A DNA stretch of 64,000 nt from a virus (lineage: Duplodnaviria > Caudoviricetes): IMG/VR virus record IMGVR_UViG_3300047375_000738. One strand, given 5' to 3'. Positions within the stretch are counted from its first letter, which is position 1. The number at the start of each line of letters is the position of its first letter. The position numbers and the translations under genes are program-made. Below the pieces are notes generated by a model. The model was given only the letters and a program-made list of their open reading frames with translations. It did no database searches and was not told where the DNA came from. This document shows positions 1 to 64,000 of the stretch, piece by piece.

Positions 1-25
1 CCCGTGTTTCAAGTTTAACTGTCAT
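1..25 (-). CDS. 5' end of hypothetical protein running off the window
   Basis: ATG at 25 with GGAGAG SD and upstream sigma70 promoter. Confidence 0.4.
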
Positions 26-87
26 TTTGTCTCTCCATTTTGATTCGGTTAAGAATTGCGTAGGGCTGTTATGCTTCCTACTATTAA

Positions 88-116
88 GTTATAGCATAGT
101 TAAATGCTGTTGTCAA
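88..116 (-). promoter_or_regulatory. sigma70-type early promoter
   Basis: TTGACA-17-TATAAC with TG upstream of the -10. Confidence 0.75.
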
Positions 117-124
117 CCAGATAT

Positions 125-523
125 TTATCTTTGTGTCCATGCTAAGTGAGATAATTCATTTTTTTCTGCCCAGCGAATAAACAAACCAGGCTCACGTCCA
201 GTTGCTTCGATCTCACTAGGCTTATCCCAGTAGTCCATACCTTCTTCATTGGTCTGTGTTAGTGTACCTTCTTCGTACTGCTTCACATGGACTAGTTCGT
301 GTGCAAGTGTACACAACAATTCTCTTAGTTTTAGACTGCGTTTAAGATCAATTTCGTACTCACCTGCTTCAAGTTCAGTACAATACCCAAAGTTAGGATC
401 GTTTGACATATTCCTAAAGTTAATTTCAACAGTAGGATTTATGCCAAACTTCTCACAAACAAAATGGGCCATGCTGAAAGCATAGTATTGCTGTCTTGCG
501 CTGCCGCCGTTTACAGTAATCAT
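125..523 (-). CDS. zinc metallopeptidase-like protein
   Basis: LAHELVHVKQ HExxH motif with downstream E (PSEIEA). Confidence 0.65.
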   Translation of the reverse strand: MITVNGGSARQQYYAFSMAHFVCEKFGINPTVEINFRNMSNDPNFGYCTELEAGEYEIDLKRSLKLRELLCTLAHELVHVKQYEEGTLTQTNEEGMDYWDKPSEIEATGREPGLFIRWAEKNELSHLAWTQR

Positions 524-774
524 TGTGCCATCTCTATTAGTTTTAGTTTTAGCATTATAGCATTAACTGCATCAGGTGTCAATCCTGGAATAACATCGTC
601 GTCATCGTGTATTCCTGGCAACTGTACAAACATATCTTGATCAAAAACTGCTGCTTCGTACAAGGTCTTGCCTGGTAGTAAAACAACACTCAGCTGGTAG
701 TTGCCAAACTGTTGTTTCGCTTGGAAATGTCCAGTTCTTACTTCATCAAAAGTTAATGTGTTAAACAGTTTCAT
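520..774 (-). CDS. hypothetical protein
   Basis: start MKLFN after AAGGAGG SD and promoter. Confidence 0.7.
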   Translation of the reverse strand: MKLFNTLTFDEVRTGHFQAKQQFGNYQLSVVLLPGKTLYEAAVFDQDMFVQLPGIHDDDDVIPGLTPDAVNAIMLKLKLIEMAQ

Positions 775-799
775 CTTACCCTCCTTGTTTGTTACATAC

Positions 800-828
800 G
801 TTATAGCATAAAGATAGAGGGTTGTCAA
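800..828 (-). promoter_or_regulatory. sigma70-type early promoter
   Basis: TTGACA-17-TATAAC. Confidence 0.75.
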
Positions 829-829
829 C

Positions 830-1045
830 CTATAATCGTCGGGTAATACGCCCTTTTTCAAGATCATAAGGAGTCATTTCAACTCTTACATTATCTCCTG
901 CTACCATTCTAATTCGAAATTGTCGCATTTTGCCGCTTGTGTAGCAGATTACCATGTGTTTGTTTTCAAGTTCAACTTTAAACGTTTGGTTTGGCAAAAC
1001 TTCAATTATTGTGCCTTCAAATTCTAAGATACCTTCTTTAGCCAT
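830..1045 (-). CDS. infA: translation initiation factor IF-1
   Basis: [22 protein letters not shown]......SGKMR..RIR...GD.V.VE.TPYDL.KGRI matches IF-1. Confidence 0.95.
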
Positions 1046-1217
1046 TCTCTACCTTAGTTATAGATATGACTCCGCGTTCTATGTTTATCTTCAACGTGTC
1101 TCCTGGTTGCCATCCCATCTGCTCAGATATTTCAGGTGGAATATTCATTAATACGTTTTCAGGATCATCTTCGATATCTTCAAAGATTTCCTCAACTTTA
1201 TACTCTCTATTTACCAA
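1038..1217 (-). CDS. AbrB/MazE/SpoVT-like small DNA-binding protein (59 aa, TTG start, not in ORF track)
   Basis: own translation: ...[35 protein letters not shown]. Confidence 0.6.
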
Positions 1218-1389
1218 AGTTATTCCTCCAAAACTGCTTTGCTTTTCCCATAAGATTCTTGGGCTCTACAGACACACCTCTGATAGCTGTGCTGTCGTTG
1301 TGCGTTGTATTTACAATTTCAACAGCATTGGCACTGCTATTTGCTTCAACAACATATGTTTTAGTATCTGTTTTAACTTTCCATTTCAT
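1207..1389 (-). CDS. hypothetical protein
   Basis: TAATG coupling to upstream gene. Confidence 0.6.
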   Translation of the reverse strand: MKWKVKTDTKTYVVEANSSANAVEIVNTTHNDSTAIRGVSVEPKNLMGKAKQFWRNNFGK

Positions 1390-2069
1390 TAGTTTTTCCA
1401 AAAATAAACACTAGTGCCTTTGCCGTTGGTATCCCCGCCATTGTTGTCAATGTCTAGGCCATCGTACTCGATGCTTTCAACTGTATCGTCGCCGTTCCAA
1501 TATTCGGTAGTATAAAATTTTAGTTTCTTAGGATCAAAACTGCCTACAGTTTCAATTATACCGTCAAAGAATGTACCTTTTTCACTGTTATAAACTTGCA
1601 TAACGTATGCTGGTTCGTCTGTTTCATCGTAACCCATTTCGACATCAAGTTCATTATCATCAACTAGTTCAGTTAAATCAACACCGTCAACTACTGTGTT
1701 AACAATACTTGATCCATATTCTCCATTTGCGAGCTCTTCAACTGTAATTCGAGCATGACTGTAGTCTACACCATTTTGATGTACTACTAGATTTTCTGCA
1801 TCATACCACATATGGTGATAGCTAGGATCTTCTTTGTCTGCTAAAAAATCCATCTTAGGATCAATTTCAATCTCGGTGTCTTCAGGATCAAGAATGTAGT
1901 TTACAACTTCGCCGTTGTCGTCTTCTGCCAAACTTTCCCAGTAGTCGTATTGATCTTTATTAAGTGAAAGATATCCAACTTCGCCACCGTATCCCCATAA
2001 TGATACTTGGTAATAACGTGGACCTTTTAATGTTTCTACTAATTCTTTGTTTTCTTCTGATGTTGACAT
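1389..2069 (-). CDS. acidic hypothetical phage protein
   Basis: long ORF, AGGAG SD, sigma70 promoter upstream. Confidence 0.75.
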   Translation of the reverse strand: MSTSEENKELVETLKGPRYYQVSLWGYGGEVGYLSLNKDQYDYWESLAEDDNGEVVNYILDPEDTEIEIDPKMDFLADKEDPSYHHMWYDAENLVVHQNGVDYSHARITVEELANGEYGSSIVNTVVDGVDLTELVDDNELDVEMGYDETDEPAYVMQVYNSEKGTFFDGIIETVGSFDPKKLKFYTTEYWNGDDTVESIEYDGLDIDNNGGDTNGKGTSVYFWKN

Positions 2070-2087
2070 TTTTTTCTCCTTTAGCTT

Positions 2088-2116
2088 ATTATATAGCACT
2101 ATTATTCGTTTGTCAA
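2088..2116 (-). promoter_or_regulatory. sigma70-type early promoter
   Basis: TTGACA-17-TATAAT. Confidence 0.8.
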
Positions 2117-2153
2117 GCATAAATAGATGTATAAGCAAAGCGTGAGGGCGCAC

Positions 2154-2432
2154 ATGGATTTTTTAAGTTTAGTAGGCGATGTAGGATTTCCAATAGCAGG
2201 ATCGATAGCAGCCGGCGGGTTTGTATTCCTAACATTGAAGTTTATACTTGCAGGAGTTACTGGCGGTGTAACTACACTAAAGAACATTATTGGACAATTG
2301 GATAATAGAGTACAGACAATGAATAACGATCTTGTTAAGATTGATGCATTACTTAGTTACGCACTAAACGTAAGACCAAACATAGATCGTATAGCAGCAA
2401 ACGAAGGAAAAGAAGATGCCCGAAGGGACTGA
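2154..2432 (+). CDS. membrane protein with TM plus coiled coil (paralog of 2611..2943)
   Basis: DVGFPIA, hydrophobic helix, LDNRVQTMNNDLVKID. Confidence 0.75.
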   Translation: MDFLSLVGDVGFPIAGSIAAGGFVFLTLKFILAGVTGGVTTLKNIIGQLDNRVQTMNNDLVKIDALLSYALNVRPNIDRIAANEGKEDARRD

Positions 2433-2610
2433 TGACAAAGGCAAGTTAGAACTTGCAGTAAGAATTTTAGGTAACGAACTAGTTGCTTTTAGAATGGACG
2501 TAGACGATTTCAAAATGAAATGGCTAGTTATGGGCGTAGTTGCTATAGTAGCACTAGGATGGACTGCCGGAGAGTTTGGTCCAGCACTCATAAACATGTT
2601 TGGAGAATAA
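2416..2610 (+). CDS. small membrane protein
   Basis: single C-terminal TM helix, operonic. Confidence 0.65.
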   Translation: MPEGTDDKGKLELAVRILGNELVAFRMDVDDFKMKWLVMGVVAIVALGWTAGEFGPALINMFGE

Positions 2611-2943
2611 ATGGAGTTTGATCTAGCCAAAGCAGTTAGTGACTATGGGTTTCCTATTATTGCTGCTATGGGTATGGGTTACTTTATCTATTTTATATGG
2701 AAATGGGTTACTGAAACAATTGATCCTGTTATAGGCGAAACAATGGGTACACTTATTAAACTAGTAGACCGTATTCGTATGCTAGACAACGATTTAATTA
2801 GACTCAATAGTAAACTCAGTATGGTACTTGAATATAGAGCCAAACTTAATCCCGCACGACAAGATGAATTACAAAGGTTAGTTGATGAATACAAACATTC
2901 TGCAGCAGAATCAGACACGACAGGCAAAGCGCCCAAAAAGTAA
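2611..2943 (+). CDS. membrane protein with TM plus coiled coil (paralog of 2154..2432)
   Basis: DYGFPII, TM helix, LVDRIRMLDNDLIRLN. Confidence 0.75.
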   Translation: MEFDLAKAVSDYGFPIIAAMGMGYFIYFIWKWVTETIDPVIGETMGTLIKLVDRIRMLDNDLIRLNSKLSMVLEYRAKLNPARQDELQRLVDEYKHSAAESDTTGKAPKK

Positions 2944-3043
2944 GTGTGAGAACTGTCATTGTGAATCACACTGTGACATAGAGTGTGCTTCGTGTGCCAA
3001 CGATGTTTGCCAGAATTGTAAATGCGAACTTTGTAAACAATAA
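2885..3043 (+). CDS. metallothionein-like Cys-rich peptide (52 aa, not in ORF track)
   Basis: own translation MNTNILQQNQTRQAKRPKSKCENCHCESHCDIECASCANDVCQNCKCELCKQ; 10 Cys and 2 His. Confidence 0.6.
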   Translation: MNTNILQQNQTRQAKRPKSKCENCHCESHCDIECASCANDVCQNCKCELCKQ

Positions 3044-3051
3044 ATACCAGT

Positions 3052-3309
3052 ATGAAAGTACACCTCGGAAGCTGTGAATATAAATGGACTCACGCAAACA
3101 CCAGCATGGAACAAATGTGGATCATGCGTAAAGTGGGTACTGAAACATATAAACAAGTTGAAGAAAACAACTGGAAATGGATACTAGAACACACTTCTAG
3201 TCGTACACTTCCTTCAGATATATATTGTTGTTGCAATATCTCAGTTGAAATGCCAGATACAAAAGAAGCAACACATTTTATAATAAAACATTCGGAGAAA
3301 GTAACATGA
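3052..3309 (+). CDS. hypothetical protein
   Basis: ORF directly after TAAATA. Confidence 0.65.
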   Translation: MKVHLGSCEYKWTHANTSMEQMWIMRKVGTETYKQVEENNWKWILEHTSSRTLPSDIYCCCNISVEMPDTKEATHFIIKHSEKVT

Positions 3310-3533
3310 TGTGGGTAGATTATACAATTGATAGCATTCCTGGCGGCAAAGGCTTTAAGGTCAAAGGCGACTGGGAAGGTGAAGTAATGGGAATTGACAA
3401 CAAAGGTAATAAAAAAGAAAACTGGTTATATCGACCCGGTGACGTTTTTATTGTAAATGAAAATGGGTGGCTTATCAAAACAGATGAAGTGAATGCATTA
3501 TTAATGAAGCACGAAACATCTAAAAATGATTGA
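3306..3533 (+). CDS. hypothetical protein
   Basis: overlapping operonic ORF. Confidence 0.65.
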   Translation: MMWVDYTIDSIPGGKGFKVKGDWEGEVMGIDNKGNKKENWLYRPGDVFIVNENGWLIKTDEVNALLMKHETSKND

Positions 3534-3897
3534 GATACTTTTCCTATTTGTACTATCTATTAAACACGCTTTTGCTGATATGTTTACACAAACATATATC
3601 AAACAACCTTTTACTAAACTTAAATATTTTGACAATGGACACAGACATTATCTACATCACGGATTGAGTAACTTTGCTGTGTGTTTATTTTTTGTATCGC
3701 CAACATGGGCTATAATTTACAGTGTATTTGATTACATTGCACATTGGCATATTGATTGGGGTAAAACAGTATTCTATACAAAATTTAATTGGCAGCGAAC
3801 AGAAAAGAGATTCTGGAGACTGCAATCATTAGACCAAATGCTGCATTACGCTACTGCATTTTTAATTGTGTGGCATGCTCATACTTACGTTTTATAA
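3526..3897 (+). CDS. DUF3307-like membrane protein
   Basis: KHAFAD..Q, H..LH, HWHID..K, DQ.LH motifs. Confidence 0.7.
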   Translation: MIEILFLFVLSIKHAFADMFTQTYIKQPFTKLKYFDNGHRHYLHHGLSNFAVCLFFVSPTWAIIYSVFDYIAHWHIDWGKTVFYTKFNWQRTEKRFWRLQSLDQMLHYATAFLIVWHAHTYVL

Positions 3898-4501
3898 TTT
3901 CAGCAACACTATCTGAACACATAGTTTCATAATGTGTATGTGCTACTTCAATGTGTTCCATATCTTCTCTATGCGTCATACTTGCTAGAGTACACACACC
4001 GTCATTAGGACCGTTGTGATAAGGTACACTACCTGTTGTAGTTACAATCTGTGTCCAAGGCATTTCTAGTTGCATTTCATTTGCTTCACGTATTGGATCG
4101 CTTTTACGTCCTATATCTCTAAACAGTGGATAACTTGGTACAATGTATTTTGCCCAGTCTGCTGTACTACTGCCTCTAAATGGCGTGCTTATACTTACAC
4201 CGCCTACTACTCTCACCCACTGTGTAAGATGTAGTGCGTACAATCCGCCCATGCTATGTCCTATTACAAAATGCGGACCCTTGCCCTTCACTGCATCAAC
4301 AATCATTTCAATGTTATCTTGAAAGCGATTCATGCTGCTATAGTTTATAGATATTTCATTGGTAAAGTTTGTTTGCATTTGCAAATACCTAAAGCTCAAA
4401 CTAGTTTGATTAGCACCGTGTAGCCAAATTACATTTATGTCATCTGTGGTGTGTTTTTCCGTGGCTGTAGAACCAAATAAGTTTCGTATATAATTGAGCA
4501 T
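3851..4501 (-). CDS. alpha/beta hydrolase
   Basis: LHG oxyanion motif, GHSMGG elbow, NDG..., H.HYE. Confidence 0.8.
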   Translation of the reverse strand: MLNYIRNLFGSTATEKHTTDDINVIWLHGANQTSLSFRYLQMQTNFTNEISINYSSMNRFQDNIEMIVDAVKGKGPHFVIGHSMGGLYALHLTQWVRVVGGVSISTPFRGSSTADWAKYIVPSYPLFRDIGRKSDPIREANEMQLEMPWTQIVTTTGSVPYHNGPNDGVCTLASMTHREDMEHIEVAHTHYETMCSDSVAEIIKRKYEHATQLKMQ

Positions 4502-4504
4502 ATA

Positions 4505-6550
4505 TTATTTACTTGTGGCTACAAAGATGCCATTCCAATCTGAAGGCAAATCCTGTGTTTTCATATATTCACAACGTTCAATCCACATATCGTAATACTT
4601 TTCCATCTTGTGATCAAAGTGTGTATACAACATCTTACACTTGTCTATAGCGTCATCAAAACGCTGCGCACGATAGTCTTCGTGCATTTGTTCATGTTTC
4701 TTCTGCGCACTACGCCATGCAGGATATGGCTTATCCAACACTGTGTAAATTTTAAGTCCTACACTTTTGCCTTTGACTTGCAAGTCATCTACTTTGAGGT
4801 AGAAGAAATCTGTTCTAGTTGCTTCGTATGTAGATTCTCCTACAAGTAACAAACACCCATACTCTTTACATTTGCTTTCTACTCTTGCTGCGGTGCTGAC
4901 AGCGTCTCCAAGGACATCATATGAATGACGTTTAGTACTTCCCATCTCACCAAGGTACCCCAGCCCTGTGTTGATGCCAGCGCCCATACCAACAGCAGGA
5001 CGACCATCAGGTATAATAACTTCTTCATTAAACTTCTCCACTGCTTTAAGCATGTCTAAGCCACACTGTACTGCTGTACGAGGATGGTTAGGATCATCTA
5101 TAGGCGCATTGTGTATGTGCATACTAGCATCGCCTATGTACTTGATTATCATTCCGTCTGACTCTAACACAGGTTCTGTAATAGCATCCATGTAGCCATT
5201 CATAATACGTGTGAGTCCTTGTACGTCATCTCCAAAACTTTCTCCTAGTGGTGTAAATCCACGCAAGTCTGAGAATACAATACTTACATTACGCTTAGTG
5301 CCCAGTTTAATAAGCTCTGGCGACTCCTGTAGTAGTCTAACCACTGTTGGTGATGCATAACCTTCGAATTGCTTTTTGATGGCTTGCTTTTGTAAGAACT
5401 CGTCGACGAACTTGACAATGTATCGTTTGAGCCCAACGAGCAAGATGAAAGCACTGATAACAGCGCCATCGATAAGAATATTTTGTGTATTGAAAACATA
5501 TATGCTCCCTCCTATAAACCCGCCCACGGACAACACAAAGAAGGCTATGCCTACAAATGTCCAACGGGCGAGTATGATTAACAAAACGCCGGCTGCAACT
5601 AGAGCTGCTAGTTCTGCCCACTGCTCTGCGTCTGGATGTCTGCTAATATTTGATTCATTAAACACTGTTCCTAGCATTGCTGCCTGTATTTCGTGTGGAA
5701 ATACACTGCCTGCTGCTGTTGCTAGTGGCTGTGTAAGCCCTGCTGCTGTTGGTCCTACAAACACTATACCGCCAGCAAAGTCATCTGGTAAGTCAACTGC
5801 GCTCACGCTTTTGCTGCGCTGACTCCAGTCTATCCATACTTCGCCTGTGGGGCTTGTTTGTATTATACCATATGCTGGTATGCGTAGTTTATCTACACCC
5901 ATAGGTGATAGTTTAATTTGGAAGCTAGGATCGCCTGCTAGTACACGTAGCACTTCCATAGTAACATTTGGATATAATGTACCACTAGATTCAACTACTA
6001 GAGGTATACGTCTAGTAACACCGTCTACTTCCGGCCAACTGTTTGTTATTCCACTACCTACTGCGTTGAATTCAATATCTGGTACATTTGCGATGATTCC
6101 TGGAACACTAGGAATAGTATAAAGAAAGTCGCTGTTAACAATAGTAGCGCCTGGATTGACTGGTTCATTTTTGTTGTCCTCCGCACCTAACATAGTAACT
6201 ATAACAGGTAATTGCTGCATTGTCAAGCCTAATGTAGCATCTTCACCTGACCTGTCTTCTTCCGACATCAATACATTGAAAACCACTAGTCCAGCGCCTC
6301 TGGCATATAAGTCCTCTATAAGGCTACCATAATCACCTCTCGGCCACGGCCATTGTCCGTAAGCCTCTAAACTTGGTTCATCGATGTTCACTGTGTAAAT
6401 GTTGTTTTCAACAGGTTGTTGATTTACAATAAGTGTATCAAAGTAGCGTAGTCGTATGCTTTCTATAAATGCTGGATTAAGATAGTATACATAACTCAGC
6501 ACACCTAATAATAAAACACTCCAAAGCGGGCTGAACAGTACTTTTCTCAT
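4505..6550 (-). CDS. CHASE2-domain class III adenylate/guanylate cyclase
   Basis: CHASE2 motifs (IDEPSL..YGQWPWPR, EVDGVTRR), 3 TM helices, FSDLRGFT, KYIGDA, GINTG, GDAVSTAARVES. Confidence 0.9.
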   Translation of the reverse strand: MRKVLFSPLWSVLLLGVLSYVYYLNPAFIESIRLRYFDTLIVNQQPVENNIYTVNIDEPSLEAYGQWPWPRGDYGSLIEDLYARGAGLVVFNVLMSEEDRSGEDATLGLTMQQLPVIVTMLGAEDNKNEPVNPGATIVNSDFLYTIPSVPGIIANVPDIEFNAVGSGITNSWPEVDGVTRRIPLVVESSGTLYPNVTMEVLRVLAGDPSFQIKLSPMGVDKLRIPAYGIIQTSPTGEVWIDWSQRSKSVSAVDLPDDFAGGIVFVGPTAAGLTQPLATAAGSVFPHEIQAAMLGTVFNESNISRHPDAEQWAELAALVAAGVLLIILARWTFVGIAFFVLSVGGFIGGSIYVFNTQNILIDGAVISAFILLVGLKRYIVKFVDEFLQKQAIKKQFEGYASPTVVRLLQESPELIKLGTKRNVSIVFSDLRGFTPLGESFGDDVQGLTRIMNGYMDAITEPVLESDGMIIKYIGDASMHIHNAPIDDPNHPRTAVQCGLDMLKAVEKFNEEVIIPDGRPAVGMGAGINTGLGYLGEMGSTKRHSYDVLGDAVSTAARVESKCKEYGCLLLVGESTYEATRTDFFYLKVDDLQVKGKSVGLKIYTVLDKPYPAWRSAQKKHEQMHEDYRAQRFDDAIDKCKMLYTHFDHKMEKYYDMWIERCEYMKTQDLPSDWNGIFVATSK

Positions 6551-6837
6551 TTTTTAATTCCTAACAACTTTGCTTTCATTGCGGCCGCAGAGGGCGACTC
6601 TTGTGGTTTGGATTCGGCACTCCCCGTTCGTACTCTACTACTGGGTTGTAGTTTGGAGGGTGCTTCTTGCGAAATCCCCGATGAGGTATTATTAAGCGTT
6701 TCTCTGACTCGGGCAATTCTTGCTTTGTGTTCTTGTTTGCGCTGGTGAAGGTAGGCTTCAAGTAATTTCTCCTGAAACTTTTCCTCCACCATATTTTCTA
6801 TATGTTCTTTGAACAACCATTCGCTTATCCATTTCAT
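6547..6837 (-). CDS. hypothetical protein
   Basis: TAAATA-4-ATG start, overlaps cyclase start. Confidence 0.65.
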   Translation of the reverse strand: MKWISEWLFKEHIENMVEEKFQEKLLEAYLHQRKQEHKARIARVRETLNNTSSGISQEAPSKLQPSSRVRTGSAESKPQESPSAAAMKAKLLGIKK

Positions 6838-6849
6838 ACAGTATTTATT

Positions 6850-8847
6850 TTAGAACTTCCAAGTAAACCCTGCGTTTACAGTTGTACTTGTATTATCGCC
6901 TGCTGTAATTCTGTTAACACCGGCTGCAATACCTATGTTTTCATTAATAGCATGATTTACACCTAAACCTATACGAGTTGTTCCTGCATCGTCAAAATCT
7001 CTAGCAATATTTGCTGTTACTATATCGTTGTCAATATTGATACCAATTGTAGGATAACGATATGTTTCGCTGTTGCCTGCATCTAGTAATGCTGCTTGAA
7101 CATCGCCAGTCTCAGCAAATGCATCGTGACTTTTTGTACCAATAGTATATCCAGCAAACGGACGAACTATACCAGTTGATTTTTCTACTGTAACTGTTGC
7201 CCATCTATCGCTTGAAGTAGTAGATCCCATTGCACTAAAGTCTCCAATAGTTCTATTGTACTCTAAGTCTGTGTTTGCAGCATTTACCTGTCCTCGAACT
7301 GTAATATCGCTGTCATCAATATGTTTACCTGCACTTAAACTTAATACTGTTGTAGACATGCTACCTGTACTACCTTCACCAGTTATATCTGTTGTAATAC
7401 GATTTATACCTAAACCAATAGTCATACTATTATCAGTCACAGCATTATGTCCTAATCCAAACACTCGAGACTCAGCACTATATCCGTTACTCATATCATG
7501 GTTAATACGTCCTGCTGTAAATCCATCACCTATACCTACGCTGCTATGTGGACGCAATGTTAACATTTGATCCATTTGATCCATACGTCCTGTAAATGCA
7601 CCTGGATCTGTAACGGTTACAACATCATCTGCTCTACTTGCTGTAGTGACTGTTGGTGTAGCGTCTGTAACAACTTCGCTACCATCACTCATTGTTGCTG
7701 TAGTTCTAACAAAACTAGTTGTAGTGATTGTCATTGGTGTTGTTACTGTTGTAGTTGTTTCTCTAGCAATAGTTTGTACACCTTCTGCTACACTGCTATC
7801 GTGTGTTGTTTGTGCTGCTGTAAGTACTGGCAACGCTGTATTAACTGCTTCACTACTGCTGGTAATAGTTTCTGTACTTGTACTAACTACTGTAGGTTCT
7901 GCTGCGCCATCTGCTGCGTCTGTAGCACTACCAACATCTTCTAATGTACCCCAACTACTGATGTCACCACCGCCACCTGCGCCTGCTGTAATAGCAGCAT
8001 CGGCAGCATCAAACGCACTTGGTCCAAATATGTATGCGTAACTTGCTGTAAGTATATCGCCTGTGCTTACATCGGCCCAGTTCCAACTTAGTCCAATAGT
8101 GTTGTCGCCTCTGTTTGTGTTTGACTCAGAGTCAAAAGAATTTTCTGTATAACCATCTGCCTCTGTTGACCAGCCTGTAATACCTGCATCAACATTAGAG
8201 TCTGTAGAATAAAGTCCTAACGCATAGCGTGATACTGTTGCTTCTGCAAATGCTACATTACTATCTGGAATAACACCATAACCTAATACGTTGTCTGTAG
8301 CACTTGTGTCGCCAGTTTCTGGCATAGCATCTGGATCAATAAAGCGTCCAAAACTTAGTGCGGTAGCATCACTGCCTGCTGTAATCTGTGTGCCGATCTC
8401 AATGTGTTCTGATGTAGCACCTAAAGTATATGTGTTTTCTATTTCCCAACCACTGTGTGCTGAATTTGTACCAGTCCAAGTAAGTGAATTATCACCGTTT
8501 GTTAAACCATCTGCATCTACCCAAGTACTTCCGCCTTGGTTATTATTTTTGCTGTTAGTACCATCTATCTTGATAGCAAAGCCATCAAACGGTGAACCTG
8601 GTGTTAGGTAGTCGCCTTGTGCGCTATCTGCTGGAAATGTGCCTGAACCTGTGCTGTCAAACTGTAGTCCTGGACGAGTGCTTCCTCCTGATCCAAAAGT
8701 ACCTGCGTCACCATTGACTCCGGCTTTTACATAACTGTTTTCAAGTATACCCATGCCTGTTGCTGTTGTACTCATGCTACTCGTATCTGCCAATGCAGTA
8801 GTACTAAGTAGTGCTGCCATTATACTGGCAATCGCTATTCTTTTCAT
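6850..8847 (-). CDS. autotransporter-like outer-membrane protein
   Basis: signal peptide, passenger region, Thr-rich linker, about 250 aa amphipathic beta C-terminus ending GFTWKF. Confidence 0.7.
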   Translation of the reverse strand: MKRIAIASIMAALLSTTALADTSSMSTTATGMGILENSYVKAGVNGDAGTFGSGGSTRPGLQFDSTGSGTFPADSAQGDYLTPGSPFDGFAIKIDGTNSKNNNQGGSTWVDADGLTNGDNSLTWTGTNSAHSGWEIENTYTLGATSEHIEIGTQITAGSDATALSFGRFIDPDAMPETGDTSATDNVLGYGVIPDSNVAFAEATVSRYALGLYSTDSNVDAGITGWSTEADGYTENSFDSESNTNRGDNTIGLSWNWADVSTGDILTASYAYIFGPSAFDAADAAITAGAGGGGDISSWGTLEDVGSATDAADGAAEPTVVSTSTETITSSSEAVNTALPVLTAAQTTHDSSVAEGVQTIARETTTTVTTPMTITTTSFVRTTATMSDGSEVVTDATPTVTTASRADDVVTVTDPGAFTGRMDQMDQMLTLRPHSSVGIGDGFTAGRINHDMSNGYSAESRVFGLGHNAVTDNSMTIGLGINRITTDITGEGSTGSMSTTVLSLSAGKHIDDSDITVRGQVNAANTDLEYNRTIGDFSAMGSTTSSDRWATVTVEKSTGIVRPFAGYTIGTKSHDAFAETGDVQAALLDAGNSETYRYPTIGINIDNDIVTANIARDFDDAGTTRIGLGVNHAINENIGIAAGVNRITAGDNTSTTVNAGFTWKF

Positions 8848-8901
8848 ATTTTACCCTCATTGTTTGGATGCCGGTTGCGCCCTCACGCCGCGGTCCACAC
8901 T

Positions 8902-9243
8902 CTATTTAAGCCTAATCTCTACTCCTAAAACTACGCCGATATCTTCACTTTCTATGCCTGGTGCTATAAACATTCTCATTTTACCTATGTCATATGTGCC
9001 TCTAATATAAGGAGTAAGCGAGCCATTGTTGTAGCCTGTTACAAATGCAGCTTCAAAACCAAAATTGTTTATTTCTTGTCGATGTCCTGCATATACGCTT
9101 AAATTTTCTACACTATTATAATAGGCGCCTGTAATAAATTTTTCATGTGTGTATCTTAGGTGTGGATGAAAAGCGTTATATTTTTCATCAAATCCAATAT
9201 GGCTACTGAGTCCTAAACTAATCGTTAGTGCTTCTAATATCAT
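8902..9243 (-). CDS. small outer-membrane beta-barrel (PagP-like phage family)
   Basis: N..HPHLRY, GAYYNS, S.YAG, TGY motifs; terminal beta strand. Confidence 0.55.
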   Translation of the reverse strand: MILEALTISLGLSSHIGFDEKYNAFHPHLRYTHEKFITGAYYNSVENLSVYAGHRQEINNFGFEAAFVTGYNNGSLTPYIRGTYDIGKMRMFIAPGIESEDIGVVLGVEIRLK

Positions 9244-9352
9244 CTTGCTTTTCCTCGTAATGAGTGTCTATTTTGGTTGTTAACTTTTCAGCAGCCCACC
9301 AACCAAATGCTGTAAAAAATCCTGCTATGAAAAATGTCAATACAGTTTCCAT
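9218..9352 (-). CDS. 44-aa membrane peptide
   Basis: TAATG-coupled to curlin-like gene; one TM helix. Confidence 0.55.
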   Translation of the reverse strand: METVLTFFIAGFFTAFGWWAAEKLTTKIDTHYEEKQDDIRSTND

Positions 9353-10188
9353 TAGTTGTGCTGCTGAACACTTACAACACACCCGTTTGGGTTTGTACAT
9401 ACACCACTTAGGCTAAATGATTTAGCAGAAGTGTCTGTTTGTTGACTAACTGTTACGTTATAGGCAGGACCATATATGCTTTCTACACTAATGTTTGCTG
9501 ATGCAGAATTCATTCCACGTTGGTTTAAATCAATTACATTGTAATTTCCTGACAACTCAATGTCAGCAGTTTTTTGTCCGCCATTGCCTTTCTGATAAGT
9601 TGTAACATCATTTCCAGTACCTGAAATATCAATGTCTAATAGATGCTTTTGATTTCCTCTTTGCGTCATTTCAACATCGTTGCTATTACCAGTAATTTCT
9701 GCGGTTAATTCATGCCTACCATAGCCTGAAGTTTGTTGATCAGTTTGTGCTGCTTTAATATCGTTATAATTTCCAGTAATTGTAACTGTAGCAGTGTGAT
9801 CACCGCCCTCTGCTAAGTCAATTGTACCATCAGCATGTTTACCTTGCCATATTACCAAGTCGTTGTTATCACCAGTAACTCGAGAAGTGATCATTCCACT
9901 ATCACCGCCGCCGCCTTGATAGAAATCTACATTATTGTTATCACCGTCTAACATTCCCTGGACGCCATGATACATACCTGTTTGTACCATATCAATCGTA
10001 TTGCCATCGCCTTCAATACCTTTAGTCTCACCAGGTATTCCACTGATATAATTTACATCCCCATCTTGAGTCAAGGTTAATGCATTATTGTCACCAACTT
10101 GGTATACATAAATTTCATTTGCATTACTAGTAGTCGTTTTGATTGATAGTAATATTGTTAGCGCCACCGACGCCCACTTGATATCCAT
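9352..10188 (-). CDS. curlin-repeat secreted protein (CsgA/CsgB-like)
   Basis: signal peptide, ANEIY, repeated G-x-x-N-x5-Q-x-G (GNSNDVEMTQRG, GTGNDVTTYQKG, GNYNVIDLNQRG). Confidence 0.75.
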   Translation of the reverse strand: MDIKWASVALTILLSIKTTTSNANEIYVYQVGDNNALTLTQDGDVNYISGIPGETKGIEGDGNTIDMVQTGMYHGVQGMLDGDNNNVDFYQGGGGDSGMITSRVTGDNNDLVIWQGKHADGTIDLAEGGDHTATVTITGNYNDIKAAQTDQQTSGYGRHELTAEITGNSNDVEMTQRGNQKHLLDIDISGTGNDVTTYQKGNGGQKTADIELSGNYNVIDLNQRGMNSASANISVESIYGPAYNVTVSQQTDTSAKSFSLSGVCTNPNGCVVSVQQHN

Positions 10189-11269
10189 ATTTGTAAAATC
10201 CTCCCTGCACCATGTCAACACTATAACTATGACTTTGACTTAGTCTTAATTGAAAAAAGTGTTGATCGCCTTCTGCTCTCCTTACTATAAAATAAGGATA
10301 TTCTTCATCGTAAAATATATTTGTTTCTGGATCTAGTCCAAAAAACTTTTCTTGAAAAAATTGTATGTTTTGAGTTCCTAGCTCATCAAACCACTGTGCT
10401 AATATTTCAGCAAGTTGTTTTTCCATAGCATCTATAAACTCTGAATTTAGATAACTTGTATTATCTAAGTCTGTAACCCAGATGTTTTTAATTCCTTCTA
10501 CAAGCGGATCTTTATCAAGTTCGTCAAACTTTAAAAAATCAATATCTAACAAATTTGTGTTTGGATATTGCCTTACTATTTCCTCTGTGTAAGGAGAAAC
10601 TTTTCTTATGATTAACATTGCGGTAAGCATATCTTCTGGCAAGTTTAGTGTAATTGGTCTTTTAGGCACTGCTCCTGCGTGTGCTACAACTGTAGTTTGA
10701 AATGCTTGATTCATAATAACTGTGCCTGCGTCTGATTCTACTTCAATTTCGCCAACAACACACAGTCCTGCAACATCGCAACTAGGCAATAGTGTTACCA
10801 TACTACCGCCAATCTCGTCTATAATCATCATAAAATCTGTGCCACGCACGTTGATAGTTGCACTTGGTGTTCTAATGTTTACTCTTTGTCTGCTGTTTTT
10901 TGCAATTTGTCCACTAGCATAACGTACTGCACCTAGTGTTGCTTTCATTGACAATGCACCTTTTTGTGTAGCAGGATCGTATATAAACTCATCTATAGTC
11001 ATACGACTATTTTCTGTAACATCAACCCTAGTGTCATCAATAAAATCTAAACGTAATCGACCTTTGCCTGTTACAACATTGTCGTTCATTTGTAACCCAA
11101 GACCTACTTCGCCTGTGTATGCTTCTTTGTCTCGCTTGATTGTACTGCTGCCTTTAGATTCGGCAATCTCGCCAATAGGAGATGCTTTGGCCATATCTAC
11201 ATACGCCAGCGCAAAAAATATTATGTATAAAAGTCTAGTCGGTTTGTGTAATATCAACTGTGTTACCAT
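10127..11269 (-). CDS. FecR-domain protein
   Basis: N-terminal TM/signal, D.V.TG.GR....F.DDT, ENS...IDEFIYDP, RTPSATINVRGTDF. Confidence 0.85.
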   Translation of the reverse strand: MVTQLILHKPTRLLYIIFFALAYVDMAKASPIGEIAESKGSSTIKRDKEAYTGEVGLGLQMNDNVVTGKGRLRLDFIDDTRVDVTENSRMTIDEFIYDPATQKGALSMKATLGAVRYASGQIAKNSRQRVNIRTPSATINVRGTDFMMIIDEIGGSMVTLLPSCDVAGLCVVGEIEVESDAGTVIMNQAFQTTVVAHAGAVPKRPITLNLPEDMLTAMLIIRKVSPYTEEIVRQYPNTNLLDIDFLKFDELDKDPLVEGIKNIWVTDLDNTSYLNSEFIDAMEKQLAEILAQWFDELGTQNIQFFQEKFFGLDPETNIFYDEEYPYFIVRRAEGDQHFFQLRLSQSHSYSVDMVQGGFYKYGYQVGVGGANNITINQNDY

Positions 11270-11987
11270 CCCCAGTCGAAGTCATGTCTACCAAGTTGTC
11301 GTTGATGCCACTTTGTGTAATAGTGTATACACTGCCAGCGCCTGTAATGTCTAATGTTACAGTATGCCCTAAACTATCGCCGTTACCTGATATTGCTAAA
11401 TCAACAATGTTACCAGGTGAACTGGTAGTTAATGTGTTATCATTTGCACTTGTAATTGTTGATCCACTTCCTGTTGAAGCACTGTTATCAATTTCAATAG
11501 TAATGTTAGCATCAGTGCCATCTAAGTCCATGTCAACTAAGTTGTAGTCACCGTCTACTGTGAAGTTAATTGTAGCATCGCCAGCGTCATTGGTTTCGCC
11601 AATCTTGAAGTCAAACGTATTCAAGTCGCCTGTTGTAGTAATATTTAATGTTACACTATCGCAATTTCCGCCACCTGCTGTTGCTGCGCTATCACACAAT
11701 AAGTCAACATTGTTACTGTCTCCAGTAAACTGCCATGTACCTGTGTAGCTATCACCTGCAATAATTGCATCAATGGTATTAGTATCGCCAGTTTGTGTTA
11801 TACTAAACACCATGTTGTCGCCATAGAGGCCAGCGTCTGTAGTACTGTCTCCAATTTTGTTATCCTTGCCATCTTGTGAGATGTCCAAATCTAAACTATC
11901 GCCAATTTGTGTGATGTATATCTCGTTTGCATGTGCTGCACTTACGAGAACCCACGATAGTATAAAACTATATAATGCTGCCCTCAT
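11235..11987 (-). CDS. curlin-repeat secreted protein
   Basis: signal peptide, ANEIYITQIGD, repeats SQDGKDN/TQTGDTN/TGDSN/TQSGINDN/TGDGNTVDITQ. Confidence 0.7.
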   Translation of the reverse strand: MRAALYSFILSWVLVSAAHANEIYITQIGDSLDLDISQDGKDNKIGDSTTDAGLYGDNMVFSITQTGDTNTIDAIIAGDSYTGTWQFTGDSNNVDLLCDSAATAGGGNCDSVTLNITTTGDLNTFDFKIGETNDAGDATINFTVDGDYNLVDMDLDGTDANITIEIDNSASTGSGSTITSANDNTLTTSSPGNIVDLAISGNGDSLGHTVTLDITGAGSVYTITQSGINDNLVDMTSTGDGNTVDITQTD

Positions 11988-12093
11988 TTTTGCTCCTCTG
12001 GGGTTTCCCCTAAATGTATTTACCTCGTGCCTCAACGAATAATAAATACACTTATATTTAGTGTAAATATATTTACAGATAAAGGCTATTATA

Positions 12094-12372
12094 ATGAAAA
12101 CTGCATACGTAATCAACGCTTTGAAACAAGCAGAACAAAAACACAAAGAACAAGAAGAATTCTGGAACTTGTTTAACGAGATTTGGTCTGATGAAGTGCC
12201 AAAACAATATTCTTTAAATGACGAAGTTGATCAATTACAGATTGATAAGATACAACGAGCGTTAGATGAAAACGATGGCAACAGAACTTATGCTGCAAAA
12301 TCACTCGGTATTAAAAGAGAAACACTATTAGCTAAAATGAAACGCTATTGTTTAAACTGCCACAAGTCTTGA
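12094..12372 (+). CDS. Fis-family HTH protein
   Basis: IQRALDENDGNRTYAAKSLGIKRETLLAKMKRY (HTH_8 pattern). Confidence 0.8.
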   Translation: MKTAYVINALKQAEQKHKEQEEFWNLFNEIWSDEVPKQYSLNDEVDQLQIDKIQRALDENDGNRTYAAKSLGIKRETLLAKMKRYCLNCHKS

Positions 12373-13127
12373 TTTGCACCTTGATAGATTAATTCAATGA
12401 CGCCTTGTTCAATTGCTTCACGCACTGCATAGTTTGTAGGTTCGTTAACACTATAACCTGTTTCAATTTCTAATGCCTTTGTGCCTAAGTCTAAGAATTT
12501 AAATACATCTGCTCCAGCACGATAACTTGCTATTGTTTTTTCTGATGCAACGCTAACTAGTACACGCCCTGTACTAACACTTACAATACGCATTGCTACG
12601 GTTACTGTGTCGACTCTGTATTCTGCTGCTGTTCCAATACCAAAGTATCTAGCGCCAGTGCCTCCTGTAGTAACATTTGAGTCATACCCAACTATACCGC
12701 CTTCGATAATTATACCAGCAAATTTCATTGGTGCTAACGGTGAAGCATTATCTTTTTCGTAGTTTTCTCTAGTGTTACGTATTAATTGACGCTCGCGAAT
12801 AATGTTGTCCATGCCCACACGTTCTACAACTTCAAACCATGTGCCGTTGCCTGCTTGTAACAATGCATCTATTACCCAAACTTCAGCGCCTTGTGTTACA
12901 GCACTTGACAGGTTAGCAACATTTTCTGCTGGCTTACGCTGCCCAGTTTTGTCTGTAAAACTATAAACAGCAATTGTCATCACAGGACCATTTAATGGCT
13001 TTAGTTCGTTAAGTTCTTCAACCATTGGATTATCTTGTATCTTTGCAGGGCTTTGTAGCTGTGCTGGAATATTTCCTGCGCTGCATCCTGCAAGCATTAA
13101 TGCTGTAATTAACAATAAATGTTTCAA
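12345..13127 (-). CDS. csgG: curli secretion channel CsgG
   Basis: lipobox LAGC; AVYSF.DKTGQRKP, AVTQGA, ERVGMDN...ERQ.IR, GGIVGYD, YR.D.VTV..R.V.V.TG.V. Confidence 0.9.
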   Translation of the reverse strand: MKHLLLITALMLAGCSAGNIPAQLQSPAKIQDNPMVEELNELKPLNGPVMTIAVYSFTDKTGQRKPAENVANLSSAVTQGAEVWVIDALLQAGNGTWFEVVERVGMDNIIRERQLIRNTRENYEKDNASPLAPMKFAGIIIEGGIVGYDSNVTTGGTGARYFGIGTAAEYRVDTVTVAMRIVSVSTGRVLVSVASEKTIASYRAGADVFKFLDLGTKALEIETGYSVNEPTNYAVREAIEQGVIELIYQGANQDLWQFKQ

Positions 13128-13597
13128 AAGTTAAAGTCTCCTGCACCAGGAATAGTTATTTCTGTGTAGCCATCTTCGCCATCAATAATAAGTGTAATAC
13201 TACCATCAGTTTCATCTTTGGTCCATGTAATAGTAGAGCCTTCTACTTCGGTTGTACCAGTATTCGAACACGCTGGCTGGTCTTCTTCGCCACATGCTGC
13301 AAACATATTATCGACCATTTGTTTTGATAGTGTAGCGTAGATACGTGATTCTAAGTTACGTATAAACTTGTTTAGCACTGTGTTTTCTAGTTCACGCTCT
13401 AAACGATCAGCTTCACGTTGTGCTTCATCGTCAATGTCTTTTTGTCTATTAAACTGTAATTGCTCCATACTTAGTACATGAGCACTATACCCATTGCCAC
13501 TAAACGAAGGTGATTTAAAACTATGCACCAAATCGGCACTTGCTGCTGGTGCATAGTTTGTCATTATAAAAAAGATTATCAAGAATGTGTATCGCAT
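13124..13597 (-). CDS. csgF: curli assembly protein CsgF
   Basis: mature N-terminus LVHSFKSPSFSGNG resembles CsgF F.F.NP.FGG; adjacent to csgG. Confidence 0.8.
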   Translation of the reverse strand: MRYTFLIIFFIMTNYAPAASADLVHSFKSPSFSGNGYSAHVLSMEQLQFNRQKDIDDEAQREADRLERELENTVLNKFIRNLESRIYATLSKQMVDNMFAACGEEDQPACSNTGTTEVEGSTITWTKDETDGSITLIIDGEDGYTEITIPGAGDFNF

Positions 13598-13601
13598 ACT
13601 A

Positions 13602-13739
13602 TTATTTATCTAGCAGGTCCTTGCGCTTGTTGAAAAACATATCCCAGAACATCCAGAACAATGCGCTAAGTTGTATTAGGATTGCACCAATACCTACTCC
13701 GACAAAAAAACAAAATGCTACGTGGATAAAAAGTTCCAT
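13602..13739 (-). CDS. small membrane protein (45 aa)
   Basis: own translation MELFIHVAFCFFVGVGIGAIL...; TAATG coupling. Confidence 0.5.
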   Translation of the reverse strand: MELFIHVAFCFFVGVGIGAILIQLSALFWMFWDMFFNKRKDLLDK

Positions 13740-13885
13740 TACTTGCCTCCTGCATTAGCTTGTATGATTAACCAAAGCGGTCCGCATAGTGCAATAAGAG
13801 CACCAAGCACAACATCGCCTAGTGCAATAAAAGTAATACCTAAGATTGTACATATGATAGCGTAAATAAACATTCCTTGTGTCAT
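13739..13885 (-). CDS. small membrane protein (48 aa)
   Basis: own translation MTQGMFIYAIICTILG...; AGGAG SD. Confidence 0.55.
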   Translation of the reverse strand: MTQGMFIYAIICTILGITFIALGDVVLGALIALCGPLWLIIQANAGGK

Positions 13886-13979
13886 AGCGTTTCTCCTTTG
13901 TGTTGCTATACATATAATATAGCATTAGAGCCGCAAGGATACAACCTAGCAAAAGTAGGGGTTTTGGTATAATAAGTTT

Positions 13980-15059
13980 TTAGAGGTCTGTGCCTTGCTC
14001 AACATCTTTTGTTGAGATAGTAGCAAGTTGTTTGAACAGAGGACCTGTCTCGACTATAATTTTATGTCTTTCAGCTCTTTTTGATCCATCATCTCTAACT
14101 TTTGCTGCACCATAACTATATCTAATCATAAACAAAAAATTCCTTTGCTGGCCGATTTCGTGTACATATAGTGTTGGTCTTCCACCTAATTTCAAACTAG
14201 TCTCTAAGTTTACATTAGCAAGATTTTTACGCATAGTTCTAATTGTTTGTGCAGTGTAATCGTTTTTACCTAAATTAACAATATAAACTCTTGGATCTTT
14301 CTTTGTAAGATGCTCATCCATAAATCCAGCAACATTTGTAATTAGTTGTATTTCTTTAGCAGGATCATCACCTGCTGTAAGTGCGTTCAAGTCATCACTA
14401 ACTTGCTTCATTATTGAAACAACATGTTCTGCCGGATTTTCTTCGTAGTTCTCAATCGGCTTTAGTGTGACGCCCATTTCTTTAAAGAACACTTGCATAT
14501 TTTCAAATGTTCTAGGCGATGCTTGTCCAATAAGATTACTTCCTGTTTTTAGACTCCAGCCTTTAATTGTACGTTCTGTGCCATCTTCTTTTTTGTAAAT
14601 TAAAAAGATGTCTGCTTTTGTACCTTTTTGATCTTCTTCACCTGCTGCTTTAACAACTATTCTATCTGGCTTTCCGTTTTCGTAAAAGATTTTACTCCAT
14701 TTTTTAGCATAGACATCACTGTTTGCAAATCTTACTGCACCATCAAGTTCGTCTGACATTACGCTAGTAAGTGCTTCAATATCTTTTGCATCTGCAATAT
14801 TTTTCTTATTACTAATAATATTTTTAAAAGCAATGCTATCGCCTTCGTCACTCATAAATGTTAGGCTTAGGTCTTTAGTTTTAGAAGTTCTACTTAATAC
14901 TGCTTTGACTTGCTCAGCTGTAACTTGTTCATCACCAATAATCATTTTTGCAACAACTGCACCGCCTAGCAAGTACTCTCCCATGTGTCCACGAGTTGAG
15001 CCGTGCTTTAATTTAGCTACTTTGGCTTCTGTAATATTTTTAAAATCACTGTAACGCAT
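13980..15059 (-). CDS. putative PD-(D/E)XK-like nuclease, possibly virion-packaged
   Basis: GEY...KADIFL...GWSLKT catalytic-like pattern; N-terminal ITE leader. Confidence 0.45.
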   Translation of the reverse strand: MRYSDFKNITEAKVAKLKHGSTRGHMGEYLLGGAVVAKMIIGDEQVTAEQVKAVLSRTSKTKDLSLTFMSDEGDSIAFKNIISNKKNIADAKDIEALTSVMSDELDGAVRFANSDVYAKKWSKIFYENGKPDRIVVKAAGEEDQKGTKADIFLIYKKEDGTERTIKGWSLKTGSNLIGQASPRTFENMQVFFKEMGVTLKPIENYEENPAEHVVSIMKQVSDDLNALTAGDDPAKEIQLITNVAGFMDEHLTKKDPRVYIVNLGKNDYTAQTIRTMRKNLANVNLETSLKLGGRPTLYVHEIGQQRNFLFMIRYSYGAAKVRDDGSKRAERHKIIVETGPLFKQLATISTKDVEQGTDL

Positions 15060-15082
15060 TTGTATATTCCTGTTTTATATAT

Positions 15083-15769
15083 TTATTCAATATCAGGGAA
15101 TAAACATTCTTGTACGAATACTCTTACGTCCTCTTCGTCAAGTCCTAAACTGGTCATTGTTTTAGGAGTATGTGGATTTTGTTTTTGGTAATGGGCATAA
15201 CGATTTTGTGCAGTCTTAACTTCATCTGTATCTGCCATATGATTGTGATTACCAATTTCAGTAAGATATGCATCAACACTATCTAAACTAAGTTCTAGTA
15301 GTTGATCAAGTTCTTCACGTTTGCTCACGTTACCTGCTGCTACCATATGTGGTGAGAAAATTGCTTGAGCCCACTCAGGTAGTTCACGTTCTTTGCGCCA
15401 TTCAAGTTTACCTACTTCGTCACCAAATGCTTCAATCATTGGATGATCAGCATCTACGGTTCTGCTGTAGTCGTGAAAGAATCCTGTAATTTTATTTTTA
15501 CCAGCAATAACATCTAAGCCAAAAACAGGACCGTTATTGTCTAGTCTAGGAAATACACAACAATGCATCATCCACAAGCCTTTGCTGTCACGTACATCAA
15601 CTACATCAATGTGTGCTCTGCGATAGCTGTCACTGCTCCATACTCTATTAAGCCAGCCTGGTTGATTGAATCTATCCATGCCAGGTTCTTGTATTTCTGT
15701 ACCTGTAGCATCAAATGCATCAATTAGTCTATCTTGTATTTCAATTAAGGTTTCCCAAACTTCACTCAT
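15083..15769 (-). CDS. ferredoxin-dependent bilin reductase (PcyA/PcyX family)
   Basis: NRVW....YRRAH, MMHCCVFP, FGLDVIAG..KITGFFHD, LP.WA..IFS, QKQNPHT. Confidence 0.85.
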   Translation of the reverse strand: MSEVWETLIEIQDRLIDAFDATGTEIQEPGMDRFNQPGWLNRVWSSDSYRRAHIDVVDVRDSKGLWMMHCCVFPRLDNNGPVFGLDVIAGKNKITGFFHDYSRTVDADHPMIEAFGDEVGKLEWRKERELPEWAQAIFSPHMVAAGNVSKREELDQLLELSLDSVDAYLTEIGNHNHMADTDEVKTAQNRYAHYQKQNPHTPKTMTSLGLDEEDVRVFVQECLFPDIE

Positions 15770-16947
15770 GTTCTCTCCGTTTCAATAAATTTATTCTCTG
15801 GCAGCGATCCCCAATTGTAATATACTAAATGGTCAACGCCGATTTTTTTAGGTTGTTCGTATGCCTCTGACATAAACAAAAGCAAGTTTAATTTTTCGTC
15901 ATTGGCTGTATAATTAATTTGTGATCGTAGTTGTTTCTGTTCTTCGTTGTATGATGATACTAATAGTTCGTAGTTGTGAACTATATCTTGATTGATCTGA
16001 TCAAACGGTAATGTATTCCAATTATCTTTAAGCCAGGTTATGTTTCTATATATAGTATCATATCTTTGTAATGTATTGTAAATGTGGTCGTATTTTTCTG
16101 GGAAGTATTTTTCAAACGTTCTATAGCCCTGCTTACTTAGGCATTCTAGCATCCGCGGCTCGGCAAACATTATAAACGGATGATGATTTAGTATTGCTCT
16201 CCATGTTTTTTCAGTGATCCAATTGCTACCAGTTTCAGGGCAACTATTTGATTCTGATATGAAACTAAAAGATGTATTTTCATACAGCGTGTGATCAAAC
16301 GGAACTCCGTCGTGATGGAAAGCGCCTCCGGCCTTAACGTGAGATATTTGATCTGGGTTCCGAGCATGTCTTTTTAAAAACTTCGCTACAAACTTTTTAC
16401 TTCGAATGGGTTCCTGGGCGTCTCTATTAGCCTTATGTACTACATCGGTTATAGCATCAACTTGACTATTGACATAGTGCAAACTCCATTCCATGTCGTT
16501 TGTATTTAATATTTCCAGTTCTTTAAATTGTATTAATGGCATGATCCTATTTAACTTGTCTGATTTACCTGATAGAAACAAGCCTCTAAATTTATCTCTA
16601 TTCCACTTGGTGGAGAATTTTTGATCTTGATGGTCAACACTGTGTAAAATTTTATGCTTGAAGAATGCATATGGTATTACGTATGGGTGATGAAATTTAG
16701 TATCTTGTAATTGTGCTAAGTTGCAAAAATGAAAATGCAAATAGTTTTCCTGCGTACAGTATCTATGAATATACTGAACGTGTTGCTGTAATAGACCGGA
16801 TGGGTACAATTCCCAAAGCGACGATGTTATAACTGTTATTTGATATTCTTTGAAGGTTTCAAAAAATTCCTTCATGTGTTCGACTGTGTTCTGGGCATTG
16901 TTAGCATCATCAACAGGAATATTAAAAAATGCAAATAACCTTTTCAC
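15766..16947 (-). CDS. conserved phage protein, possible glycosyltransferase-like fold
   Basis: FSFISES...ITEKTWRAIL..HPF; paralog of 60579 and 61606 ORFs. Confidence 0.5.
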   Translation of the reverse strand: MKRLFAFFNIPVDDANNAQNTVEHMKEFFETFKEYQITVITSSLWELYPSGLLQQHVQYIHRYCTQENYLHFHFCNLAQLQDTKFHHPYVIPYAFFKHKILHSVDHQDQKFSTKWNRDKFRGLFLSGKSDKLNRIMPLIQFKELEILNTNDMEWSLHYVNSQVDAITDVVHKANRDAQEPIRSKKFVAKFLKRHARNPDQISHVKAGGAFHHDGVPFDHTLYENTSFSFISESNSCPETGSNWITEKTWRAILNHHPFIMFAEPRMLECLSKQGYRTFEKYFPEKYDHIYNTLQRYDTIYRNITWLKDNWNTLPFDQINQDIVHNYELLVSSYNEEQKQLRSQINYTANDEKLNLLLFMSEAYEQPKKIGVDHLVYYNWGSLPENKFIETERT

Positions 16948-17483
16948 TCACTCTCCAACTCCTCAAATAATTGCATAGCAAATTGAAAACAAATATTTGC
17001 TTCTTCGGCCATGTCGTCGTGTAACATCGATCTCACTGTAGTTTTTAGTTCTTCTACATTTTCAAAATCATACATTGTGCCAGAGCCAGGATTACGTTTG
17101 CGAATCATTTGTCCGCCGTACATATCACCAAAGTGTCTAACATAAAGATGTGCTAGAAATTCGTCCCTGTGTTCCATGTGCATTACATAATCTGTGTAGT
17201 CTGCTACAACTTGACAAAGTTGCAGTTCTTTACGATCAATATCAAACTCTTCTTCTAGTTCGGTCATATCCGCATGGATATTATTTGCTCTAGCAAGGTG
17301 TTCAATGCCTTCTAATGCACCGTGTCTGCCGGCTTGTGCTTCTAGTACTGCATACAATGCCCATTGATTGTAAAGGTAAGTATGGTATTCTTCTGGTTTC
17401 ATGCCCTTCAATAACTTGCGGGCATGTTCTGTTCTTTCTGCTTTACTATGGTTTTCCCATGTAAGTTCTTTAAGTTTGCTCAT
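16944..17483 (-). CDS. hemO: heme oxygenase
   Basis: LKE.T...H..AE proximal His; HLYVRHFGDMYGGQMI. Confidence 0.9.
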   Translation of the reverse strand: MSKLKELTWENHSKAERTEHARKLLKGMKPEEYHTYLYNQWALYAVLEAQAGRHGALEGIEHLARANNIHADMTELEEEFDIDRKELQLCQVVADYTDYVMHMEHRDEFLAHLYVRHFGDMYGGQMIRKRNPGSGTMYDFENVEELKTTVRSMLHDDMAEEANICFQFAMQLFEELESE

Positions 17484-17782
17484 TTGTCCTCTTCAATTTT
17501 GATACGCAATGGAAATTTATTTTCCTTGCAAATACTTTGTGCTTCTAATGCCTTCTGTTCTGCTATTTCGTAGTTATACGTACCAACTATACCTGAACCT
17601 TCTTCGTGAATTTTGTTAGTAATTTCCATTGCTGTATGTTCATTATGATGAAAAATGTTTACTAACAATGCAATTACAAAGTCCATTGGTGTCTTGTCAT
17701 CATTAAGAAAGATCACATGATACAAACTAGGCTCTTTAATTTTAATTTTGATTTTTTCATCTAATACTACATCAGTACTCAT
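17480..17782 (-). CDS. clpS: N-end rule adaptor ClpS
   Basis: P.LY.VIFLNDDKTPMDFV, IH..G..IVG.Y..EIAE.K, FPL. Confidence 0.9.
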   Translation of the reverse strand: MSTDVVLDEKIKIKIKEPSLYHVIFLNDDKTPMDFVIALLVNIFHHNEHTAMEITNKIHEEGSGIVGTYNYEIAEQKALEAQSICKENKFPLRIKIEEDK

Positions 17783-17796
17783 ATTATTCTCCTAGT

Positions 17797-17821
17797 AAAA
17801 TGGGGGGATATTACTCCCCCC
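17797..17821 (-). terminator. intrinsic terminator after hsp20
   Basis: GGGGGG/CCCCCC stem then TTTT on minus strand. Confidence 0.55.
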
Positions 17822-17828
17822 TAGACTG

Positions 17829-18275
17829 TTAACCTTCAATTGCATCAAAGTTTTTGATAGAAATTTTCTTTGGTTTCTGTGCTTCTGGCACATTGCGCAC
17901 CAAATGAATGTTAAGCATACCTAATTCAAGTCCAGCTTGTTCTACTTCGATATGCTCTGCTAGAGTAAACTCTCTACGGAAGTTACGTCCGCCAATACCT
18001 TTATGTAGGTAATTAACGTCTTCGCCTCCTGGAGGAGTAGTACCTTCAATTGTAAGGACATTCTTTTCTAGTGTAATATCCAAATTGTCCATACCAAAGC
18101 CAGCAACTGCCAACGAGATCATATACTCGTCTTCGTCGATTTCTACTACATTGTATGGTGGATAACCTTGTGATTTACTGTTTGCAAACTCTTTGTTGAG
18201 TTGGTTAAACATTCTATCAAAGCCAATAGTTGCTCTGTGAAATTCAGGTAGGTTTAGTGTTGTTAATCTTGTCAT
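17829..18275 (-). CDS. small heat shock protein Hsp20 (IbpA-like)
   Basis: IGFDRMF, YPPYN, LAVAGF, YLHKGI..R.F.R.F.LA, G.L.I.L. Confidence 0.92.
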   Translation of the reverse strand: MTRLTTLNLPEFHRATIGFDRMFNQLNKEFANSKSQGYPPYNVVEIDEDEYMISLAVAGFGMDNLDITLEKNVLTIEGTTPPGGEDVNYLHKGIGGRNFRREFTLAEHIEVEQAGLELGMLNIHLVRNVPEAQKPKKISIKNFDAIEG

Positions 18276-18327
18276 TTGTTTCTCCTTATAAAGCAAGAAT
18301 TATATTGAGCCCTTTCGGCGCTCATGT

Positions 18328-19488
18328 TTATTTACCAATTGTCGATCCTTCATAGACCGGATTGTGTGTTTGTGTGCAACGAATAAATGTTGTACACTTT
18401 GCTAGTTGTTTTAGTTTCATTGCACCTGCATAGGTACATGTACTACGCACACCTCCGAGGATCTCTTGTACCGTTCTGGCTACTTCTCCTCTATAAGGCA
18501 CTAACACTGTGCGTCCTTCTGATGAACGATAGTTTTTCAATCCACCAAAATGCTTGTCGTTTGCACTTTCGCTACTCATACCGTAGAATTGCACAAAATG
18601 TTTTTCTTCATAAACAGATTCAAAGAATCCGTCATCTGTTTTAGTTACTTCATTGGTTTCGTAAGTCTTAGTGATTATCTCACCACCGCCTTCATTGTGC
18701 CCAGCAAGCATGCCACCAAGCATAACAAAATCTGCGCCGGCAGCAAAGGCCTTAGCGACATCTCCAGGGCAAGTACACCCACCGTCAGCAATAATGTGAC
18801 CACCAAGTCCGTGTGCTGCATCAGCGCACTCGATGACTGCAGATAGTTGCGGATATCCCACACCAGTTTGAATCCTAGTAGTGCAAACAGACCCGGGACC
18901 AATGCCCACTTTAACAATATCAGCTCCTGCAAGGATAAGTTCCTCCGTCATTTCTCTAGTTACTACGTTACCAGCAATGATTACCAAGTCTGGAAACTCT
19001 GTACGTACTTTGCGAACGTGTGCTGCAAAATGATCGCTGTAACCATTAGCAATATCTATACATACATATTTAAGTTTATGTTCAACTTCTTTCTTTACTT
19101 GCAATAGTTTGTTGTAATCACTATCACCTGTGCCAATACTCATGGCTACATTTTCGGTGCGTTCTATAGAATCGCCATCTAAGTCTGCACCATTGAAGTA
19201 CTCAATTAAATATTCTGCACTGTATGTCTTAACCAAACAAGTAAACATTTCGCCTTCAGCAAGTTTGTCCGCCATGCGCATTGTACCAACACCGTCCATA
19301 TTACTTGCCATTATTGGAATACCTTCGTAGTGATATTCATCAGGTAATGGTGTTGCAATGTCGTGATCGTAATGCCTAAATTGGAACTTACGATTAAGTT
19401 TAACTTGACTACGACTTTTAAGTGTACTACGCTTAGGACGGATCAACACATCCTTGTAGTCTAATTTAATATCTTCTTCAATTCTCAT
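18328..19488 (-). CDS. guaC: GMP reductase
   Basis: [48 protein letters not shown]. Confidence 0.93.
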
Positions 19489-20161
19489 TTATTCTCCTAT
19501 ACAGTTCATCAGCCCACAGGCTGTAACCGTTAGCGTTTGGATGACCATCCTTACTAAAGTACTTTAAGTTTACACGATCTTTTGCTGTTTGTCTACCATA
19601 TTTTTTATGTACATAACTTAAAGATTCATCTACTTCTCCGCACCGATTTCTGTCACCATCTAAAAAACTGCGCATAGTTGTGTTAGTAATTATTTTATCT
19701 TTGTTTAACAACGAATAAACAGTTTCACTGTTGTCAAAATTATATGTGCCGTCAATACGTTTAAGATCATCAAAGCTAACAAATGCCAAACAGTCTATGT
19801 TGTTATTCATACAATAGGTTTGCCAACTATGTAGCATTACCATTGATTGATACTGAACTGCTTCGTCACTATAATACTTTAGCATAAAGTTTGAATCAAA
19901 CTTGTCATTGCTTATAGTTTGAAACTTACTATTGATTAGTCGACTAAAGGCTGTTAGGCCCCATACTGCTATGCTGTCTTTATGAATTGGCTGTTTTAAA
20001 AAACTAAGATACTGTAACCAATTACTATCACCTTGTCCGCCAAGGTTAGTATATTCGCATCCTAGTTTATCTGCTAATCTGCCTACCCATCCGCCTAAAC
20101 GAAATTCATCGTCAGTGCCTTCAGTCCAACTACATCCTAATGCATAAAGGTGTGTTACCAC
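19478..20161 (-). CDS. SGNH/GDSL-like hydrolase
   Basis: LGCSWT block I, N.G..G.SN, terminal DGHPN. Confidence 0.55.
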
Positions 20162-20394
20162 TGATCCTGAGCTTTTGCACGTAGTCTCTTATAACGTCGA
20201 ATAGCGGCTTCTTTTTCCTTGCGGCGCTTTGTACCTCTTGATTCATAGTACTCACGTTTACGCAATTCTTGTAGTAGTCCGTCATCAGATACTTTCTTTT
20301 TAAATTTGCGTAATGCCTTTGTAAAGTCGCCGTTGTGTACTACAACATGCAATCCTCTAAGTTCTTCGTCACGTTTCTTTTTGTTAAATTTCAT
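20155..20394 (-). CDS. rpsU: ribosomal protein bS21
   Basis: ALRKFKKKV...GLL.ELRKREYYE....KRR. Confidence 0.9.
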   Translation of the reverse strand: MKFNKKKRDEELRGLHVVVHNGDFTKALRKFKKKVSDDGLLQELRKREYYESRGTKRRKEKEAAIRRYKRLRAKAQDQW

Positions 20395-20776
20395 CTAATC
20401 CTCGTTTGATGTAGTGTTCTAAATATTGCAAGTCGTATATACGATTCGCACTAAGTTTATTATACGGGGTGATCCCGTCATTTGTCAAGTAAAAAGTGTT
20501 AGGTTGCGAAATAATCCAACCTGCTATATTTTTTGTTACAGGTGTACAAAAATCAAGATCGATAATTATCATGTTAACTTTTTTAACATGGTCGATCATC
20601 CAATCTATTTCTAAATCATCTTGGTGATCATACAAATAGATATTCACAGGAGCGCTGGTATGCGATAATAAATCGCTTACTGCATCTCTAATTTCTTGTT
20701 GTGGATATACTAACATAATGCTATAAACATCGTTATTAATACTATCGGGGGGAGTTATTAAAGTAATATCACTCAT
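20384..20776 (-). CDS. hypothetical protein
   Basis: start MSDITLITPPD overlapping upstream stop. Confidence 0.7.
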   Translation of the reverse strand: MSDITLITPPDSINNDVYSIMLVYPQQEIRDAVSDLLSHTSAPVNIYLYDHQDDLEIDWMIDHVKKVNMIIIDLDFCTPVTKNIAGWIISQPNTFYLTNDGITPYNKLSANRIYDLQYLEHYIKRGLDEI

Positions 20777-22895
20777 TGCGTTTTTGTAGTTTACTCCAAA
20801 GGCTTGATTCGTCTTGTTCATTGTTTTGAACATAAGGCTCCTGATGCCATGGCAAATCTTCATCCTTACCTTTTATATATCTGTCTTTATAGTACTTGAT
20901 ATTCTGTTCTGGATGGTCTGTTTTCCATGCTTTCTTTGCTGCCTTGTAGTCTTCATCGCCCTCGAGTGTTTCTACAAAATTACTACGTTTTAATTGTTCT
21001 CTATCCAGCCCTTCGGCAGGCATTCCTCTTTGTTGTCCGGCTCCAGCTGTGTTACGCAACTCGGTAGTGGAGTTGGATTCTTCTCCGGTGTCTTCTGTGT
21101 TTCTATTGATAAAGGTTTCTCCATCTCCGGTTTTATCTGAACTAGTGTGGTGTGCATATTTAACATGCTTATTATCATCGACTGAATTGTCATTTTTATT
21201 CTCCTTGCTAGTGCGGCGCATTTCAAATGTTGCCTGACTAGCTATCAGCAATAAGACTGCAAGTGGATCAAATACAAATATGATTGTAATAATAACCCAA
21301 CGAACAGCTTCTTCTAATATATCTTGATCAGTTTCTCCGTATATAAATTCTGCAAGATATTTTATCGGTCCTACTTCTGCTTCTAATTTTCTGTATTCTG
21401 CTTGTAGAGTATACTTGTCTTCAGTTAAACTGTCAATAGTATTATTTGCTTCTACAATCTTGTTTTCCTGTGTATCTATAACAGCTTCGATATCTGCATC
21501 TTTTCCTATAGTGATAGTATCACGTAATCTTTGGATAAGAGTATTACTTGCGGCAATTTGTGCGTCTGCACTTGCTCTAAGGTCTTTAATTGCTTGTCTT
21601 GCTGTGTTGATACGAGGATCATCTGCTTGTCTTAAGGCAGTAATTGCGTCTTGTGCAGTTTGCCTTGCTTTTCTGTTTGCAGGAATGTCTATGTCTAAGA
21701 CTGTGTCTATCTTTGTCTGTATATTTGCTCGCATTAATTTTGCTTCGTCAACAGCGCCACTTCGGATACTGTCAACTGCATTTAACAAAGATTGTTTACG
21801 TTGTAAAACATTGTCGGTCTGTGTGCCACGCAGATCTTTTACTAGATCTGTTAGTCGTGTTCTTTCGGCATCTAAGGTGCCTTGTGCCTGTGTTCTTAAT
21901 TGTACTGCTTGTGTTTGTAATGTGCTTATACGTGATTGCTGTGCGTCTACCCATTTGGCAAGAGCAGTTCTTGTGTTGCTACCAAACAAACCGTCACTGG
22001 TAACACCTATAACAGCCTGTCCTTCTTGTATCTTAGCACGTTCAGTACTTTGTAATTTATTAGTTGTAACTACAATTGCATTTTCTATGTCTGCAATTTG
22101 TTGTTGCAATGCTTCAATCGCACTGTTGTCAATGCTTACTTCGCTTATGCGTTGTTCATATTCATTTGCTTGTGTGTTGATGCGTTCTAAGTCTGCATCT
22201 AGTTGTGCAATCTGATCACTGTATGGTTGTACTTGCGCTTCAATACTTGCTACACTTGTACCAGCAAGTTCGGTTCTGTAGCTTTCTACTACACTATTTA
22301 AACGCTGTAAATCAGCATCCAAACTAACTAGCTCTTCTTCATACACATTCACTTGATCTTCAAGTGCTTGTAATTGTGTTTGAATTATTGTATTCTGTTC
22401 ATCAATAGCAGGCTGTATACGTTCGTAGGCTGTATCAATTCTGCCTTGCTCTTTATCAATTTGATCTTGTACTGCATTATTACCAGCGCCTACACTTGCT
22501 TCTGCTTCTACAATACGTTCTCTTGCACGAACAATAACTGCATCTTGTCGAACAAGCTCTTGTTCAATGCGTTCAATTTGTGCAATGCCTTCGTTGGCTG
22601 CACTAGTTTGTTCAATATGTGCTTTACTTAGAAAGCCAAAAATACCCATGCTTGTAATAAACATCAATACAACCACAGCAATAGCTAGATAGTATTTTAG
22701 CCACCAACGTGCTTTGTGCCAATACTTGTGCAACCACACTGCTGTAACTAACTTGCCTATTTCTAAAGCACCGCCCATAATAACAATGGGTAGGGCAGCG
22801 GCGGCAAAAATTGCCACTAGTCCGCTGACCGAATAATATATTGCAACGGCACTAATACATAGTGCAGTTATTAAAACTAGTAAACCTAAAATCAT
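20769..22895 (-). CDS. membrane-anchored long coiled-coil protein with peptidoglycan-binding-like motif
   Basis: 3 N-terminal TM, about 430 aa coiled coil, Q..IG...DG.FG.NT..A, C-terminal TM (IIFVFDPLAV). Confidence 0.7.
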   Translation of the reverse strand: MILGLLVLITALCISAVAIYYSVSGLVAIFAAAALPIVIMGGALEIGKLVTAVWLHKYWHKARWWLKYYLAIAVVVLMFITSMGIFGFLSKAHIEQTSAANEGIAQIERIEQELVRQDAVIVRARERIVEAEASVGAGNNAVQDQIDKEQGRIDTAYERIQPAIDEQNTIIQTQLQALEDQVNVYEEELVSLDADLQRLNSVVESYRTELAGTSVASIEAQVQPYSDQIAQLDADLERINTQANEYEQRISEVSIDNSAIEALQQQIADIENAIVVTTNKLQSTERAKIQEGQAVIGVTSDGLFGSNTRTALAKWVDAQQSRISTLQTQAVQLRTQAQGTLDAERTRLTDLVKDLRGTQTDNVLQRKQSLLNAVDSIRSGAVDEAKLMRANIQTKIDTVLDIDIPANRKARQTAQDAITALRQADDPRINTARQAIKDLRASADAQIAASNTLIQRLRDTITIGKDADIEAVIDTQENKIVEANNTIDSLTEDKYTLQAEYRKLEAEVGPIKYLAEFIYGETDQDILEEAVRWVIITIIFVFDPLAVLLLIASQATFEMRRTSKENKNDNSVDDNKHVKYAHHTSSDKTGDGETFINRNTEDTGEESNSTTELRNTAGAGQQRGMPAEGLDREQLKRSNFVETLEGDEDYKAAKKAWKTDHPEQNIKYYKDRYIKGKDEDLPWHQEPYVQNNEQDESSLWSKLQKRNE

Positions 22896-22910
22896 CGTGT
22901 AGTATTTAGC

Positions 22911-23402
22911 CTATTCCCACCTATAGAATATATGCGCACCTATTCTTCCGACTAGTTGTAGTGTCTTAGCCCAACGTGGATTAACATATGTAGCGTGATA
23001 ATGCGTAGAGCCTTCCGTAATGCCGCGATATTTGTTTTCTTCAACCATATTCCAAGCAATACTTTGTGCTTCTACCCAACGATCTTCGTCTTGTGGCCTG
23101 TCATGTTTTCCGTCACAGTACCAACTGAATTGACACTTGTTACGTAGCATATTTCCGTTAGCATCTTGTAATCCTTGCTTGACTACACCACAAACTGTAT
23201 CTGGATAACGTGTATCATTTACACGATTCAGCACTACGTCTGCTACTGCTGCCTTGTCTGCTAGGTTGCTTCCTCTTGCTTCATAGTATACATTCAGTGC
23301 CATACACTGCACTTGTGGAAATAGTTTTTCCAATTCAAAGTTTTGAGCCGATGCTGGACCGGTCACGAAAAGTAGCATTACTGCTGTAATAAAATGTTTC
23401 AT
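22911..23402 (-). CDS. cell wall hydrolase SleB (Hydrolase_2)
   Basis: CMALNVYYEARG, V..VVLNRV...YP.TVCGVV.Q, CQFSWYCDG, YHA.YV.P.W, IG.H.FY. Confidence 0.9.
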   Translation of the reverse strand: MKHFITAVMLLFVTGPASAQNFELEKLFPQVQCMALNVYYEARGSNLADKAAVADVVLNRVNDTRYPDTVCGVVKQGLQDANGNMLRNKCQFSWYCDGKHDRPQDEDRWVEAQSIAWNMVEENKYRGITEGSTHYHATYVNPRWAKTLQLVGRIGAHIFYRWE

Positions 23403-23426
23403 ATTTCTACCTCAATGATTGTTTTG

Positions 23427-23780
23427 TTATCTACGCATACTTGAGATGTCTTTTGCATCTTCTTTTCTGTCTGCGAATACTGGTACCATATTACTCTTAT
23501 GCATTGTTGCAATACCAAGCAACTGACGTTCGCCTGAATATACCATAGACTCCTTTGCTGGACCATGTCCTGCAATCTTGTTGCCTAGTGGTACTGTGTC
23601 ACGTGTTTTGTAATCTGGTATTTCGTTGGTGTGTTGTGCTGTACTTTTGCCTACACCCATCTTTACAAGCCACTGCTCGTGTTCAGCTTGTGCTTTTTGT
23701 AGCTTCTTACTCTTGCTTTGTTTCTGTTTACGATTGTAACGAGTGGTGGTCATATAAGGACCAACTAGTGACATTGTCAT
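23427..23780 (-). CDS. conserved phage hypothetical protein
   Basis: Y.G..L.GIATMHKSNMVPVF. Confidence 0.7.
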   Translation of the reverse strand: MTMSLVGPYMTTTRYNRKQKQSKSKKLQKAQAEHEQWLVKMGVGKSTAQHTNEIPDYKTRDTVPLGNKIAGHGPAKESMVYSGERQLLGIATMHKSNMVPVFADRKEDAKDISSMRR

Positions 23781-23813
23781 AAAAAAACTCCTGCTAATGT
23801 TTCTACTCTAAGT

Positions 23814-23842
23814 AATATAGCAGGAGTTTAGTTGAATGTCAA
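23814..23842 (-). promoter_or_regulatory. sigma70-type promoter inside an inverted repeat
   Basis: TTGACA-17-TATATT; 12-bp IR at 23785-23796/23818-23829. Confidence 0.65.
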
Positions 23843-23845
23843 CCT

Positions 23846-24325
23846 TTATTTTGCCATTTTAGCAACTGCGGCATCATAGTCTTCACGACTTACTACACCT
23901 TCGGTTAGTAGACGTTCACGGTTTGCCATATGTGCAGCCTGTGTGTCGTCTTTTGATCCGCCAAAGTAAGGAACACAATGTCCTTCTATTTCCATAATCT
24001 CTGTAACTTTTTTCATTTCGCCGTTGTATTCTACTTTGAAATCTCCTAAGATACGTCCAAACTTGCCTTTCATATCTTCGCCTTTGCGGTCTTCCGTAGT
24101 GATAAGTTTACCGCCGTGCTTCATAAGTTCTTTCAAACGTGCTTTAGCCGCTTCGCCGAACAAGTCTTCTACTTTGTCTCTTGTGCGTGACTCAGGCGTA
24201 TCAATGCCCATAATTCTTACACGCTCGTCTGTTAGTGTTACACCAAAACCTAGATCAATGTCTACGTCTACTGTGTCGCCGTCTACTACTTTAATGACTT
24301 TTACGTCATACTCATTATGTTGCAT
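23846..24325 (-). CDS. thermonuclease (SNase family)
   Basis: KVVDGDTVD, R.RI.GIDTPESR, KFGRILG. Confidence 0.88.
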   Translation of the reverse strand: MQHNEYDVKVIKVVDGDTVDVDIDLGFGVTLTDERVRIMGIDTPESRTRDKVEDLFGEAAKARLKELMKHGGKLITTEDRKGEDMKGKFGRILGDFKVEYNGEMKKVTEIMEIEGHCVPYFGGSKDDTQAAHMANRERLLTEGVVSREDYDAAVAKMAK

Positions 24326-24337
24326 TGTGTTTCCCTC

Positions 24338-24604
24338 TTAACTTAGTTTCTTTTTAATCCACATGTAGATTGCATACACTACTAATAAGTATGCTGTGGC
24401 TACTGTAACGTCTACAATATGTTCTCGCATGTGATAGATAAATTCTATACCTGCTTGTACATCGCCCTGACTTCCTGAGTTTTCAGTAATGTTTATTGTC
24501 TTACCTTCAAATCCATCAAATGCCCCATCTTCAATAATAATATCACATTCGATACAGTCTTCTTCGCTAGTAGGAAATTCTACTGTTTGATTTATGTCTG
24601 CCAT
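24338..24604 (-). CDS. hypothetical membrane protein
   Basis: C-terminal TM helix. Confidence 0.6.
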   Translation of the reverse strand: MADINQTVEFPTSEEDCIECDIIIEDGAFDGFEGKTINITENSGSQGDVQAGIEFIYHMREHIVDVTVATAYLLVVYAIYMWIKKKLS

Positions 24605-24641
24605 TGCCCTGCCCTGTTATGTACTATGTTTATTTAGTCAT

Positions 24642-24669
24642 AAAAAAAGGCCGCATAAAGCGACCTTTT
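24642..24669 (-). terminator. intrinsic terminator after porin
   Basis: AAAAGG.CGC..GCG.CCTTTT hairpin with T tract. Confidence 0.6.
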
Positions 24670-24687
24670 AGTTGTTATGTGTTTAAC

Positions 24688-25494
24688 TTAGAAGTTGAAC
24701 GATAAACCTGCTGATGGTGTAAAGTCTTCTGCATCTGTGTCATAGTCAACACCAGCAGTAAATTCTGCACCTGCATAGTCCATTGTGTACTCACCACCAA
24801 TGTGCTGTAGTGTGTTTGCATCTGTACCGTTTACGTATGCTGTTAGTGAGTTTACTGCAAATGTGCCTTCATATGCAAATACTTCTGCATCTGTGTCATA
24901 TGTTAATGCACTACCTGCTGTTGCTACACCTAAGTCTACGCCAGATACTGCACCACCGAACACTGTGTTTTCACTGTCCATGTTGTAGTCCATTGCACCT
25001 GTAATAGCAAAACGATCCATATCAATTGTGTATGAACCTTGAATGTTGCTTACATCAGTTACATCTGTTGTCCAGTCTGTTAAGCCTAGTGCTACACTTG
25101 CACCAGCTACTGATACTGCTAATGATTCTGTCATTGCTGGTGTTGCCAATGTTCCGTCAGCTGCTGCATTTGCATCTGTTTCTGGCATTAAGTTGTTGTC
25201 GTCACCAAACGCTAAGCCTACGCCTGCTACTGTAGTTCCTACAGTCCATGTGTCTAGTGTTAGAGCACTACCGTCTGTTGCACTAAAGTCTAGATCTACT
25301 GTTGCCAATGAACCTGCATCGATGTCTAGTTCGATACCCATTGTGCCACCGTAGTTGTCACCAGCTGTTTCAGCAAAGTCTAAGTTTACTGCACCTGAGA
25401 TAACTGGGCCTGTTGGAGCCGCTGTTGTTGTGTCTTCCGCTGAAGCCGCACTTGCAAATGCCGCTACTGCTAAAATGGTAAATACGTTACGCAT
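24688..25494 (-). CDS. outer-membrane porin-like beta-barrel
   Basis: signal peptide, alternating beta strands, terminal AGLSFNF. Confidence 0.75.
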   Translation of the reverse strand: MRNVFTILAVAAFASAASAEDTTTAAPTGPVISGAVNLDFAETAGDNYGGTMGIELDIDAGSLATVDLDFSATDGSALTLDTWTVGTTVAGVGLAFGDDNNLMPETDANAAADGTLATPAMTESLAVSVAGASVALGLTDWTTDVTDVSNIQGSYTIDMDRFAITGAMDYNMDSENTVFGGAVSGVDLGVATAGSALTYDTDAEVFAYEGTFAVNSLTAYVNGTDANTLQHIGGEYTMDYAGAEFTAGVDYDTDAEDFTPSAGLSFNF

Positions 25495-25642
25495 AATAAT
25501 TTCCTTCTTGTTTTGTTATGTGTTCATAAAGTAAAGGGCAAGTTCGACGCTTGCCCTTTCACTGTTTTATTTATAACATACTTTAGTAAAAGTGCAACCG
25601 TTTAGGTGAATCTTTACTGAAAGTGTGTTCTCTTTGCAACAG

Positions 25643-25864
25643 TTATCCGCCGCCTTGAAATGTACCGTCATTGGCTCTATACCAATTCTTTTGGTTGTGT
25701 ATTCTACCCAACAGTTCTTGTATCTCTGTCATTTCATCATGCAGTTGTGTTGATACATCACCTTGTGCAATAGCCATACCTCTACGACCTGCTTTTGCTC
25801 TTAGTGCTGATTCAATAACTTCAATGTCACGAATCGATAATTCAAACTGTTTGTTAGGTTTCAT
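25643..25864 (-). CDS. hypothetical protein
   Basis: ORF with AGGAG SD. Confidence 0.65.
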   Translation of the reverse strand: MKPNKQFELSIRDIEVIESALRAKAGRRGMAIAQGDVSTQLHDEMTEIQELLGRIHNQKNWYRANDGTFQGGG

Positions 25865-25865
25865 A

Positions 25866-26075
25866 TCACCAAACTCCTAATGTTCTTCCGTTGCCTGCTA
25901 TAATAGCACAACATGTTAGTATATGCAAGACAATCCAAAACGTTCTAAACGCTAGTGCTCGTCTTACATCTTTTTGTCGAATGGGCAAGAACTCTGGTTT
26001 GTCATCGTCACTAAGTCCGATTGGCATTCCAACTGTCCTTGCCCACATTTTTAAAAAGCGTCTTTGTCCGCTCAA
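25866..26075 (-). CDS. small membrane protein
   Basis: TTGA overlap with DoxX stop; WARTVGMPIG, C-terminal TM. Confidence 0.6.
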   Translation of the reverse strand: MSGQRRFLKMWARTVGMPIGLSDDDKPEFLPIRQKDVRRALAFRTFWIVLHILTCCAIIAGNGRTLGVW

Positions 26076-26479
26076 GTTCTGTTTCCTCGCAGAGCAAAGT
26101 ACATGCCACCTACCCAAAGTAGTACATGCAGATTGTCATACCATAAGACGTCCCAGAAACTTTCGGGTTCGCCTGTCCATATAACACCTGTCATAATACT
26201 GGCAATAGTAATACCACTGAAACGTGTAATAACATCGCCAAACTCTTTTGTGCGTTTGATATAGTCTGCCATGCCGCCGACCAACAATCCTGCGGCAGCA
26301 CCAAGCTCTCCAAGTACAACAAACGTCCAAACTAATAGTGTAAGTTCTACTGGTGAGTCTTCAATGTTGATTGGCCACTTGTTCATTCCTTGCTGAAAGA
26401 ATACAACAATAAGCGGAATACGAAGCAGCCAATGAGTCATACAAAACTCTGGTATTCTGTGTACTAAAGTTTTAATCAT
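26072..26479 (-). CDS. DoxX-family membrane protein
   Basis: LLRIPL..VF..QG..K, E..A..GLLVG, LL..G..Y. Confidence 0.7.
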   Translation of the reverse strand: MIKTLVHRIPEFCMTHWLLRIPLIVVFFQQGMNKWPINIEDSPVELTLLVWTFVVLGELGAAAGLLVGGMADYIKRTKEFGDVITRFSGITIASIMTGVIWTGEPESFWDVLWYDNLHVLLWVGGMYFALRGNRT

Positions 26480-26898
26480 TACAGATCAGCCAGCAACTCC
26501 TTGAATTTCTTTTTTGACTTGCCTTTTACTTTTGTTTTGGAAATATCATTATCTCCGTCACCTACAACTACAATAGCAATCATACCCATTGTTTTGTGTG
26601 GAGTACACTGATACAAATACACACCTGGTGTGTCAAATGTAATCGCAACTTCTTTTGATAGTTTTGATTTACGTGGTGCGTCCCATCCGTCCGGACCTGC
26701 AATAAATTCTACATTGTGTCCTTTTGATGTTGGTACCCATGTGATTGTATCGCCTACTTCAATACGTGCGATATCTTCACTATATACCATCTTAGCGCCA
26801 TCTTCACGCTTGTTTAGCATATCGATCGTCATATCCTCTGCGAGTGCCGGAGTGGCAAGGGCGAGGATAATACTTACTGAACTTAATAATTTTCTCAT
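26479..26898 (-). CDS. pseudoazurin-type blue copper protein
   Basis: signal peptide; GHN and C-x2-H-x4-M (YQCTPHKTMGM) type-1 Cu ligands. Confidence 0.9.
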   Translation of the reverse strand: MRKLLSSVSIILALATPALAEDMTIDMLNKREDGAKMVYSEDIARIEVGDTITWVPTSKGHNVEFIAGPDGWDAPRKSKLSKEVAITFDTPGVYLYQCTPHKTMGMIAIVVVGDGDNDISKTKVKGKSKKKFKELLADL

Positions 26899-27107
26899 TT
26901 CTTATCCTTTACATTGAGATTGGACGGATTGTATTGTTCGCCATTATAGCCAGGGTAGGTGTCGTCCTCTACCCCAAAGTTACATGATGCCACAATAAAC
27001 AAAAATGCTATTGATGCATATGTAGTTCGCTTGCTCCATGTTATGAAGCCTTCGAATGTCTTTTCTGCTTCTATTTGAGCGGCTGCTCTTACTTCATTGT
27101 CTGTCAT
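26895..27107 (-). CDS. aa3-type cytochrome c oxidase subunit IV-like
   Basis: EKTFEGFI.W followed by one TM helix. Confidence 0.55.
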   Translation of the reverse strand: MTDNEVRAAAQIEAEKTFEGFITWSKRTTYASIAFLFIVASCNFGVEDDTYPGYNGEQYNPSNLNVKDKK

Positions 27108-27262
27108 TCTAAACCTATACACGGAATAAGAATAGATTGCTTACAATTTTCTGGGTAAGCAATAGCTGAGCCAAGTATAGGTAGACCAACCATACCAATA
27201 ATGATAATCAAGAATGCCCAACCTAGGCCTTTTGTAGTGCAATATTGTGTTTGCTCACTCAT
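27104..27262 (-). CDS. small membrane protein (52 aa, not in ORF track)
   Basis: own translation MSEQTQYCTTKGLGWAFLIIIIGMVGLPILG...; overlaps neighbours. Confidence 0.6.
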   Translation of the reverse strand: MSEQTQYCTTKGLGWAFLIIIIGMVGLPILGSAIAYPENCKQSILIPCIGLE

Positions 27263-27614
27263 GCTCGCCACCATTTGCTCGGCCGTTGTACTTACGTCCT
27301 GATTTCAAAATGTTGTTAAGTGACTCTGGATTATTTTCTGCTTGACGGAATGTTACAACTGTAATTGTAATACCACTAATCAAAAGCAAGTGAAAGGCTG
27401 CGCTTAGGCCAAAAGCCACGTAACTTCCTACCATTAGGGCAAAGATGCCACTCCAGATAAAAAACAGACACTGGAAGATCATGTGTCCTACCATAGGGTC
27501 TAAATTACGTAGTGGTGACTTTTCTACTGTCATTACACTGTCCCACATTTCACGTGGAATGTTTGCAATTTCAGTTAGTGTGGTTGCCCAACCAATGGGT
27601 TTTGGATTCTTCAT
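27255..27614 (-). CDS. membrane protein
   Basis: 2 TM helices; SPLRNLDP motif; AGGAG SD. Confidence 0.7.
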   Translation of the reverse strand: MKNPKPIGWATTLTEIANIPREMWDSVMTVEKSPLRNLDPMVGHMIFQCLFFIWSGIFALMVGSYVAFGLSAAFHLLLISGITITVVTFRQAENNPESLNNILKSGRKYNGRANGGEHE

Positions 27615-27690
27615 AGTTTTCTCCTGTGTGTCTTTTGGTGTGTACTATATATAGCATAAAAAAATACAGAAGTCAACCGTGCAAGGTGTG

Positions 27691-28296
27691 TTAAATTGTA
27701 GCAGGCATAGTAAATAATGCATGTACACCATCATCGGTTGGCCTACGTGCAAATACGCACCACTTGATTACATCTTGATTAGGATAATGTTCGTCACAAT
27801 ACTCTCGAAAACTTGTTCCTGTTGTGTACACATCATCTGCAATTAATACAGGATCTGTTGGATCTCCGCTTGCATATTTGTTTAGTGCTTCGCCTAGTGC
27901 CATACCGCCTCTTGGGATACCTTCGGCTTTGTAGAAAGGACGTTTTTGGTAATCCATTATCATACGTGCAAGTCCTTCCCACCACTCTGGGCGTATAGCA
28001 TCGCACTCAATCTTCCATGCTAGTTTTAGTCCTGCATGACTTGTAAAGTCGCCAACTTCAAATAAATCTGCGCCTGTTCTAAATACCATTAGTTCTCTTT
28101 CCAATTCTTCAATATAATCTGCTGCTTGCCAAGCAAAATGTTCTGTGCATCTTGTCTTCCATTCTTCGCCTGCTTGATTTTTTAATCTTACAACCCATTC
28201 ACTTTTTTGTTGTCTTGGTATAATATCTGTATATACCTTATCAACTACATCGTGTTCGTTTTCTTCTAATTCGAATCCGTGTGTATTATGCGTCAT
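27691..28296 (-). CDS. phosphoribosyltransferase (OPRT-like) with N-terminal extra domain
   Basis: F.SHAG..L.WKIECD, GIPRGG, PRPP motif LIADDVYTTGTS. Confidence 0.75.
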   Translation of the reverse strand: MTHNTHGFELEENEHDVVDKVYTDIIPRQQKSEWVVRLKNQAGEEWKTRCTEHFAWQAADYIEELERELMVFRTGADLFEVGDFTSHAGLKLAWKIECDAIRPEWWEGLARMIMDYQKRPFYKAEGIPRGGMALGEALNKYASGDPTDPVLIADDVYTTGTSFREYCDEHYPNQDVIKWCVFARRPTDDGVHALFTMPATI

Positions 28297-29101
28297 TATT
28301 AGCACCTGTTATCATTTTAATATTCTGTGACAACTTTGCGTTGAACTCTGCATCTGTTTGCGAATGTGCTAGTCCTTCACTTAATGCTCTGCTAAAACTT
28401 GCTGTGATGTCATTATTCATTGATAGCCTACGGCATGCTTCTTGTGTAGCATATCCGCCACTAAGGAATACAACCTTTTCTACGTTGTGTTTAACTGTCA
28501 AGTTATGATACAAGTTAGGTGTTTCAGGAGGTGTTAGTTTAAGAATAACGGAAAAGTCTTTGCCTTGTAAATATATTTCTAACAATCGATACAGCTCATC
28601 TTCAATTGCGGCTTTGTCAGGATGATCAATCGGCACTTCGGGTTCGACAATTGGTACAAGACCGTACTCACTAATTGTGTGTGCTAGTTCAAACTGCTGT
28701 TTAAGAACTGCACCTATCATGCTTTCACTTTTAATAATGCTACGCATCTTAGTGCCGTAGATTCGAGGACCAATGCCGTTTGTAGCCCATTCGCACATAG
28801 CACGTACATCAAATTCTTTGAGCATACCGTTGTCTTCGCATCCGCTATCAACTTTTAGAAACGTGTCAATACCTTTTTCATCAAGCACATTAACCATGCC
28901 GCGGGTGACTGTGTCTTGGTAGAGGATTGCTCCCCAGATGTTTGAGTCGTTGAAGTCAGGACTGTTGACCATTCTAAGACGCATAGCATGAACTTTCTCC
29001 ATCTTGTTTTCTTCTGTGTATTCTTGTCCGTAGCGTTCTAGTACGCCACCTGTTGAACCACCACTGTGATCCATTGCTGCAATAAATCTATGATCACTCA
29101 T
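28286..29101 (-). CDS. class I fructose-bisphosphate aldolase
   Basis: FIAAMDHSGGST, FLKVD.G, GTKMRS.I, PIVEPEV, FLSGGY, ASFSRAL. Confidence 0.9.
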   Translation of the reverse strand: MSDHRFIAAMDHSGGSTGGVLERYGQEYTEENKMEKVHAMRLRMVNSPDFNDSNIWGAILYQDTVTRGMVNVLDEKGIDTFLKVDSGCEDNGMLKEFDVRAMCEWATNGIGPRIYGTKMRSIIKSESMIGAVLKQQFELAHTISEYGLVPIVEPEVPIDHPDKAAIEDELYRLLEIYLQGKDFSVILKLTPPETPNLYHNLTVKHNVEKVVFLSGGYATQEACRRLSMNNDITASFSRALSEGLAHSQTDAEFNAKLSQNIKMITGANNDA

Positions 29102-29432
29102 ATGTTTCGCCTGTTTCACGGAAGAAGTTTTCACTCCAAAATGCTTTGTCGTCAATCCATACATCGTAGTTTTCTTTTTTGCCTACGCTGAGTTCATGAT
29201 ACTTTGCACCCCAACCCTCTAATTGGTTCTTGGTTAGGTCGTAATAGTCAACGCCACTAACACACCCGCGAGCAGTCATATACTTAATTGTATGTCCTGC
29301 ATCGTACAATGCATTTACTCGTGCAATGCGTTCTGGCATTGGAATATGATTTGCATAATCCTTCTTGCCGCCGCTGTCTGGAATAATTACTTCCTTGCAG
29401 ATCGTACCGTCGATATCAATTACATATTTCAT
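29094..29432 (-). CDS. HAD-family phosphatase (capsule-biosynthesis-phosphatase-like)
   Basis: DIDGTIC, TARG, K..YD.WIDDKA. Confidence 0.8.
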   Translation of the reverse strand: MKYVIDIDGTICKEVIIPDSGGKKDYANHIPMPERIARVNALYDAGHTIKYMTARGCVSGVDYYDLTKNQLEGWGAKYHELSVGKKENYDVWIDDKAFWSENFFRETGETYE

Positions 29433-29450
29433 TAAACGTCCTTTATATTA

Positions 29451-29757
29451 GAGTGGCACTTCTGTTGCTAGGCAGTACCCGCCCCCACATACCCTTAGGC
29501 TGCTAATGCCATTTCTGGCGCATAATTGTTATTTGCAATTATAAAGTTTGACCAATAACGCAGTCATCCGGTTAACTCCACTTCACTTTCACACCTGTCG
29601 ATCCTAGTTCTGCCCCATCATAAACATACGACTTGCGGCTTTCGGCCCTTGTCCTATGCACAGGAAAGTAGGTGCATCTACTCTCATATGTTTATGGTGG
29701 AGCAGCGCGGTACTGCCCCGCGGTCCAGTATGTGTCTACGTTGCTTCAACGTCAACA
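29451..29757 (-). ncRNA. ssrA: permuted two-piece tmRNA, tag ANNNYAPEMALAA (29495-29536)
   Basis: T-arm CGCGG-GGCAGUA-CCGCG then CUGCUCCACCA (end 29695) precedes GGGGCAGAACUAGGAUCGAC (start 29616); acceptor stem with G3.U. Confidence 0.92.
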
Positions 29758-29760
29758 TAT

Positions 29761-29791
29761 TATTTATAACATAGTTTTGTAAGCATGTCAA
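29761..29791 (-). promoter_or_regulatory. tmRNA promoter (sigma70 overlapping late TATAAATA)
   Basis: TTGACA-17-TATAAATA. Confidence 0.7.
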
Positions 29792-29813
29792 CCACGAAGA
29801 TATAAATATTAGC

Positions 29814-30677
29814 ATGAAACCATTTAGTATAGGCGATGCTGCTTTTAATATCAGTATGACATGCAATCTTACATGTGAAGGCTGCGAAAGTTTTAACAAC
29901 TACAATTTTAAAGGGCAAGTAAAATTTGCAGACTATGCCGATTACTATAAAGAATGGAGTAAAAAACTTAATATCGAAACTGTAACTATTCACGGAGGCG
30001 AACCATTTACAAATCCAGACATATTAAATTGGGTTACGAATTTAAAAAGGTTATGGCCAACTGCTGATGAGTATTATGTAGCAACCAACGGCACTATATT
30101 ACGTAACAAGATTACAGTTGCAAGACAAATTATAGATCAAGGATACTTTATAAATGTAACTGTTCACGATCCTGCAATGTATGAAGACATACGTAATCAA
30201 CTAGAAGAAGTATTAGAACCATACGACTATCTAATACGTAAAATGGATCTTGGTTACGAGTATTATGATAAGCATACTGAACAGATATACGGATTGATAG
30301 AATATAATTATCACTTTAAAAAAAGTGCTATCGATTATATAAAAGACAAAACATGGTACATGCATCGTAGCGATCCTGTTCAAGCCTATAAAACTTGCTT
30401 AGAAGATCTTAGTCCTTGTAACTTCTTTCATAAAGGAATGTTATACCAATGTCAATTAACAGCATTGCGTGATGATTTATTTTTGCAGTTTAGTATAGAA
30501 CCTGATGCAGTTGACTTACTAAAAAAGTACAATCACGGGGATCCATTTTATCCTATGAATAAACTACGCAAGTTTTTTAGAACTCATAACTTACCAATTC
30601 CACAGTGTACTCTATGTCCTGGTTGCCCTGACACACATCCTATATTTCCAATGGCTAAAAAGAAAATTAAGTTTTAA
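29814..30677 (+). CDS. radical SAM protein
   Basis: CNLTCEGC CxxxCxxC, GGEP, TNGT, C-terminal Cys cluster. Confidence 0.88.
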   Translation: MKPFSIGDAAFNISMTCNLTCEGCESFNNYNFKGQVKFADYADYYKEWSKKLNIETVTIHGGEPFTNPDILNWVTNLKRLWPTADEYYVATNGTILRNKITVARQIIDQGYFINVTVHDPAMYEDIRNQLEEVLEPYDYLIRKMDLGYEYYDKHTEQIYGLIEYNYHFKKSAIDYIKDKTWYMHRSDPVQAYKTCLEDLSPCNFFHKGMLYQCQLTALRDDLFLQFSIEPDAVDLLKKYNHGDPFYPMNKLRKFFRTHNLPIPQCTLCPGCPDTHPIFPMAKKKIKF

Positions 30678-30896
30678 TTACCACTTAGTGGCACGTACTT
30701 TAGAAATGTGTCTTTGTGATTTTATTGCATTCATACAACTTAGTATGCGTCTTGATTTTTGATGGGGTCTATGATAACCATTTTTACTCTGCCAATGTTT
30801 ATCTTGTTCCATTTCTTTAGCTAATTCTTTAGCCAATAATTGTTCAATATACAACAAATCTTCGTCGCCTAGATTGTTAAGCTCTTTTGACACCAT
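30678..30896 (-). CDS. hypothetical protein
   Basis: start MVSKEL after GGAG SD. Confidence 0.55.
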   Translation of the reverse strand: MVSKELNNLGDEDLLYIEQLLAKELAKEMEQDKHWQSKNGYHRPHQKSRRILSCMNAIKSQRHISKVRATKW

Positions 30897-31083
30897 TGTG
30901 GAATCTCCTATTATATGCTTGTTCAAAACCTTCTTCATAATCACATAACGGAGCCCCATTGCAACCGTCGACCCATAGTCTTTTAAAGTAGCTATCTGCT
31001 GATTGAAATGCTGTAGCATCACTCTCTGGAATATGGCCTTTTACCATCCAAAACAACCGATATGCTTCTTTATGTTCTTCCAT
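30877..31083 (-). CDS. hypothetical protein
   Basis: TAAATA-5-ATG; YRLFWMVKGH. Confidence 0.65.
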   Translation of the reverse strand: MEEHKEAYRLFWMVKGHIPESDATAFQSADSYFKRLWVDGCNGAPLCDYEEGFEQAYNRRFHNGVKRA

Positions 31084-31127
31084 AAAGATATTTATACTAA
31101 GCCACGCTTGTTGGCGCTAACAAAGAT

Positions 31128-31391
31128 TTACGATCCTTCAGGAAAGAACCAATAGAGCAAACCTCCACCTGAATCAATTTCTTTTTCAAGCTCTTCAGTT
31201 CGCATATAGTTAATAGTTTGCCCATGTACTTGTATTGCCCACATATCGCCTGGGTCGTAAAAAGCAACGCCTTGCATTGCATTTCTTTTAAACGTAATAG
31301 CACGATAGGTTAACTCGTCATCTGCCTCCTGGTGTGGCGGGATGCCATAGTTACTCATAATGTATTTTTTTAAATCAGCTAGTGTGTTCAT
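31128..31391 (-). CDS. hypothetical protein
   Basis: ORF with AGAGG SD. Confidence 0.65.
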   Translation of the reverse strand: MNTLADLKKYIMSNYGIPPHQEADDELTYRAITFKRNAMQGVAFYDPGDMWAIQVHGQTINYMRTEELEKEIDSGGGLLYWFFPEGS

Positions 31392-31417
31392 TTTATCAAT
31401 TCCTCTACTGTTATTTA

Positions 31418-31600
31418 TTACATATCACGTTTCTTGTCTTGAATTTCTTTACGACGATCTGATATTAAATCTTTCATTTCAGTCAAGGCTTGCCTAGCAC
31501 GAACAGCAGAGGCTTTTACTCCGCTTTCAAACTTTTCACTTTCTTTGATATAGATATCAACAGCCAGCATAAGCTCTTCGTGTAGACTTTTCTTTTCCAT
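31418..31600 (-). CDS. Hc1-like small DNA-binding protein
   Basis: E.G.KASAVRAR..L..M......RKEI resembles chlamydial Hc1 N-terminus. Confidence 0.5.
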   Translation of the reverse strand: MEKKSLHEELMLAVDIYIKESEKFESGVKASAVRARQALTEMKDLISDRRKEIQDKKRDM

Positions 31601-32103
31601 TACTTGCCTGTATATGCATTGCTAAGATTAACCTTTAGGTCCAACAAGCTGTCTTGGTTTGCTTGATACCTAATACCAATACCGCCTTTGTTGCGCCAAC
31701 GATCAATGTTGCTAGGTTTGTCATCAACTAAAATATTTGGTTCTCCTGTAATTTTATCAACTGCATATGCTTCTTTAGCCCCAGTAAAAATAAGATTATG
31801 TATTTGCGGCATGAATCCGTATCTAGTTAGCCATACACGTTTATGATACGAACTGTTGTCTTTGTCTCCACGTAACGGACTTGAACAAATGCCATACTCG
31901 TCACCTGCAAGTTCTCTACAGTGATCAACTAGTTCTTGACTTGTTGGAAACAGCTCAAGTGTATCAAAAAAGTTTGTGTGTTTAAGTGCCATGATTGAGC
32001 TATCGCGATCTGGTAAGTCTTTCCAGTGTGCTATGTTATAAAAACGCTCAATACCACCGAAGAAGTCAGCAATGACTCCGTCCATATCTAAATATAATTT
32101 CAT
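31600..32103 (-). CDS. 5'(3')-deoxyribonucleotidase (NT5C, HAD)
   Basis: LDMDGVIADF, K..W, LVDD...N...W...GG.GI. Confidence 0.85.
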   Translation of the reverse strand: MKLYLDMDGVIADFFGGIERFYNIAHWKDLPDRDSSIMALKHTNFFDTLELFPTSQELVDHCRELAGDEYGICSSPLRGDKDNSSYHKRVWLTRYGFMPQIHNLIFTGAKEAYAVDKITGEPNILVDDKPSNIDRWRNKGGIGIRYQANQDSLLDLKVNLSNAYTGK

Positions 32104-32135
32104 GTGTGCCTCTCTATTTGCCTAAATTATGCTTT

Positions 32136-32163
32136 ATTATAACATAGGAGACTGCGTTGTCAA
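32136..32163 (-). promoter_or_regulatory. sigma70-type promoter
   Basis: TTGACA-16-TATAAT. Confidence 0.65.
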
Positions 32164-32171
32164 CCAGTTTA

Positions 32172-34481
32172 TCACCAAGGTAGTGCAATATTGTATGCGT
32201 ATACTACTCCGGTTTTGTCTGCTACGTATAGTTTTGTTCCGTATCCATTATACCATATTGAAGCTGGTTTGTTATTTGCTATCATTGGAATGTCTACACT
32301 TTCTATTGCTGTGATAGTACCGCCTAAATCCCACGGAGTGCTATTTTCAAACAAATGCAACTTTCGTTGATTAGTTACAAATAATATATATTTTCCGTCG
32401 TGACTAACCTCAAAGCCATTTATTTGATAATCGTCGCCAACTGGTATTTCGTGAGTTCCTCCACGTGGTATTACAAACTGCGCACTAGTTCCAGTATCAA
32501 GAGTCCATCCGCCTGTTGCATTTTCTACACTAGAGTTAGTTGAAGTCATTTGTCTTAACCAATAGATTTCTGGAGATGAAAAATCACGTAACAATACAAA
32601 TAATTTATAGTCAATATTATTATTACCGTCTGCATCTTGTCTATAACGAAGATCAATAACATCCGTTGCTGCTCTATTAAATGTTGCATCACCTGCTGGG
32701 CCATTATCTTCTACCCACGATGTAATATTTCTTGTAGACGGTGGACCGAGAGGAGCAAAGGGAGACGGAGGTTCGCTTGATATATATGTCAAGTGGTACT
32801 CTCTGGATTGTCCAGTGCCTTCGGTTTGAATTGTAACAGCCCTCTTATCTGTAGTACTAGTCATACCATGCATAGGCCAGCTGTTGTGACTGGTGTTTTC
32901 TTTATAACCAAAATCTGACAAGCCGCTGGTGCCTAAATTGTCTTGGTTGAAGCTCCATGTTTCTCTTAACAAAGTACCCGTGCCGTATTCTTTGAAAAAA
33001 CTTAAATATCTAGAAGGAGAATTATAGTTTAAATTATTTTCCATTAATAAAGCATTTGAGTTTAAATAATAAGCTGGTAGGTTTGTCTGCCTAGTTCCGG
33101 TCATTATACCTAACGCTTCGTTTGCACCTCTTGCAGGAAGGAAAGTCAATGTACTCATATCATAAGGTGTGCTCAATGCGCCTATATGTAGTGTATTGCC
33201 TGTGCTCCACCCTTTGATAAGATAAAAAATAGATCCTGCCGGATCGCCGTTTGGAAGCACACCACCATTTAACTCTTCATTCCATGCCATTCCTACCATT
33301 AATCTACTTCCATGGACATCACCTAAATCGTGACTAACTACAGTTTCTGTTGATAGTGTGCTTAAATCAAAACCTGTACTCATAGTTCTTGTTCTAAAAT
33401 TCCAATCTTGTATGTCATTACAATAAACTACTTTTGTTCCGTCATTGGTGATATAACCGCCAAAGAATTCACTTGAAGTATCTGATTGCGTAGGTGTTGA
33501 AGACATAGTAGTCAAATCGTAGCCTGTGCTTAATGTATATTTAAATAGTCCGCCGCCGGTACCATCTGTACCAACTATTAATTCAGTACCGTTACTATTA
33601 AATTTTAATAATGTTAATGTGCTGCTAAAAATACTAATTCCATAACCACCAAAAGTAGTTGTCTGTGTGGGTGTAGTGTTAATTGATGTAATATCCCATG
33701 CAGTATTAAGAGTGTATTTTTTAATATAGTTTCGTGTTGAACCAAGTTTAGCTGTTATAATAGTTGTACTATCAATATATATTGTATGTGTTCCTATATC
33801 AGACTGACTAGCCACGGGTTGTTGTTGTTGTGATTCAAATAGTCCTTGCCGATTTTGTAGCCAGTCAGGATCTGCATCAGTATCGCCTGGAAAAAATCTA
33901 AAATTAGATTGATAATACTGTTTGCCGCTGTTGGCAGAGGCAGATGCAAGAAATCCTCTATTGTTTGGCATAACACTAGGATTGTAAATGATCTCTCCAA
34001 GGCCGCCAGACCCTACACTCTTTAATCCAGTAGCTTCTAAGCCATGTAGTCGAGGTCCTACACCGATACTTGGATACTCGATAGTAGAAATTTTATATAG
34101 TCTTGGATTAACACTTGTATTATTAATAGTAACCGATACTGATGTTGCTAAAACATCAGTACCTGGTGTATTTTGAATGTACGTATATAGTTCTACTCTA
34201 AAAGTTTCTGCATCATCATCAAAGCTACTAGCGTCTGCGGTAGGAGTAATTGTAAAAGAAGCAGCATTACTGTTAATAGTTATTACTCCATCTGTGTCAT
34301 CTAGCTCACTTTGATTACTTGCTTCCCAGTATAGATCGGTTCCATCAGATATATTAGTTGTAGTCACATTGAACGTTAATGCACTTCCTTCATCGATATT
34401 GTTAGCTGTTGGAACAATTGCATAAGTGCTATTGTATCCGGTTGAGCCAGATGCTGCCATGAGCATTTTGGTTATAATCAT
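32172..34481 (-). CDS. virion tail-associated/receptor-binding protein
   Basis: Calx/Ig-like N-terminus, repeated Y.LSTPWD.ST beta-propeller-like units; ATGA-coupled to fibre gene. Confidence 0.65.
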   Translation of the reverse strand: MIITKMLMAASGSTGYNSTYAIVPTANNIDEGSALTFNVTTTNISDGTDLYWEASNQSELDDTDGVITINSNAASFTITPTADASSFDDDAETFRVELYTYIQNTPGTDVLATSVSVTINNTSVNPRLYKISTIEYPSIGVGPRLHGLEATGLKSVGSGGLGEIIYNPSVMPNNRGFLASASANSGKQYYQSNFRFFPGDTDADPDWLQNRQGLFESQQQQPVASQSDIGTHTIYIDSTTIITAKLGSTRNYIKKYTLNTAWDITSINTTPTQTTTFGGYGISIFSSTLTLLKFNSNGTELIVGTDGTGGGLFKYTLSTGYDLTTMSSTPTQSDTSSEFFGGYITNDGTKVVYCNDIQDWNFRTRTMSTGFDLSTLSTETVVSHDLGDVHGSRLMVGMAWNEELNGGVLPNGDPAGSIFYLIKGWSTGNTLHIGALSTPYDMSTLTFLPARGANEALGIMTGTRQTNLPAYYLNSNALLMENNLNYNSPSRYLSFFKEYGTGTLLRETWSFNQDNLGTSGLSDFGYKENTSHNSWPMHGMTSTTDKRAVTIQTEGTGQSREYHLTYISSEPPSPFAPLGPPSTRNITSWVEDNGPAGDATFNRAATDVIDLRYRQDADGNNNIDYKLFVLLRDFSSPEIYWLRQMTSTNSSVENATGGWTLDTGTSAQFVIPRGGTHEIPVGDDYQINGFEVSHDGKYILFVTNQRKLHLFENSTPWDLGGTITAIESVDIPMIANNKPASIWYNGYGTKLYVADKTGVVYAYNIALPW

Positions 34482-36907
34482 GCCATTGCGTCTCCGGCTT
34501 GAAACCCAAACCAAGATGTGCCATTGAATGTAGTAAACACATAAATGTCCAGTTCTCCATTATTTGGCACGTCAGGCTGAACGCCACCAGACCATAATAC
34601 ACTAGACGGCCAAGTAATGCTAAAAGTTGGATTACTTGAGCTCCTATTTAGATATAATGTAAAAGACTCAACTCCAGATGCATATCCTTGAAATACGAAA
34701 GTTGTACTGCCGACTAATGTTATAGAAAAATGATTTGCACTACTAGTATCTAGAAGCTTTGTTGATTGCACTGCGCCTTCGCTGCTAAAAAATTCAGTTA
34801 CATTAGACTTTAAATTAATACTGCCTCCACCGTTTGCAGTAATATCAATATCGCCATTAGTTGTTGAGGTAGTAAGACTATAAGTTTGCATGTCAAGATT
34901 ACCGCCTAATTGTGGCGATGTATCGTCAACAACATCGCCGCTGCCGCCATCTGTAATTCCATATCCGGCAAGTGTTGTTGGTGTTCCTGTTAGATCAGAA
35001 AATGCAACACTTGTAAGATAGTTACTATCGTTTGTCCACTGGCTAATGTTACCACTTTTATTTATTAATGTATCAGTTGAACTTGGTGTAAATATAATGT
35101 CACTTGTTAATGCAAAGGTTCCTGGTGTTCCACCTGGTATACTATGAGTATTAATTGTGCCTAAACTTGTAATATCATATGTTTGTGCGTCAAGGTTACC
35201 ACCTAATTGTGGAGTAATGTCAGCAGCTACACTAGCGATTCCTTTTGTTGTCCAAATATAATCGCCGGTGTTACTGTTTAAAGTTGGATCCCAACCTAAA
35301 ACGTCACCTGAGCCTGCAGTACTAGTATTTAAATGCGCATCTACACTTGCATCTGCATATCCTCCTCCACCGCCGCCGGAAATATCAGAAAGTAAGGCAT
35401 AGGTACCTCCGCTACCTGTAGGAAGAGTGTGTCCGTTTAGACTACCAGTAATTGTAACACCATCGTTGCTGGTTGCTAATCGTTCATTATTGTCGTAGTA
35501 TAATGTACTTGCTGAACTTTTAAACTGAGCAAATTTACTTCCGCCTGAAGATTGGACAATAGTTGTAGAGGATATAATTTTTGTTGTACCAGAGCCGTCG
35601 CCAGCTCCTGTATCTTTTATAATACTATCAGTGCCATCATGAAATATTTCAAAATCTGCCGATGCACCTAGTGCTAGTTTGCCATTATCAGCAAAGGTAA
35701 TACTACTGCCATTTGCAACAGGTGTTGTGATAAATCCTGCATCATTGGTTAGATCGCTATTATTAAGTCCTGATATGCTTGTAATGTAACCGCTATCATT
35801 GGTTAACTGGCTTATATTTTCGCCATTTATACTAGTAAGATAGCTGCTCAAGTCAGGTGGTGTATATTGAAATTGTCCATTAGTGTTGTCATAAGATACA
35901 CTGCCCGATCCACTTGCGGTTGCACTAGCAATAAAACTTAAACTGTTTAATTGTATGTAACCTGGGTTACTAAAATTAACAGTAATGTTACCTTCTATAT
36001 CACTAGTTGTTGATATAGAAGTTCCGCCTTTGATGCTAAATGTTTCACCTCGAGAAATACTAATGCTAGTAGAATCGTCTGCTGTAATGTTAAAAACATT
36101 ATCTTCAATACGACTAAACCTATCAATAACTGTAGTTGCAAAATTTGGATCGTCTCCTAATGCTGCTGCTAGTTCATTTAACGTATTTAATGCACCAGGA
36201 GCACTATCAATTACATTAGCAATAGCACTATCGATATTTGCTTGATTAACTCCGTCAGTGATACCAAATCCTGCTAAAGTTGTGGGCTTGCTTGTTAAAT
36301 CGGCAAAAGCCACACTAGTTAAATAACTACTTAGATCGGGCGGAGTGTAATCAAATTCGCCAGTAGTGTTGTCGTAGGATAACGCTGCTGTTCCTACTGC
36401 ATTTGTTGTTACACTAATCTCTGTTAAATTAATATAGTTAGCATCATTTGTAAATGCACTTACATCCGTAGGAACTCCTGTGAGACTACTGAATGCAAAA
36501 TCTTGTGTAAAACCATTTGTGATTGTTATACTATCGGTTGCAGAATCTGTTGAGATAGAGATGTTTGTTCCAGCTACTAAAGTGATTGTATCTGTTTTAC
36601 TATCTGCATCAATATTTGTTTGCCCAGAAACTGCAAAGGTACTAAAAGCATTTTGATTTATCTCGCCGCTTGCTTGAGTAGCTGCAAGTTGATCCCATCC
36701 TACACTAGTATACCCTTCAAATAAATTAAGTGTATTATTATATCTTAAAGAACCTAAAGTAGGAGAACTATCACGCTCTGCTGTACTACCAATTGGAATT
36801 TGTACAGAACCACTTACACTTGTGCGAGGTGCAATAGCATCAAAATTATCATCCATTTCTGTATAGGTTAACGCCGAACCTTTAGTAGAACGTTTTGTTA
36901 CAGCCAT
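34478..36907 (-). CDS. tail fibre protein
   Basis: K.S.LT..EMD.NF, repeats YTPPDLSSYLTS, PTTLAG.GITDG, PQLGGNLD, D.AP..L.TL.ELAAALG.D.NF. Confidence 0.8.
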   Translation of the reverse strand: MAVTKRSTKGSALTYTEMDDNFDAIAPRTSVSGSVQIPIGSTAERDSSPTLGSLRYNNTLNLFEGYTSVGWDQLAATQASGEINQNAFSTFAVSGQTNIDADSKTDTITLVAGTNISISTDSATDSITITNGFTQDFAFSSLTGVPTDVSAFTNDANYINLTEISVTTNAVGTAALSYDNTTGEFDYTPPDLSSYLTSVAFADLTSKPTTLAGFGITDGVNQANIDSAIANVIDSAPGALNTLNELAAALGDDPNFATTVIDRFSRIEDNVFNITADDSTSISISRGETFSIKGGTSISTTSDIEGNITVNFSNPGYIQLNSLSFIASATASGSGSVSYDNTNGQFQYTPPDLSSYLTSINGENISQLTNDSGYITSISGLNNSDLTNDAGFITTPVANGSSITFADNGKLALGASADFEIFHDGTDSIIKDTGAGDGSGTTKIISSTTIVQSSGGSKFAQFKSSASTLYYDNNERLATSNDGVTITGSLNGHTLPTGSGGTYALLSDISGGGGGGYADASVDAHLNTSTAGSGDVLGWDPTLNSNTGDYIWTTKGIASVAADITPQLGGNLDAQTYDITSLGTINTHSIPGGTPGTFALTSDIIFTPSSTDTLINKSGNISQWTNDSNYLTSVAFSDLTGTPTTLAGYGITDGGSGDVVDDTSPQLGGNLDMQTYSLTTSTTNGDIDITANGGGSINLKSNVTEFFSSEGAVQSTKLLDTSSANHFSITLVGSTTFVFQGYASGVESFTLYLNRSSSNPTFSITWPSSVLWSGGVQPDVPNNGELDIYVFTTFNGTSWFGFQAGDAMA

Positions 36908-37143
36908 TATGTTTGTTCTCCGTTATCATTGTAGTATTTACCCACATATGAATTTAGAGAATTTCCAACTACACCAGGATTGTCTTCGATGTAATTAGAT
37001 GTTGTATACTCAAACAGCTCTATTTCAGCTTCGGTTAGTGCTGTGTTAAACACATAGGTCTGAGCTATCAAACTTGCTTTAATTCCTGGATCGGTTTCTA
37101 CTGCAATCTGAGCCAGTAAACTAGCATAGTTTGGATTTGCCAT
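36907..37143 (-). CDS. virion-associated hypothetical protein
   Basis: coupled between PAAR and fibre genes. Confidence 0.6.
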   Translation of the reverse strand: MANPNYASLLAQIAVETDPGIKASLIAQTYVFNTALTEAEIELFEYTTSNYIEDNPGVVGNSLNSYVGKYYNDNGEQT

Positions 37144-37436
37144 TATTCATTTACCAACACAGACGCAACACCGTTGAGAGCCGAGTTTGCTGGAAAACTA
37201 CCATGTCCTCCTGTGGCATCGCCTGATCTATGAACAAGTTCGCCTTCGCAGTATACGTTTGGACTTGTGCCTACTACTGGATCGCCACATGATGTTGCAT
37301 CTCCATCTCTAATTACGTTACCTAATCCAGCAAATACGCTGGTTTGTGAGGCAACATATTTTGTTTGGTGGAAAGGATTTGGAGTAGGACTTGCGTGTCC
37401 TACATGTTTATATTTGTCAGTAACTAACTGAGGCAT
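37143..37436 (-). CDS. PAAR-domain spike tip protein
   Basis: H.GH...P..FH, R.GD.T.CG, G..V.R.GD.T.GHG. Confidence 0.8.
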   Translation of the reverse strand: MPQLVTDKYKHVGHASPTPNPFHQTKYVASQTSVFAGLGNVIRDGDATSCGDPVVGTSPNVYCEGELVHRSGDATGGHGSFPANSALNGVASVLVNE

Positions 37437-37444
37437 TTATACTC

Positions 37445-37735
37445 CTAGGCCATTTGAATGCCTGTGGTGCTAGTCATATATTGTTTGGCCATTTCTGGTT
37501 CTGTTTTGCACACAAACATCACTGTACTCTTATTTATCGGTACTTTTGCATCCTGTGCAATAGTAAATGCAAATGGTGCTAGACCCATTCCTTGCTGTGT
37601 TGCCATTAGTGCAAGGGGCTTACTAACTGTAATAGTTTTGTCGTTTTCTTCAACAAAACGTGCAACAACTTCGTCGCCGCTGGTTGTTTTGATTGTAATT
37701 GTATCGTTTGTTTTGTATGGTGCTTCGATAATCAT
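37445..37735 (-). CDS. conserved phage hypothetical protein (Sm-like beta fold possible)
   Basis: TIK..SG.E..A.....KP......QG.G..P. Confidence 0.65.
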   Translation of the reverse strand: MIIEAPYKTNDTITIKTTSGDEVVARFVEENDKTITVSKPLALMATQQGMGLAPFAFTIAQDAKVPINKSTVMFVCKTEPEMAKQYMTSTTGIQMA

Positions 37736-38388
37736 TCGTATCCAAATCTTTCTTTTGTTTTTTTAAACTTATTTTGTATGTATTCTAAGTGTTCGTCACT
37801 TATTTCTAAATCTGGGTAGTTGTAATGGTTTCCTGGGCCGTCTTTTGCATTAAATTTAGTAGTACTTAATAATGTCTTGAGAAACGGATTCTTACTTTTT
37901 GTACCTAGTCTTACTATTTCCATATCATCGGTATATTCATCGCCAATATCGTGTACACAGTGTCGAAAGAAAGCAGAATCATGTGCCAATGGCGATGCTG
38001 GATTTCTTTTAAAATCAGCAAGTTTTACATTATCATATTGTTTTACTAAATTCATATGTACATCAAATGTGTATTCAGTTACTAGTTTAGAAGGCAGATG
38101 GCGATTATCTACAAAATATTTTGTCCTGTCAAAATTGTGATTCCAATGCCTCCAGTAGTGCCAGTAACCACTAATAAATCTTTCTATTGGATCGCGAACT
38201 AAAATATACATTGGCTTTCTGTTTGGAGTGCGCCTCATATATTCTTTTACACTAGTTCTTCCTGCTGCTGGATAAGCCGAATCATGCTCGACCCAAACAT
38301 AGTCTTTTGACACTGTATGTCGCAACATAGTAGTGCCACACTTGTTAAAGAAAAACAGTACGCCCTTGTCGTTGTACAGGAATGCCAT
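37732..38388 (-). CDS. sulfotransferase-family protein
   Basis: KCGTT 5'-PSB-like and VRDPIERFISGY 3'-PB-like motifs. Confidence 0.6.
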   Translation of the reverse strand: MAFLYNDKGVLFFFNKCGTTMLRHTVSKDYVWVEHDSAYPAAGRTSVKEYMRRTPNRKPMYILVRDPIERFISGYWHYWRHWNHNFDRTKYFVDNRHLPSKLVTEYTFDVHMNLVKQYDNVKLADFKRNPASPLAHDSAFFRHCVHDIGDEYTDDMEIVRLGTKSKNPFLKTLLSTTKFNAKDGPGNHYNYPDLEISDEHLEYIQNKFKKTKERFGYE

Positions 38389-38478
38389 TTATTTTTTACG
38401 CTTTTTAGTAATTTTTGTTGCTCGTTTTGCAGCAACTTTCATCTTAGTTTTTGTTGCTCGAGGTTTACGAAGTGCCAT
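38389..38478 (-). CDS. 29-aa Lys/Arg-rich peptide (not in ORF track)
   Basis: MALRKPRATKTKMKVAAKRATKITKKRKK; TAATG after grx, stop abuts next ATG. Confidence 0.6.
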   Translation of the reverse strand: MALRKPRATKTKMKVAAKRATKITKKRKK

Positions 38479-38729
38479 TATAAAGTATACCCTGTTCCGT
38501 TATATCCAGTATCTTCTAAGTATTTTACAAATTCATCATAGCCGCCAACTGCTTTGCCACCGACTGTAATTTGAGGAAATGTTCTAGCATTTGGAAATAC
38601 TTCAAAAACTTGTTCTCTAGTAAAGTCTACGTCTAATTGTTTGTAGGTGTACTCGTACTGCCGTGTTTCGCATAGGCTTTTTGCCCTGTTGCAAAACACA
38701 CAATTCTCTTTACCCCATACCTCAATCAT
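38478..38729 (-). CDS. grx: glutaredoxin
   Basis: CVFC, TFPQI, GGYD; next to nrdB. Confidence 0.9.
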   Translation of the reverse strand: MIEVWGKENCVFCNRAKSLCETRQYEYTYKQLDVDFTREQVFEVFPNARTFPQITVGGKAVGGYDEFVKYLEDTGYNGTGYTL

Positions 38730-39853
38730 AGACTAAAGCCTTTGAATGTATCTGCTTCAACATCTTGCTTTGTGCCACCTGAAACATAACTTGTAATCTC
38801 TGTTTCTTGTGGAGCAACTTGTACATCTGCACCTGAGATCCATTTCTGTGTCCACGGCAGTGGGTTATTCTTTACACTATAAGGCGACTTTAGATTTACG
38901 TTAGTCATTCTACGTGTGCAAATCCATTCAATATACTGTCCTAGTAGTTCAGTATTCAAACCAATCATTGAGCCGTCTTTAAACAAATACTTTGCCCATG
39001 CTTTCTCTTGATCAACTGCATCTACAAACATCTGAATACATTCAGCTTCTGTTTCTTTTGCAATCTTAGCATAGTCTGGGTCGTCTGTTTTAAGAATCTT
39101 TAGTAGCATTTGTGTACTTGCCAAGTGCAAGTTTTCATCACGAGCAATTAGTTTAATAATTTTAGCATTGCCTTCCATTTTCTTTAGTTCAGCGAATGCC
39201 CAACTACACGCAAATGATACATAGAAACGCACACCCTCTAAGATGTTTACACTCATTAGTGTAAGCCACAAGTTTTTCTTTAGTTCATATAAATCAACTG
39301 TTTTCTTTTTACCATTGACTGTGTGAGTGCCTTCGCCTAACAAGTTGTACCACATGCTTTGCTCAATTAAGTCGTCATAGTACTTTGAGATATCTCCAGC
39401 ACAATCTACAATCTCTTCAATGTCCATTAGTTCATCAAAGATTTTACTAGGGTTGCTGTATACGTTGCGAATAATGTGTGTATAACTACGTGAGTGAATT
39501 GTTTCACTGAATGTCCATGTCTGGATCCAGTTCTCAATCTCTGGCAAGCTCACAATAGGAGCAAATGCTTCTACTGGTGCTCTACCTTGTACACTATCCA
39601 ACAGGATCTGACGCTTCAAATTACTTGTAAAGATATGACGCTCGTGGTCAGTAAGTGCTTTAAAGTCCTTGCTGTCTTTGGTTACATCAACTTCTTCTGG
39701 TCGCCAAAAGAAACCAAGTTGCTTATCAGTTAGCCCGTCAAAGCTCTTATATTTTAGTGTATCGTAGCGTTGGATAGTCGGACCGCCCGACGGATCCAAA
39801 AACGCTAGAACCTTTGTGTGATCAGTTTTATTTGTTGTATCAAAAACGCTCAT
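38726..39853 (-). CDS. nrdB: ribonucleotide reductase class Ia beta
   Basis: FFWRPEE, LDSVQGR, ETIHSRSY, EGVRFYVSF, RDENLH, VAPQETE. Confidence 0.97.
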   Translation of the reverse strand: MSVFDTTNKTDHTKVLAFLDPSGGPTIQRYDTLKYKSFDGLTDKQLGFFWRPEEVDVTKDSKDFKALTDHERHIFTSNLKRQILLDSVQGRAPVEAFAPIVSLPEIENWIQTWTFSETIHSRSYTHIIRNVYSNPSKIFDELMDIEEIVDCAGDISKYYDDLIEQSMWYNLLGEGTHTVNGKKKTVDLYELKKNLWLTLMSVNILEGVRFYVSFACSWAFAELKKMEGNAKIIKLIARDENLHLASTQMLLKILKTDDPDYAKIAKETEAECIQMFVDAVDQEKAWAKYLFKDGSMIGLNTELLGQYIEWICTRRMTNVNLKSPYSVKNNPLPWTQKWISGADVQVAPQETEITSYVSGGTKQDVEADTFKGFSL

Positions 39854-39872
39854 GTGTGTATCCTTTTTTTAA

Positions 39873-39901
39873 GTTATAGCATATGTTTTCTAGTTTGTCA
39901 A
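39873..39901 (-). promoter_or_regulatory. sigma70-type promoter for nrdB
   Basis: TTGACA-17-TATAAC. Confidence 0.75.
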
Positions 39902-42211
39902 CTAGATAACGCAGGTTTCGCAATATTCGTCTTCGACGTCAGCTGATTCAAGTTCTGGTAAAGCTTCTGCACCCATCATTTTGTTGATATCTAATTCGCC
40001 TTGACCATCGTGTGTGTTAAAATAATACAGTTGCTTACCACCGTATTTATAAAACATAAGCATGTGTTGTAGCATTGTACTCATTGGAATCTTTTCATCA
40101 TCATAGAACACTGGATTGTAACTTGTGTTTACACTGATGCCTTGGTCGATGTACTTCTGCAACACTGCCATAATTTTTAAGTAACCTTCTGGCGATTGCT
40201 GATCCCACAGTAGGTCGTACTTGTTCTTTAGACGCTTGTACTCTGGTACAACCTGTTTAAGAACACCGTGCTTTGATTGCTTCACACTAATCAAACTACG
40301 TGGAGGTTCAATGCCGTTGGTTGCATTTGCAATCTGCGCACTTGTTTCACTTGGCATAAGTGCCATTAGTGTTGAGTTACGAATGCCTGTATCTTTTAGC
40401 TGTGCTCTAAGTGCATCCCAATCCATACGCTCAACATGCGGCACCAACTCGTCTAAGTCTTTCTTATACGTTTGGTTAGGTGTAATACCGTGTCCGTACT
40501 TTGTTTCCATGTTGCCACTTGGTGCGCCAACTTCTGCTGCTAGGTCTGCACTTGCTTTAATCAAATAGTAACTCCATGCTTCTGCATACTCGTCTACCAT
40601 TGCTAACCCTTCAGCATCGATATTTTGATAATCAAGACCGTTCTTGGCTAACCAATATGCAAAGTTAATAATACCAACGCCTAAAGGACGGCGTTTCTCT
40701 GTAGATAACTGTGCTGCTAGGATAGGATAGTTTTGGTAATCTAGTAGTGCATCAAGTCCACGTACTGCTAGTTTTGCTACACGTTCAAAGTCTGCCGGAG
40801 TTCTAACATTACCCCAGTTGATTGCACTCAGCGTACACAAACTAATTTCACCATCAGGGTCATCAAAACTCTTTAATGGCTTTGTTGGTAAGTCAATCTC
40901 TGCACACAAGTTTGATTGTTTAATAGGTGCAACGTCAGGAAGGAATGCGCCGTGGTCATTAGCATTATCAACATTCTGTAGATAGATACGACCTGTGTTC
41001 TTACGCTCTTCCATAAAGCTACCAAATAGTTGTGCGGCGGGAATAGTTTTTTTGCGTAGTCGTGTATTACGTTCAGCTGTTTCATATAGCTCACGGAATT
41101 TATCTTGGTCTGCAAAGAACGCATCATACAAGCCCGGTACATCACTAGGCGAGAAAAGAGTTATATCGCCGCCTGTAACAAGTCTTTCATACATTAGTTT
41201 GTTAAACTGTACACCATAGTCCATATGACGCACACGATTTTCTTCTGTGCCTTTGTTGTTCTTTAGCACAAGCATTTCTTCTGCTTCTAAATGCCAAATA
41301 GGATAATAAATTGTAGCTGCTCCGCCACGCACACCGCCTTGGCTGCATGACTTTGTTGCTGCTTGAAACATCTTGTAGAAAGGGATAATACCTGTATGGT
41401 AAGCATCGCCCTTGCGGATTGGAGAACCAATAGCACGGATACTGCCGCCGCCAATTCCAATGCCTGCTTTTTGACTTACATACTTTACAACACTGCTAGT
41501 AGTAGCATTAATGCTATCAAGACTATCGTCAGTTTCAATAAGGACACAAGATGAGAATTGACGCTGCGGCGTGCGTACACCTGCCATAACAGGAGTAGGC
41601 AAACTAATGTCGTGTAAACTAATAGCATCATAATATTCCTTTACCCATGTTAGTCTAGTTTCTACTGAGTAATCTGCAAACAATGTTGCTGCTATAAGTA
41701 TGTAACACATCTGCGGTGTTTCAAATATCTCACCAGTTACTCTGTTCTGACAAAGATACTTACCACGGAGTTGTTCCATAGCAACATAAGTTAAGTTTTC
41801 ATCACGCTCGTGTTTAATAAAATTATTAATTTTATCCCACTCTTCGTCACTGTATTTTGTAATTAATTCAGGATCGTAAAACCCAGCTTCAATGTTGCGT
41901 TCAACTAATTCTTTTACATGGCAAGGATCGTAGCCGTCATAGACTTCCTTACGCAATGCATAATTGATAAGTCTACCACCGACATATTGATAGTTAGGAG
42001 TCTCTTCACTAATAAGATCTGCTGCTGCTTTGATAAGAGTTTCTTGAATTTCGCTTGTCTTCATACCATTAAAAAATTGTATTTGACTTTTAATTTCTAC
42101 CTCGCTTGGGCTAACTCCTGTAATGTCGTTACATGCAAAAAATACAACTTTGTGTAACTTTTCTACGTCTAGTGTTTCTTTATCGCCGTTGCGCTTGGTA
42201 ACTTGAATCAT
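39902..42211 (-). CDS. nrdA: ribonucleotide reductase class Ia alpha
   Basis: ATP cone VTKRNG, QFSSCVL, SQGGVRGG, QSNLCAEI, C-terminal CETC. Confidence 0.97.
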   Translation of the reverse strand: MIQVTKRNGDKETLDVEKLHKVVFFACNDITGVSPSEVEIKSQIQFFNGMKTSEIQETLIKAAADLISEETPNYQYVGGRLINYALRKEVYDGYDPCHVKELVERNIEAGFYDPELITKYSDEEWDKINNFIKHERDENLTYVAMEQLRGKYLCQNRVTGEIFETPQMCYILIAATLFADYSVETRLTWVKEYYDAISLHDISLPTPVMAGVRTPQRQFSSCVLIETDDSLDSINATTSSVVKYVSQKAGIGIGGGSIRAIGSPIRKGDAYHTGIIPFYKMFQAATKSCSQGGVRGGAATIYYPIWHLEAEEMLVLKNNKGTEENRVRHMDYGVQFNKLMYERLVTGGDITLFSPSDVPGLYDAFFADQDKFRELYETAERNTRLRKKTIPAAQLFGSFMEERKNTGRIYLQNVDNANDHGAFLPDVAPIKQSNLCAEIDLPTKPLKSFDDPDGEISLCTLSAINWGNVRTPADFERVAKLAVRGLDALLDYQNYPILAAQLSTEKRRPLGVGIINFAYWLAKNGLDYQNIDAEGLAMVDEYAEAWSYYLIKASADLAAEVGAPSGNMETKYGHGITPNQTYKKDLDELVPHVERMDWDALRAQLKDTGIRNSTLMALMPSETSAQIANATNGIEPPRSLISVKQSKHGVLKQVVPEYKRLKNKYDLLWDQQSPEGYLKIMAVLQKYIDQGISVNTSYNPVFYDDEKIPMSTMLQHMLMFYKYGGKQLYYFNTHDGQGELDINKMMGAEALPELESADVEDEYCETCVI

Positions 42212-42242
42212 TCTCTCTTTTCCTTCTATCAATGTTTGGTAT

Positions 42243-42668
42243 TTAGTATTCGTTCGGTAACGAATATACTGATTCGACAACTAAATTGTCGGGTAAATTT
42301 TCTTTTTTAATGATGCTTCCTCGGTCATATCCAATCACATTATCGTCAACAAAAAACAAGTAATGTGAAGTGGATCTATCTTTGTCTTGTGTAATATGTA
42401 TCTCTTTGACACTAGTAGAAAAACGTTCAGTTAACCCTAAAGTGTAACCAATTCCTAAAATATATCCAAACTCATCGTACTTGTTTTCTTCAAGTAGTTC
42501 CCAAGGAGTTGGCCAGTTCGAAGGAGTGTACGGATCAATACAAAAAGCAGATATTGGCGCAGTATTATATAACTCTACTGTGCTTTTAAAAGGCTGTTCA
42601 TCTGTTTCTAGATGTTGTCTAAAATCATACCAGGCACGAAGCCGGTCTTCAATATTTTTATCAAACAT
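42243..42668 (-). CDS. conserved phage hypothetical protein
   Basis: RL..W..FR, WPTPWEL...N motifs. Confidence 0.7.
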   Translation of the reverse strand: MFDKNIEDRLRAWYDFRQHLETDEQPFKSTVELYNTAPISAFCIDPYTPSNWPTPWELLEENKYDEFGYILGIGYTLGLTERFSTSVKEIHITQDKDRSTSHYLFFVDDNVIGYDRGSIIKKENLPDNLVVESVYSLPNEY

Positions 42669-42670
42669 AA

Positions 42671-44380
42671 CTACGCACGTACACGGTAAGAGTAAGTGAA
42701 TAGGTCTTCTGTTAATGGCGTTAGGTTTTTGCACTTGACAACAATGCTAGGCGATAACGAACCGTCGATGTCGTCTGTTGTTGCTGAAAACACAAAGTTC
42801 GCTAGATAAGTTGTGTCACCTGTAAAATCAGTTGTTTGATTCACTAGCAAGGTAGTGTTGTTGCTATCGTAATGAAATTCCATAGTTCCTGTCTGTCTTA
42901 AAAAAATGTTTGCATCTACGCCGTTTACTCGTTGTCCTTCGTAAAGATAGTCTAAGTAAACTACTCCTTCATTATACAACGGTAATTTAAGAATGTCAAC
43001 CGGATCTGTGCCACCATCTACCTGTGTATTTCCGATAGTGATTGAATGGCGTGTTTTGTTATCAAAATTTACTCTACCTGCAACATCAGCTATGTAGTTG
43101 GTTCCAATGTGCGGATCAATTATACTACTATCGCCTGCTGATCTATGTGGTGACAAACGTAGTGTTCTTTGGAAGTGATCGTTTTCAGTCTTGTTGTCCA
43201 TATCATTTGTAAAACTAATAACAGGTGTAACACATTGGCCTTCGTCGCCACCATCGTTGCCACAGTTTAAGAATGTATTGTTTTGACTGGTGTTGTAGTT
43301 TCCATTTTCAAATAGAAGTGTGTCTCTATAAACTAGATCAAATTTACTATCTTGAATAATATTATAACTAGGACCAGTCGCAAATCCATTTGCACTATTT
43401 AATGATCCTACGCCCATTACAAATGCTTGCCAACAAATACTTGCATTGATATTTGTCCATACATTTTTATCTGCATCGTGCGGTGCTTCAACAATGTGAT
43501 AGAAGTTATCGCAATCAATATTTGTAAACGTATTTTCAATGCACTGTGCATTACCAGTGCCGATCATATCAAACACTACGTGAAAACTTTCGTCAGCATC
43601 TCCAAAGTCGCCGCCAAATGTCCACACACCTTCAATTTTTAAATCACTAAAGTTACTACGTGCAACTTCACGCATTTGGAATACTGCACTAAATCTATTG
43701 TTGCGTAGTGTCATTCCGCTGATATTATTGTGTCTTACTTGTGTTGTATCAGAACTTGTTACTGGAACTGTTTGTGCTAACCCTGTATAAACACCAGGCT
43801 GGGCATTACCGTTTGCAAATGCAAACATTGGTTTTGTACTTGCGGTAGCTGTAGTATCTGATTCGGTGTAAAGTATAGTTTTACCAACTCCGTCACCAAC
43901 CAAACTTACAAGTGGCGGAATGTAAATTGTACTGCGTAGAATGTATTCGCCTGCTGGCACCTTAAGAGTTACTTTTTCTTTGCTTATTAGACTACGTAAA
44001 TAAAGTGCATCAATTGCTGCTTGGAACGCCGGCGCATCATCAGTACCAAGTCCATCTCCAACTGCACCAAAGTCAATTACTGTTGTTGTGGCATCAAGTT
44101 TAGCTTCAAGTGTTTGTGCTATCTTTGCAGTCGAACCCCAAAGGTTGCTAGTATTCTTATAGATATAAGAATTAGCTAGTGCAAAGATATCGCTGTGTTG
44201 TGTAAGAATTTCAGTATTACCAACTGCTGGGGCGCCTTCGCTAACTGCACCGTTACCGATATACATCTTTTGTGTATCAATTGCCCAACCAATTTCGCCG
44301 CCGGCTAACTGCGGAATACCAATTTCAGTTAGTTCTCTACCGCGTCTGTTCTGTATGCGAGAAATTTGAACAATGGCCAT
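42671..44380 (-). CDS. virion structural protein with beta-helix domain
   Basis: MAIVQISRIQ.RRG/PQLA.GEIGW N-terminus; DFGAVGDG..DD..AFQ.AID pectate-lyase-3-like. Confidence 0.75.
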   Translation of the reverse strand: MAIVQISRIQNRRGRELTEIGIPQLAGGEIGWAIDTQKMYIGNGAVSEGAPAVGNTEILTQHSDIFALANSYIYKNTSNLWGSTAKIAQTLEAKLDATTTVIDFGAVGDGLGTDDAPAFQAAIDALYLRSLISKEKVTLKVPAGEYILRSTIYIPPLVSLVGDGVGKTILYTESDTTATASTKPMFAFANGNAQPGVYTGLAQTVPVTSSDTTQVRHNNISGMTLRNNRFSAVFQMREVARSNFSDLKIEGVWTFGGDFGDADESFHVVFDMIGTGNAQCIENTFTNIDCDNFYHIVEAPHDADKNVWTNINASICWQAFVMGVGSLNSANGFATGPSYNIIQDSKFDLVYRDTLLFENGNYNTSQNNTFLNCGNDGGDEGQCVTPVISFTNDMDNKTENDHFQRTLRLSPHRSAGDSSIIDPHIGTNYIADVAGRVNFDNKTRHSITIGNTQVDGGTDPVDILKLPLYNEGVVYLDYLYEGQRVNGVDANIFLRQTGTMEFHYDSNNTTLLVNQTTDFTGDTTYLANFVFSATTDDIDGSLSPSIVVKCKNLTPLTEDLFTYSYRVRA

Positions 44381-44396
44381 GTTATACTCCTAGTGA

Positions 44397-45104
44397 TCAT
44401 TTTAAGTATTTATCCAATCGTCCTGATTGCACCCAATCGCCGTAACCGTTTTCTTGCGCAAGTTTTGTAGTGTGATACGGAGTTACTTCGGTTTGCTCCC
44501 AAGTGTGTGGACTCAATGGATAATCATCTATAATATTTTTTGCATCCATTGGTAGTAAATCGTTTAATCTAGGTTTAATTTGTAAATCAGGTGCTGGAAT
44601 AAAAACAAAAGGTATTCCGCTTCTAACCAAGGTAGCCCATGTACTGTGTATAATCCAAGCGTCTTGATCTGCTTTAGATCTCCATTCGTAGTTCTTAACA
44701 AAGAATGTTTTTATATTTTTAACAACCTTTGGAACATCGTGTTGTAGCAGACTAGTCAAACTGTTCGAAATAATACTTGGATATTCTTTAAAACGTGAAT
44801 CTAAACTACTAACATCTTCTAGTCCTTGATAATTAAAATCAAACAAGTTAGGAGGATGTCCTTGGGCTCTTTCAGCTTTGATTTCTATTCTATCAGCTTG
44901 AGTTGAACCCCAAAAGATAAAGTCAACTCCATCTTCAATAAGCTGATTGACTTGATATCTTATGAGTGTGTTACTACAATCGCCTCGAGCAAATGTTTTA
45001 TAGTTAGTAGCATAATGTATAGCGATATGCTGTGTAAAGTGTTGACCCGGATAGTCTTGTCTTGCAGACATAAAACTATCTCCTGCTACTCCAATTGTCT
45101 TCAT
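44397..45104 (-). CDS. SGNH-like hypothetical protein
   Basis: AGDSF, ARG.CSN, terminal H. Confidence 0.5.
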   Translation of the reverse strand: MKTIGVAGDSFMSARQDYPGQHFTQHIAIHYATNYKTFARGDCSNTLIRYQVNQLIEDGVDFIFWGSTQADRIEIKAERAQGHPPNLFDFNYQGLEDVSSLDSRFKEYPSIISNSLTSLLQHDVPKVVKNIKTFFVKNYEWRSKADQDAWIIHSTWATLVRSGIPFVFIPAPDLQIKPRLNDLLPMDAKNIIDDYPLSPHTWEQTEVTPYHTTKLAQENGYGDWVQSGRLDKYLK

Positions 45105-45784
45105 CCATGTTTCTCATAATACTGGCGGCAGCGATTCCACCACTCTTGTTCCCATTCTGCAAACTCATCTGGCCACAAGTCAAACTGCTGATACTCCAAG
45201 CCGCGACTGCACATAAAGATGTGTCCTTCACGTATGTCTGTACCATGCACTTCGTTATGTCCTAGTGCATATGCTGTAAGCTGTAGATAGTAGTCTTCTA
45301 CCCACTCAGGCTTCTTAGGCTTGTTGGTTTGCTTGAAATCCATAATACAAGGATTGCCTTTGTATTGTCCTACAAGATCAGTAGTACCAGCATAGATACC
45401 AGGAACATAAAGAGGAACTTCGCTGCCCCATATTTCATCTACATCAAGCATTGCTTCATCACGTATAACACATGCCATTTGATATGCTTGCTGTGCGTAT
45501 GGATTGCTGCCTGCGCTTTCTGTCCATACACCATTATCAACATAGTCTTCAAGATACTTGTGCATACGTGTACCAACACCACTTGCTTCAGTAACGATTT
45601 CCTGTGCTTTCTTTTCGCCTACACGTTTCTTCCAGGCAATAAGATGGCTCATGTCTTTGGTGCCGCTAAGGATTGTTGTTACACTTGCTACAGGAGGTCC
45701 GCCGGGTGCAGCATATCTGCGCTTGCCGCCAACTTCTACACGCTTTAGTTTTTCATACGTGTACTTAGGTTTTATTAATGTCAT
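45101..45784 (-). CDS. PD-(D/E)XK exonuclease
   Basis: SVTTILS, GT.MH..LE, SE..L, YAGT.D, DFKQT, QL.AY. Confidence 0.85.
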   Translation of the reverse strand: MTLIKPKYTYEKLKRVEVGGKRRYAAPGGPPVASVTTILSGTKDMSHLIAWKKRVGEKKAQEIVTEASGVGTRMHKYLEDYVDNGVWTESAGSNPYAQQAYQMACVIRDEAMLDVDEIWGSEVPLYVPGIYAGTTDLVGQYKGNPCIMDFKQTNKPKKPEWVEDYYLQLTAYALGHNEVHGTDIREGHIFMCSRGLEYQQFDLWPDEFAEWEQEWWNRCRQYYEKHG

Positions 45785-45790
45785 ACTTAG

Positions 45791-45819
45791 ATTATAATTG
45801 GATCTGGTCCAATTGTCAA
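45791..45819 (-). promoter_or_regulatory. sigma70 promoter with palindromic spacer, likely leaderless
   Basis: TTGACA-17-TATAAT-6-ATG; AATTGGA-N5-TCCAATT. Confidence 0.7.
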
Positions 45820-45820
45820 C

Positions 45821-46138
45821 CTATAATTTTTTACCAACATTAGTAGCTTTCTTAGCCATTTTGCCTACTTTATCTTTGTCACGCTTTTTATCTTTAGGAT
45901 CTAAGTCATCAACTTCGCTTGTTTTTAATTCAAGTGTGTCTTGGGTAAAGTCTTTGATAATTTCGTTAACTCTAGCATCTGTATCATATGCTGCTTTTAG
46001 CATATCGTAACTAAACTGTGGAGCACCCATGTTTAACATGTACTCGTTAATTTCGTCCATTGTAATAGAGGTTTGGCCCTTGTCTTTCAACAGGGCCAAT
46101 ACTTGATAGAGCTTGTCAGTTCTGATAGCTTCAGTTAC
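45821..46138 (-). CDS. ORF without a good start; probable -1 frameshift extension of 46135..46899
   Basis: only a TTG start (46099) without SD, inside a hairpin; frame stays open through the A9G run. Confidence 0.6.
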   Translation of the reverse strand, partial: VTEAIRTDKLYQVLALLKDKGQTSITMDEINEYMLNMGAPQFSYDMLKAAYDTDARVNEIIKDFTQDTLELKTSEVDDLDPKDKKRDKDKVGKMAKKATNVGKKL

Positions 46139-46899
46139 TTTTTTTTTGAAAGTGTTTTTGCTAGTTTGCGTGGATCAACGCTTTCACGTTGTTCTCTTTC
46201 ATCTGGCATATCTTCGCCGCCTGCTGCTGGATCGGATGCTGCCATATCGTCCATGTCATCCATGTCCATATCGCCTGTGTCGCCCATGTCGTCAGTTGGT
46301 TCCATATCCATGTCCATGTCGTCCATGTCTGGATCAGCACCCATCATGTCATCTCCGCCTTCGCCTGTGATTTGGCCTACGCCTGATGTTAGTGCAACAC
46401 GAGTTGATTCCATTGCACCGTATAAACTGTCTAGTGCTGGCTTGATAGTGTTTGTAAATGTTTCGCTTGCTTCAGCACCCATTTCATCACGGATAGCATC
46501 TGCTAGTTCTAGCATGGACTCTGTTTGCATTTCCGCTGTGTCTTCCATCCAACCAGTTAAACGGTCAACCATTTCTTTAGCTGCCATTACTAGCTCTGCT
46601 TGATCTTCTGCACCTTCGTTGACTTGTGAGTCTTCTGGGATTTCAATATCGCCACGCTCACTAATCTCTGCATTCAATACATCTAACATTAGCTTTGATT
46701 TTTGATATGTTTCGTTGTGTACGTTATCAAAACTTTCGTTTGTTTCTACATTGAATACTTGTGTACGTAATTTATTACGAGCGTTTTGTAGTTGCTCTAG
46801 AGTAAACTTCTCTAGGTTAAGTTTAGCGCCGAAGCGTTTTGCTAGACTTTCATTAAGTGTCTTAGCTGTTACTGGTTTTGCAAATTCTGAAATAATCAT
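46135..46899 (-). CDS. acidic head-associated (scaffold-like) protein
   Basis: LNE/VNE motifs, Asp/Met-rich C-terminus, structural neighbourhood. Confidence 0.6.
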   Translation of the reverse strand: MIISEFAKPVTAKTLNESLAKRFGAKLNLEKFTLEQLQNARNKLRTQVFNVETNESFDNVHNETYQKSKLMLDVLNAEISERGDIEIPEDSQVNEGAEDQAELVMAAKEMVDRLTGWMEDTAEMQTESMLELADAIRDEMGAEASETFTNTIKPALDSLYGAMESTRVALTSGVGQITGEGGDDMMGADPDMDDMDMDMEPTDDMGDTGDMDMDDMDDMAASDPAAGGEDMPDEREQRESVDPRKLAKTLSKKK

Positions 46900-46935
46900 G
46901 GGTCCATCCTGATGTTTTATTAAAAGTATTTATCA

Positions 46936-47367
46936 CTAGTGTTTTAAAATGTATGATTCTAGATCTGTATTAATGCTTTCTAACTCTGATTTTGCTACTT
47001 CTAGCCTAATTTCTAGCATTAATTTTTTATTTTCGTCATTGGTTCTATCGATAATGTATGAATAGTGCATTGCATCGTTTAAATGTTTTGATGCATTGTG
47101 ATCCTTTTGTTGTAGTTGATCAATTCTATGTCCACCAAGACTAGCTTTAGCAATTGCTACTGCACCATGCTTGGTATCTGCTGTCGATACTGTAGCATTA
47201 TCCTCAGTGTCTACAATTATGTACCCATGCCTTGTACTACGACGAACAAGCATTTTACCAATACGTATTGTCTTGCCTTCTTTGTAAGGCAAAGTATATT
47301 GCGGAATAATTTTATCGACTAAACTTTGTAATGTATCTGCTGTGCTACGAGTGCTCATGTCCAACAA
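46936..47367 (-). CDS. hypothetical protein
   Basis: operonic ORF. Confidence 0.7.
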   Translation of the reverse strand: MLDMSTRSTADTLQSLVDKIIPQYTLPYKEGKTIRIGKMLVRRSTRHGYIIVDTEDNATVSTADTKHGAVAIAKASLGGHRIDQLQQKDHNASKHLNDAMHYSYIIDRTNDENKKLMLEIRLEVAKSELESINTDLESYILKH

Positions 47368-47551
47368 CCAATAAGGCTCCCTTGTAATTGACTTTAGAAA
47401 CTAGGCTTTTGCGAACCAGGTTGTCTAAGACAATCTGTTCACGTTCAGTAAAAAACTCAATATAACACGGTTTTTCTAACTTGTCAAGTAAAGACTTTTC
47501 TTCGTTAGTTGTGTATATTTCAAATCCTTTTACTAGTTCATTCAATTTCAT
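47345..47551 (-). CDS. hypothetical protein
   Basis: MKLNE leader; operonic. Confidence 0.7.
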   Translation of the reverse strand: MKLNELVKGFEIYTTNEEKSLLDKLEKPCYIEFFTEREQIVLDNLVRKSLVSKVNYKGALLVVGHEHS

Positions 47552-48111
47552 TGTTCAGCGGCCCTCTGTAAATCTGCACTTTTGTAAGTCATTTTCTTTG
47601 GTTCGCCTGGCTTGGCTTGCGGATCTTCAATTTCAACTTCGTCGCCTTGTGTGCGTGTTACTTTGAAGTTCTTCTTGCCGCCTGGAGTATTGGTTGGTAG
47701 TTTTATTGCTTTGCCTACCTTTAAAGCTGGATCGCCACCCATTGTTTTGGCGCCTTGTGCGGCACTTGCTGCACCTGGGTTGGTTGGTGCTTTGCCTGAT
47801 GTTGGAGCAGGCTTTGCTGTTGCTGGTTGAGTACCAACTTTAGCATTTGGATCGTTTGTAGGTGCTTCGTCGTCATCACCGGCTACTGCATTATATGCCC
47901 CTTTTGCCACATTGCCGACACCTTTAGCAACACCCTTTGCTGCTTTGTATGCACCCTTGGCTGCAAGTTTTCCAACACCTAGTGCTGCCTTGCCTGCAAG
48001 TTTTCCAACGCCGCCAACTGCGGCTCGAGCTACACCACCTGCAATTGCAGGAATAAGAGGAAGTATTTCATCCAACTGCTCTTCTTCTTTTATGAACTCG
48101 TGTGCTCTCAT
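47548..48111 (-). CDS. Ala/Gly/Lys-rich putative internal virion protein
   Basis: QLDE leader, low-complexity AG/K repeats. Confidence 0.6.
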   Translation of the reverse strand: MRAHEFIKEEEQLDEILPLIPAIAGGVARAAVGGVGKLAGKAALGVGKLAAKGAYKAAKGVAKGVGNVAKGAYNAVAGDDDEAPTNDPNAKVGTQPATAKPAPTSGKAPTNPGAASAAQGAKTMGGDPALKVGKAIKLPTNTPGGKKNFKVTRTQGDEVEIEDPQAKPGEPKKMTYKSADLQRAAEQ

Positions 48112-48413
48112 CTTTTACTCTTACGCCTTCTTTTTGGTTTGATACTAGTTTTGTTTAGATTGTAAACACGTTTGGTTGTTGGTCTTCTTACAGTTCTACT
48201 TCTATTGATTGCTTGTACACTGCTTTTACTTCTGCGTGTTCTTTTTAGACTAGTACTTTTCTTTTGCGAGGTTGGTGTTGAGCATGTTGCAGGTTTAGCT
48301 ACCACGCGACCTTTTTTAGGTCCGCTGGTACAACGATACTTGCGCTTAACGCCGCCTTTGCTATCTCTTGCCCATACTTGGGTGTAGCTTTCTATGATTT
48401 CTGCATATCTCAT
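48108..48413 (-). CDS. basic putative internal virion protein (paralog of 48410)
   Basis: QVWAR..GGVKRKYRCTSGPKKGRVVAKP..C. Confidence 0.7.
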   Translation of the reverse strand: MRYAEIIESYTQVWARDSKGGVKRKYRCTSGPKKGRVVAKPATCSTPTSQKKSTSLKRTRRSKSSVQAINRSRTVRRPTTKRVYNLNKTSIKPKRRRKSKR

Positions 48414-48703
48414 CGTTTGTTCAAAGTCTTTAGACGCTTGCTTGCTGGATTAACTCTTTTTGTTTTCTTTGCTTTACGAGCCATCTTAGAGCCCAGTCTG
48501 CGTTTAGTTTGTTTAAATCTAACACTAGCTTTAATATTCAAAGGTGCATAGCACTGCGACATTTTTGCAACTACACGGCCCTTGCGTCTTCCGGCAGTAC
48601 AACGATACTTTCGTACAGTTTTCTTTCCAGAACGAGCCCAGACTTGTTTTTCGTCTAGTTCTTCTGATTCAGATGGTGTTAGGGTAAACTCTCTAATAAA
48701 CAT
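48410..48703 (-). CDS. basic putative internal virion protein (paralog of 48108)
   Basis: QVWARSG...RKYRCTAGRRKGRVVAK..QC. Confidence 0.7.
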   Translation of the reverse strand: MFIREFTLTPSESEELDEKQVWARSGKKTVRKYRCTAGRRKGRVVAKMSQCYAPLNIKASVRFKQTKRRLGSKMARKAKKTKRVNPASKRLKTLNKR

Positions 48704-48722
48704 AAAGTATTTATCAGAGATA

Positions 48723-48962
48723 TTAAAGTTGCATTAAGATTACAACAATAGTTGATAATAGTCCAGCTGTTATAGTTCCAGCAGCACCAATAATAACTTT
48801 GGTAAGTCCGGCTTGTCCGGCTGCCATTTGATCAGCAATGCCGTCAAGTTTTTCTTCAACTTTGGTTAGACGTACATCTAACTGCTCATAGCGTAGCGCA
48901 CACAGATCTACGTGTGCTTCAAGTGATTCTTTTTCTAACTGGGTTGATCCGATGGTTGACAT
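48723..48962 (-). CDS. coiled-coil/TM protein
   Basis: E..SLEAHVDLCA.RY..L; C-terminal TM. Confidence 0.7.
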   Translation of the reverse strand: MSTIGSTQLEKESLEAHVDLCALRYEQLDVRLTKVEEKLDGIADQMAAGQAGLTKVIIGAAGTITAGLLSTIVVILMQL

Positions 48963-49044
48963 TTAAACTCCATAATAATTAACGTCGATAGCCTTGTTTA
49001 CGTATTTTAAATGCCTGACAGAATATGTTCTGTAATACTATTTA

Positions 49045-49419
49045 TCATTGCACCAAAGAAAAAACTGTGTTGATCTTGTGATCTTTGGTATAAAATGCAT
49101 TTGTTTTAATAGTTTCATCTAGCTCAGGTATAATTGGAATCATATGCATATCTTCTATTAGTTGTTCAATACTATGAGCATCAGTTAAATCAAACTCAAA
49201 GCATAACTTCCAAAGTTTATGATTACCTTTGTATCCAAAAGACATTGCAGATATATCCTGCATACTACTAGATGAATTAATTATAATTGGGTTAGCTCTA
49301 ATTCCAATTGTCTGTATTACAGATTGATAATTTTGCTGTTGATGTATTCTAAATTTATCATCGCCTCGTCTAGCATGAGTTTCAGTAATATCAATCAATG
49401 TAAACATATTAAATCGCAT
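49045..49419 (-). CDS. hypothetical protein
   Basis: TL.DIT.T, QQQN...IQ.IG.R.NP. Confidence 0.7.
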   Translation of the reverse strand: MRFNMFTLIDITETHARRGDDKFRIHQQQNYQSVIQTIGIRANPIIINSSSSMQDISAMSFGYKGNHKLWKLCFEFDLTDAHSIEQLIEDMHMIPIIPELDETIKTNAFYTKDHKINTVFSLVQ

Positions 49420-49504
49420 ACGGTATTTACAGTCATAAAAAAAGGGCCCAGTAAAAACTGAACCCTTGTGTGACGCCTGCCACGTTCCTAAGGTAAGGAA
49501 TTAT

Positions 49505-49756
49505 TTAAGCTGCAAATGTTGCTACTAGTGAAATACCAGATACTGCTTCTGCGCCGCCTGGTCCACCTTGTACTGCAACGTGGTTGCCGTTTGCTACACC
49601 TTCAACTGCTGCGATTGTTCCGCCGTATGTTGTTGTGATTGAATCACATGCTGCTGCTACTGTGATTGTTCCAGTTGCTACTGCATAGATGTATGTTGTT
49701 GGTCCTAGACCACTCTTTGCAACTACTGCTGCGTTTGGGTTTGATACTGTTGCCAT
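49505..49756 (-). CDS. small Ala/Gly/Thr-rich putative virion protein
   Basis: strong AGGAG SD, biased codon use, terminator downstream. Confidence 0.6.
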   Translation of the reverse strand: MATVSNPNAAVVAKSGLGPTTYIYAVATGTITVAAACDSITTTYGGTIAAVEGVANGNHVAVQGGPGGAEAVSGISLVATFAA

Positions 49757-49859
49757 TTTTTTCTCCTAAATCTTAATGACCTGCACACTCTGTGCAGTTT
49801 TATATATTGTATTTAGTCTTTGAGACAAAAATAGGGGTAAAACGGTTCAAAAACGGGTG

Positions 49860-50609
49860 TTAATGTTTTATTAATGATTTTATACGGTTTAAATGCTTAT
49901 CGCCTAGCGATTCTGTAGGTTCAACCTTTTTTGCTTTCCATGCTGACTTTGGATTGTCGTCTGCTTCAAACTTGTCTACTATTGCTTGTGCATTTGGATT
50001 AGCTTTAACAATTGATTCTACACTACCTAAGTCAGCTGCTTTAGCATTGTCACCTAATAGCATTTTTGCAATTTCATCTGTATTGTTTGAAACTAATTCA
50101 TTTGTTTCTCTGTTTACCAAACCAATGTACGGGCTCCACTTCATGCCTTTTTCTTTTGCAAGTGCAGCAACCATCATCTGTTTGTGTACACCCTTGTAAG
50201 GTGAGCCGCCTGGAATATCGTGTACATGAAACTTCTGTGCTTTATCACCACCTGGAACAACCATAATGTCTACTTGTTGGCCTGCTCCGCCAATGTTAGT
50301 TTTTACATGTACGATTTGTCCTGTTTTACGTGTTTCAAATCCTGCTGCTTGAAATACCTTTTCTAATTCAATTCTAGCATTTTTAGCATCAGCAACACCA
50401 AAGTATTTTGCCATTGCACCTGCATCAGCAATCATATCCAAGTCGCCTGACATCTTACCTGCTTGAGGTGTAGCGCCCGACCCAATAGGCAAAGCCTTTA
50501 CGCCTGTCTTGCCCATTACACTGTCAATTTGTTTTTGAATAGCAGGAATTATCTTTTGGTCAAAGTTTGACGTGCCTTGGAATATGTTTCCGCCTTCATT
50601 AAGAATCAT
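49860..50609 (-). CDS. nucleotidyltransferase-like protein
   Basis: IGSG...SGDLD and QVDIM Pol-beta-superfamily pattern; MILNE leader. Confidence 0.55.
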   Translation of the reverse strand: MILNEGGNIFQGTSNFDQKIIPAIQKQIDSVMGKTGVKALPIGSGATPQAGKMSGDLDMIADAGAMAKYFGVADAKNARIELEKVFQAAGFETRKTGQIVHVKTNIGGAGQQVDIMVVPGGDKAQKFHVHDIPGGSPYKGVHKQMMVAALAKEKGMKWSPYIGLVNRETNELVSNNTDEIAKMLLGDNAKAADLGSVESIVKANPNAQAIVDKFEADDNPKSAWKAKKVEPTESLGDKHLNRIKSLIKH

Positions 50610-50857
50610 TTCTTGCTCTCTTTAACTTTATCGATACCTACTTTAAATTTACGTGGATTGTTACCACGGATACTATTTAGGAAGCGTCTCTCAAGATCGT
50701 TTGCTGTTTCTGCATCATATGTTTCGTGTAATCTTTTAATAAGGTTACATGCGCTCTCTATTAGATTTGTGCCAGTTGTTTGTAAAAAGTCGTCATTCTG
50801 ATTCTTACTGCCAATGTGACTCAGTTCTTCAAGTATACCTCTAGTTCGTTTTCTCAT
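50606..50857 (-). CDS. hypothetical protein
   Basis: TR..LEEL, E..A..LERR.LNSI. Confidence 0.7.
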   Translation of the reverse strand: MRKRTRGILEELSHIGSKNQNDDFLQTTGTNLIESACNLIKRLHETYDAETANDLERRFLNSIRGNNPRKFKVGIDKVKESKK

Positions 50858-50925
50858 TGTTCTGTTTCCTTATTTGTATTTAGTTATACCGATTAATAAA
50901 TATTGTTATAAGTGAGGGCTTGAAA

Positions 50926-51687
50926 ATGATAACAGAAATGACATTCCATGAGCGTAGTCTCTTATTTGCTAACTTAGCTAGTATAGCATATAACGACGAC
51001 ATAGAGCAAGTAAAAAAACTTGTACGTAAACTTGGTTTTACCACAGTAGAATTTTATAACAAAGACGGAGCACAGGCATACCGTTTTATGAACAAGAAAG
51101 ATTTAGTTATTGCTTGTCGCGGAACACAACCAAGTGAGTTCAACGATATCAAAGCAGACTTGAAAGCAATGCCTGTTGTTGCTGAAACTGTAAGCAGAGT
51201 ACACAGAGGTTTCAAAGCAGAAGTAGATGAACTATGGCCTATGATATCTGAAGACCTAGCACGTAAAACTAATCGAGACAAGGACGTTTGGTTCTGTGGA
51301 CATAGTTTAGGTGCTGCTATGACAACTATTATGGCTAGTAGATGCAACTGCGATGTTGACATGCCTGATATACAGGAAGTGTACACATACGGTTCGCCAA
51401 GAGTAGGATGGCGTGGTTACTGTCGTAGTTTAGATGTAGCACACCATCGTTGGGTAAACAACAATGATATTGTTACTAGAGTACCACTAAGAGCTATGGG
51501 CTACATACATCACGGCACAGAACATTATATGAATGCACACGGGCTAGAGCGTAAGCTCACACCTTGGCAGCGTACTAAAGATCGTTGCAGAGGTATGTGG
51601 ATGGGCTTAAAGCAAGGTGGCGTCGATAGTTTCAGTGATCATTCAATGACAAACTATATTGCTAACTTGAAAAAAATGCAGGGCTAA
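50926..51687 (+). CDS. lipase class 3
   Basis: IACRGT, VHRGF, CGHSLGAA, YGSPRVG, NNNDIVTRVP, DH. Confidence 0.9.
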   Translation: MITEMTFHERSLLFANLASIAYNDDIEQVKKLVRKLGFTTVEFYNKDGAQAYRFMNKKDLVIACRGTQPSEFNDIKADLKAMPVVAETVSRVHRGFKAEVDELWPMISEDLARKTNRDKDVWFCGHSLGAAMTTIMASRCNCDVDMPDIQEVYTYGSPRVGWRGYCRSLDVAHHRWVNNNDIVTRVPLRAMGYIHHGTEHYMNAHGLERKLTPWQRTKDRCRGMWMGLKQGGVDSFSDHSMTNYIANLKKMQG

Positions 51688-51736
51688 CCATTGGCCCTGC
51701 TCGTGCTTATTACGTAGCAACCCGACCCTATGGGTA

Positions 51737-52708
51737 TTACAAACCGTTTGGTACAATAATATAATGGATCATTAGCACTAGTGCAACTGATGCACCCAAG
51801 CCTACCATCATTTTACCAAAGTCTTTTGCTACTAGCGGAAACACACTCTTTGTTTTCTTTTTGCCAAAGTATGTTGCCATAGCCAACTCGCGTCCTGCTA
51901 ACAAGCCTACAAACACCCATGTTGTACTCATTGGAATGTCGTTTAGTTCTTTAAAGAAGTATAAGCATAGCCAGTAGAACAAGTCAATCAACGTTGCACT
52001 ACGCACGTATCTTGTGTTGTGTTTCTCCAATACAATCTGTTGTATCTTACCGCCACGTTCTCTAAACATAAAGAACAAGCCTACAACAAATACTGCACTG
52101 ACTAGGAACATTAAGTCCAGCGGAACTTCACGTGGAAGGAACACTGCAATGTTGGCCATGTCATGTGACAACCAAGTCCACCACAAGCCTCCTGTTGCTA
52201 CCCATTGTGCTACACGCCAAAACTTCTTGTTCTTTTCAGCAACCTTTTCAGTTTCATCATACCATCTACCGAAGTACTTGTGTATTGCAAACCAAATCAC
52301 ATATGCAAATGCGGCTGCAACACCATATCCCATGATTGATTTCATAAGCATCTTCTCAAGCACAAAGGTACTTGCGAACACTGACAGCACCAAGAAACTT
52401 GTGCTAACTGGTACGCCCATCCTTGTAAGTGCTACAAGAATAGCAGGTGCGGCTGCGTGATACCATTGCACTTCTTGCCAGGGTATCTTGTTTAGTCTTC
52501 CGTAACTGATGTCTCCACCATTTACACTCCAGCCATACCATAGCGTTGCAAGTAACACTGCACTTGCGGCTCCCCATAGTATTTTATAACTGAATCGCTC
52601 ATTGTTTGATGCCATCCAAGTACCGAGCGTTTGTACTGAATCGTTTGCTATCACTGCATAGGCAGCAAGCAGGAAGCCAATTAGGCTCCATAAGGTGAGT
52701 GCGTCCAT
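51737..52708 (-). CDS. multi-pass membrane protein, PiT/PHO4-like
   Basis: IANDSVQTLG and HDMAN half-repeats, PVSTS / PMSTT. Confidence 0.55.
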   Translation of the reverse strand: MDALTLWSLIGFLLAAYAVIANDSVQTLGTWMASNNERFSYKILWGAASAVLLATLWYGWSVNGGDISYGRLNKIPWQEVQWYHAAAPAILVALTRMGVPVSTSFLVLSVFASTFVLEKMLMKSIMGYGVAAAFAYVIWFAIHKYFGRWYDETEKVAEKNKKFWRVAQWVATGGLWWTWLSHDMANIAVFLPREVPLDLMFLVSAVFVVGLFFMFRERGGKIQQIVLEKHNTRYVRSATLIDLFYWLCLYFFKELNDIPMSTTWVFVGLLAGRELAMATYFGKKKTKSVFPLVAKDFGKMMVGLGASVALVLMIHYIIVPNGL

Positions 52709-52903
52709 TAGTTTCTCCTTTGCTTGACGGCTTTACCCCGTCGCTCACAAGTAACTGTACGTTACACTTTTAATTAGCATTTGTCAACCTGATCATAAAT
52801 AGAACGGCCAGAAAAGAGAAGTTATTCACACCTTCGACCTGACAAACGTGAAAAGACACGTGGCGTTCGCCTTACAAAACAGCATTACATATTGGAGAAA
52901 ACA

Positions 52904-53095
52904 ATGACAACTATAGCAAACATGCTTGGTAGTGTAATGACTGCGGTCAGACTACCAAGAAGAAAAACAGGATTGATACACATCAATCATAACCTTGAAA
53001 CTTATGTTAAGACAGAATTTAGCAAAGGTGATCAGGCATACGTCTTAGACTGTATGCTACGTGGAGACACTCTCGACAGACGTAACATAGTATAA
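52904..53095 (+). CDS. small hypothetical protein
   Basis: GGAG SD, terminator after stop. Confidence 0.65.
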   Translation: MTTIANMLGSVMTAVRLPRRKTGLIHINHNLETYVKTEFSKGDQAYVLDCMLRGDTLDRRNIV

Positions 53096-53097
53096 GG

Positions 53098-53125
53098 AAA
53101 AAGAGCCCCGTAGGGCTCTTTTTTT
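53098..53125. terminator. bidirectional intrinsic terminator
   Basis: AAAAAGAGCCC-CGTA-GGGCTCTTTTTT between convergent genes. Confidence 0.85.
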
Positions 53126-53130
53126 ATTCA

Positions 53131-54045
53131 TCAGGCATATTCATCAACTTTAATACCTTTCTCGTAGTTCAACTTAATAGCATCTACAGGCATACAATGA
53201 CGACCTTTCATTCGTTGATAATGAGCAAACTTTTGATATAAGCCATAAGCAACGCCGTCGTGCCATTGATGTGTATTACGATACTCTCTAAATGATAAAT
53301 CTTGTATCGTCATAACCATAGGCAAAATATTTACAAACCAGTCTTCGAACTCTTTGTAAATCTTTGTTTCAGGATCCATTAGTTCTTCATAACTGCTGTG
53401 GCTAAACAGTCTTGCCATTCCGGACAGTAGTGTATCATTCATACCATACTTTGGATAGGCATAATCTATTAGTTCGGCTGCACGGATAGTTTCATCAACA
53501 CCCATTTTAACTGCTTTTACAAAGTTAGCAAACTTAACTTTTTTACGACCATTGCCTTCATTAACTTTACCGCATTTTAAGTTAGAGCGTTCTAATACAC
53601 TTTTATAGAAAAGAGCATCCGCTTCTTCGCCAATAACTTCGGCCCAAAACAGTTGTTCTGATGAAAGACTTCGAGACGCTGTGCCATTCATTTTAGCAAA
53701 TAGTTGGGCCGCATATCTCGAATCGTTTGTATCAATGATATGAGCAGGCACTTCTGTGATTTCTGGAGCGAAATATTTAACTAGTTCAATACGATGTTGA
53801 CCGTTTATAAGTTTTAATGTGCCATCTTTATATCTAACTGCTGTGGCATATCCAAAAAGGTTCCAATCTACACCTTTTGACTTTTCAGCATAACGCCAGA
53901 TATTAGGTATTTGTAAATCTCTTTGTGCCGCATCCATTTCTGTATCAACTGGAATACGCTCGCCTGGAGCCATATCTCCACGAATAGCACCAATATATTG
54001 TTCAAGTTTTTTAGGCATCTTGATTGCCTGTGTGTGTTGTTCCAT
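53131..54045 (-). CDS. ParB-N-like domain protein
   Basis: LINGQHR motif, A..F..MN. Confidence 0.55.
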   Translation of the reverse strand: MEQHTQAIKMPKKLEQYIGAIRGDMAPGERIPVDTEMDAAQRDLQIPNIWRYAEKSKGVDWNLFGYATAVRYKDGTLKLINGQHRIELVKYFAPEITEVPAHIIDTNDSRYAAQLFAKMNGTASRSLSSEQLFWAEVIGEEADALFYKSVLERSNLKCGKVNEGNGRKKVKFANFVKAVKMGVDETIRAAELIDYAYPKYGMNDTLLSGMARLFSHSSYEELMDPETKIYKEFEDWFVNILPMVMTIQDLSFREYRNTHQWHDGVAYGLYQKFAHYQRMKGRHCMPVDAIKLNYEKGIKVDEYA

Positions 54046-54378
54046 AATGTTCTCCTTTTGCCAAACAACAAAAAGCAGGATACTTTAACAAATATCCAAC
54101 TAGTGAACAGAAAGGCTTACAAGCCTATCTGTGTTAAGTTTTCTAACTTAACAATACTAACATAACAAAAGAAACAGTAAAGGTCAACCTCTTTTTTTAA
54201 CAGTTGCCCTATTCTTTTGGGTGCGCAGATCTGCACAGTTGCGCTGTACGCATATCGTCTTTGCGCATACAACAGTTGTTCTCACCGGTTTTTCATGTTA
54301 AATATAGTTGTAGAAGGAGTAAAACTAACGGTTGTTAGACTCGGATCACACACATATATATACGAAGGAAACGGAAAA

Positions 54379-54639
54379 ATGACTACATTGGTAGCAAACA
54401 CATTCGAAATAGTTGGACTAAACGGCATCGCTAACTTTTTCAAAAACTTAGGTGCCGAACTACGCAGACGCAGAAACATCAAACAAACATACAGAGCACT
54501 TTCAGAACTATCAAACCACGAACTTAATGATATTGGTATTGCTCGTGGCGATATTAAATTTATTGCAAATCAATCATACCCAAAAGCATTACGTGGCGAA
54601 GCTGTAGAAGCAAACCGCAACTTGAGAGGTTGGGTATAA
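54379..54639 (+). CDS. DUF1127 (YjiS-like) small protein
   Basis: RRRR....T..ALSELS..EL.DIGI.RGDI. Confidence 0.85.
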   Translation: MTTLVANTFEIVGLNGIANFFKNLGAELRRRRNIKQTYRALSELSNHELNDIGIARGDIKFIANQSYPKALRGEAVEANRNLRGWV

Positions 54640-54839
54640 TGCAAGAATCAATGGAAGTGGTAGGTAACACACCAGTAGAAACACCAAAGTTTATCAAAAC
54701 ACTTGGCAAGTATGCAGTAGCATTTGCAATGGGCGTATGGGCTTTTGGTGAATCAGCAGGCAGAGCAAGAGCAGCCGCTGAACTACATCGTCAAGGCTTT
54801 TACGAAGAAGCAAAACGTTTGATGTTGGAGGACAAATAA
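54639..54839 (+). CDS. small protein, Rhodobacteraceae-like
   Basis: GRARAAAELHRQGFYEEAK; TAATG coupling. Confidence 0.65.
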   Translation: MQESMEVVGNTPVETPKFIKTLGKYAVAFAMGVWAFGESAGRARAAAELHRQGFYEEAKRLMLEDK

Positions 54840-54840
54840 T

Positions 54841-54975
54841 ATGTTTAAGAGATTTATGAAAGCAATGGAATATCGTTCATACTGCATGGCAATTAGAGAA
54901 CTAAGAAACAGAGGCATGTATAAAAAAGCTGATGAGATCTCTGAGTTCAAAAGTAAAATGTATCCGAGTTACTAA
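54841..54975 (+). CDS. 44-aa small protein (not in ORF track)
   Basis: MFKRFMKAMEYRSYCMAIRELRNRGMYKKA, similar to previous ORF's C-terminus. Confidence 0.6.
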   Translation: MFKRFMKAMEYRSYCMAIRELRNRGMYKKADEISEFKSKMYPSY

Positions 54976-55115
54976 TGATAGATCCGGATCATACATACGT
55001 AAAGCCCAAGGGCGAAAAGAAAAAGGGCGGCAAATAGTTGCCTTTGTTCTTGACAAATACTAAATAATACGTTATATTAATAACACTACACATTCACACA
55101 CACAGGAGTAACAAA

Positions 55116-55415
55116 ATGAATGAACAACTGACAAAGCAATTTGAAACATTTGCTGACATGATGAAGACAGCAATGCCACAAGTAAAAGCCAACAAGAATG
55201 GCTATGAAATCCGTACAAAGGTGCTAGAGATGGCACAAGGTAATGTATGGAATGACTATCATGCAAAGTTTGCAGGATGGGAACAAACCGTAAAACGTGA
55301 TACAGATACTGGTGAAGTTGTAACAACAGTTACAATGCCAGAAGTACCTGGCGCAGATGCAGTATTAGAAGCAGCTGATAAGTTTTATGCGTTTGTGAGT
55401 GGAACTAAAAAATAA
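55116..55415 (+). CDS. conserved phage hypothetical protein
   Basis: KNGYEIR..VLEMA, P....VLEAA.KFY.FV. Confidence 0.75.
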   Translation: MNEQLTKQFETFADMMKTAMPQVKANKNGYEIRTKVLEMAQGNVWNDYHAKFAGWEQTVKRDTDTGEVVTTVTMPEVPGADAVLEAADKFYAFVSGTKK

Positions 55416-55512
55416 AGATTAAATGGACATAGTCCTTACAAGTACATTAGACAAGCAGCCCCTAGTTATTAATTTAGCTAGGGGTTAATCTTGACTTTAA
55501 CTAAGTACTGTT

Positions 55513-55689
55513 ATGATAAAATCAATAATAAAGTTTTTCAAAGAATACAATAGTACACAAACAGAATTACAAAATCAGGGAATCTATTGTTATAGTTCAC
55601 ACGGACTTGTGTTTCAGTATGTTGATAGAGAGACATTTGAAAGACATAACAAAAAAATGGCAGAGGATGATCAACCCCCTGCCAAGTAG
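55513..55689 (+). CDS. possible 58-aa protein
   Basis: own translation MIKSIIKFFKEYN...; no SD. Confidence 0.35.
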   Translation: MIKSIIKFFKEYNSTQTELQNQGIYCYSSHGLVFQYVDRETFERHNKKMAEDDQPPAK

Positions 55690-55694
55690 TAAGT

Positions 55695-55922
55695 TTACTT
55701 ACGGTTCCAAATGGCCCATAGTACCCATACTGCGATCAAGCCCATAACGCCCTGCGAACCTAAGCTCGCAATCATTCCTGATACGTTATCAACTACTGAT
55801 AGACCCTGTGGCATAAACGGCATATTGCCTAGCCCTAAAACTTCAGCTATGATCACTAAAGCTGCCAGACTAACACCAACTTCTGCTAGTGCGCCTGCCC
55901 ACGCTTTTACTTTATTAAGCAT
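55695..55922 (-). CDS. small membrane protein
   Basis: 2 hydrophobic helices, GGAG SD. Confidence 0.7.
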   Translation of the reverse strand: MLNKVKAWAGALAEVGVSLAALVIIAEVLGLGNMPFMPQGLSVVDNVSGMIASLGSQGVMGLIAVWVLWAIWNRK

Positions 55923-56074
55923 CTCCATAAGAAATACCTCCTTCTTGTTATACGAACATAAAGTCCGTCTGTTATTTAAATATACCGAGACCCGGTATTA
56001 TAACCCAACTAAACAGTTATAACATCACTTAACTTTGGATTTGATAAATAATTTTACCATAAAGTGAGTATATA

Positions 56075-57277
56075 ATGATTAATTTAACACCTTTCGAGGA
56101 TATCATAGAAAAATTTAAAGCTGACGGGAACTATCGTGTGTTCAACGATATACTACGTGAACGTGGAAAATTTCCTAAAAATATTTGGTATGGAAAGTAC
56201 GCAATTAAAGAAATCGTCAATTGGTGTAGTAATGATTACCTCGGTATGGGACAACATAAGGTAGTGATTGATGCTATGCATACTGCATTAGAACAGACCG
56301 GAGCAGGCTCAGGCGGCACTCGGAATATAAGTGGCACAAGTCATTATCATGTTGCTCTAGAAGCAGAGCTTGCAGTGTTACATAGTAAAAAAAGTGCTCT
56401 ACTCTTTTCTAGTGCTTATGTTGCAAATGAATGGAGTCTAATTGCGCTAAACAAGATCGTTCCCAACATTATGTTTTTGAGTGATAGTAAAAATCACGCA
56501 AGCCTCATACAGGGTATCCGACATAGTGGTGCTGACAAATCTATATGGCAGCACAACGATATGAAGCAATTAGAGCAACAATTGGAGCAGGCACGAGCCT
56601 CCGGACACACCCCTTGCATAGTGTTTGAGTCTGTGTATAGCATGGACGGCGATGTATCTCCAATTGAAGCAATTTGTGACTTAGCAGAAAAATACAATGC
56701 CATCACATATATCGATGAAGTTCATGCAGTAGGTTTGTATGGTAAGCGTGGAGCAGGGCAGTTAGAAAAACTAGGTGTTCAAGATCGTGTTGACATTGTA
56801 AATGGCACACTAGGTAAAGCCATAGGTGTTACTGGTGGATATATAGCAGGTGAAGCAAGTGTTATTGATGCAATACGCTTGATCGCATCAGGCTTTATAT
56901 TCACTACTTCTTTATCGCCTGTTCTATGTGCAGGTGCTTTAGCAAGTATTAAATGGTTACAGGATCATCCTGAGTTAAGAGAACAGCATCAACGGCAAGC
57001 ACAGCGTTTGAAGTGTGGCTTTGAAGCAAAAGGCATCGAAGTAGCAAAGACAACCACTACCCACATTGTGCCTGTGATGATTAGAGATGCTGTTAAATGT
57101 AAACGTATCAGTGATGTATTGCTGGATGACTATGGACTGTATGTACAGCCTATTAACTATCCAACAGTACCAGTAGGCGAGGAAAGGTTACGTTTTGCTC
57201 CTACACCATTGCACACTGATGCTATGATAAGTGACTGTGTAATGGCAGTAAGAAAGGTTATAGATGAATATACGTAA
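56075..57277 (+). CDS. hemA: 5-aminolevulinate synthase
   Basis: [43 protein letters not shown] Lys, INYPTV..G.ERLR..P. Confidence 0.93.
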
Positions 57278-57680
57278 AACGTTATGGCTAATCGCAGGCT
57301 TCTTTTGCTTGGGTATGGCTTATGTAGGTGTAGTAGTACCTGGAATACCATTTAGTATTTTCCTAGTAATGGCTGCATACTGCTTTAGTAAAAGTAGTCA
57401 GCGGATGCATGACTGGTTATACAATCACAAATACTTTGGACCGTTCCTAACTAATTGGGTACAAAAGAAAGTGTTTCCGACCAAAGGCAAATACCTAATG
57501 GTAATAGTAATGGCAAGTTCTCTTGCATTCCTTTGGTTTACAACAGAGAATATTAAAGCTGTTGCGTGGAGCGGAGGATTTATGGCACTAGTTGCTATAT
57601 GGGCATGGCGCTACCCAGGTACTGTTGCAGAACAGGAACGCAGAGTCAAAGCAGGCGAAAAGGTTGCTTGGTTCAAATAA
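57264..57680 (+). CDS. YbaN/DUF454 membrane protein
   Basis: G..G.VVPG.P...F...AAYCF.KSS.R.H.WL..HK.FG. Confidence 0.85.
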
Positions 57681-57885
57681 ATTAGACCTACACGGAGTTA
57701 GGCACTACGAAGTTGACTACAAGGTAGAAAACTTTATACTAATGAATCAAAAGCTGTTACCGCTTACAATTATTTGCGGTAACAGTCCTGCTATGATTAG
57801 TTTAGTTGAAACTGTAATTAAAAGAATAGACTGTGAAGAAGTAGCAATGGATCGCTACGGAGTAATAGTTGTTAGACGTATCTAA
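57664..57885 (+). CDS. minimal Smr-domain-like protein
   Basis: LDLHG, IICG; TTG start inferred. Confidence 0.55.
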   Translation: MLGSNKLDLHGVRHYEVDYKVENFILMNQKLLPLTIICGNSPAMISLVETVIKRIDCEEVAMDRYGVIVVRRI

Positions 57886-58394
57886 ACAAGCCACTGTTCC
57901 CAACTTGGATGTTTTACTTGAATATCCATTAACTTTCGTTTCCTAGCAAGTTCGTAGTATCCTGGCTTGTAAGGCTTGTTGATAGGACTAATGTTTAGCT
58001 TATTGCTCTTTCTACTATTACAAGGACCACATGCACAAACACAATTAGTCCAACTTGTTTTACCACCATGACTGATAGGAAGTACATGGTCTACAGTTAG
58101 TTGAGCTTTGGGAAATGGGTTGTTACAATATTGGCAAGTGTATTGGTCACGTAAGTAAAGGTTGTTTTTGCTAAATCTAGGGTTCCTGGTGCGCCGGAGG
58201 AAATCTTTTAGCATTATAACCGCCGGCACTCTCGTTTCCCACCGGGGGCTCCGTACGATCCAATCGTCGTACCAATCTAATACTGTACACTTGTCGTGAT
58301 ACATGTAAAGAATAGCTTCTCGCCATTGTACTGCACTAAGTGGTAGATAACTTACAGGCTGTCCGTCTGCATTAATAACTAAGGTGTCGCTCAT
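57882..58394 (-). CDS. HNH endonuclease
   Basis: RD..TCQYC, TVDHV.P.S.GG...W.N.V.AC..CN..K. Confidence 0.9.
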   Translation of the reverse strand: MSDTLVINADGQPVSYLPLSAVQWREAILYMYHDKCTVLDWYDDWIVRSPRWETRVPAVIMLKDFLRRTRNPRFSKNNLYLRDQYTCQYCNNPFPKAQLTVDHVLPISHGGKTSWTNCVCACGPCNSRKSNKLNISPINKPYKPGYYELARKRKLMDIQVKHPSWEQWLV

Positions 58395-58402
58395 AAAGAT
58401 AT

Positions 58403-58594
58403 TTATGTACTGGTATCTTCGTTGAGGTTAATACAGAGTGCTTGCTGTCCTGCTTTGAAATAACCGGCGCCTTTACCTACTTCGTCACTAAGTGCTTCAC
58501 GTGCATGGAAACATTCTACCATACTAGTATGTACTGTCACTGCTTCAATATAAGGAGTTGTATCATAAAAGTATATAAAAACCAATGCCCACAT
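58403..58594 (-). CDS. hypothetical protein
   Basis: operonic ORF. Confidence 0.6.
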   Translation of the reverse strand: MWALVFIYFYDTTPYIEAVTVHTSMVECFHAREALSDEVGKGAGYFKAGQQALCINLNEDTST

Positions 58595-58959
58595 TACAAT
58601 CCGTCCTTCTCTGTATTTTTAAAGTCTGGTTGCCCGCCTACATAAGGTGCAAAGTCTCTACCGTTTGCTACCATACAAGCATAGCCATCGCCGTATACTT
58701 GTAACATTGTCCAAGTGCCTGTGTCTTGATTTGTAAAGAAGAACATACCTCCTGTAAACGGTTGGTTGCCTTGCATACCAAATTGTAGTCCGGTACCTGT
58801 GAACAGCATCGACTCTCCGTACTTGGCAGGTGTCTTCAACATCTCTGCAAACGGAGCGCAAGGTTGTTTTGTATAAAATGTTTTGGCTTGTTGGTCTTGG
58901 GCACTTACAATTGGAGCGGTTAGGCACAATATAAATGCCAAGGCGATTAATCTTAGCAT
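58594..58959 (-). CDS. secreted hypothetical protein
   Basis: signal peptide; N..TGTWT...C. Confidence 0.7.
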   Translation of the reverse strand: MLRLIALAFILCLTAPIVSAQDQQAKTFYTKQPCAPFAEMLKTPAKYGESMLFTGTGLQFGMQGNQPFTGGMFFFTNQDTGTWTMLQVYGDGYACMVANGRDFAPYVGGQPDFKNTEKDGL

Positions 58960-59021
58960 CTTTCTATCCTTTATGTAGTATTTATTAAGACTACTATACT
59001 ATTTAGGTATTGTCAACCTTT

Positions 59022-59582
59022 TTATACAAAATTAAGTAATAGTTTTGGTGTGCGTCCGCCATTGAAGCCTGCATGCCAAATGAATGGGTCACGCCATTTG
59101 TATACTGTACCAACTGGTTGATTGATATAGTAATCATCTTCTATCATAAAGACGTGACCCATCTCTGGGGGGTTGATGTGGACATGATAGCGTCCTAAAC
59201 CAAAGCTGCGAAGCTCATGCTGATCTATATGCCACGGACAACAGAAGCCTGGCTTGATCATACTTACCCAACAGGCGTTAGCATCTTGTACGCCCATAAA
59301 ATCCATAAGACGTTCCTGCACACTTTGATCAAAGTTTATTCCTGGATAGAACATATACCATTCTGCACTACCACCTTCGCTTACTTTTTTATAGCCAGCT
59401 GCGTCCCAAGTTGATAGAGTAGCTTCTAGATCTTCGGGCTTGGTTACTGTTTCTAGCTCGCCGTCTACATACCCTAGTCCTGTGTGCGGAGCAATTGTAG
59501 CAGGCACTTGTTCAAGCAGGCTTGAACAGAACTCCTGCCAATCTACTGTGTCCATTACACCAATATTAGTTGCTGATTTCAT
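59022..59582 (-). CDS. 2OG-Fe(II)/Asp-beta-hydroxylase-like oxygenase
   Basis: PWHID HxD, distal WHAGFN. Confidence 0.65.
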   Translation of the reverse strand: MKSATNIGVMDTVDWQEFCSSLLEQVPATIAPHTGLGYVDGELETVTKPEDLEATLSTWDAAGYKKVSEGGSAEWYMFYPGINFDQSVQERLMDFMGVQDANACWVSMIKPGFCCPWHIDQHELRSFGLGRYHVHINPPEMGHVFMIEDDYYINQPVGTVYKWRDPFIWHAGFNGGRTPKLLLNFV

Positions 59583-60106
59583 ATATACTGATCAAACATT
59601 GACTTGCTAATGTGATCCATTGATGCTTGCCATACACTACCTGCTTTTGTATCCCATATTAGTCTAGGAGGCAGGTCAGTTACTAGCCATGCTTTGTCTA
59701 CTTTAATTTCTTTCTCAAGCTGCCCAGGTGACCATTGTGTTAATCCTGCACAAATTTTAAAGGCATCTGGACGTTGTTGACTTACAAGTTTTTCAAACAT
59801 CAAATCATCACTAGAGATATTTACACCCTTGTCAAGAAACAGTGTATTAGAACTGACAAAGTCTTCTGTGTGCATCATCATTATACTCATAGGATTTACA
59901 GGTCCACCTATGTGTATTGGATCAATGTTGTTTGGATAGTTGATGCCGTGTTGTTGAAGTAAATCGCTAAGATACTTTCCACTCATTCGATTGATCACTA
60001 GACCTGTTGCACCTGCAGGTGTTTCTTCAAATATAAAAACTACTGTGTTGTTAAAGAATCCTTTGAGAGTAGGTGATGATACTAGGAACTTTCCTGTGCG
60101 TTTCAA
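59579..60106 (-). CDS. YqgE/AlgH family protein
   Basis: FLVS.P, F..TVV, GA.GLVINR, GGPV, G...WSPGQLE.E....W. Confidence 0.88.
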   Translation of the reverse strand: MKRTGKFLVSSPTLKGFFNNTVVFIFEETPAGATGLVINRMSGKYLSDLLQQHGINYPNNIDPIHIGGPVNPMSIMMMHTEDFVSSNTLFLDKGVNISSDDLMFEKLVSQQRPDAFKICAGLTQWSPGQLEKEIKVDKAWLVTDLPPRLIWDTKAGSVWQASMDHISKSMFDQYI

Positions 60107-60115
60107 TGTAGACTC

Positions 60116-60361
60116 CTATGAATAGTCTGGTAATGGACCGCCGTGTGCTGCACCTTTAACCTTGCCTTTGATTTTCCTGCGTTTCTTACTGCCGCCGTAA
60201 CGTGCTTTTACTTTACTATCTCGACCACGCAAACCTTGACTCTTGCAACTGCTCAACGCACTAGCACCAATAGCACTATCAGGTTTTGAGCTTTTGCATA
60301 GTTCTTTGCTGGCTTTCCATTCAGCAAGTTCTTCGTCTTCTAATAGGTGTTCAATCTTCAT
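60116..60361 (-). CDS. small basic putative virion protein
   Basis: LLE leader; SCKSQGLR.R; TAAATA-4-ATG. Confidence 0.65.
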   Translation of the reverse strand: MKIEHLLEDEELAEWKASKELCKSSKPDSAIGASALSSCKSQGLRGRDSKVKARYGGSKKRRKIKGKVKGAAHGGPLPDYS

Positions 60362-60368
60362 ACTGTAT

Positions 60369-60554
60369 TTATATTTCTTTGGTAGGTATACTAAAGGTCA
60401 AGGCTTTTCGTTTTCCTTTGGTAGTTCCTAAACTAATCTCACCTGTTCTTTCAAAATATTCTATCTTTGTAATTTGTGCCGGTTCTCTGTTTTTACCGAC
60501 TAATATGGTTTGACCTACTTCTAAGTCAACTGTAAGTTTTGTAAGATTACTCAT
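60369..60554 (-). CDS. hypothetical protein
   Basis: AGGAG SD. Confidence 0.65.
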   Translation of the reverse strand: MSNLTKLTVDLEVGQTILVGKNREPAQITKIEYFERTGEISLGTTKGKRKALTFSIPTKEI

Positions 60555-60578
60555 TGGAAACTCCTTATTGAATAATAT

Positions 60579-61631
60579 TTACCAGCCTATATTTGGGTAG
60601 TCTTCCAAAAGCTGTTGTGCTTGCCCACGTGCTTTAAAAACTGTTTGTCTCATAAGTTCTGCTGCTGGCATCCATTGATATCCATCTTTGTGCAGTAGAT
60701 CAGGTAGCGGAGTTAGTGCTATCTTTTTGAGTAATTCTAGTCTGTTTCTTTCTACTGTGGGTTTAAAACTATTGTACACTTCTACAGGGTCATTGTCAAG
60801 CAGGTTTTTAACATTATCTACAACACCACGTACTCTATCCATTGTAAATGGCAGTGCATCAAATGCATAGTCTATATGCGGCAATAGTTCATAGCCCTGT
60901 GAACTATACAATTCATGCAGTCCTGCGCCTCCAACACCTATCCACGGCCTAGCCCAAATAGTATTACTCCAGGTCTTTTCTGTTAGGTTAGCATACTTTA
61001 TAATAGTTTCTGTGGTTATGTTAAAGGCTGCGTTTGCCCAATAGTCTAGTGGCGGCGGCGGGTTGTTGCACATCTCTGGTACTAGATCCATGTCCAAGTC
61101 TGCACTGGGTAGCCATCCTAGTACATTCTCTTGCCAAGTATCTCCGCCTGGTGGTTGAGGATCCGCATAGTCTTTCCATTCTGCTGTTCTATCCTGTGTG
61201 TAGCTAACAGTGCCGTGAGCAAACCTGTCCATGCTCCACAATGCTTTTACCAACTGTGTTCTATGTGGCTTTGCTATTCTATTCTGACTGTGATAGTGTA
61301 TTTTAGGCTCGCTCAACGGATGAGGAGTTTGATATCCTATATACCAGTCGTATGCACTCCAACTGTGTCTGTAAAACTCTTCAGAGGACATACTAGGATT
61401 TGAGCTGTTGTGCCAGTATTCAAATGTTCTGCTGCGTATTTTGTTGCGCAACTGATCAAGCAAGAATCGTGGCCTATGACGATCTTTACCCACTGCCAGT
61501 TCATATCTCACAAGGTCTTGTGGAGTAGTTGCTTCTTCACCTACATCAAAGTATACAAGTGCTTGACTTGAGTGCAACAAATGTGGATTGGTTGCTAGAT
61601 CTTCTCTAGCGGCGACTGTTGCGAATTGCAT
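60579..61631 (-). CDS. conserved phage protein, possible glycosyltransferase-like fold
   Basis: FNITTET...LTEKTW....ARP; paralog of neighbour. Confidence 0.55.
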   Translation of the reverse strand: MQFATVAAREDLATNPHLLHSSQALVYFDVGEEATTPQDLVRYELAVGKDRHRPRFLLDQLRNKIRSRTFEYWHNSSNPSMSSEEFYRHSWSAYDWYIGYQTPHPLSEPKIHYHSQNRIAKPHRTQLVKALWSMDRFAHGTVSYTQDRTAEWKDYADPQPPGGDTWQENVLGWLPSADLDMDLVPEMCNNPPPPLDYWANAAFNITTETIIKYANLTEKTWSNTIWARPWIGVGGAGLHELYSSQGYELLPHIDYAFDALPFTMDRVRGVVDNVKNLLDNDPVEVYNSFKPTVERNRLELLKKIALTPLPDLLHKDGYQWMPAAELMRQTVFKARGQAQQLLEDYPNIGW

Positions 61632-62607
61632 ACCAAACTCCTATAAGATGTTCTCGCATGCCTGCTGCTCCAGGCGAACAGTGTCCAGGTGCTGTCACAA
61701 CCCAAGGCATTCCTTCTTCTAGTACTTGTTCTTGTATTCTACGTTGATTGTGTAGTGCAACTTCTCTGTTGCGTAGTACTAGCTCCTCGGGTGTAAATCG
61801 TTTGCAGAGTTCGGCTACCTGTTGTGCTAGTCTTTCTACTCTGGCTCGTTCATCACGGATACTGTCAAAGCTGTAGTCTATGTCCTCCATAAGACGATAT
61901 CCGTTGTCTATAAGATGTTGATGCACTCCTACAGGTCCGTTGCACAGCACAGGTCTAGCATGCCACATGGGCTGCCATATCTTTTCTGTTACTATGCTGC
62001 CTTCTTTGTTGTGATGTGTTTCTGTTACTAGATTAAAAGCAGTGTCTGCCCACACTCTCACAGGCGGTGAAGGCATGTCCCATACTGCAGGCAACTGCCA
62101 CTGTTCAACTTGATCTAGTTCTATCCAGGGCTTTTCGGTACGATACTGTTTGTGTGTTTTTCGCTGTAGTTGATTTAGAATACCTGGATCCATTGGAGGT
62201 TCTCTATCTCCCCAACTGATCCTGCCACACTCAAACGCTCCGTTGCTTGCCAATGCTTGTATTAGATATGCTCTGTGTGGACGCATAGTAAGATTCATAC
62301 ACACATAGTGATGTGTAGGTGTTGCCTCAGGTACAGTTTTACTGGTATAGGCCAACATTTTATCAAATCCCTGCCAAATCTGCACTTGAGGTATTGGACT
62401 ATAACAACTGTGTATCTTCAGCCTTCCATCTTGCCAAAGCTGTCTAGCATCTCTAGCAACACTTGGATAAAATCCCTTGCTCCACTCCATCCAGTTGTTG
62501 CAGTTCTCTTGCCAGCCAAACACATGCAGCTCTTCACAGTCGGTGCTGTACCAAAGTTTGGCACTGTTTGAATAGAGTTCTTGGTACTTGATGAAGTAGG
62601 TGTGCAT
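61606..62607 (-). CDS. conserved phage protein, possible glycosyltransferase-like fold
   Basis: FNLVTET...VTEKIW.P...RP; start MHTYF fits TAAATA-5-ATG. Confidence 0.55.
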   Translation of the reverse strand: MHTYFIKYQELYSNSAKLWYSTDCEELHVFGWQENCNNWMEWSKGFYPSVARDARQLWQDGRLKIHSCYSPIPQVQIWQGFDKMLAYTSKTVPEATPTHHYVCMNLTMRPHRAYLIQALASNGAFECGRISWGDREPPMDPGILNQLQRKTHKQYRTEKPWIELDQVEQWQLPAVWDMPSPPVRVWADTAFNLVTETHHNKEGSIVTEKIWQPMWHARPVLCNGPVGVHQHLIDNGYRLMEDIDYSFDSIRDERARVERLAQQVAELCKRFTPEELVLRNREVALHNQRRIQEQVLEEGMPWVVTAPGHCSPGAAGMREHLIGVWYAIRNSRR

Positions 62608-62645
62608 ACACATATTTATATGCGTAGTTAACGATAAATAGTGTT

Positions 62646-63044
62646 ATGAGCAACATCTACACCAAACAGCTAGAACTCTCAGAAGGTCCTTGGCGTATAC
62701 AAAATCAACACAGACTAACCATAGTAGATCCACTGGACAGAACTATTGCTGTGGTCAAAGACAATAGAGCAATTCCTGTAGAACAAAGACTGGCCAATGC
62801 ACACTGTATAGCAGCCGCTCCTGAACTACTGGCTGCACTCAAAGAAGCCACATTCTTACTGCACAACACTGGAGTAAACACCAACGGTGCTATAGTTGAT
62901 CTTCTCTTGAGAGCCGCTCCAGACGATACTCAAATTCGTGAGTGGGCAAACCAAGTACCCTCTGGCAAAGACGCACGACTTCAAAAACTTCGCGACGGTT
63001 CTCTCCTAGCACACGAGTCGAATCCAACTCCGCCCAAGCCCTAA
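62646..63044 (+). CDS. hypothetical phage protein
   Basis: ANA..IAAAPELL.AL phage motif; TAAATA-5-ATG. Confidence 0.7.
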   Translation: MSNIYTKQLELSEGPWRIQNQHRLTIVDPLDRTIAVVKDNRAIPVEQRLANAHCIAAAPELLAALKEATFLLHNTGVNTNGAIVDLLLRAAPDDTQIREWANQVPSGKDARLQKLRDGSLLAHESNPTPPKP

Positions 63045-63537
63045 GTCTTTCTAGTATGCTCGCACTATCCCTTCTCCGCCACTGAGGAGCTATAGTCAAT
63101 CCACTTATAGGATCTACACTAGGATCAATCAACCAAGCTACACAAGTTTCTACACTACGTGAAGGCCATACCCAACTACTCGATCCAATCACAGTACGTG
63201 AAGTGTCCGATCTAGCAACAGGCCACCAAGTGGTTTCGCGCAAAAATTTTGGTGTATCTCCTGTATAACCTATATAGTCTGCGCCCATAGTGGTACAGGT
63301 TTTAGTATAGAGTTCGTATACAGCTTCACTAAAGTCTGAGTTTATCCACACACTGATAGTATCCGTACTAGGTTCCAAGTCCAACATTGCCCTACACAAT
63401 AGTCTAGGAGATAGTATATTGTGGTTGGTGCTAAACTTAGGCTTATCCACTACTATAGTCACAGGTACACCTAGTCGTAAACTTCTATCTTTGTGGTGTA
63501 TGATGTGTCCACGAGGTTCTGGTGTTTCAAACTGCAT
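62890..63537 (-). CDS. hypothetical protein
   Basis: 215-aa ORF with TAAATA-4-ATG start. Confidence 0.5.
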   Translation of the reverse strand: MQFETPEPRGHIIHHKDRSLRLGVPVTIVVDKPKFSTNHNILSPRLLCRAMLDLEPSTDTISVWINSDFSEAVYELYTKTCTTMGADYIGYTGDTPKFLRETTWWPVARSDTSRTVIGSSSWVWPSRSVETCVAWLIDPSVDPISGLTIAPQWRRRDSASILERLRAWAELDSTRVLGENRREVFEVVRLCQRVLGLPTHEFEYRLERLSREDQL

Positions 63538-63562
63538 ATACTATTTAATATACTATACGTAT

Positions 63563-63613
63563 AGGCCCCGCTGTTAGTGAAGCACATATTAGTATAAAAG
63601 GCCCCGCTGTTAG
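63563..63613. repeat. 15-bp direct repeat AGGCCCCGCTGTTAG x2
   Basis: copies at 63563-63577 and 63599-63613. Confidence 0.85.
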
Positions 63614-63720
63614 CATCTAAGATATTTGTGAAGAGTGCCGTTGACTATTGTGATGGACTTGGACAATTTTATTTCACCAATTCTCTACTCTCCAACAGCC
63701 AACGACAAACATATTTATCC

Positions 63721-63882
63721 TAGTATAGACTATAGTATAGTCGAGAACAATAGTCAAGAAGATAGTCGAGTAGAGTTCTCACACTGTGTGTATAGTATAG
63801 TATAGAGTTTGAACTGTAGTGTATACGCATCGAGTATAGTTGAGAGAGACTATAGTAGTAGGTTAGAGTCACAGTGTACACT
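63721..63882. repeat. TATAG-rich low-complexity tract with short palindromes
   Basis: about 8 TATAG copies; GACTATA-G-TATAGTC, CACAC-T-GTGTG, AGTGTACACT. Confidence 0.7.
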
Positions 63883-64000
63883 CGTGGATTTATTGGCAAA
63901 AGTATTTGAACTATGCCTCCTTCTACCTTGGTCAATGGTTTAAAATACTCTAGTAAATCGTTGAAAAACTTAGAGAATATCACTGTGACCGTGTCATACG

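What the first reader, a model, noticed from the sequence alone, without database searches (positions are those of the whole stretch)
45821..46899. Probable programmed -1 frameshift extending a head-associated protein
Seen: the 254-aa gene ends TCA AAA AAA AAG TAA (A_AAA_AAG at 46138-46144, A9 run). The -1 frame continues VTEAIRTDKLYQVL... for 105 aa to 45821. That ORF has only an SD-less TTG buried in a hairpin (UUGGCCCU..GAAA..AGGGCCAA, 46073-46099). Known: A_AAA_AAG is the classic bacterial -1 slip site (dnaX, IS elements), and A9 allows transcriptional slippage. Inference: two isoforms of about 254 and 359 aa. Caveats: the hairpin is 38 nt downstream, further than usual stimulators, and a homopolymer sequencing error is possible.
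Basis: partly seen in the sequence, partly recalled or inferred. Interest (0 to 1): 0.75.

Follow-up and report, generated by a model that had tools for sequence, protein, structure and literature searches.

The report
Conserved A9 recoding site, phage head-type gene
A late gene of an abundant uncultured marine giant phage ends in a run of nine A's where a one-base slip, kept in every relative examined, adds a 105-residue domain that has no start codon of its own, so one gene makes two proteins; this is a new, well-supported example of a known kind of genetic recoding.

Summary
The minus-strand gene 46135..46899 (254 aa) ends TCA AAA AAA AAG TAA, and the -1 frame runs on for 105 codons to 45821.

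The recoding reading is strongly supported. All 81 related loci keep an A8-A11 run in the same codon phase, and 76 of them have exactly A9. In every split relative the -1 frame stays open for 99-126 codons. The first 22 codons after the run show a coding signature only in the -1 frame. In 56 of 58 distinct loci no start codon lies upstream of the run, and the only universal ATG (codon ~34) is inside the conserved domain. One relative is fused in frame. Of the 120 closest protein clusters, 114 end in SKKK.

The mechanism is not settled. I favour RNA-polymerase slippage for three reasons: the length is kept at A9, this is the only homopolymer of 8 or more in 64 kb, and one metatranscriptome contig carries A10 where DNA contigs carry A9. 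A ribosomal -1 slip on A_AAA_AAG may act as well or instead, because the downstream RNA is unusually structured.

The gene has a T4-type late promoter in 53 of 53 distinct upstream regions, a capsid-targeting-like leader and an all-helical acidic body. The junction always reads [V/I/L]-x-E, a possible prohead-protease site.

The scan found this same site earlier on another genome (e1-5320213). I found no paper describing it.

The parts
46927..46934 (-). GATAAATA, T4-type late-promoter-like box 33 nt before the ATG
   Evidence: TAAATA lies 25-48 nt upstream of the start in 53 of 53 distinct upstream regions of relatives; background is 0.053 per 70 nt. The identification as a T4 late-promoter type (TATAAATA) is from my own knowledge.
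46135..46899 (-). Zero-frame gene, 254 aa (P0002): MIISEF leader, invariant L15-N16-E17, long helices, acidic D/M-rich disordered tail, C-terminal SKKK
   Evidence: The family has 4572 cluster representatives, and 114 of the best 120 end in SKKK. phrog_14154 'virion structural protein', E 2.9e-17. The AlphaFold model is all-helical with residues 182-242 disordered.
46139..46147 (-). A9 run (T9 on the + strand): the slip site
   Evidence: It is the only homopolymer of 8 or more in the window. Run length is A9 in 76 of 81 loci, A8 in 3, A10 in 1 and A11 in the in-frame relative. RNA-run contig X16 has one extra base here.
46138..46144 (-). Heptamer A_AAA_AAG in the phase needed for a ribosomal -1 slip
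   Evidence: The phase is kept in all loci; two have A_AAA_AAA instead (L021, L066).
46135..46137 (-). Zero-frame stop TAA
   Evidence: In 18 relatives the stop lies 1-2 codons further on, yet the run is still kept.
45821..46138 (-). -1 frame extension, 105 codons plus TAG (P0001): junction V-T-E, winged-helix-like domain, conserved C-terminal V..MAK.AT helix
   Evidence: Coding signature only in this frame. 88 homologs, mostly free-standing 65-120 aa proteins, and one natural fusion, P0072. Model pLDDT is 85-90 for residues 10-70, and the top structural matches are all winged-helix domains at Z 4.7-6.3, below significance.
46130..46138 (-). Junction codons GTA ACT GAA (V-T-E), candidate prohead-protease site
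   Evidence: [VILM]-x-E lies within 3 residues of the slip in 57 of 58 distinct loci (the 58th has it after a second KKK); background is 4.2%. A gp21-type protease (PF03420, 90.8 bits) is present in a 330-kb relative. Cleavage itself is inferred, not shown.
46073..46099 (-). RNA hairpin on codons 14-22 of the extension, 38 nt after the slip; its 5' arm holds the TTG
   Evidence: Relatives keep a hairpin at the same codons with different, complementary sequences (GGCCC/GGGCC, AACCC/GGGTT, CTCTATT/GATAGAG versus CTTTGTT/GACAAAG).

Best explanation
This is one late phage gene that makes two proteins by programmed -1 recoding at a conserved A9-G run. Plain decoding stops at TAA and gives a 254-aa helical, acidic protein. 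A shift of one base at the run gives a 359-aa protein that carries an extra winged-helix-like domain with a conserved basic C-terminal helix.

I think the shift is made mainly by RNA polymerase. On a run as long as the RNA:DNA hybrid it stutters and adds one A, so that A10 transcripts read straight through. A ribosomal -1 slip on the same A_AAA_AAG heptamer probably adds to this.

Shown: the conservation of the run, and the coding status and start-less state of the extension.

Inferred: which machine slips, the ratio of the two products, and the biology. On the biology I propose that the short form is a capsid-targeted core or scaffold-type protein, and that a fixed minority carries the extra domain into the prohead, where the V-x-E junction may be cut by the gp21-type protease.

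The confidence given here (0.5) is for recoding with polymerase slippage as the main route. That recoding of some kind is real I put at about 0.9 (this explanation plus the first rival).
For: Recoding is real:
- The exact run and stop are kept in L001-L007, L009 and 78 of 78 complete IMG/VR genes at 54-98% identity.
- After the stop the -1 frame stays open 99-126 codons, while the +1 frame closes after 1-6 codons in most.
- The run phase is kept in 81 of 81 loci.
- In the first 22 extension codons the synonymous fraction is 0.26 in the -1 frame against 0.10 and 0.07 in the other frames, with 0 stops against 105-123.
- 56 of 58 loci have no start codon upstream of the run, and the only universal ATG, at codon ~34, is inside the domain.
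- A syntenic relative is fused in frame (P0072/L008).
- 114 of 120 family representatives end in SKKK although the C-terminal regions before it vary.
- Gene callers give the downstream ORF 69, 72, 79, 90 or 92 aa.

Favouring RNA polymerase:
- The run is A9 in 76 of 81 loci, although a ribosomal slip needs only A6G. This includes a synonymous A in the preceding TCA codon.
- Runs of 9 A/T slip at high efficiency in bacteria, and Thermus dnaX uses this (PMC5009743).
- This is the only run of 8 or more in 64 kb.
- The RNA-library contig in X16 (583 nt, 99.8% identical) has A10.
- The RNA contig in X15 ends at 46118, the point where I calculate an A9/A10 branch in a 31-mer assembly graph would close; the 31-mer word size is my assumption about the assembler, taken from the 31-letter sampling index. 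The RNA contig in X17 ends 3 nt away, at 46115.
- The one DNA run laid (X10) reads through with A9.

Biology:
- Late-promoter box in 53 of 53.
- PHROG virion-protein hit.
- Helical and acidic model.
- PF03420 protease in a relative.
- V-x-E at the junction in 57 of 58.
- In T4, fusions to the C-terminus of an internal protein are packaged and processed after Glu (PMC9026906).
Against: - The RNA evidence is thin. It rests on assembled contigs, not reads, with one A10 contig from one library that could contain DNA, a variant strain, or a reverse-transcriptase or PCR slip.
- The heptamer phase and the G after the run are also exactly what a ribosomal site needs.
- The 75 nt after the run are much more structured than control windows (mean z -2.5 against -0.1 to -0.9). 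In one clade a strong hairpin starts 2-11 nt after the run. That pattern points to a ribosomal stimulator, not to polymerase slippage.
- No protein data exist for either isoform.
- Head location and cleavage at V-x-E are inferred from motifs only.
Confidence: 0.5

Rival explanations
1. The recoding is real but purely ribosomal: a dnaX-type programmed -1 frameshift on A_AAA_AAG, helped by downstream RNA structure. The extra A's serve only E-site re-pairing or the Lys-Lys-Lys peptide.
For: The heptamer is in phase in all loci and G follows the run in 79 of 81. A_AAA_AAG is the most shift-prone heptamer in E. coli and is the dnaX site (PMC5009743). Structure is enriched just 3' of the site, with compensatory changes in the hairpin. 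In the RQQKAAG clade the stem starts 2-11 nt after the site.
Against: No Shine-Dalgarno-like stimulator was seen upstream by eye. In the window the strong hairpin lies 38 nt downstream, beyond a ribosome positioned at the site. Hairpin position and register differ between clades, and five clade members have none. A ribosomal slip does not explain why A9 rather than A6G is kept. L021 and L066 have the weaker A_AAA_AAA. An RNA contig carries A10.
Confidence: 0.36
2. These are two separate genes. The 105-codon frame is a free-standing small gene started at the TTG (46099) or an internal ATG, as in the many free-standing homologs of the domain.
For: Most homologs of the domain are small independent proteins of 65-120 aa with their own Met and their own leader. 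Gene callers annotate 69-92 aa ORFs here.
Against: The TTG is not conserved; it is TTA in L004-L007. In about a third of distinct loci no ATG/GTG/TTG occurs before codon 29-40. Yet the 22 codons directly after the run are conserved as protein, with a coding signature and no stops. No Shine-Dalgarno sequence was seen by eye before any candidate start in the window. The A-run and the SKKK end would be left unexplained.
Confidence: 0.05
3. It is a mutation, a sequencing error or a length-variable 'contingency' homopolymer that has broken a once-continuous gene, as in other A-run cases this scan has judged ordinary.
For: Homopolymers are error- and mutation-prone. Two of 120 family representatives end SKKSN or SKKS, as an A8 variant would. 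One relative (L008) is in frame with A11. Earlier notes of this scan found unprogrammed A-run breaks in other T4-like internal-protein genes.
Against: Run length is nearly invariant (A9 in 76 of 81) across relatives down to 54% identity, from dozens of independent metagenomes. The exact 254-aa product is called on 55 contigs, and three near-identical 254-aa members of its cluster on 77, 25 and 17. A hot spot would show many lengths and many in-frame copies, and a broken gene would decay downstream.
Confidence: 0.03

Closest known systems
Thermus thermophilus dnaX (tau/gamma) by transcriptional slippage on a run of nine (Larsen et al. 2000, as reviewed in PMC5009743)
   Same: A run of 9 A/T inside a coding region. 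RNA polymerase adds A's, and plain translation of the mixed mRNAs gives a short and a long protein with the same N-terminal part.
   Different: dnaX is a cellular replication gene, and in Thermus slippage shortens the product. Here the gene is a phage late gene and the slip lengthens the product. Slippage is not yet demonstrated here.
E. coli dnaX -1 ribosomal frameshift at A_AAA_AAG
   Same: Identical heptamer in the identical phase; two products from one gene.
   Different: dnaX has an upstream Shine-Dalgarno-like stimulator and a stem-loop about 6 nt downstream. Here no such upstream element was seen, and the structure is variably placed (38 nt away in the window). In dnaX the frameshift product is the shorter one.
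Phage lambda gpG/gpGT and the conserved tail-assembly-chaperone frameshift of tailed phages (Xu et al. 2004; PMC5009743)
   Same: A conserved phage late-gene -1 recoding that sets a fixed ratio between an abundant short protein and a rare C-terminally extended one used in virion assembly.
   Different: The gene family and position differ: this gene is not next to a tape-measure gene. The slip site differs (G_GGA_AAG in lambda), and the proposed role here is in the head, not the tail.
Citrobacter rodentium tssM transcriptional frameshifting on a poly-A tract (PMC4256274)
   Same: A poly-A tract at which transcriptional slippage produces two length variants of one protein.
   Different: There it rescues a gene interrupted in one species. 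Here the split state is the conserved norm of a family of thousands.
T4 internal proteins (IPI-III, Alt) with capsid targeting sequence, cut by gp21 after Glu (PMC9026906)
   Same: An M-x-x-x-E-hydrophobic type leader, (L/I)-x-E motifs, late expression, a gp21-type protease in the lineage, and the T4 precedent that cargo fused to an internal protein's C-terminus is packaged.
   Different: There is no sequence homology to T4 IPs. Virion location and cleavage are untested. T4 IPs are not known to use recoding.

Membership tests
Programmed -1 ribosomal frameshift site (dnaX/IS type) | Slippery heptamer X_XXY_YYZ in the zero-frame phase | tested here: met
   A_AAA_AAG at 46138-46144; phase kept in 81 of 81 loci, two of them with A_AAA_AAA.
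Programmed -1 ribosomal frameshift site (dnaX/IS type) | -1 frame downstream is open, coding, conserved and lacks its own start | tested here: met
Programmed -1 ribosomal frameshift site (dnaX/IS type) | Stimulators: internal Shine-Dalgarno about 10 nt upstream and/or stable structure 5-9 nt downstream | tested here: inconclusive
   No Shine-Dalgarno-like element was seen upstream, but this was by eye only, not a systematic scan. Downstream structure is enriched (z -2.5 against controls), but its spacing ranges from 2 to about 50 nt, it is 38 nt away in the window, and some clades lack it.
Programmed -1 ribosomal frameshift site (dnaX/IS type) | Transframe protein made from unedited mRNA | not testable with these tools
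   Needs a reporter assay or mass spectrometry.
Programmed transcriptional slippage (Thermus dnaX, Shigella mxiE, tssM type) | Homopolymer of about 9 or more A/T, with its length conserved | tested here: met
   A9 in 76 of 81 loci, range A8-A11; the only run of 8 or more in the window.
Programmed transcriptional slippage (Thermus dnaX, Shigella mxiE, tssM type) | RNA heterogeneous in run length over a homogeneous DNA template | tested here: inconclusive
   One RNA-library contig has A10. Two RNA contigs carry A9 and end at 46118 and 46115, at or near where I calculate an A9/A10 branch in a 31-mer graph would close. The DNA contig reads A9 and runs through. These are contigs only; no raw reads were available.
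T4-type capsid-targeted, protease-processed head proteins | N-terminal leader ending in (L/I)-x-E, and a gp21-type prohead protease in the phage | tested here: met
   MIISEF leader and invariant L15-N16-E17. PF03420 at 90.8 bits in a 330-kb, 93%-complete relative. The window's own genome is not held, so the protease was not checked in it.
T4-type capsid-targeted, protease-processed head proteins | Late expression | tested here: met
   GATAAATA-type box in 53 of 53 distinct upstream regions. This is a sequence motif only.
T4-type capsid-targeted, protease-processed head proteins | Presence in the prohead or virion and cleavage after Glu | not testable with these tools
   Needs virion proteomics.
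Hypermutable homopolymer / phage contingency locus | Run length varies among close relatives, giving both in-frame and out-of-frame copies | tested here: not met
   Length is nearly invariant. There is one in-frame copy among 81 loci, and no fused form among the 120 best family hits.
Winged-helix domains | H-S-H-H-S-S fold matching solved winged-helix domains | tested here: inconclusive
   The top Foldseek and VIA matches are nearly all winged-helix domains, but at E >= 0.14 and Z <= 6.3, below the tools' significance guides.

The most novel reading that the evidence does not exclude
The recoding may be a dosing device for capsid cargo. A fixed fraction of a capsid-targeted core protein would be extended by slippage with a winged-helix-like domain. 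The invariant [V/I/L]-x-E at the junction would be a prohead-protease site that frees this domain inside the head, for DNA binding or for injection with the genome. Where the same domain is free-standing, it carries its own M-x-x-x-E leader instead. If so, this phage lineage uses polymerase or ribosome slippage to set the copy number of an internal head protein.
Probability: 0.3. Interest if true: 0.75.

Novelty: new member of a known kind. Interest (0 to 1): 0.6.

Why it matters
Conserved recoding sites in tailed phages are known mainly from tail-assembly chaperones and a few capsid genes. This one sits in a different, unannotated gene family with thousands of members in ocean metagenomes. 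It has no relative among 50,697 GenBank phage records.

It matters in four ways:
- **Annotation.** Gene callers split the locus into a 254-aa gene and a 69-92 aa stub, so the site corrects a systematic error.
- **Mechanism.** It offers a natural test bed for separating polymerase slippage from ribosomal slippage on one motif, because the A9 run and A_AAA_AAG coincide and natural A8, A10 and A11 variants exist.
- **Biology.** It suggests how T4-like giant phages might meter a minor head component.
- **Practical marker.** The invariant short motif could serve to find this phage lineage.

Tried and rejected
- **GenBank phages:** blastn (distant mode) of the locus and tblastn of both proteins found nothing.
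- **Domain libraries:** Pfam gave no hit for either part. PHROGs gave none for the extension or for free-standing homologs of the domain.
- **Rfam:** no match at E <= 1 over 45600-47100.
- **Distant loci for the extension family:** The search for related loci with alignment A1 failed because no stretch was conserved enough.
- **Exact-protein look-up:** P0003 is not on record.
- **Fused forms:** a search for longer proteins with P0001 returned nothing at E <= 1e-5. This is weak evidence only.
- **Window's own genome:** none is held, so the protease and capsid genes could not be sought in it. A 330-kb relative was used instead.
- **Raw reads:** all 24 runs on offer are kept as assembled contigs, so A9:A10 ratios could not be counted. 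Parts of the stretch lacking RNA contig cover in X15-X17 are not evidence of anything.
- **Single consensus hairpin:** I considered scoring one by pair counts and dropped it, because the hairpins in different relatives use different registers. I relied on z-scores with control windows instead; the first run of that script timed out and was repeated.
- **Stop-codon readthrough or an alternative genetic code:** rejected, because the two parts are in different frames.
- **Terminator:** rejected for the 46073-46099 hairpin, because no U-tract follows it.

Full report
**1. The observation**

On the minus strand an ORF runs from the ATG at 46899 to the TAA at 46137-46135. It encodes 254 aa (P0002) and ends TCA AAA AAA AAG TAA. 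The A-run is nine long (46139-46147). The heptamer A_AAA_AAG (46138-46144) is in the phase needed for a -1 slip. From G46138 the -1 frame reads VTEAIRTDKLYQVL... for 105 codons (P0001) to the TAG at 45823-45821.

The first possible start in that frame is the TTG at 46099 (codon 14). It sits in the 5' arm of a hairpin at 46073-46099.

The T9/A9 run is the only A/T homopolymer of 8 or more in the whole 64-kb window. There are 21 runs of 7 and none of 8, where about 8.4 runs of 8 or more would be expected from base composition.

**2. Relatives**

GenBank phages hold nothing similar, but metagenomes hold a great deal.

- With P0001, seven IMG/VR loci (74-98% identity) all carry the identical TTTCAAAAAAAAAGTAA.
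- The 254-aa protein belongs to a family of 4572 cluster representatives. Of the best 120, 114 end in SKKK, although the region before it varies and carries different inserted modules.
- Eighty further IMG/VR loci (54-98% identity, contigs up to 330 kb) were fetched with a family alignment.
- In all 78 genes that are complete, an A-run followed by G lies at or 1-2 codons before the stop. The -1 frame then stays open for 99-126 codons. The +1 frame closes after 1-6 codons in most loci.
- Counting the window, a TARA locus (L009) and a fused relative, the run is A9 in 76 of 81 loci, A8 in 3, A10 in 1 and A11 in 1. It is always in a phase that keeps an A_AAA_AAR heptamer.
- The exact 254-aa product of the window is called on 55 contigs from JGI, Logan and ENA, and three near-identical 254-aa members of its cluster on 77, 25 and 17.

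A sequencing error or a variable hot spot cannot produce this picture.

**3. Is the extension translated from the junction?**

The extension proteins align from the first residue after the run. In the 22 codons between the run and the first conserved Met:
- 26% of codon differences are synonymous in the -1 frame, against 10% and 7% in the other two frames;
- there are no stops in 46 sequences, against 105 and 123 in the other frames;
- variability follows the order codon position 3 > 1 > 2.

In 56 of 58 distinct loci the -1 frame has no ATG, GTG or TTG between its upstream stop and the run. The window's TTG is TTA in L004-L007. The only universally kept ATG is at codon ~34, in the middle of the conserved domain. 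In roughly a third of loci nothing earlier exists. Gene callers accordingly give this ORF 69, 72, 79, 90 or 92 aa in different records.

A syntenic relative, L008 (a Logan contig of 17.7 kb), encodes both parts as one 376-aa protein (P0072). There the run is A11, and a slip in either direction would meet a stop within 2-5 codons. So the same two products would arise with the default reversed.

I conclude that the extension is made as a C-terminal addition to the 254-aa protein.

**4. Which machine slips?**

Both candidate mechanisms fit the motif.

*For RNA polymerase:*
- A ribosomal slip needs only A6G, yet A9 is kept. This includes the synonymous third base of the preceding TCA codon.
- Nine is the length at which bacterial polymerase slips efficiently. 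It matches the 9-10 bp hybrid, and Thermus dnaX uses it (PMC5009743).
- Two loci have A_AAA_AAA, a weak ribosomal site, but still have a run of 9-10.
- I laid contigs from three metatranscriptome runs and one DNA run. The DNA contig (X10, 3.9 kb) reads A9 without a break.
- The only contig of RNA run X16 across the site (583 nt, one substitution relative to the window) has one extra base in the run. That is A10, the in-frame form.
- The RNA contig of X15 carries A9 but ends at 46118. I calculate this to be where an A9/A10 branch in a 31-mer assembly graph would close; the 31-mer word size is my assumption about the assembler, based on the 31-letter sampling index. The RNA contig of X17 also carries A9 and ends 3 nt away, at 46115.
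- This is a hint, not proof. These are contigs, an RNA library can hold DNA, and reverse transcriptase can itself slip.

*For the ribosome:*
- The heptamer phase is invariant and G follows the run in 79 of 81 loci.
- The 75 nt after the run are far more structured than seven control windows in the same loci. The mean z is -2.5 with 48% below -2, against -0.1 to -0.9 with 3-19% below -2.
- In the window's clade a hairpin sits on codons 14-22 of the extension. It is kept by complementary changes in different relatives.
- In another clade a strong stem starts 2-11 nt after the run. Some clade members have none.
- The variable spacing, 38 nt in the window, does not fit a classical stimulator, and I saw no Shine-Dalgarno-like element upstream.

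Given that recoding is real, I put polymerase slippage as the main route at about 0.5 and a purely ribosomal route at about 0.36. Both are likely to contribute.

**5. What the proteins are**

- *Late promoter.* A GATAAATA-type box lies 25-48 nt before the start in 53 of 53 distinct upstream regions; background is 0.05 per 70 nt. By my own knowledge it resembles the T4 late promoter TATAAATA. In the window it is at 46927-46934.
- *Short protein.* It starts MIISEF and has an invariant L15-N16-E17. It is predicted as long helices followed by a disordered acidic tail. It hits phrog_14154 'virion structural protein'. Its only structural neighbours are uncharacterised phage proteins.
- *Protease in the lineage.* A 330-kb, 93%-complete relative encodes a T4 gp21-type prohead protease (PF03420, 90.8 bits).
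- *T4 precedent.* In T4, short N-terminal capsid-targeting sequences ending in (L/I)-x-E are cut after Glu. Cargo fused to the C-terminus of an internal protein is packaged and delivered (PMC9026906).
- *Extension.* Its model is confident for residues 10-70. It looks like a winged-helix domain, but the matches are weak (Z <= 6.3). A disordered linker and a conserved basic helix (V..MAK.AT) follow.
- *Homologs of the extension.* Most are free-standing 65-120 aa proteins, or N-terminal domains of larger ones, often with their own M-x-x-x-E leader.
- *Junction motif.* Directly after the slip, 57 of 58 distinct loci read [V/I/L/M]-x-E, against a background of 4.2%. A variant (P0221) has ...TVTEA... 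in frame, followed by an inserted Cys-rich module and a new SKKK end.

This suggests, but does not show, that the junction is a protease site and that the recoding loads a metered amount of the domain into the prohead.

**6. Rivals**

- *Separate gene started internally.* This fails on start-codon conservation and on the coding signature upstream of any start.
- *Mutation, sequencing error or contingency locus.* This is how the scan judged other A-run breaks in T4-like internal-protein genes. It fails here on the near-invariant run length across deep divergence.

**7. Novelty**

The kind of event is known: dnaX, lambda G/GT and tssM. The gene family, its lineage (uncultured marine T4-like giant phages) and the head-protein context are not in the literature I could search.

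The scan already recorded the same site on another genome, with the same conclusion (e1-5320213). My analysis was done before I read that note and agrees with it. It adds:
- the run-length argument;
- the RNA-contig hint;
- the structure enrichment measured against controls;
- the late promoter;
- the junction motif.

Noticed in passing
window 45791-45819 (- strand): A perfect 12/12 sigma-70 consensus promoter (TTGACA, 17 nt, TATAAT) starts two bases after the extension's stop codon and precedes the PD-(D/E)XK exonuclease gene (45101-45784). Its spacer holds an inverted repeat, ATTGGA..TCCAAT.
   Followed up: partly
window 47459-47487 (- strand): An 11/12 sigma-70-like promoter with an extended -10 TG lies inside the 68-aa gene 47345-47551, upstream of the 143-aa gene and of the recoded gene. 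The cluster may therefore be read early as well as late.
   Followed up: no
P0106, P0109, P0170, P0221 (family members): Some family members carry an inserted Cys-rich module (KCCKEG..CCKKYP.CD..SCMSEMK) between the acidic tail and a re-created SKKK end. Others carry a different Lys-rich insert ending EMYESKKK. The slip site is always rebuilt at the new C-terminus.
   Followed up: partly
L071 and L073, about 1228-1270: The slip motif is duplicated: TCA AAA AAA AAG ATC TAA CTG ATT CAA AAA AAA AG. After a -1 slip at the first run, the second run is read as TCA AAA AAA AAG again.
   Followed up: no
L008 3790-3802: An in-frame relative with A11 encodes a single 376-aa protein. A slip of one base in either direction meets a stop within 2-5 codons, so the default product is reversed there.
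   Followed up: partly
window 47548-48703 and 47345-47551 (- strand): The upstream neighbours also begin with M-x-x-x-E-hydrophobic leaders: MRAHEF, MRYAEI, MFIREF and MKLNEL. Two of them (48108-48413, 48410-48703) share a VWAR..K....KYRC..G..KGRVVAK motif and very basic tails.
   Followed up: no
window 42671-44380 (- strand): A 569-aa protein has an Mtd_N-like N-terminus and a pectate-lyase-type domain. The same gene follows the recoded gene in L008, so the synteny recoded gene - nuclease - about 230 aa - fibre is kept.
   Followed up: partly
window 46152-46477: One RNA contig in X17 joins 46152 to 46477, skipping 324 nt, which is the acidic D/M-rich region. It probably comes from a relative with a shorter acidic tail rather than from processing.
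   Followed up: no
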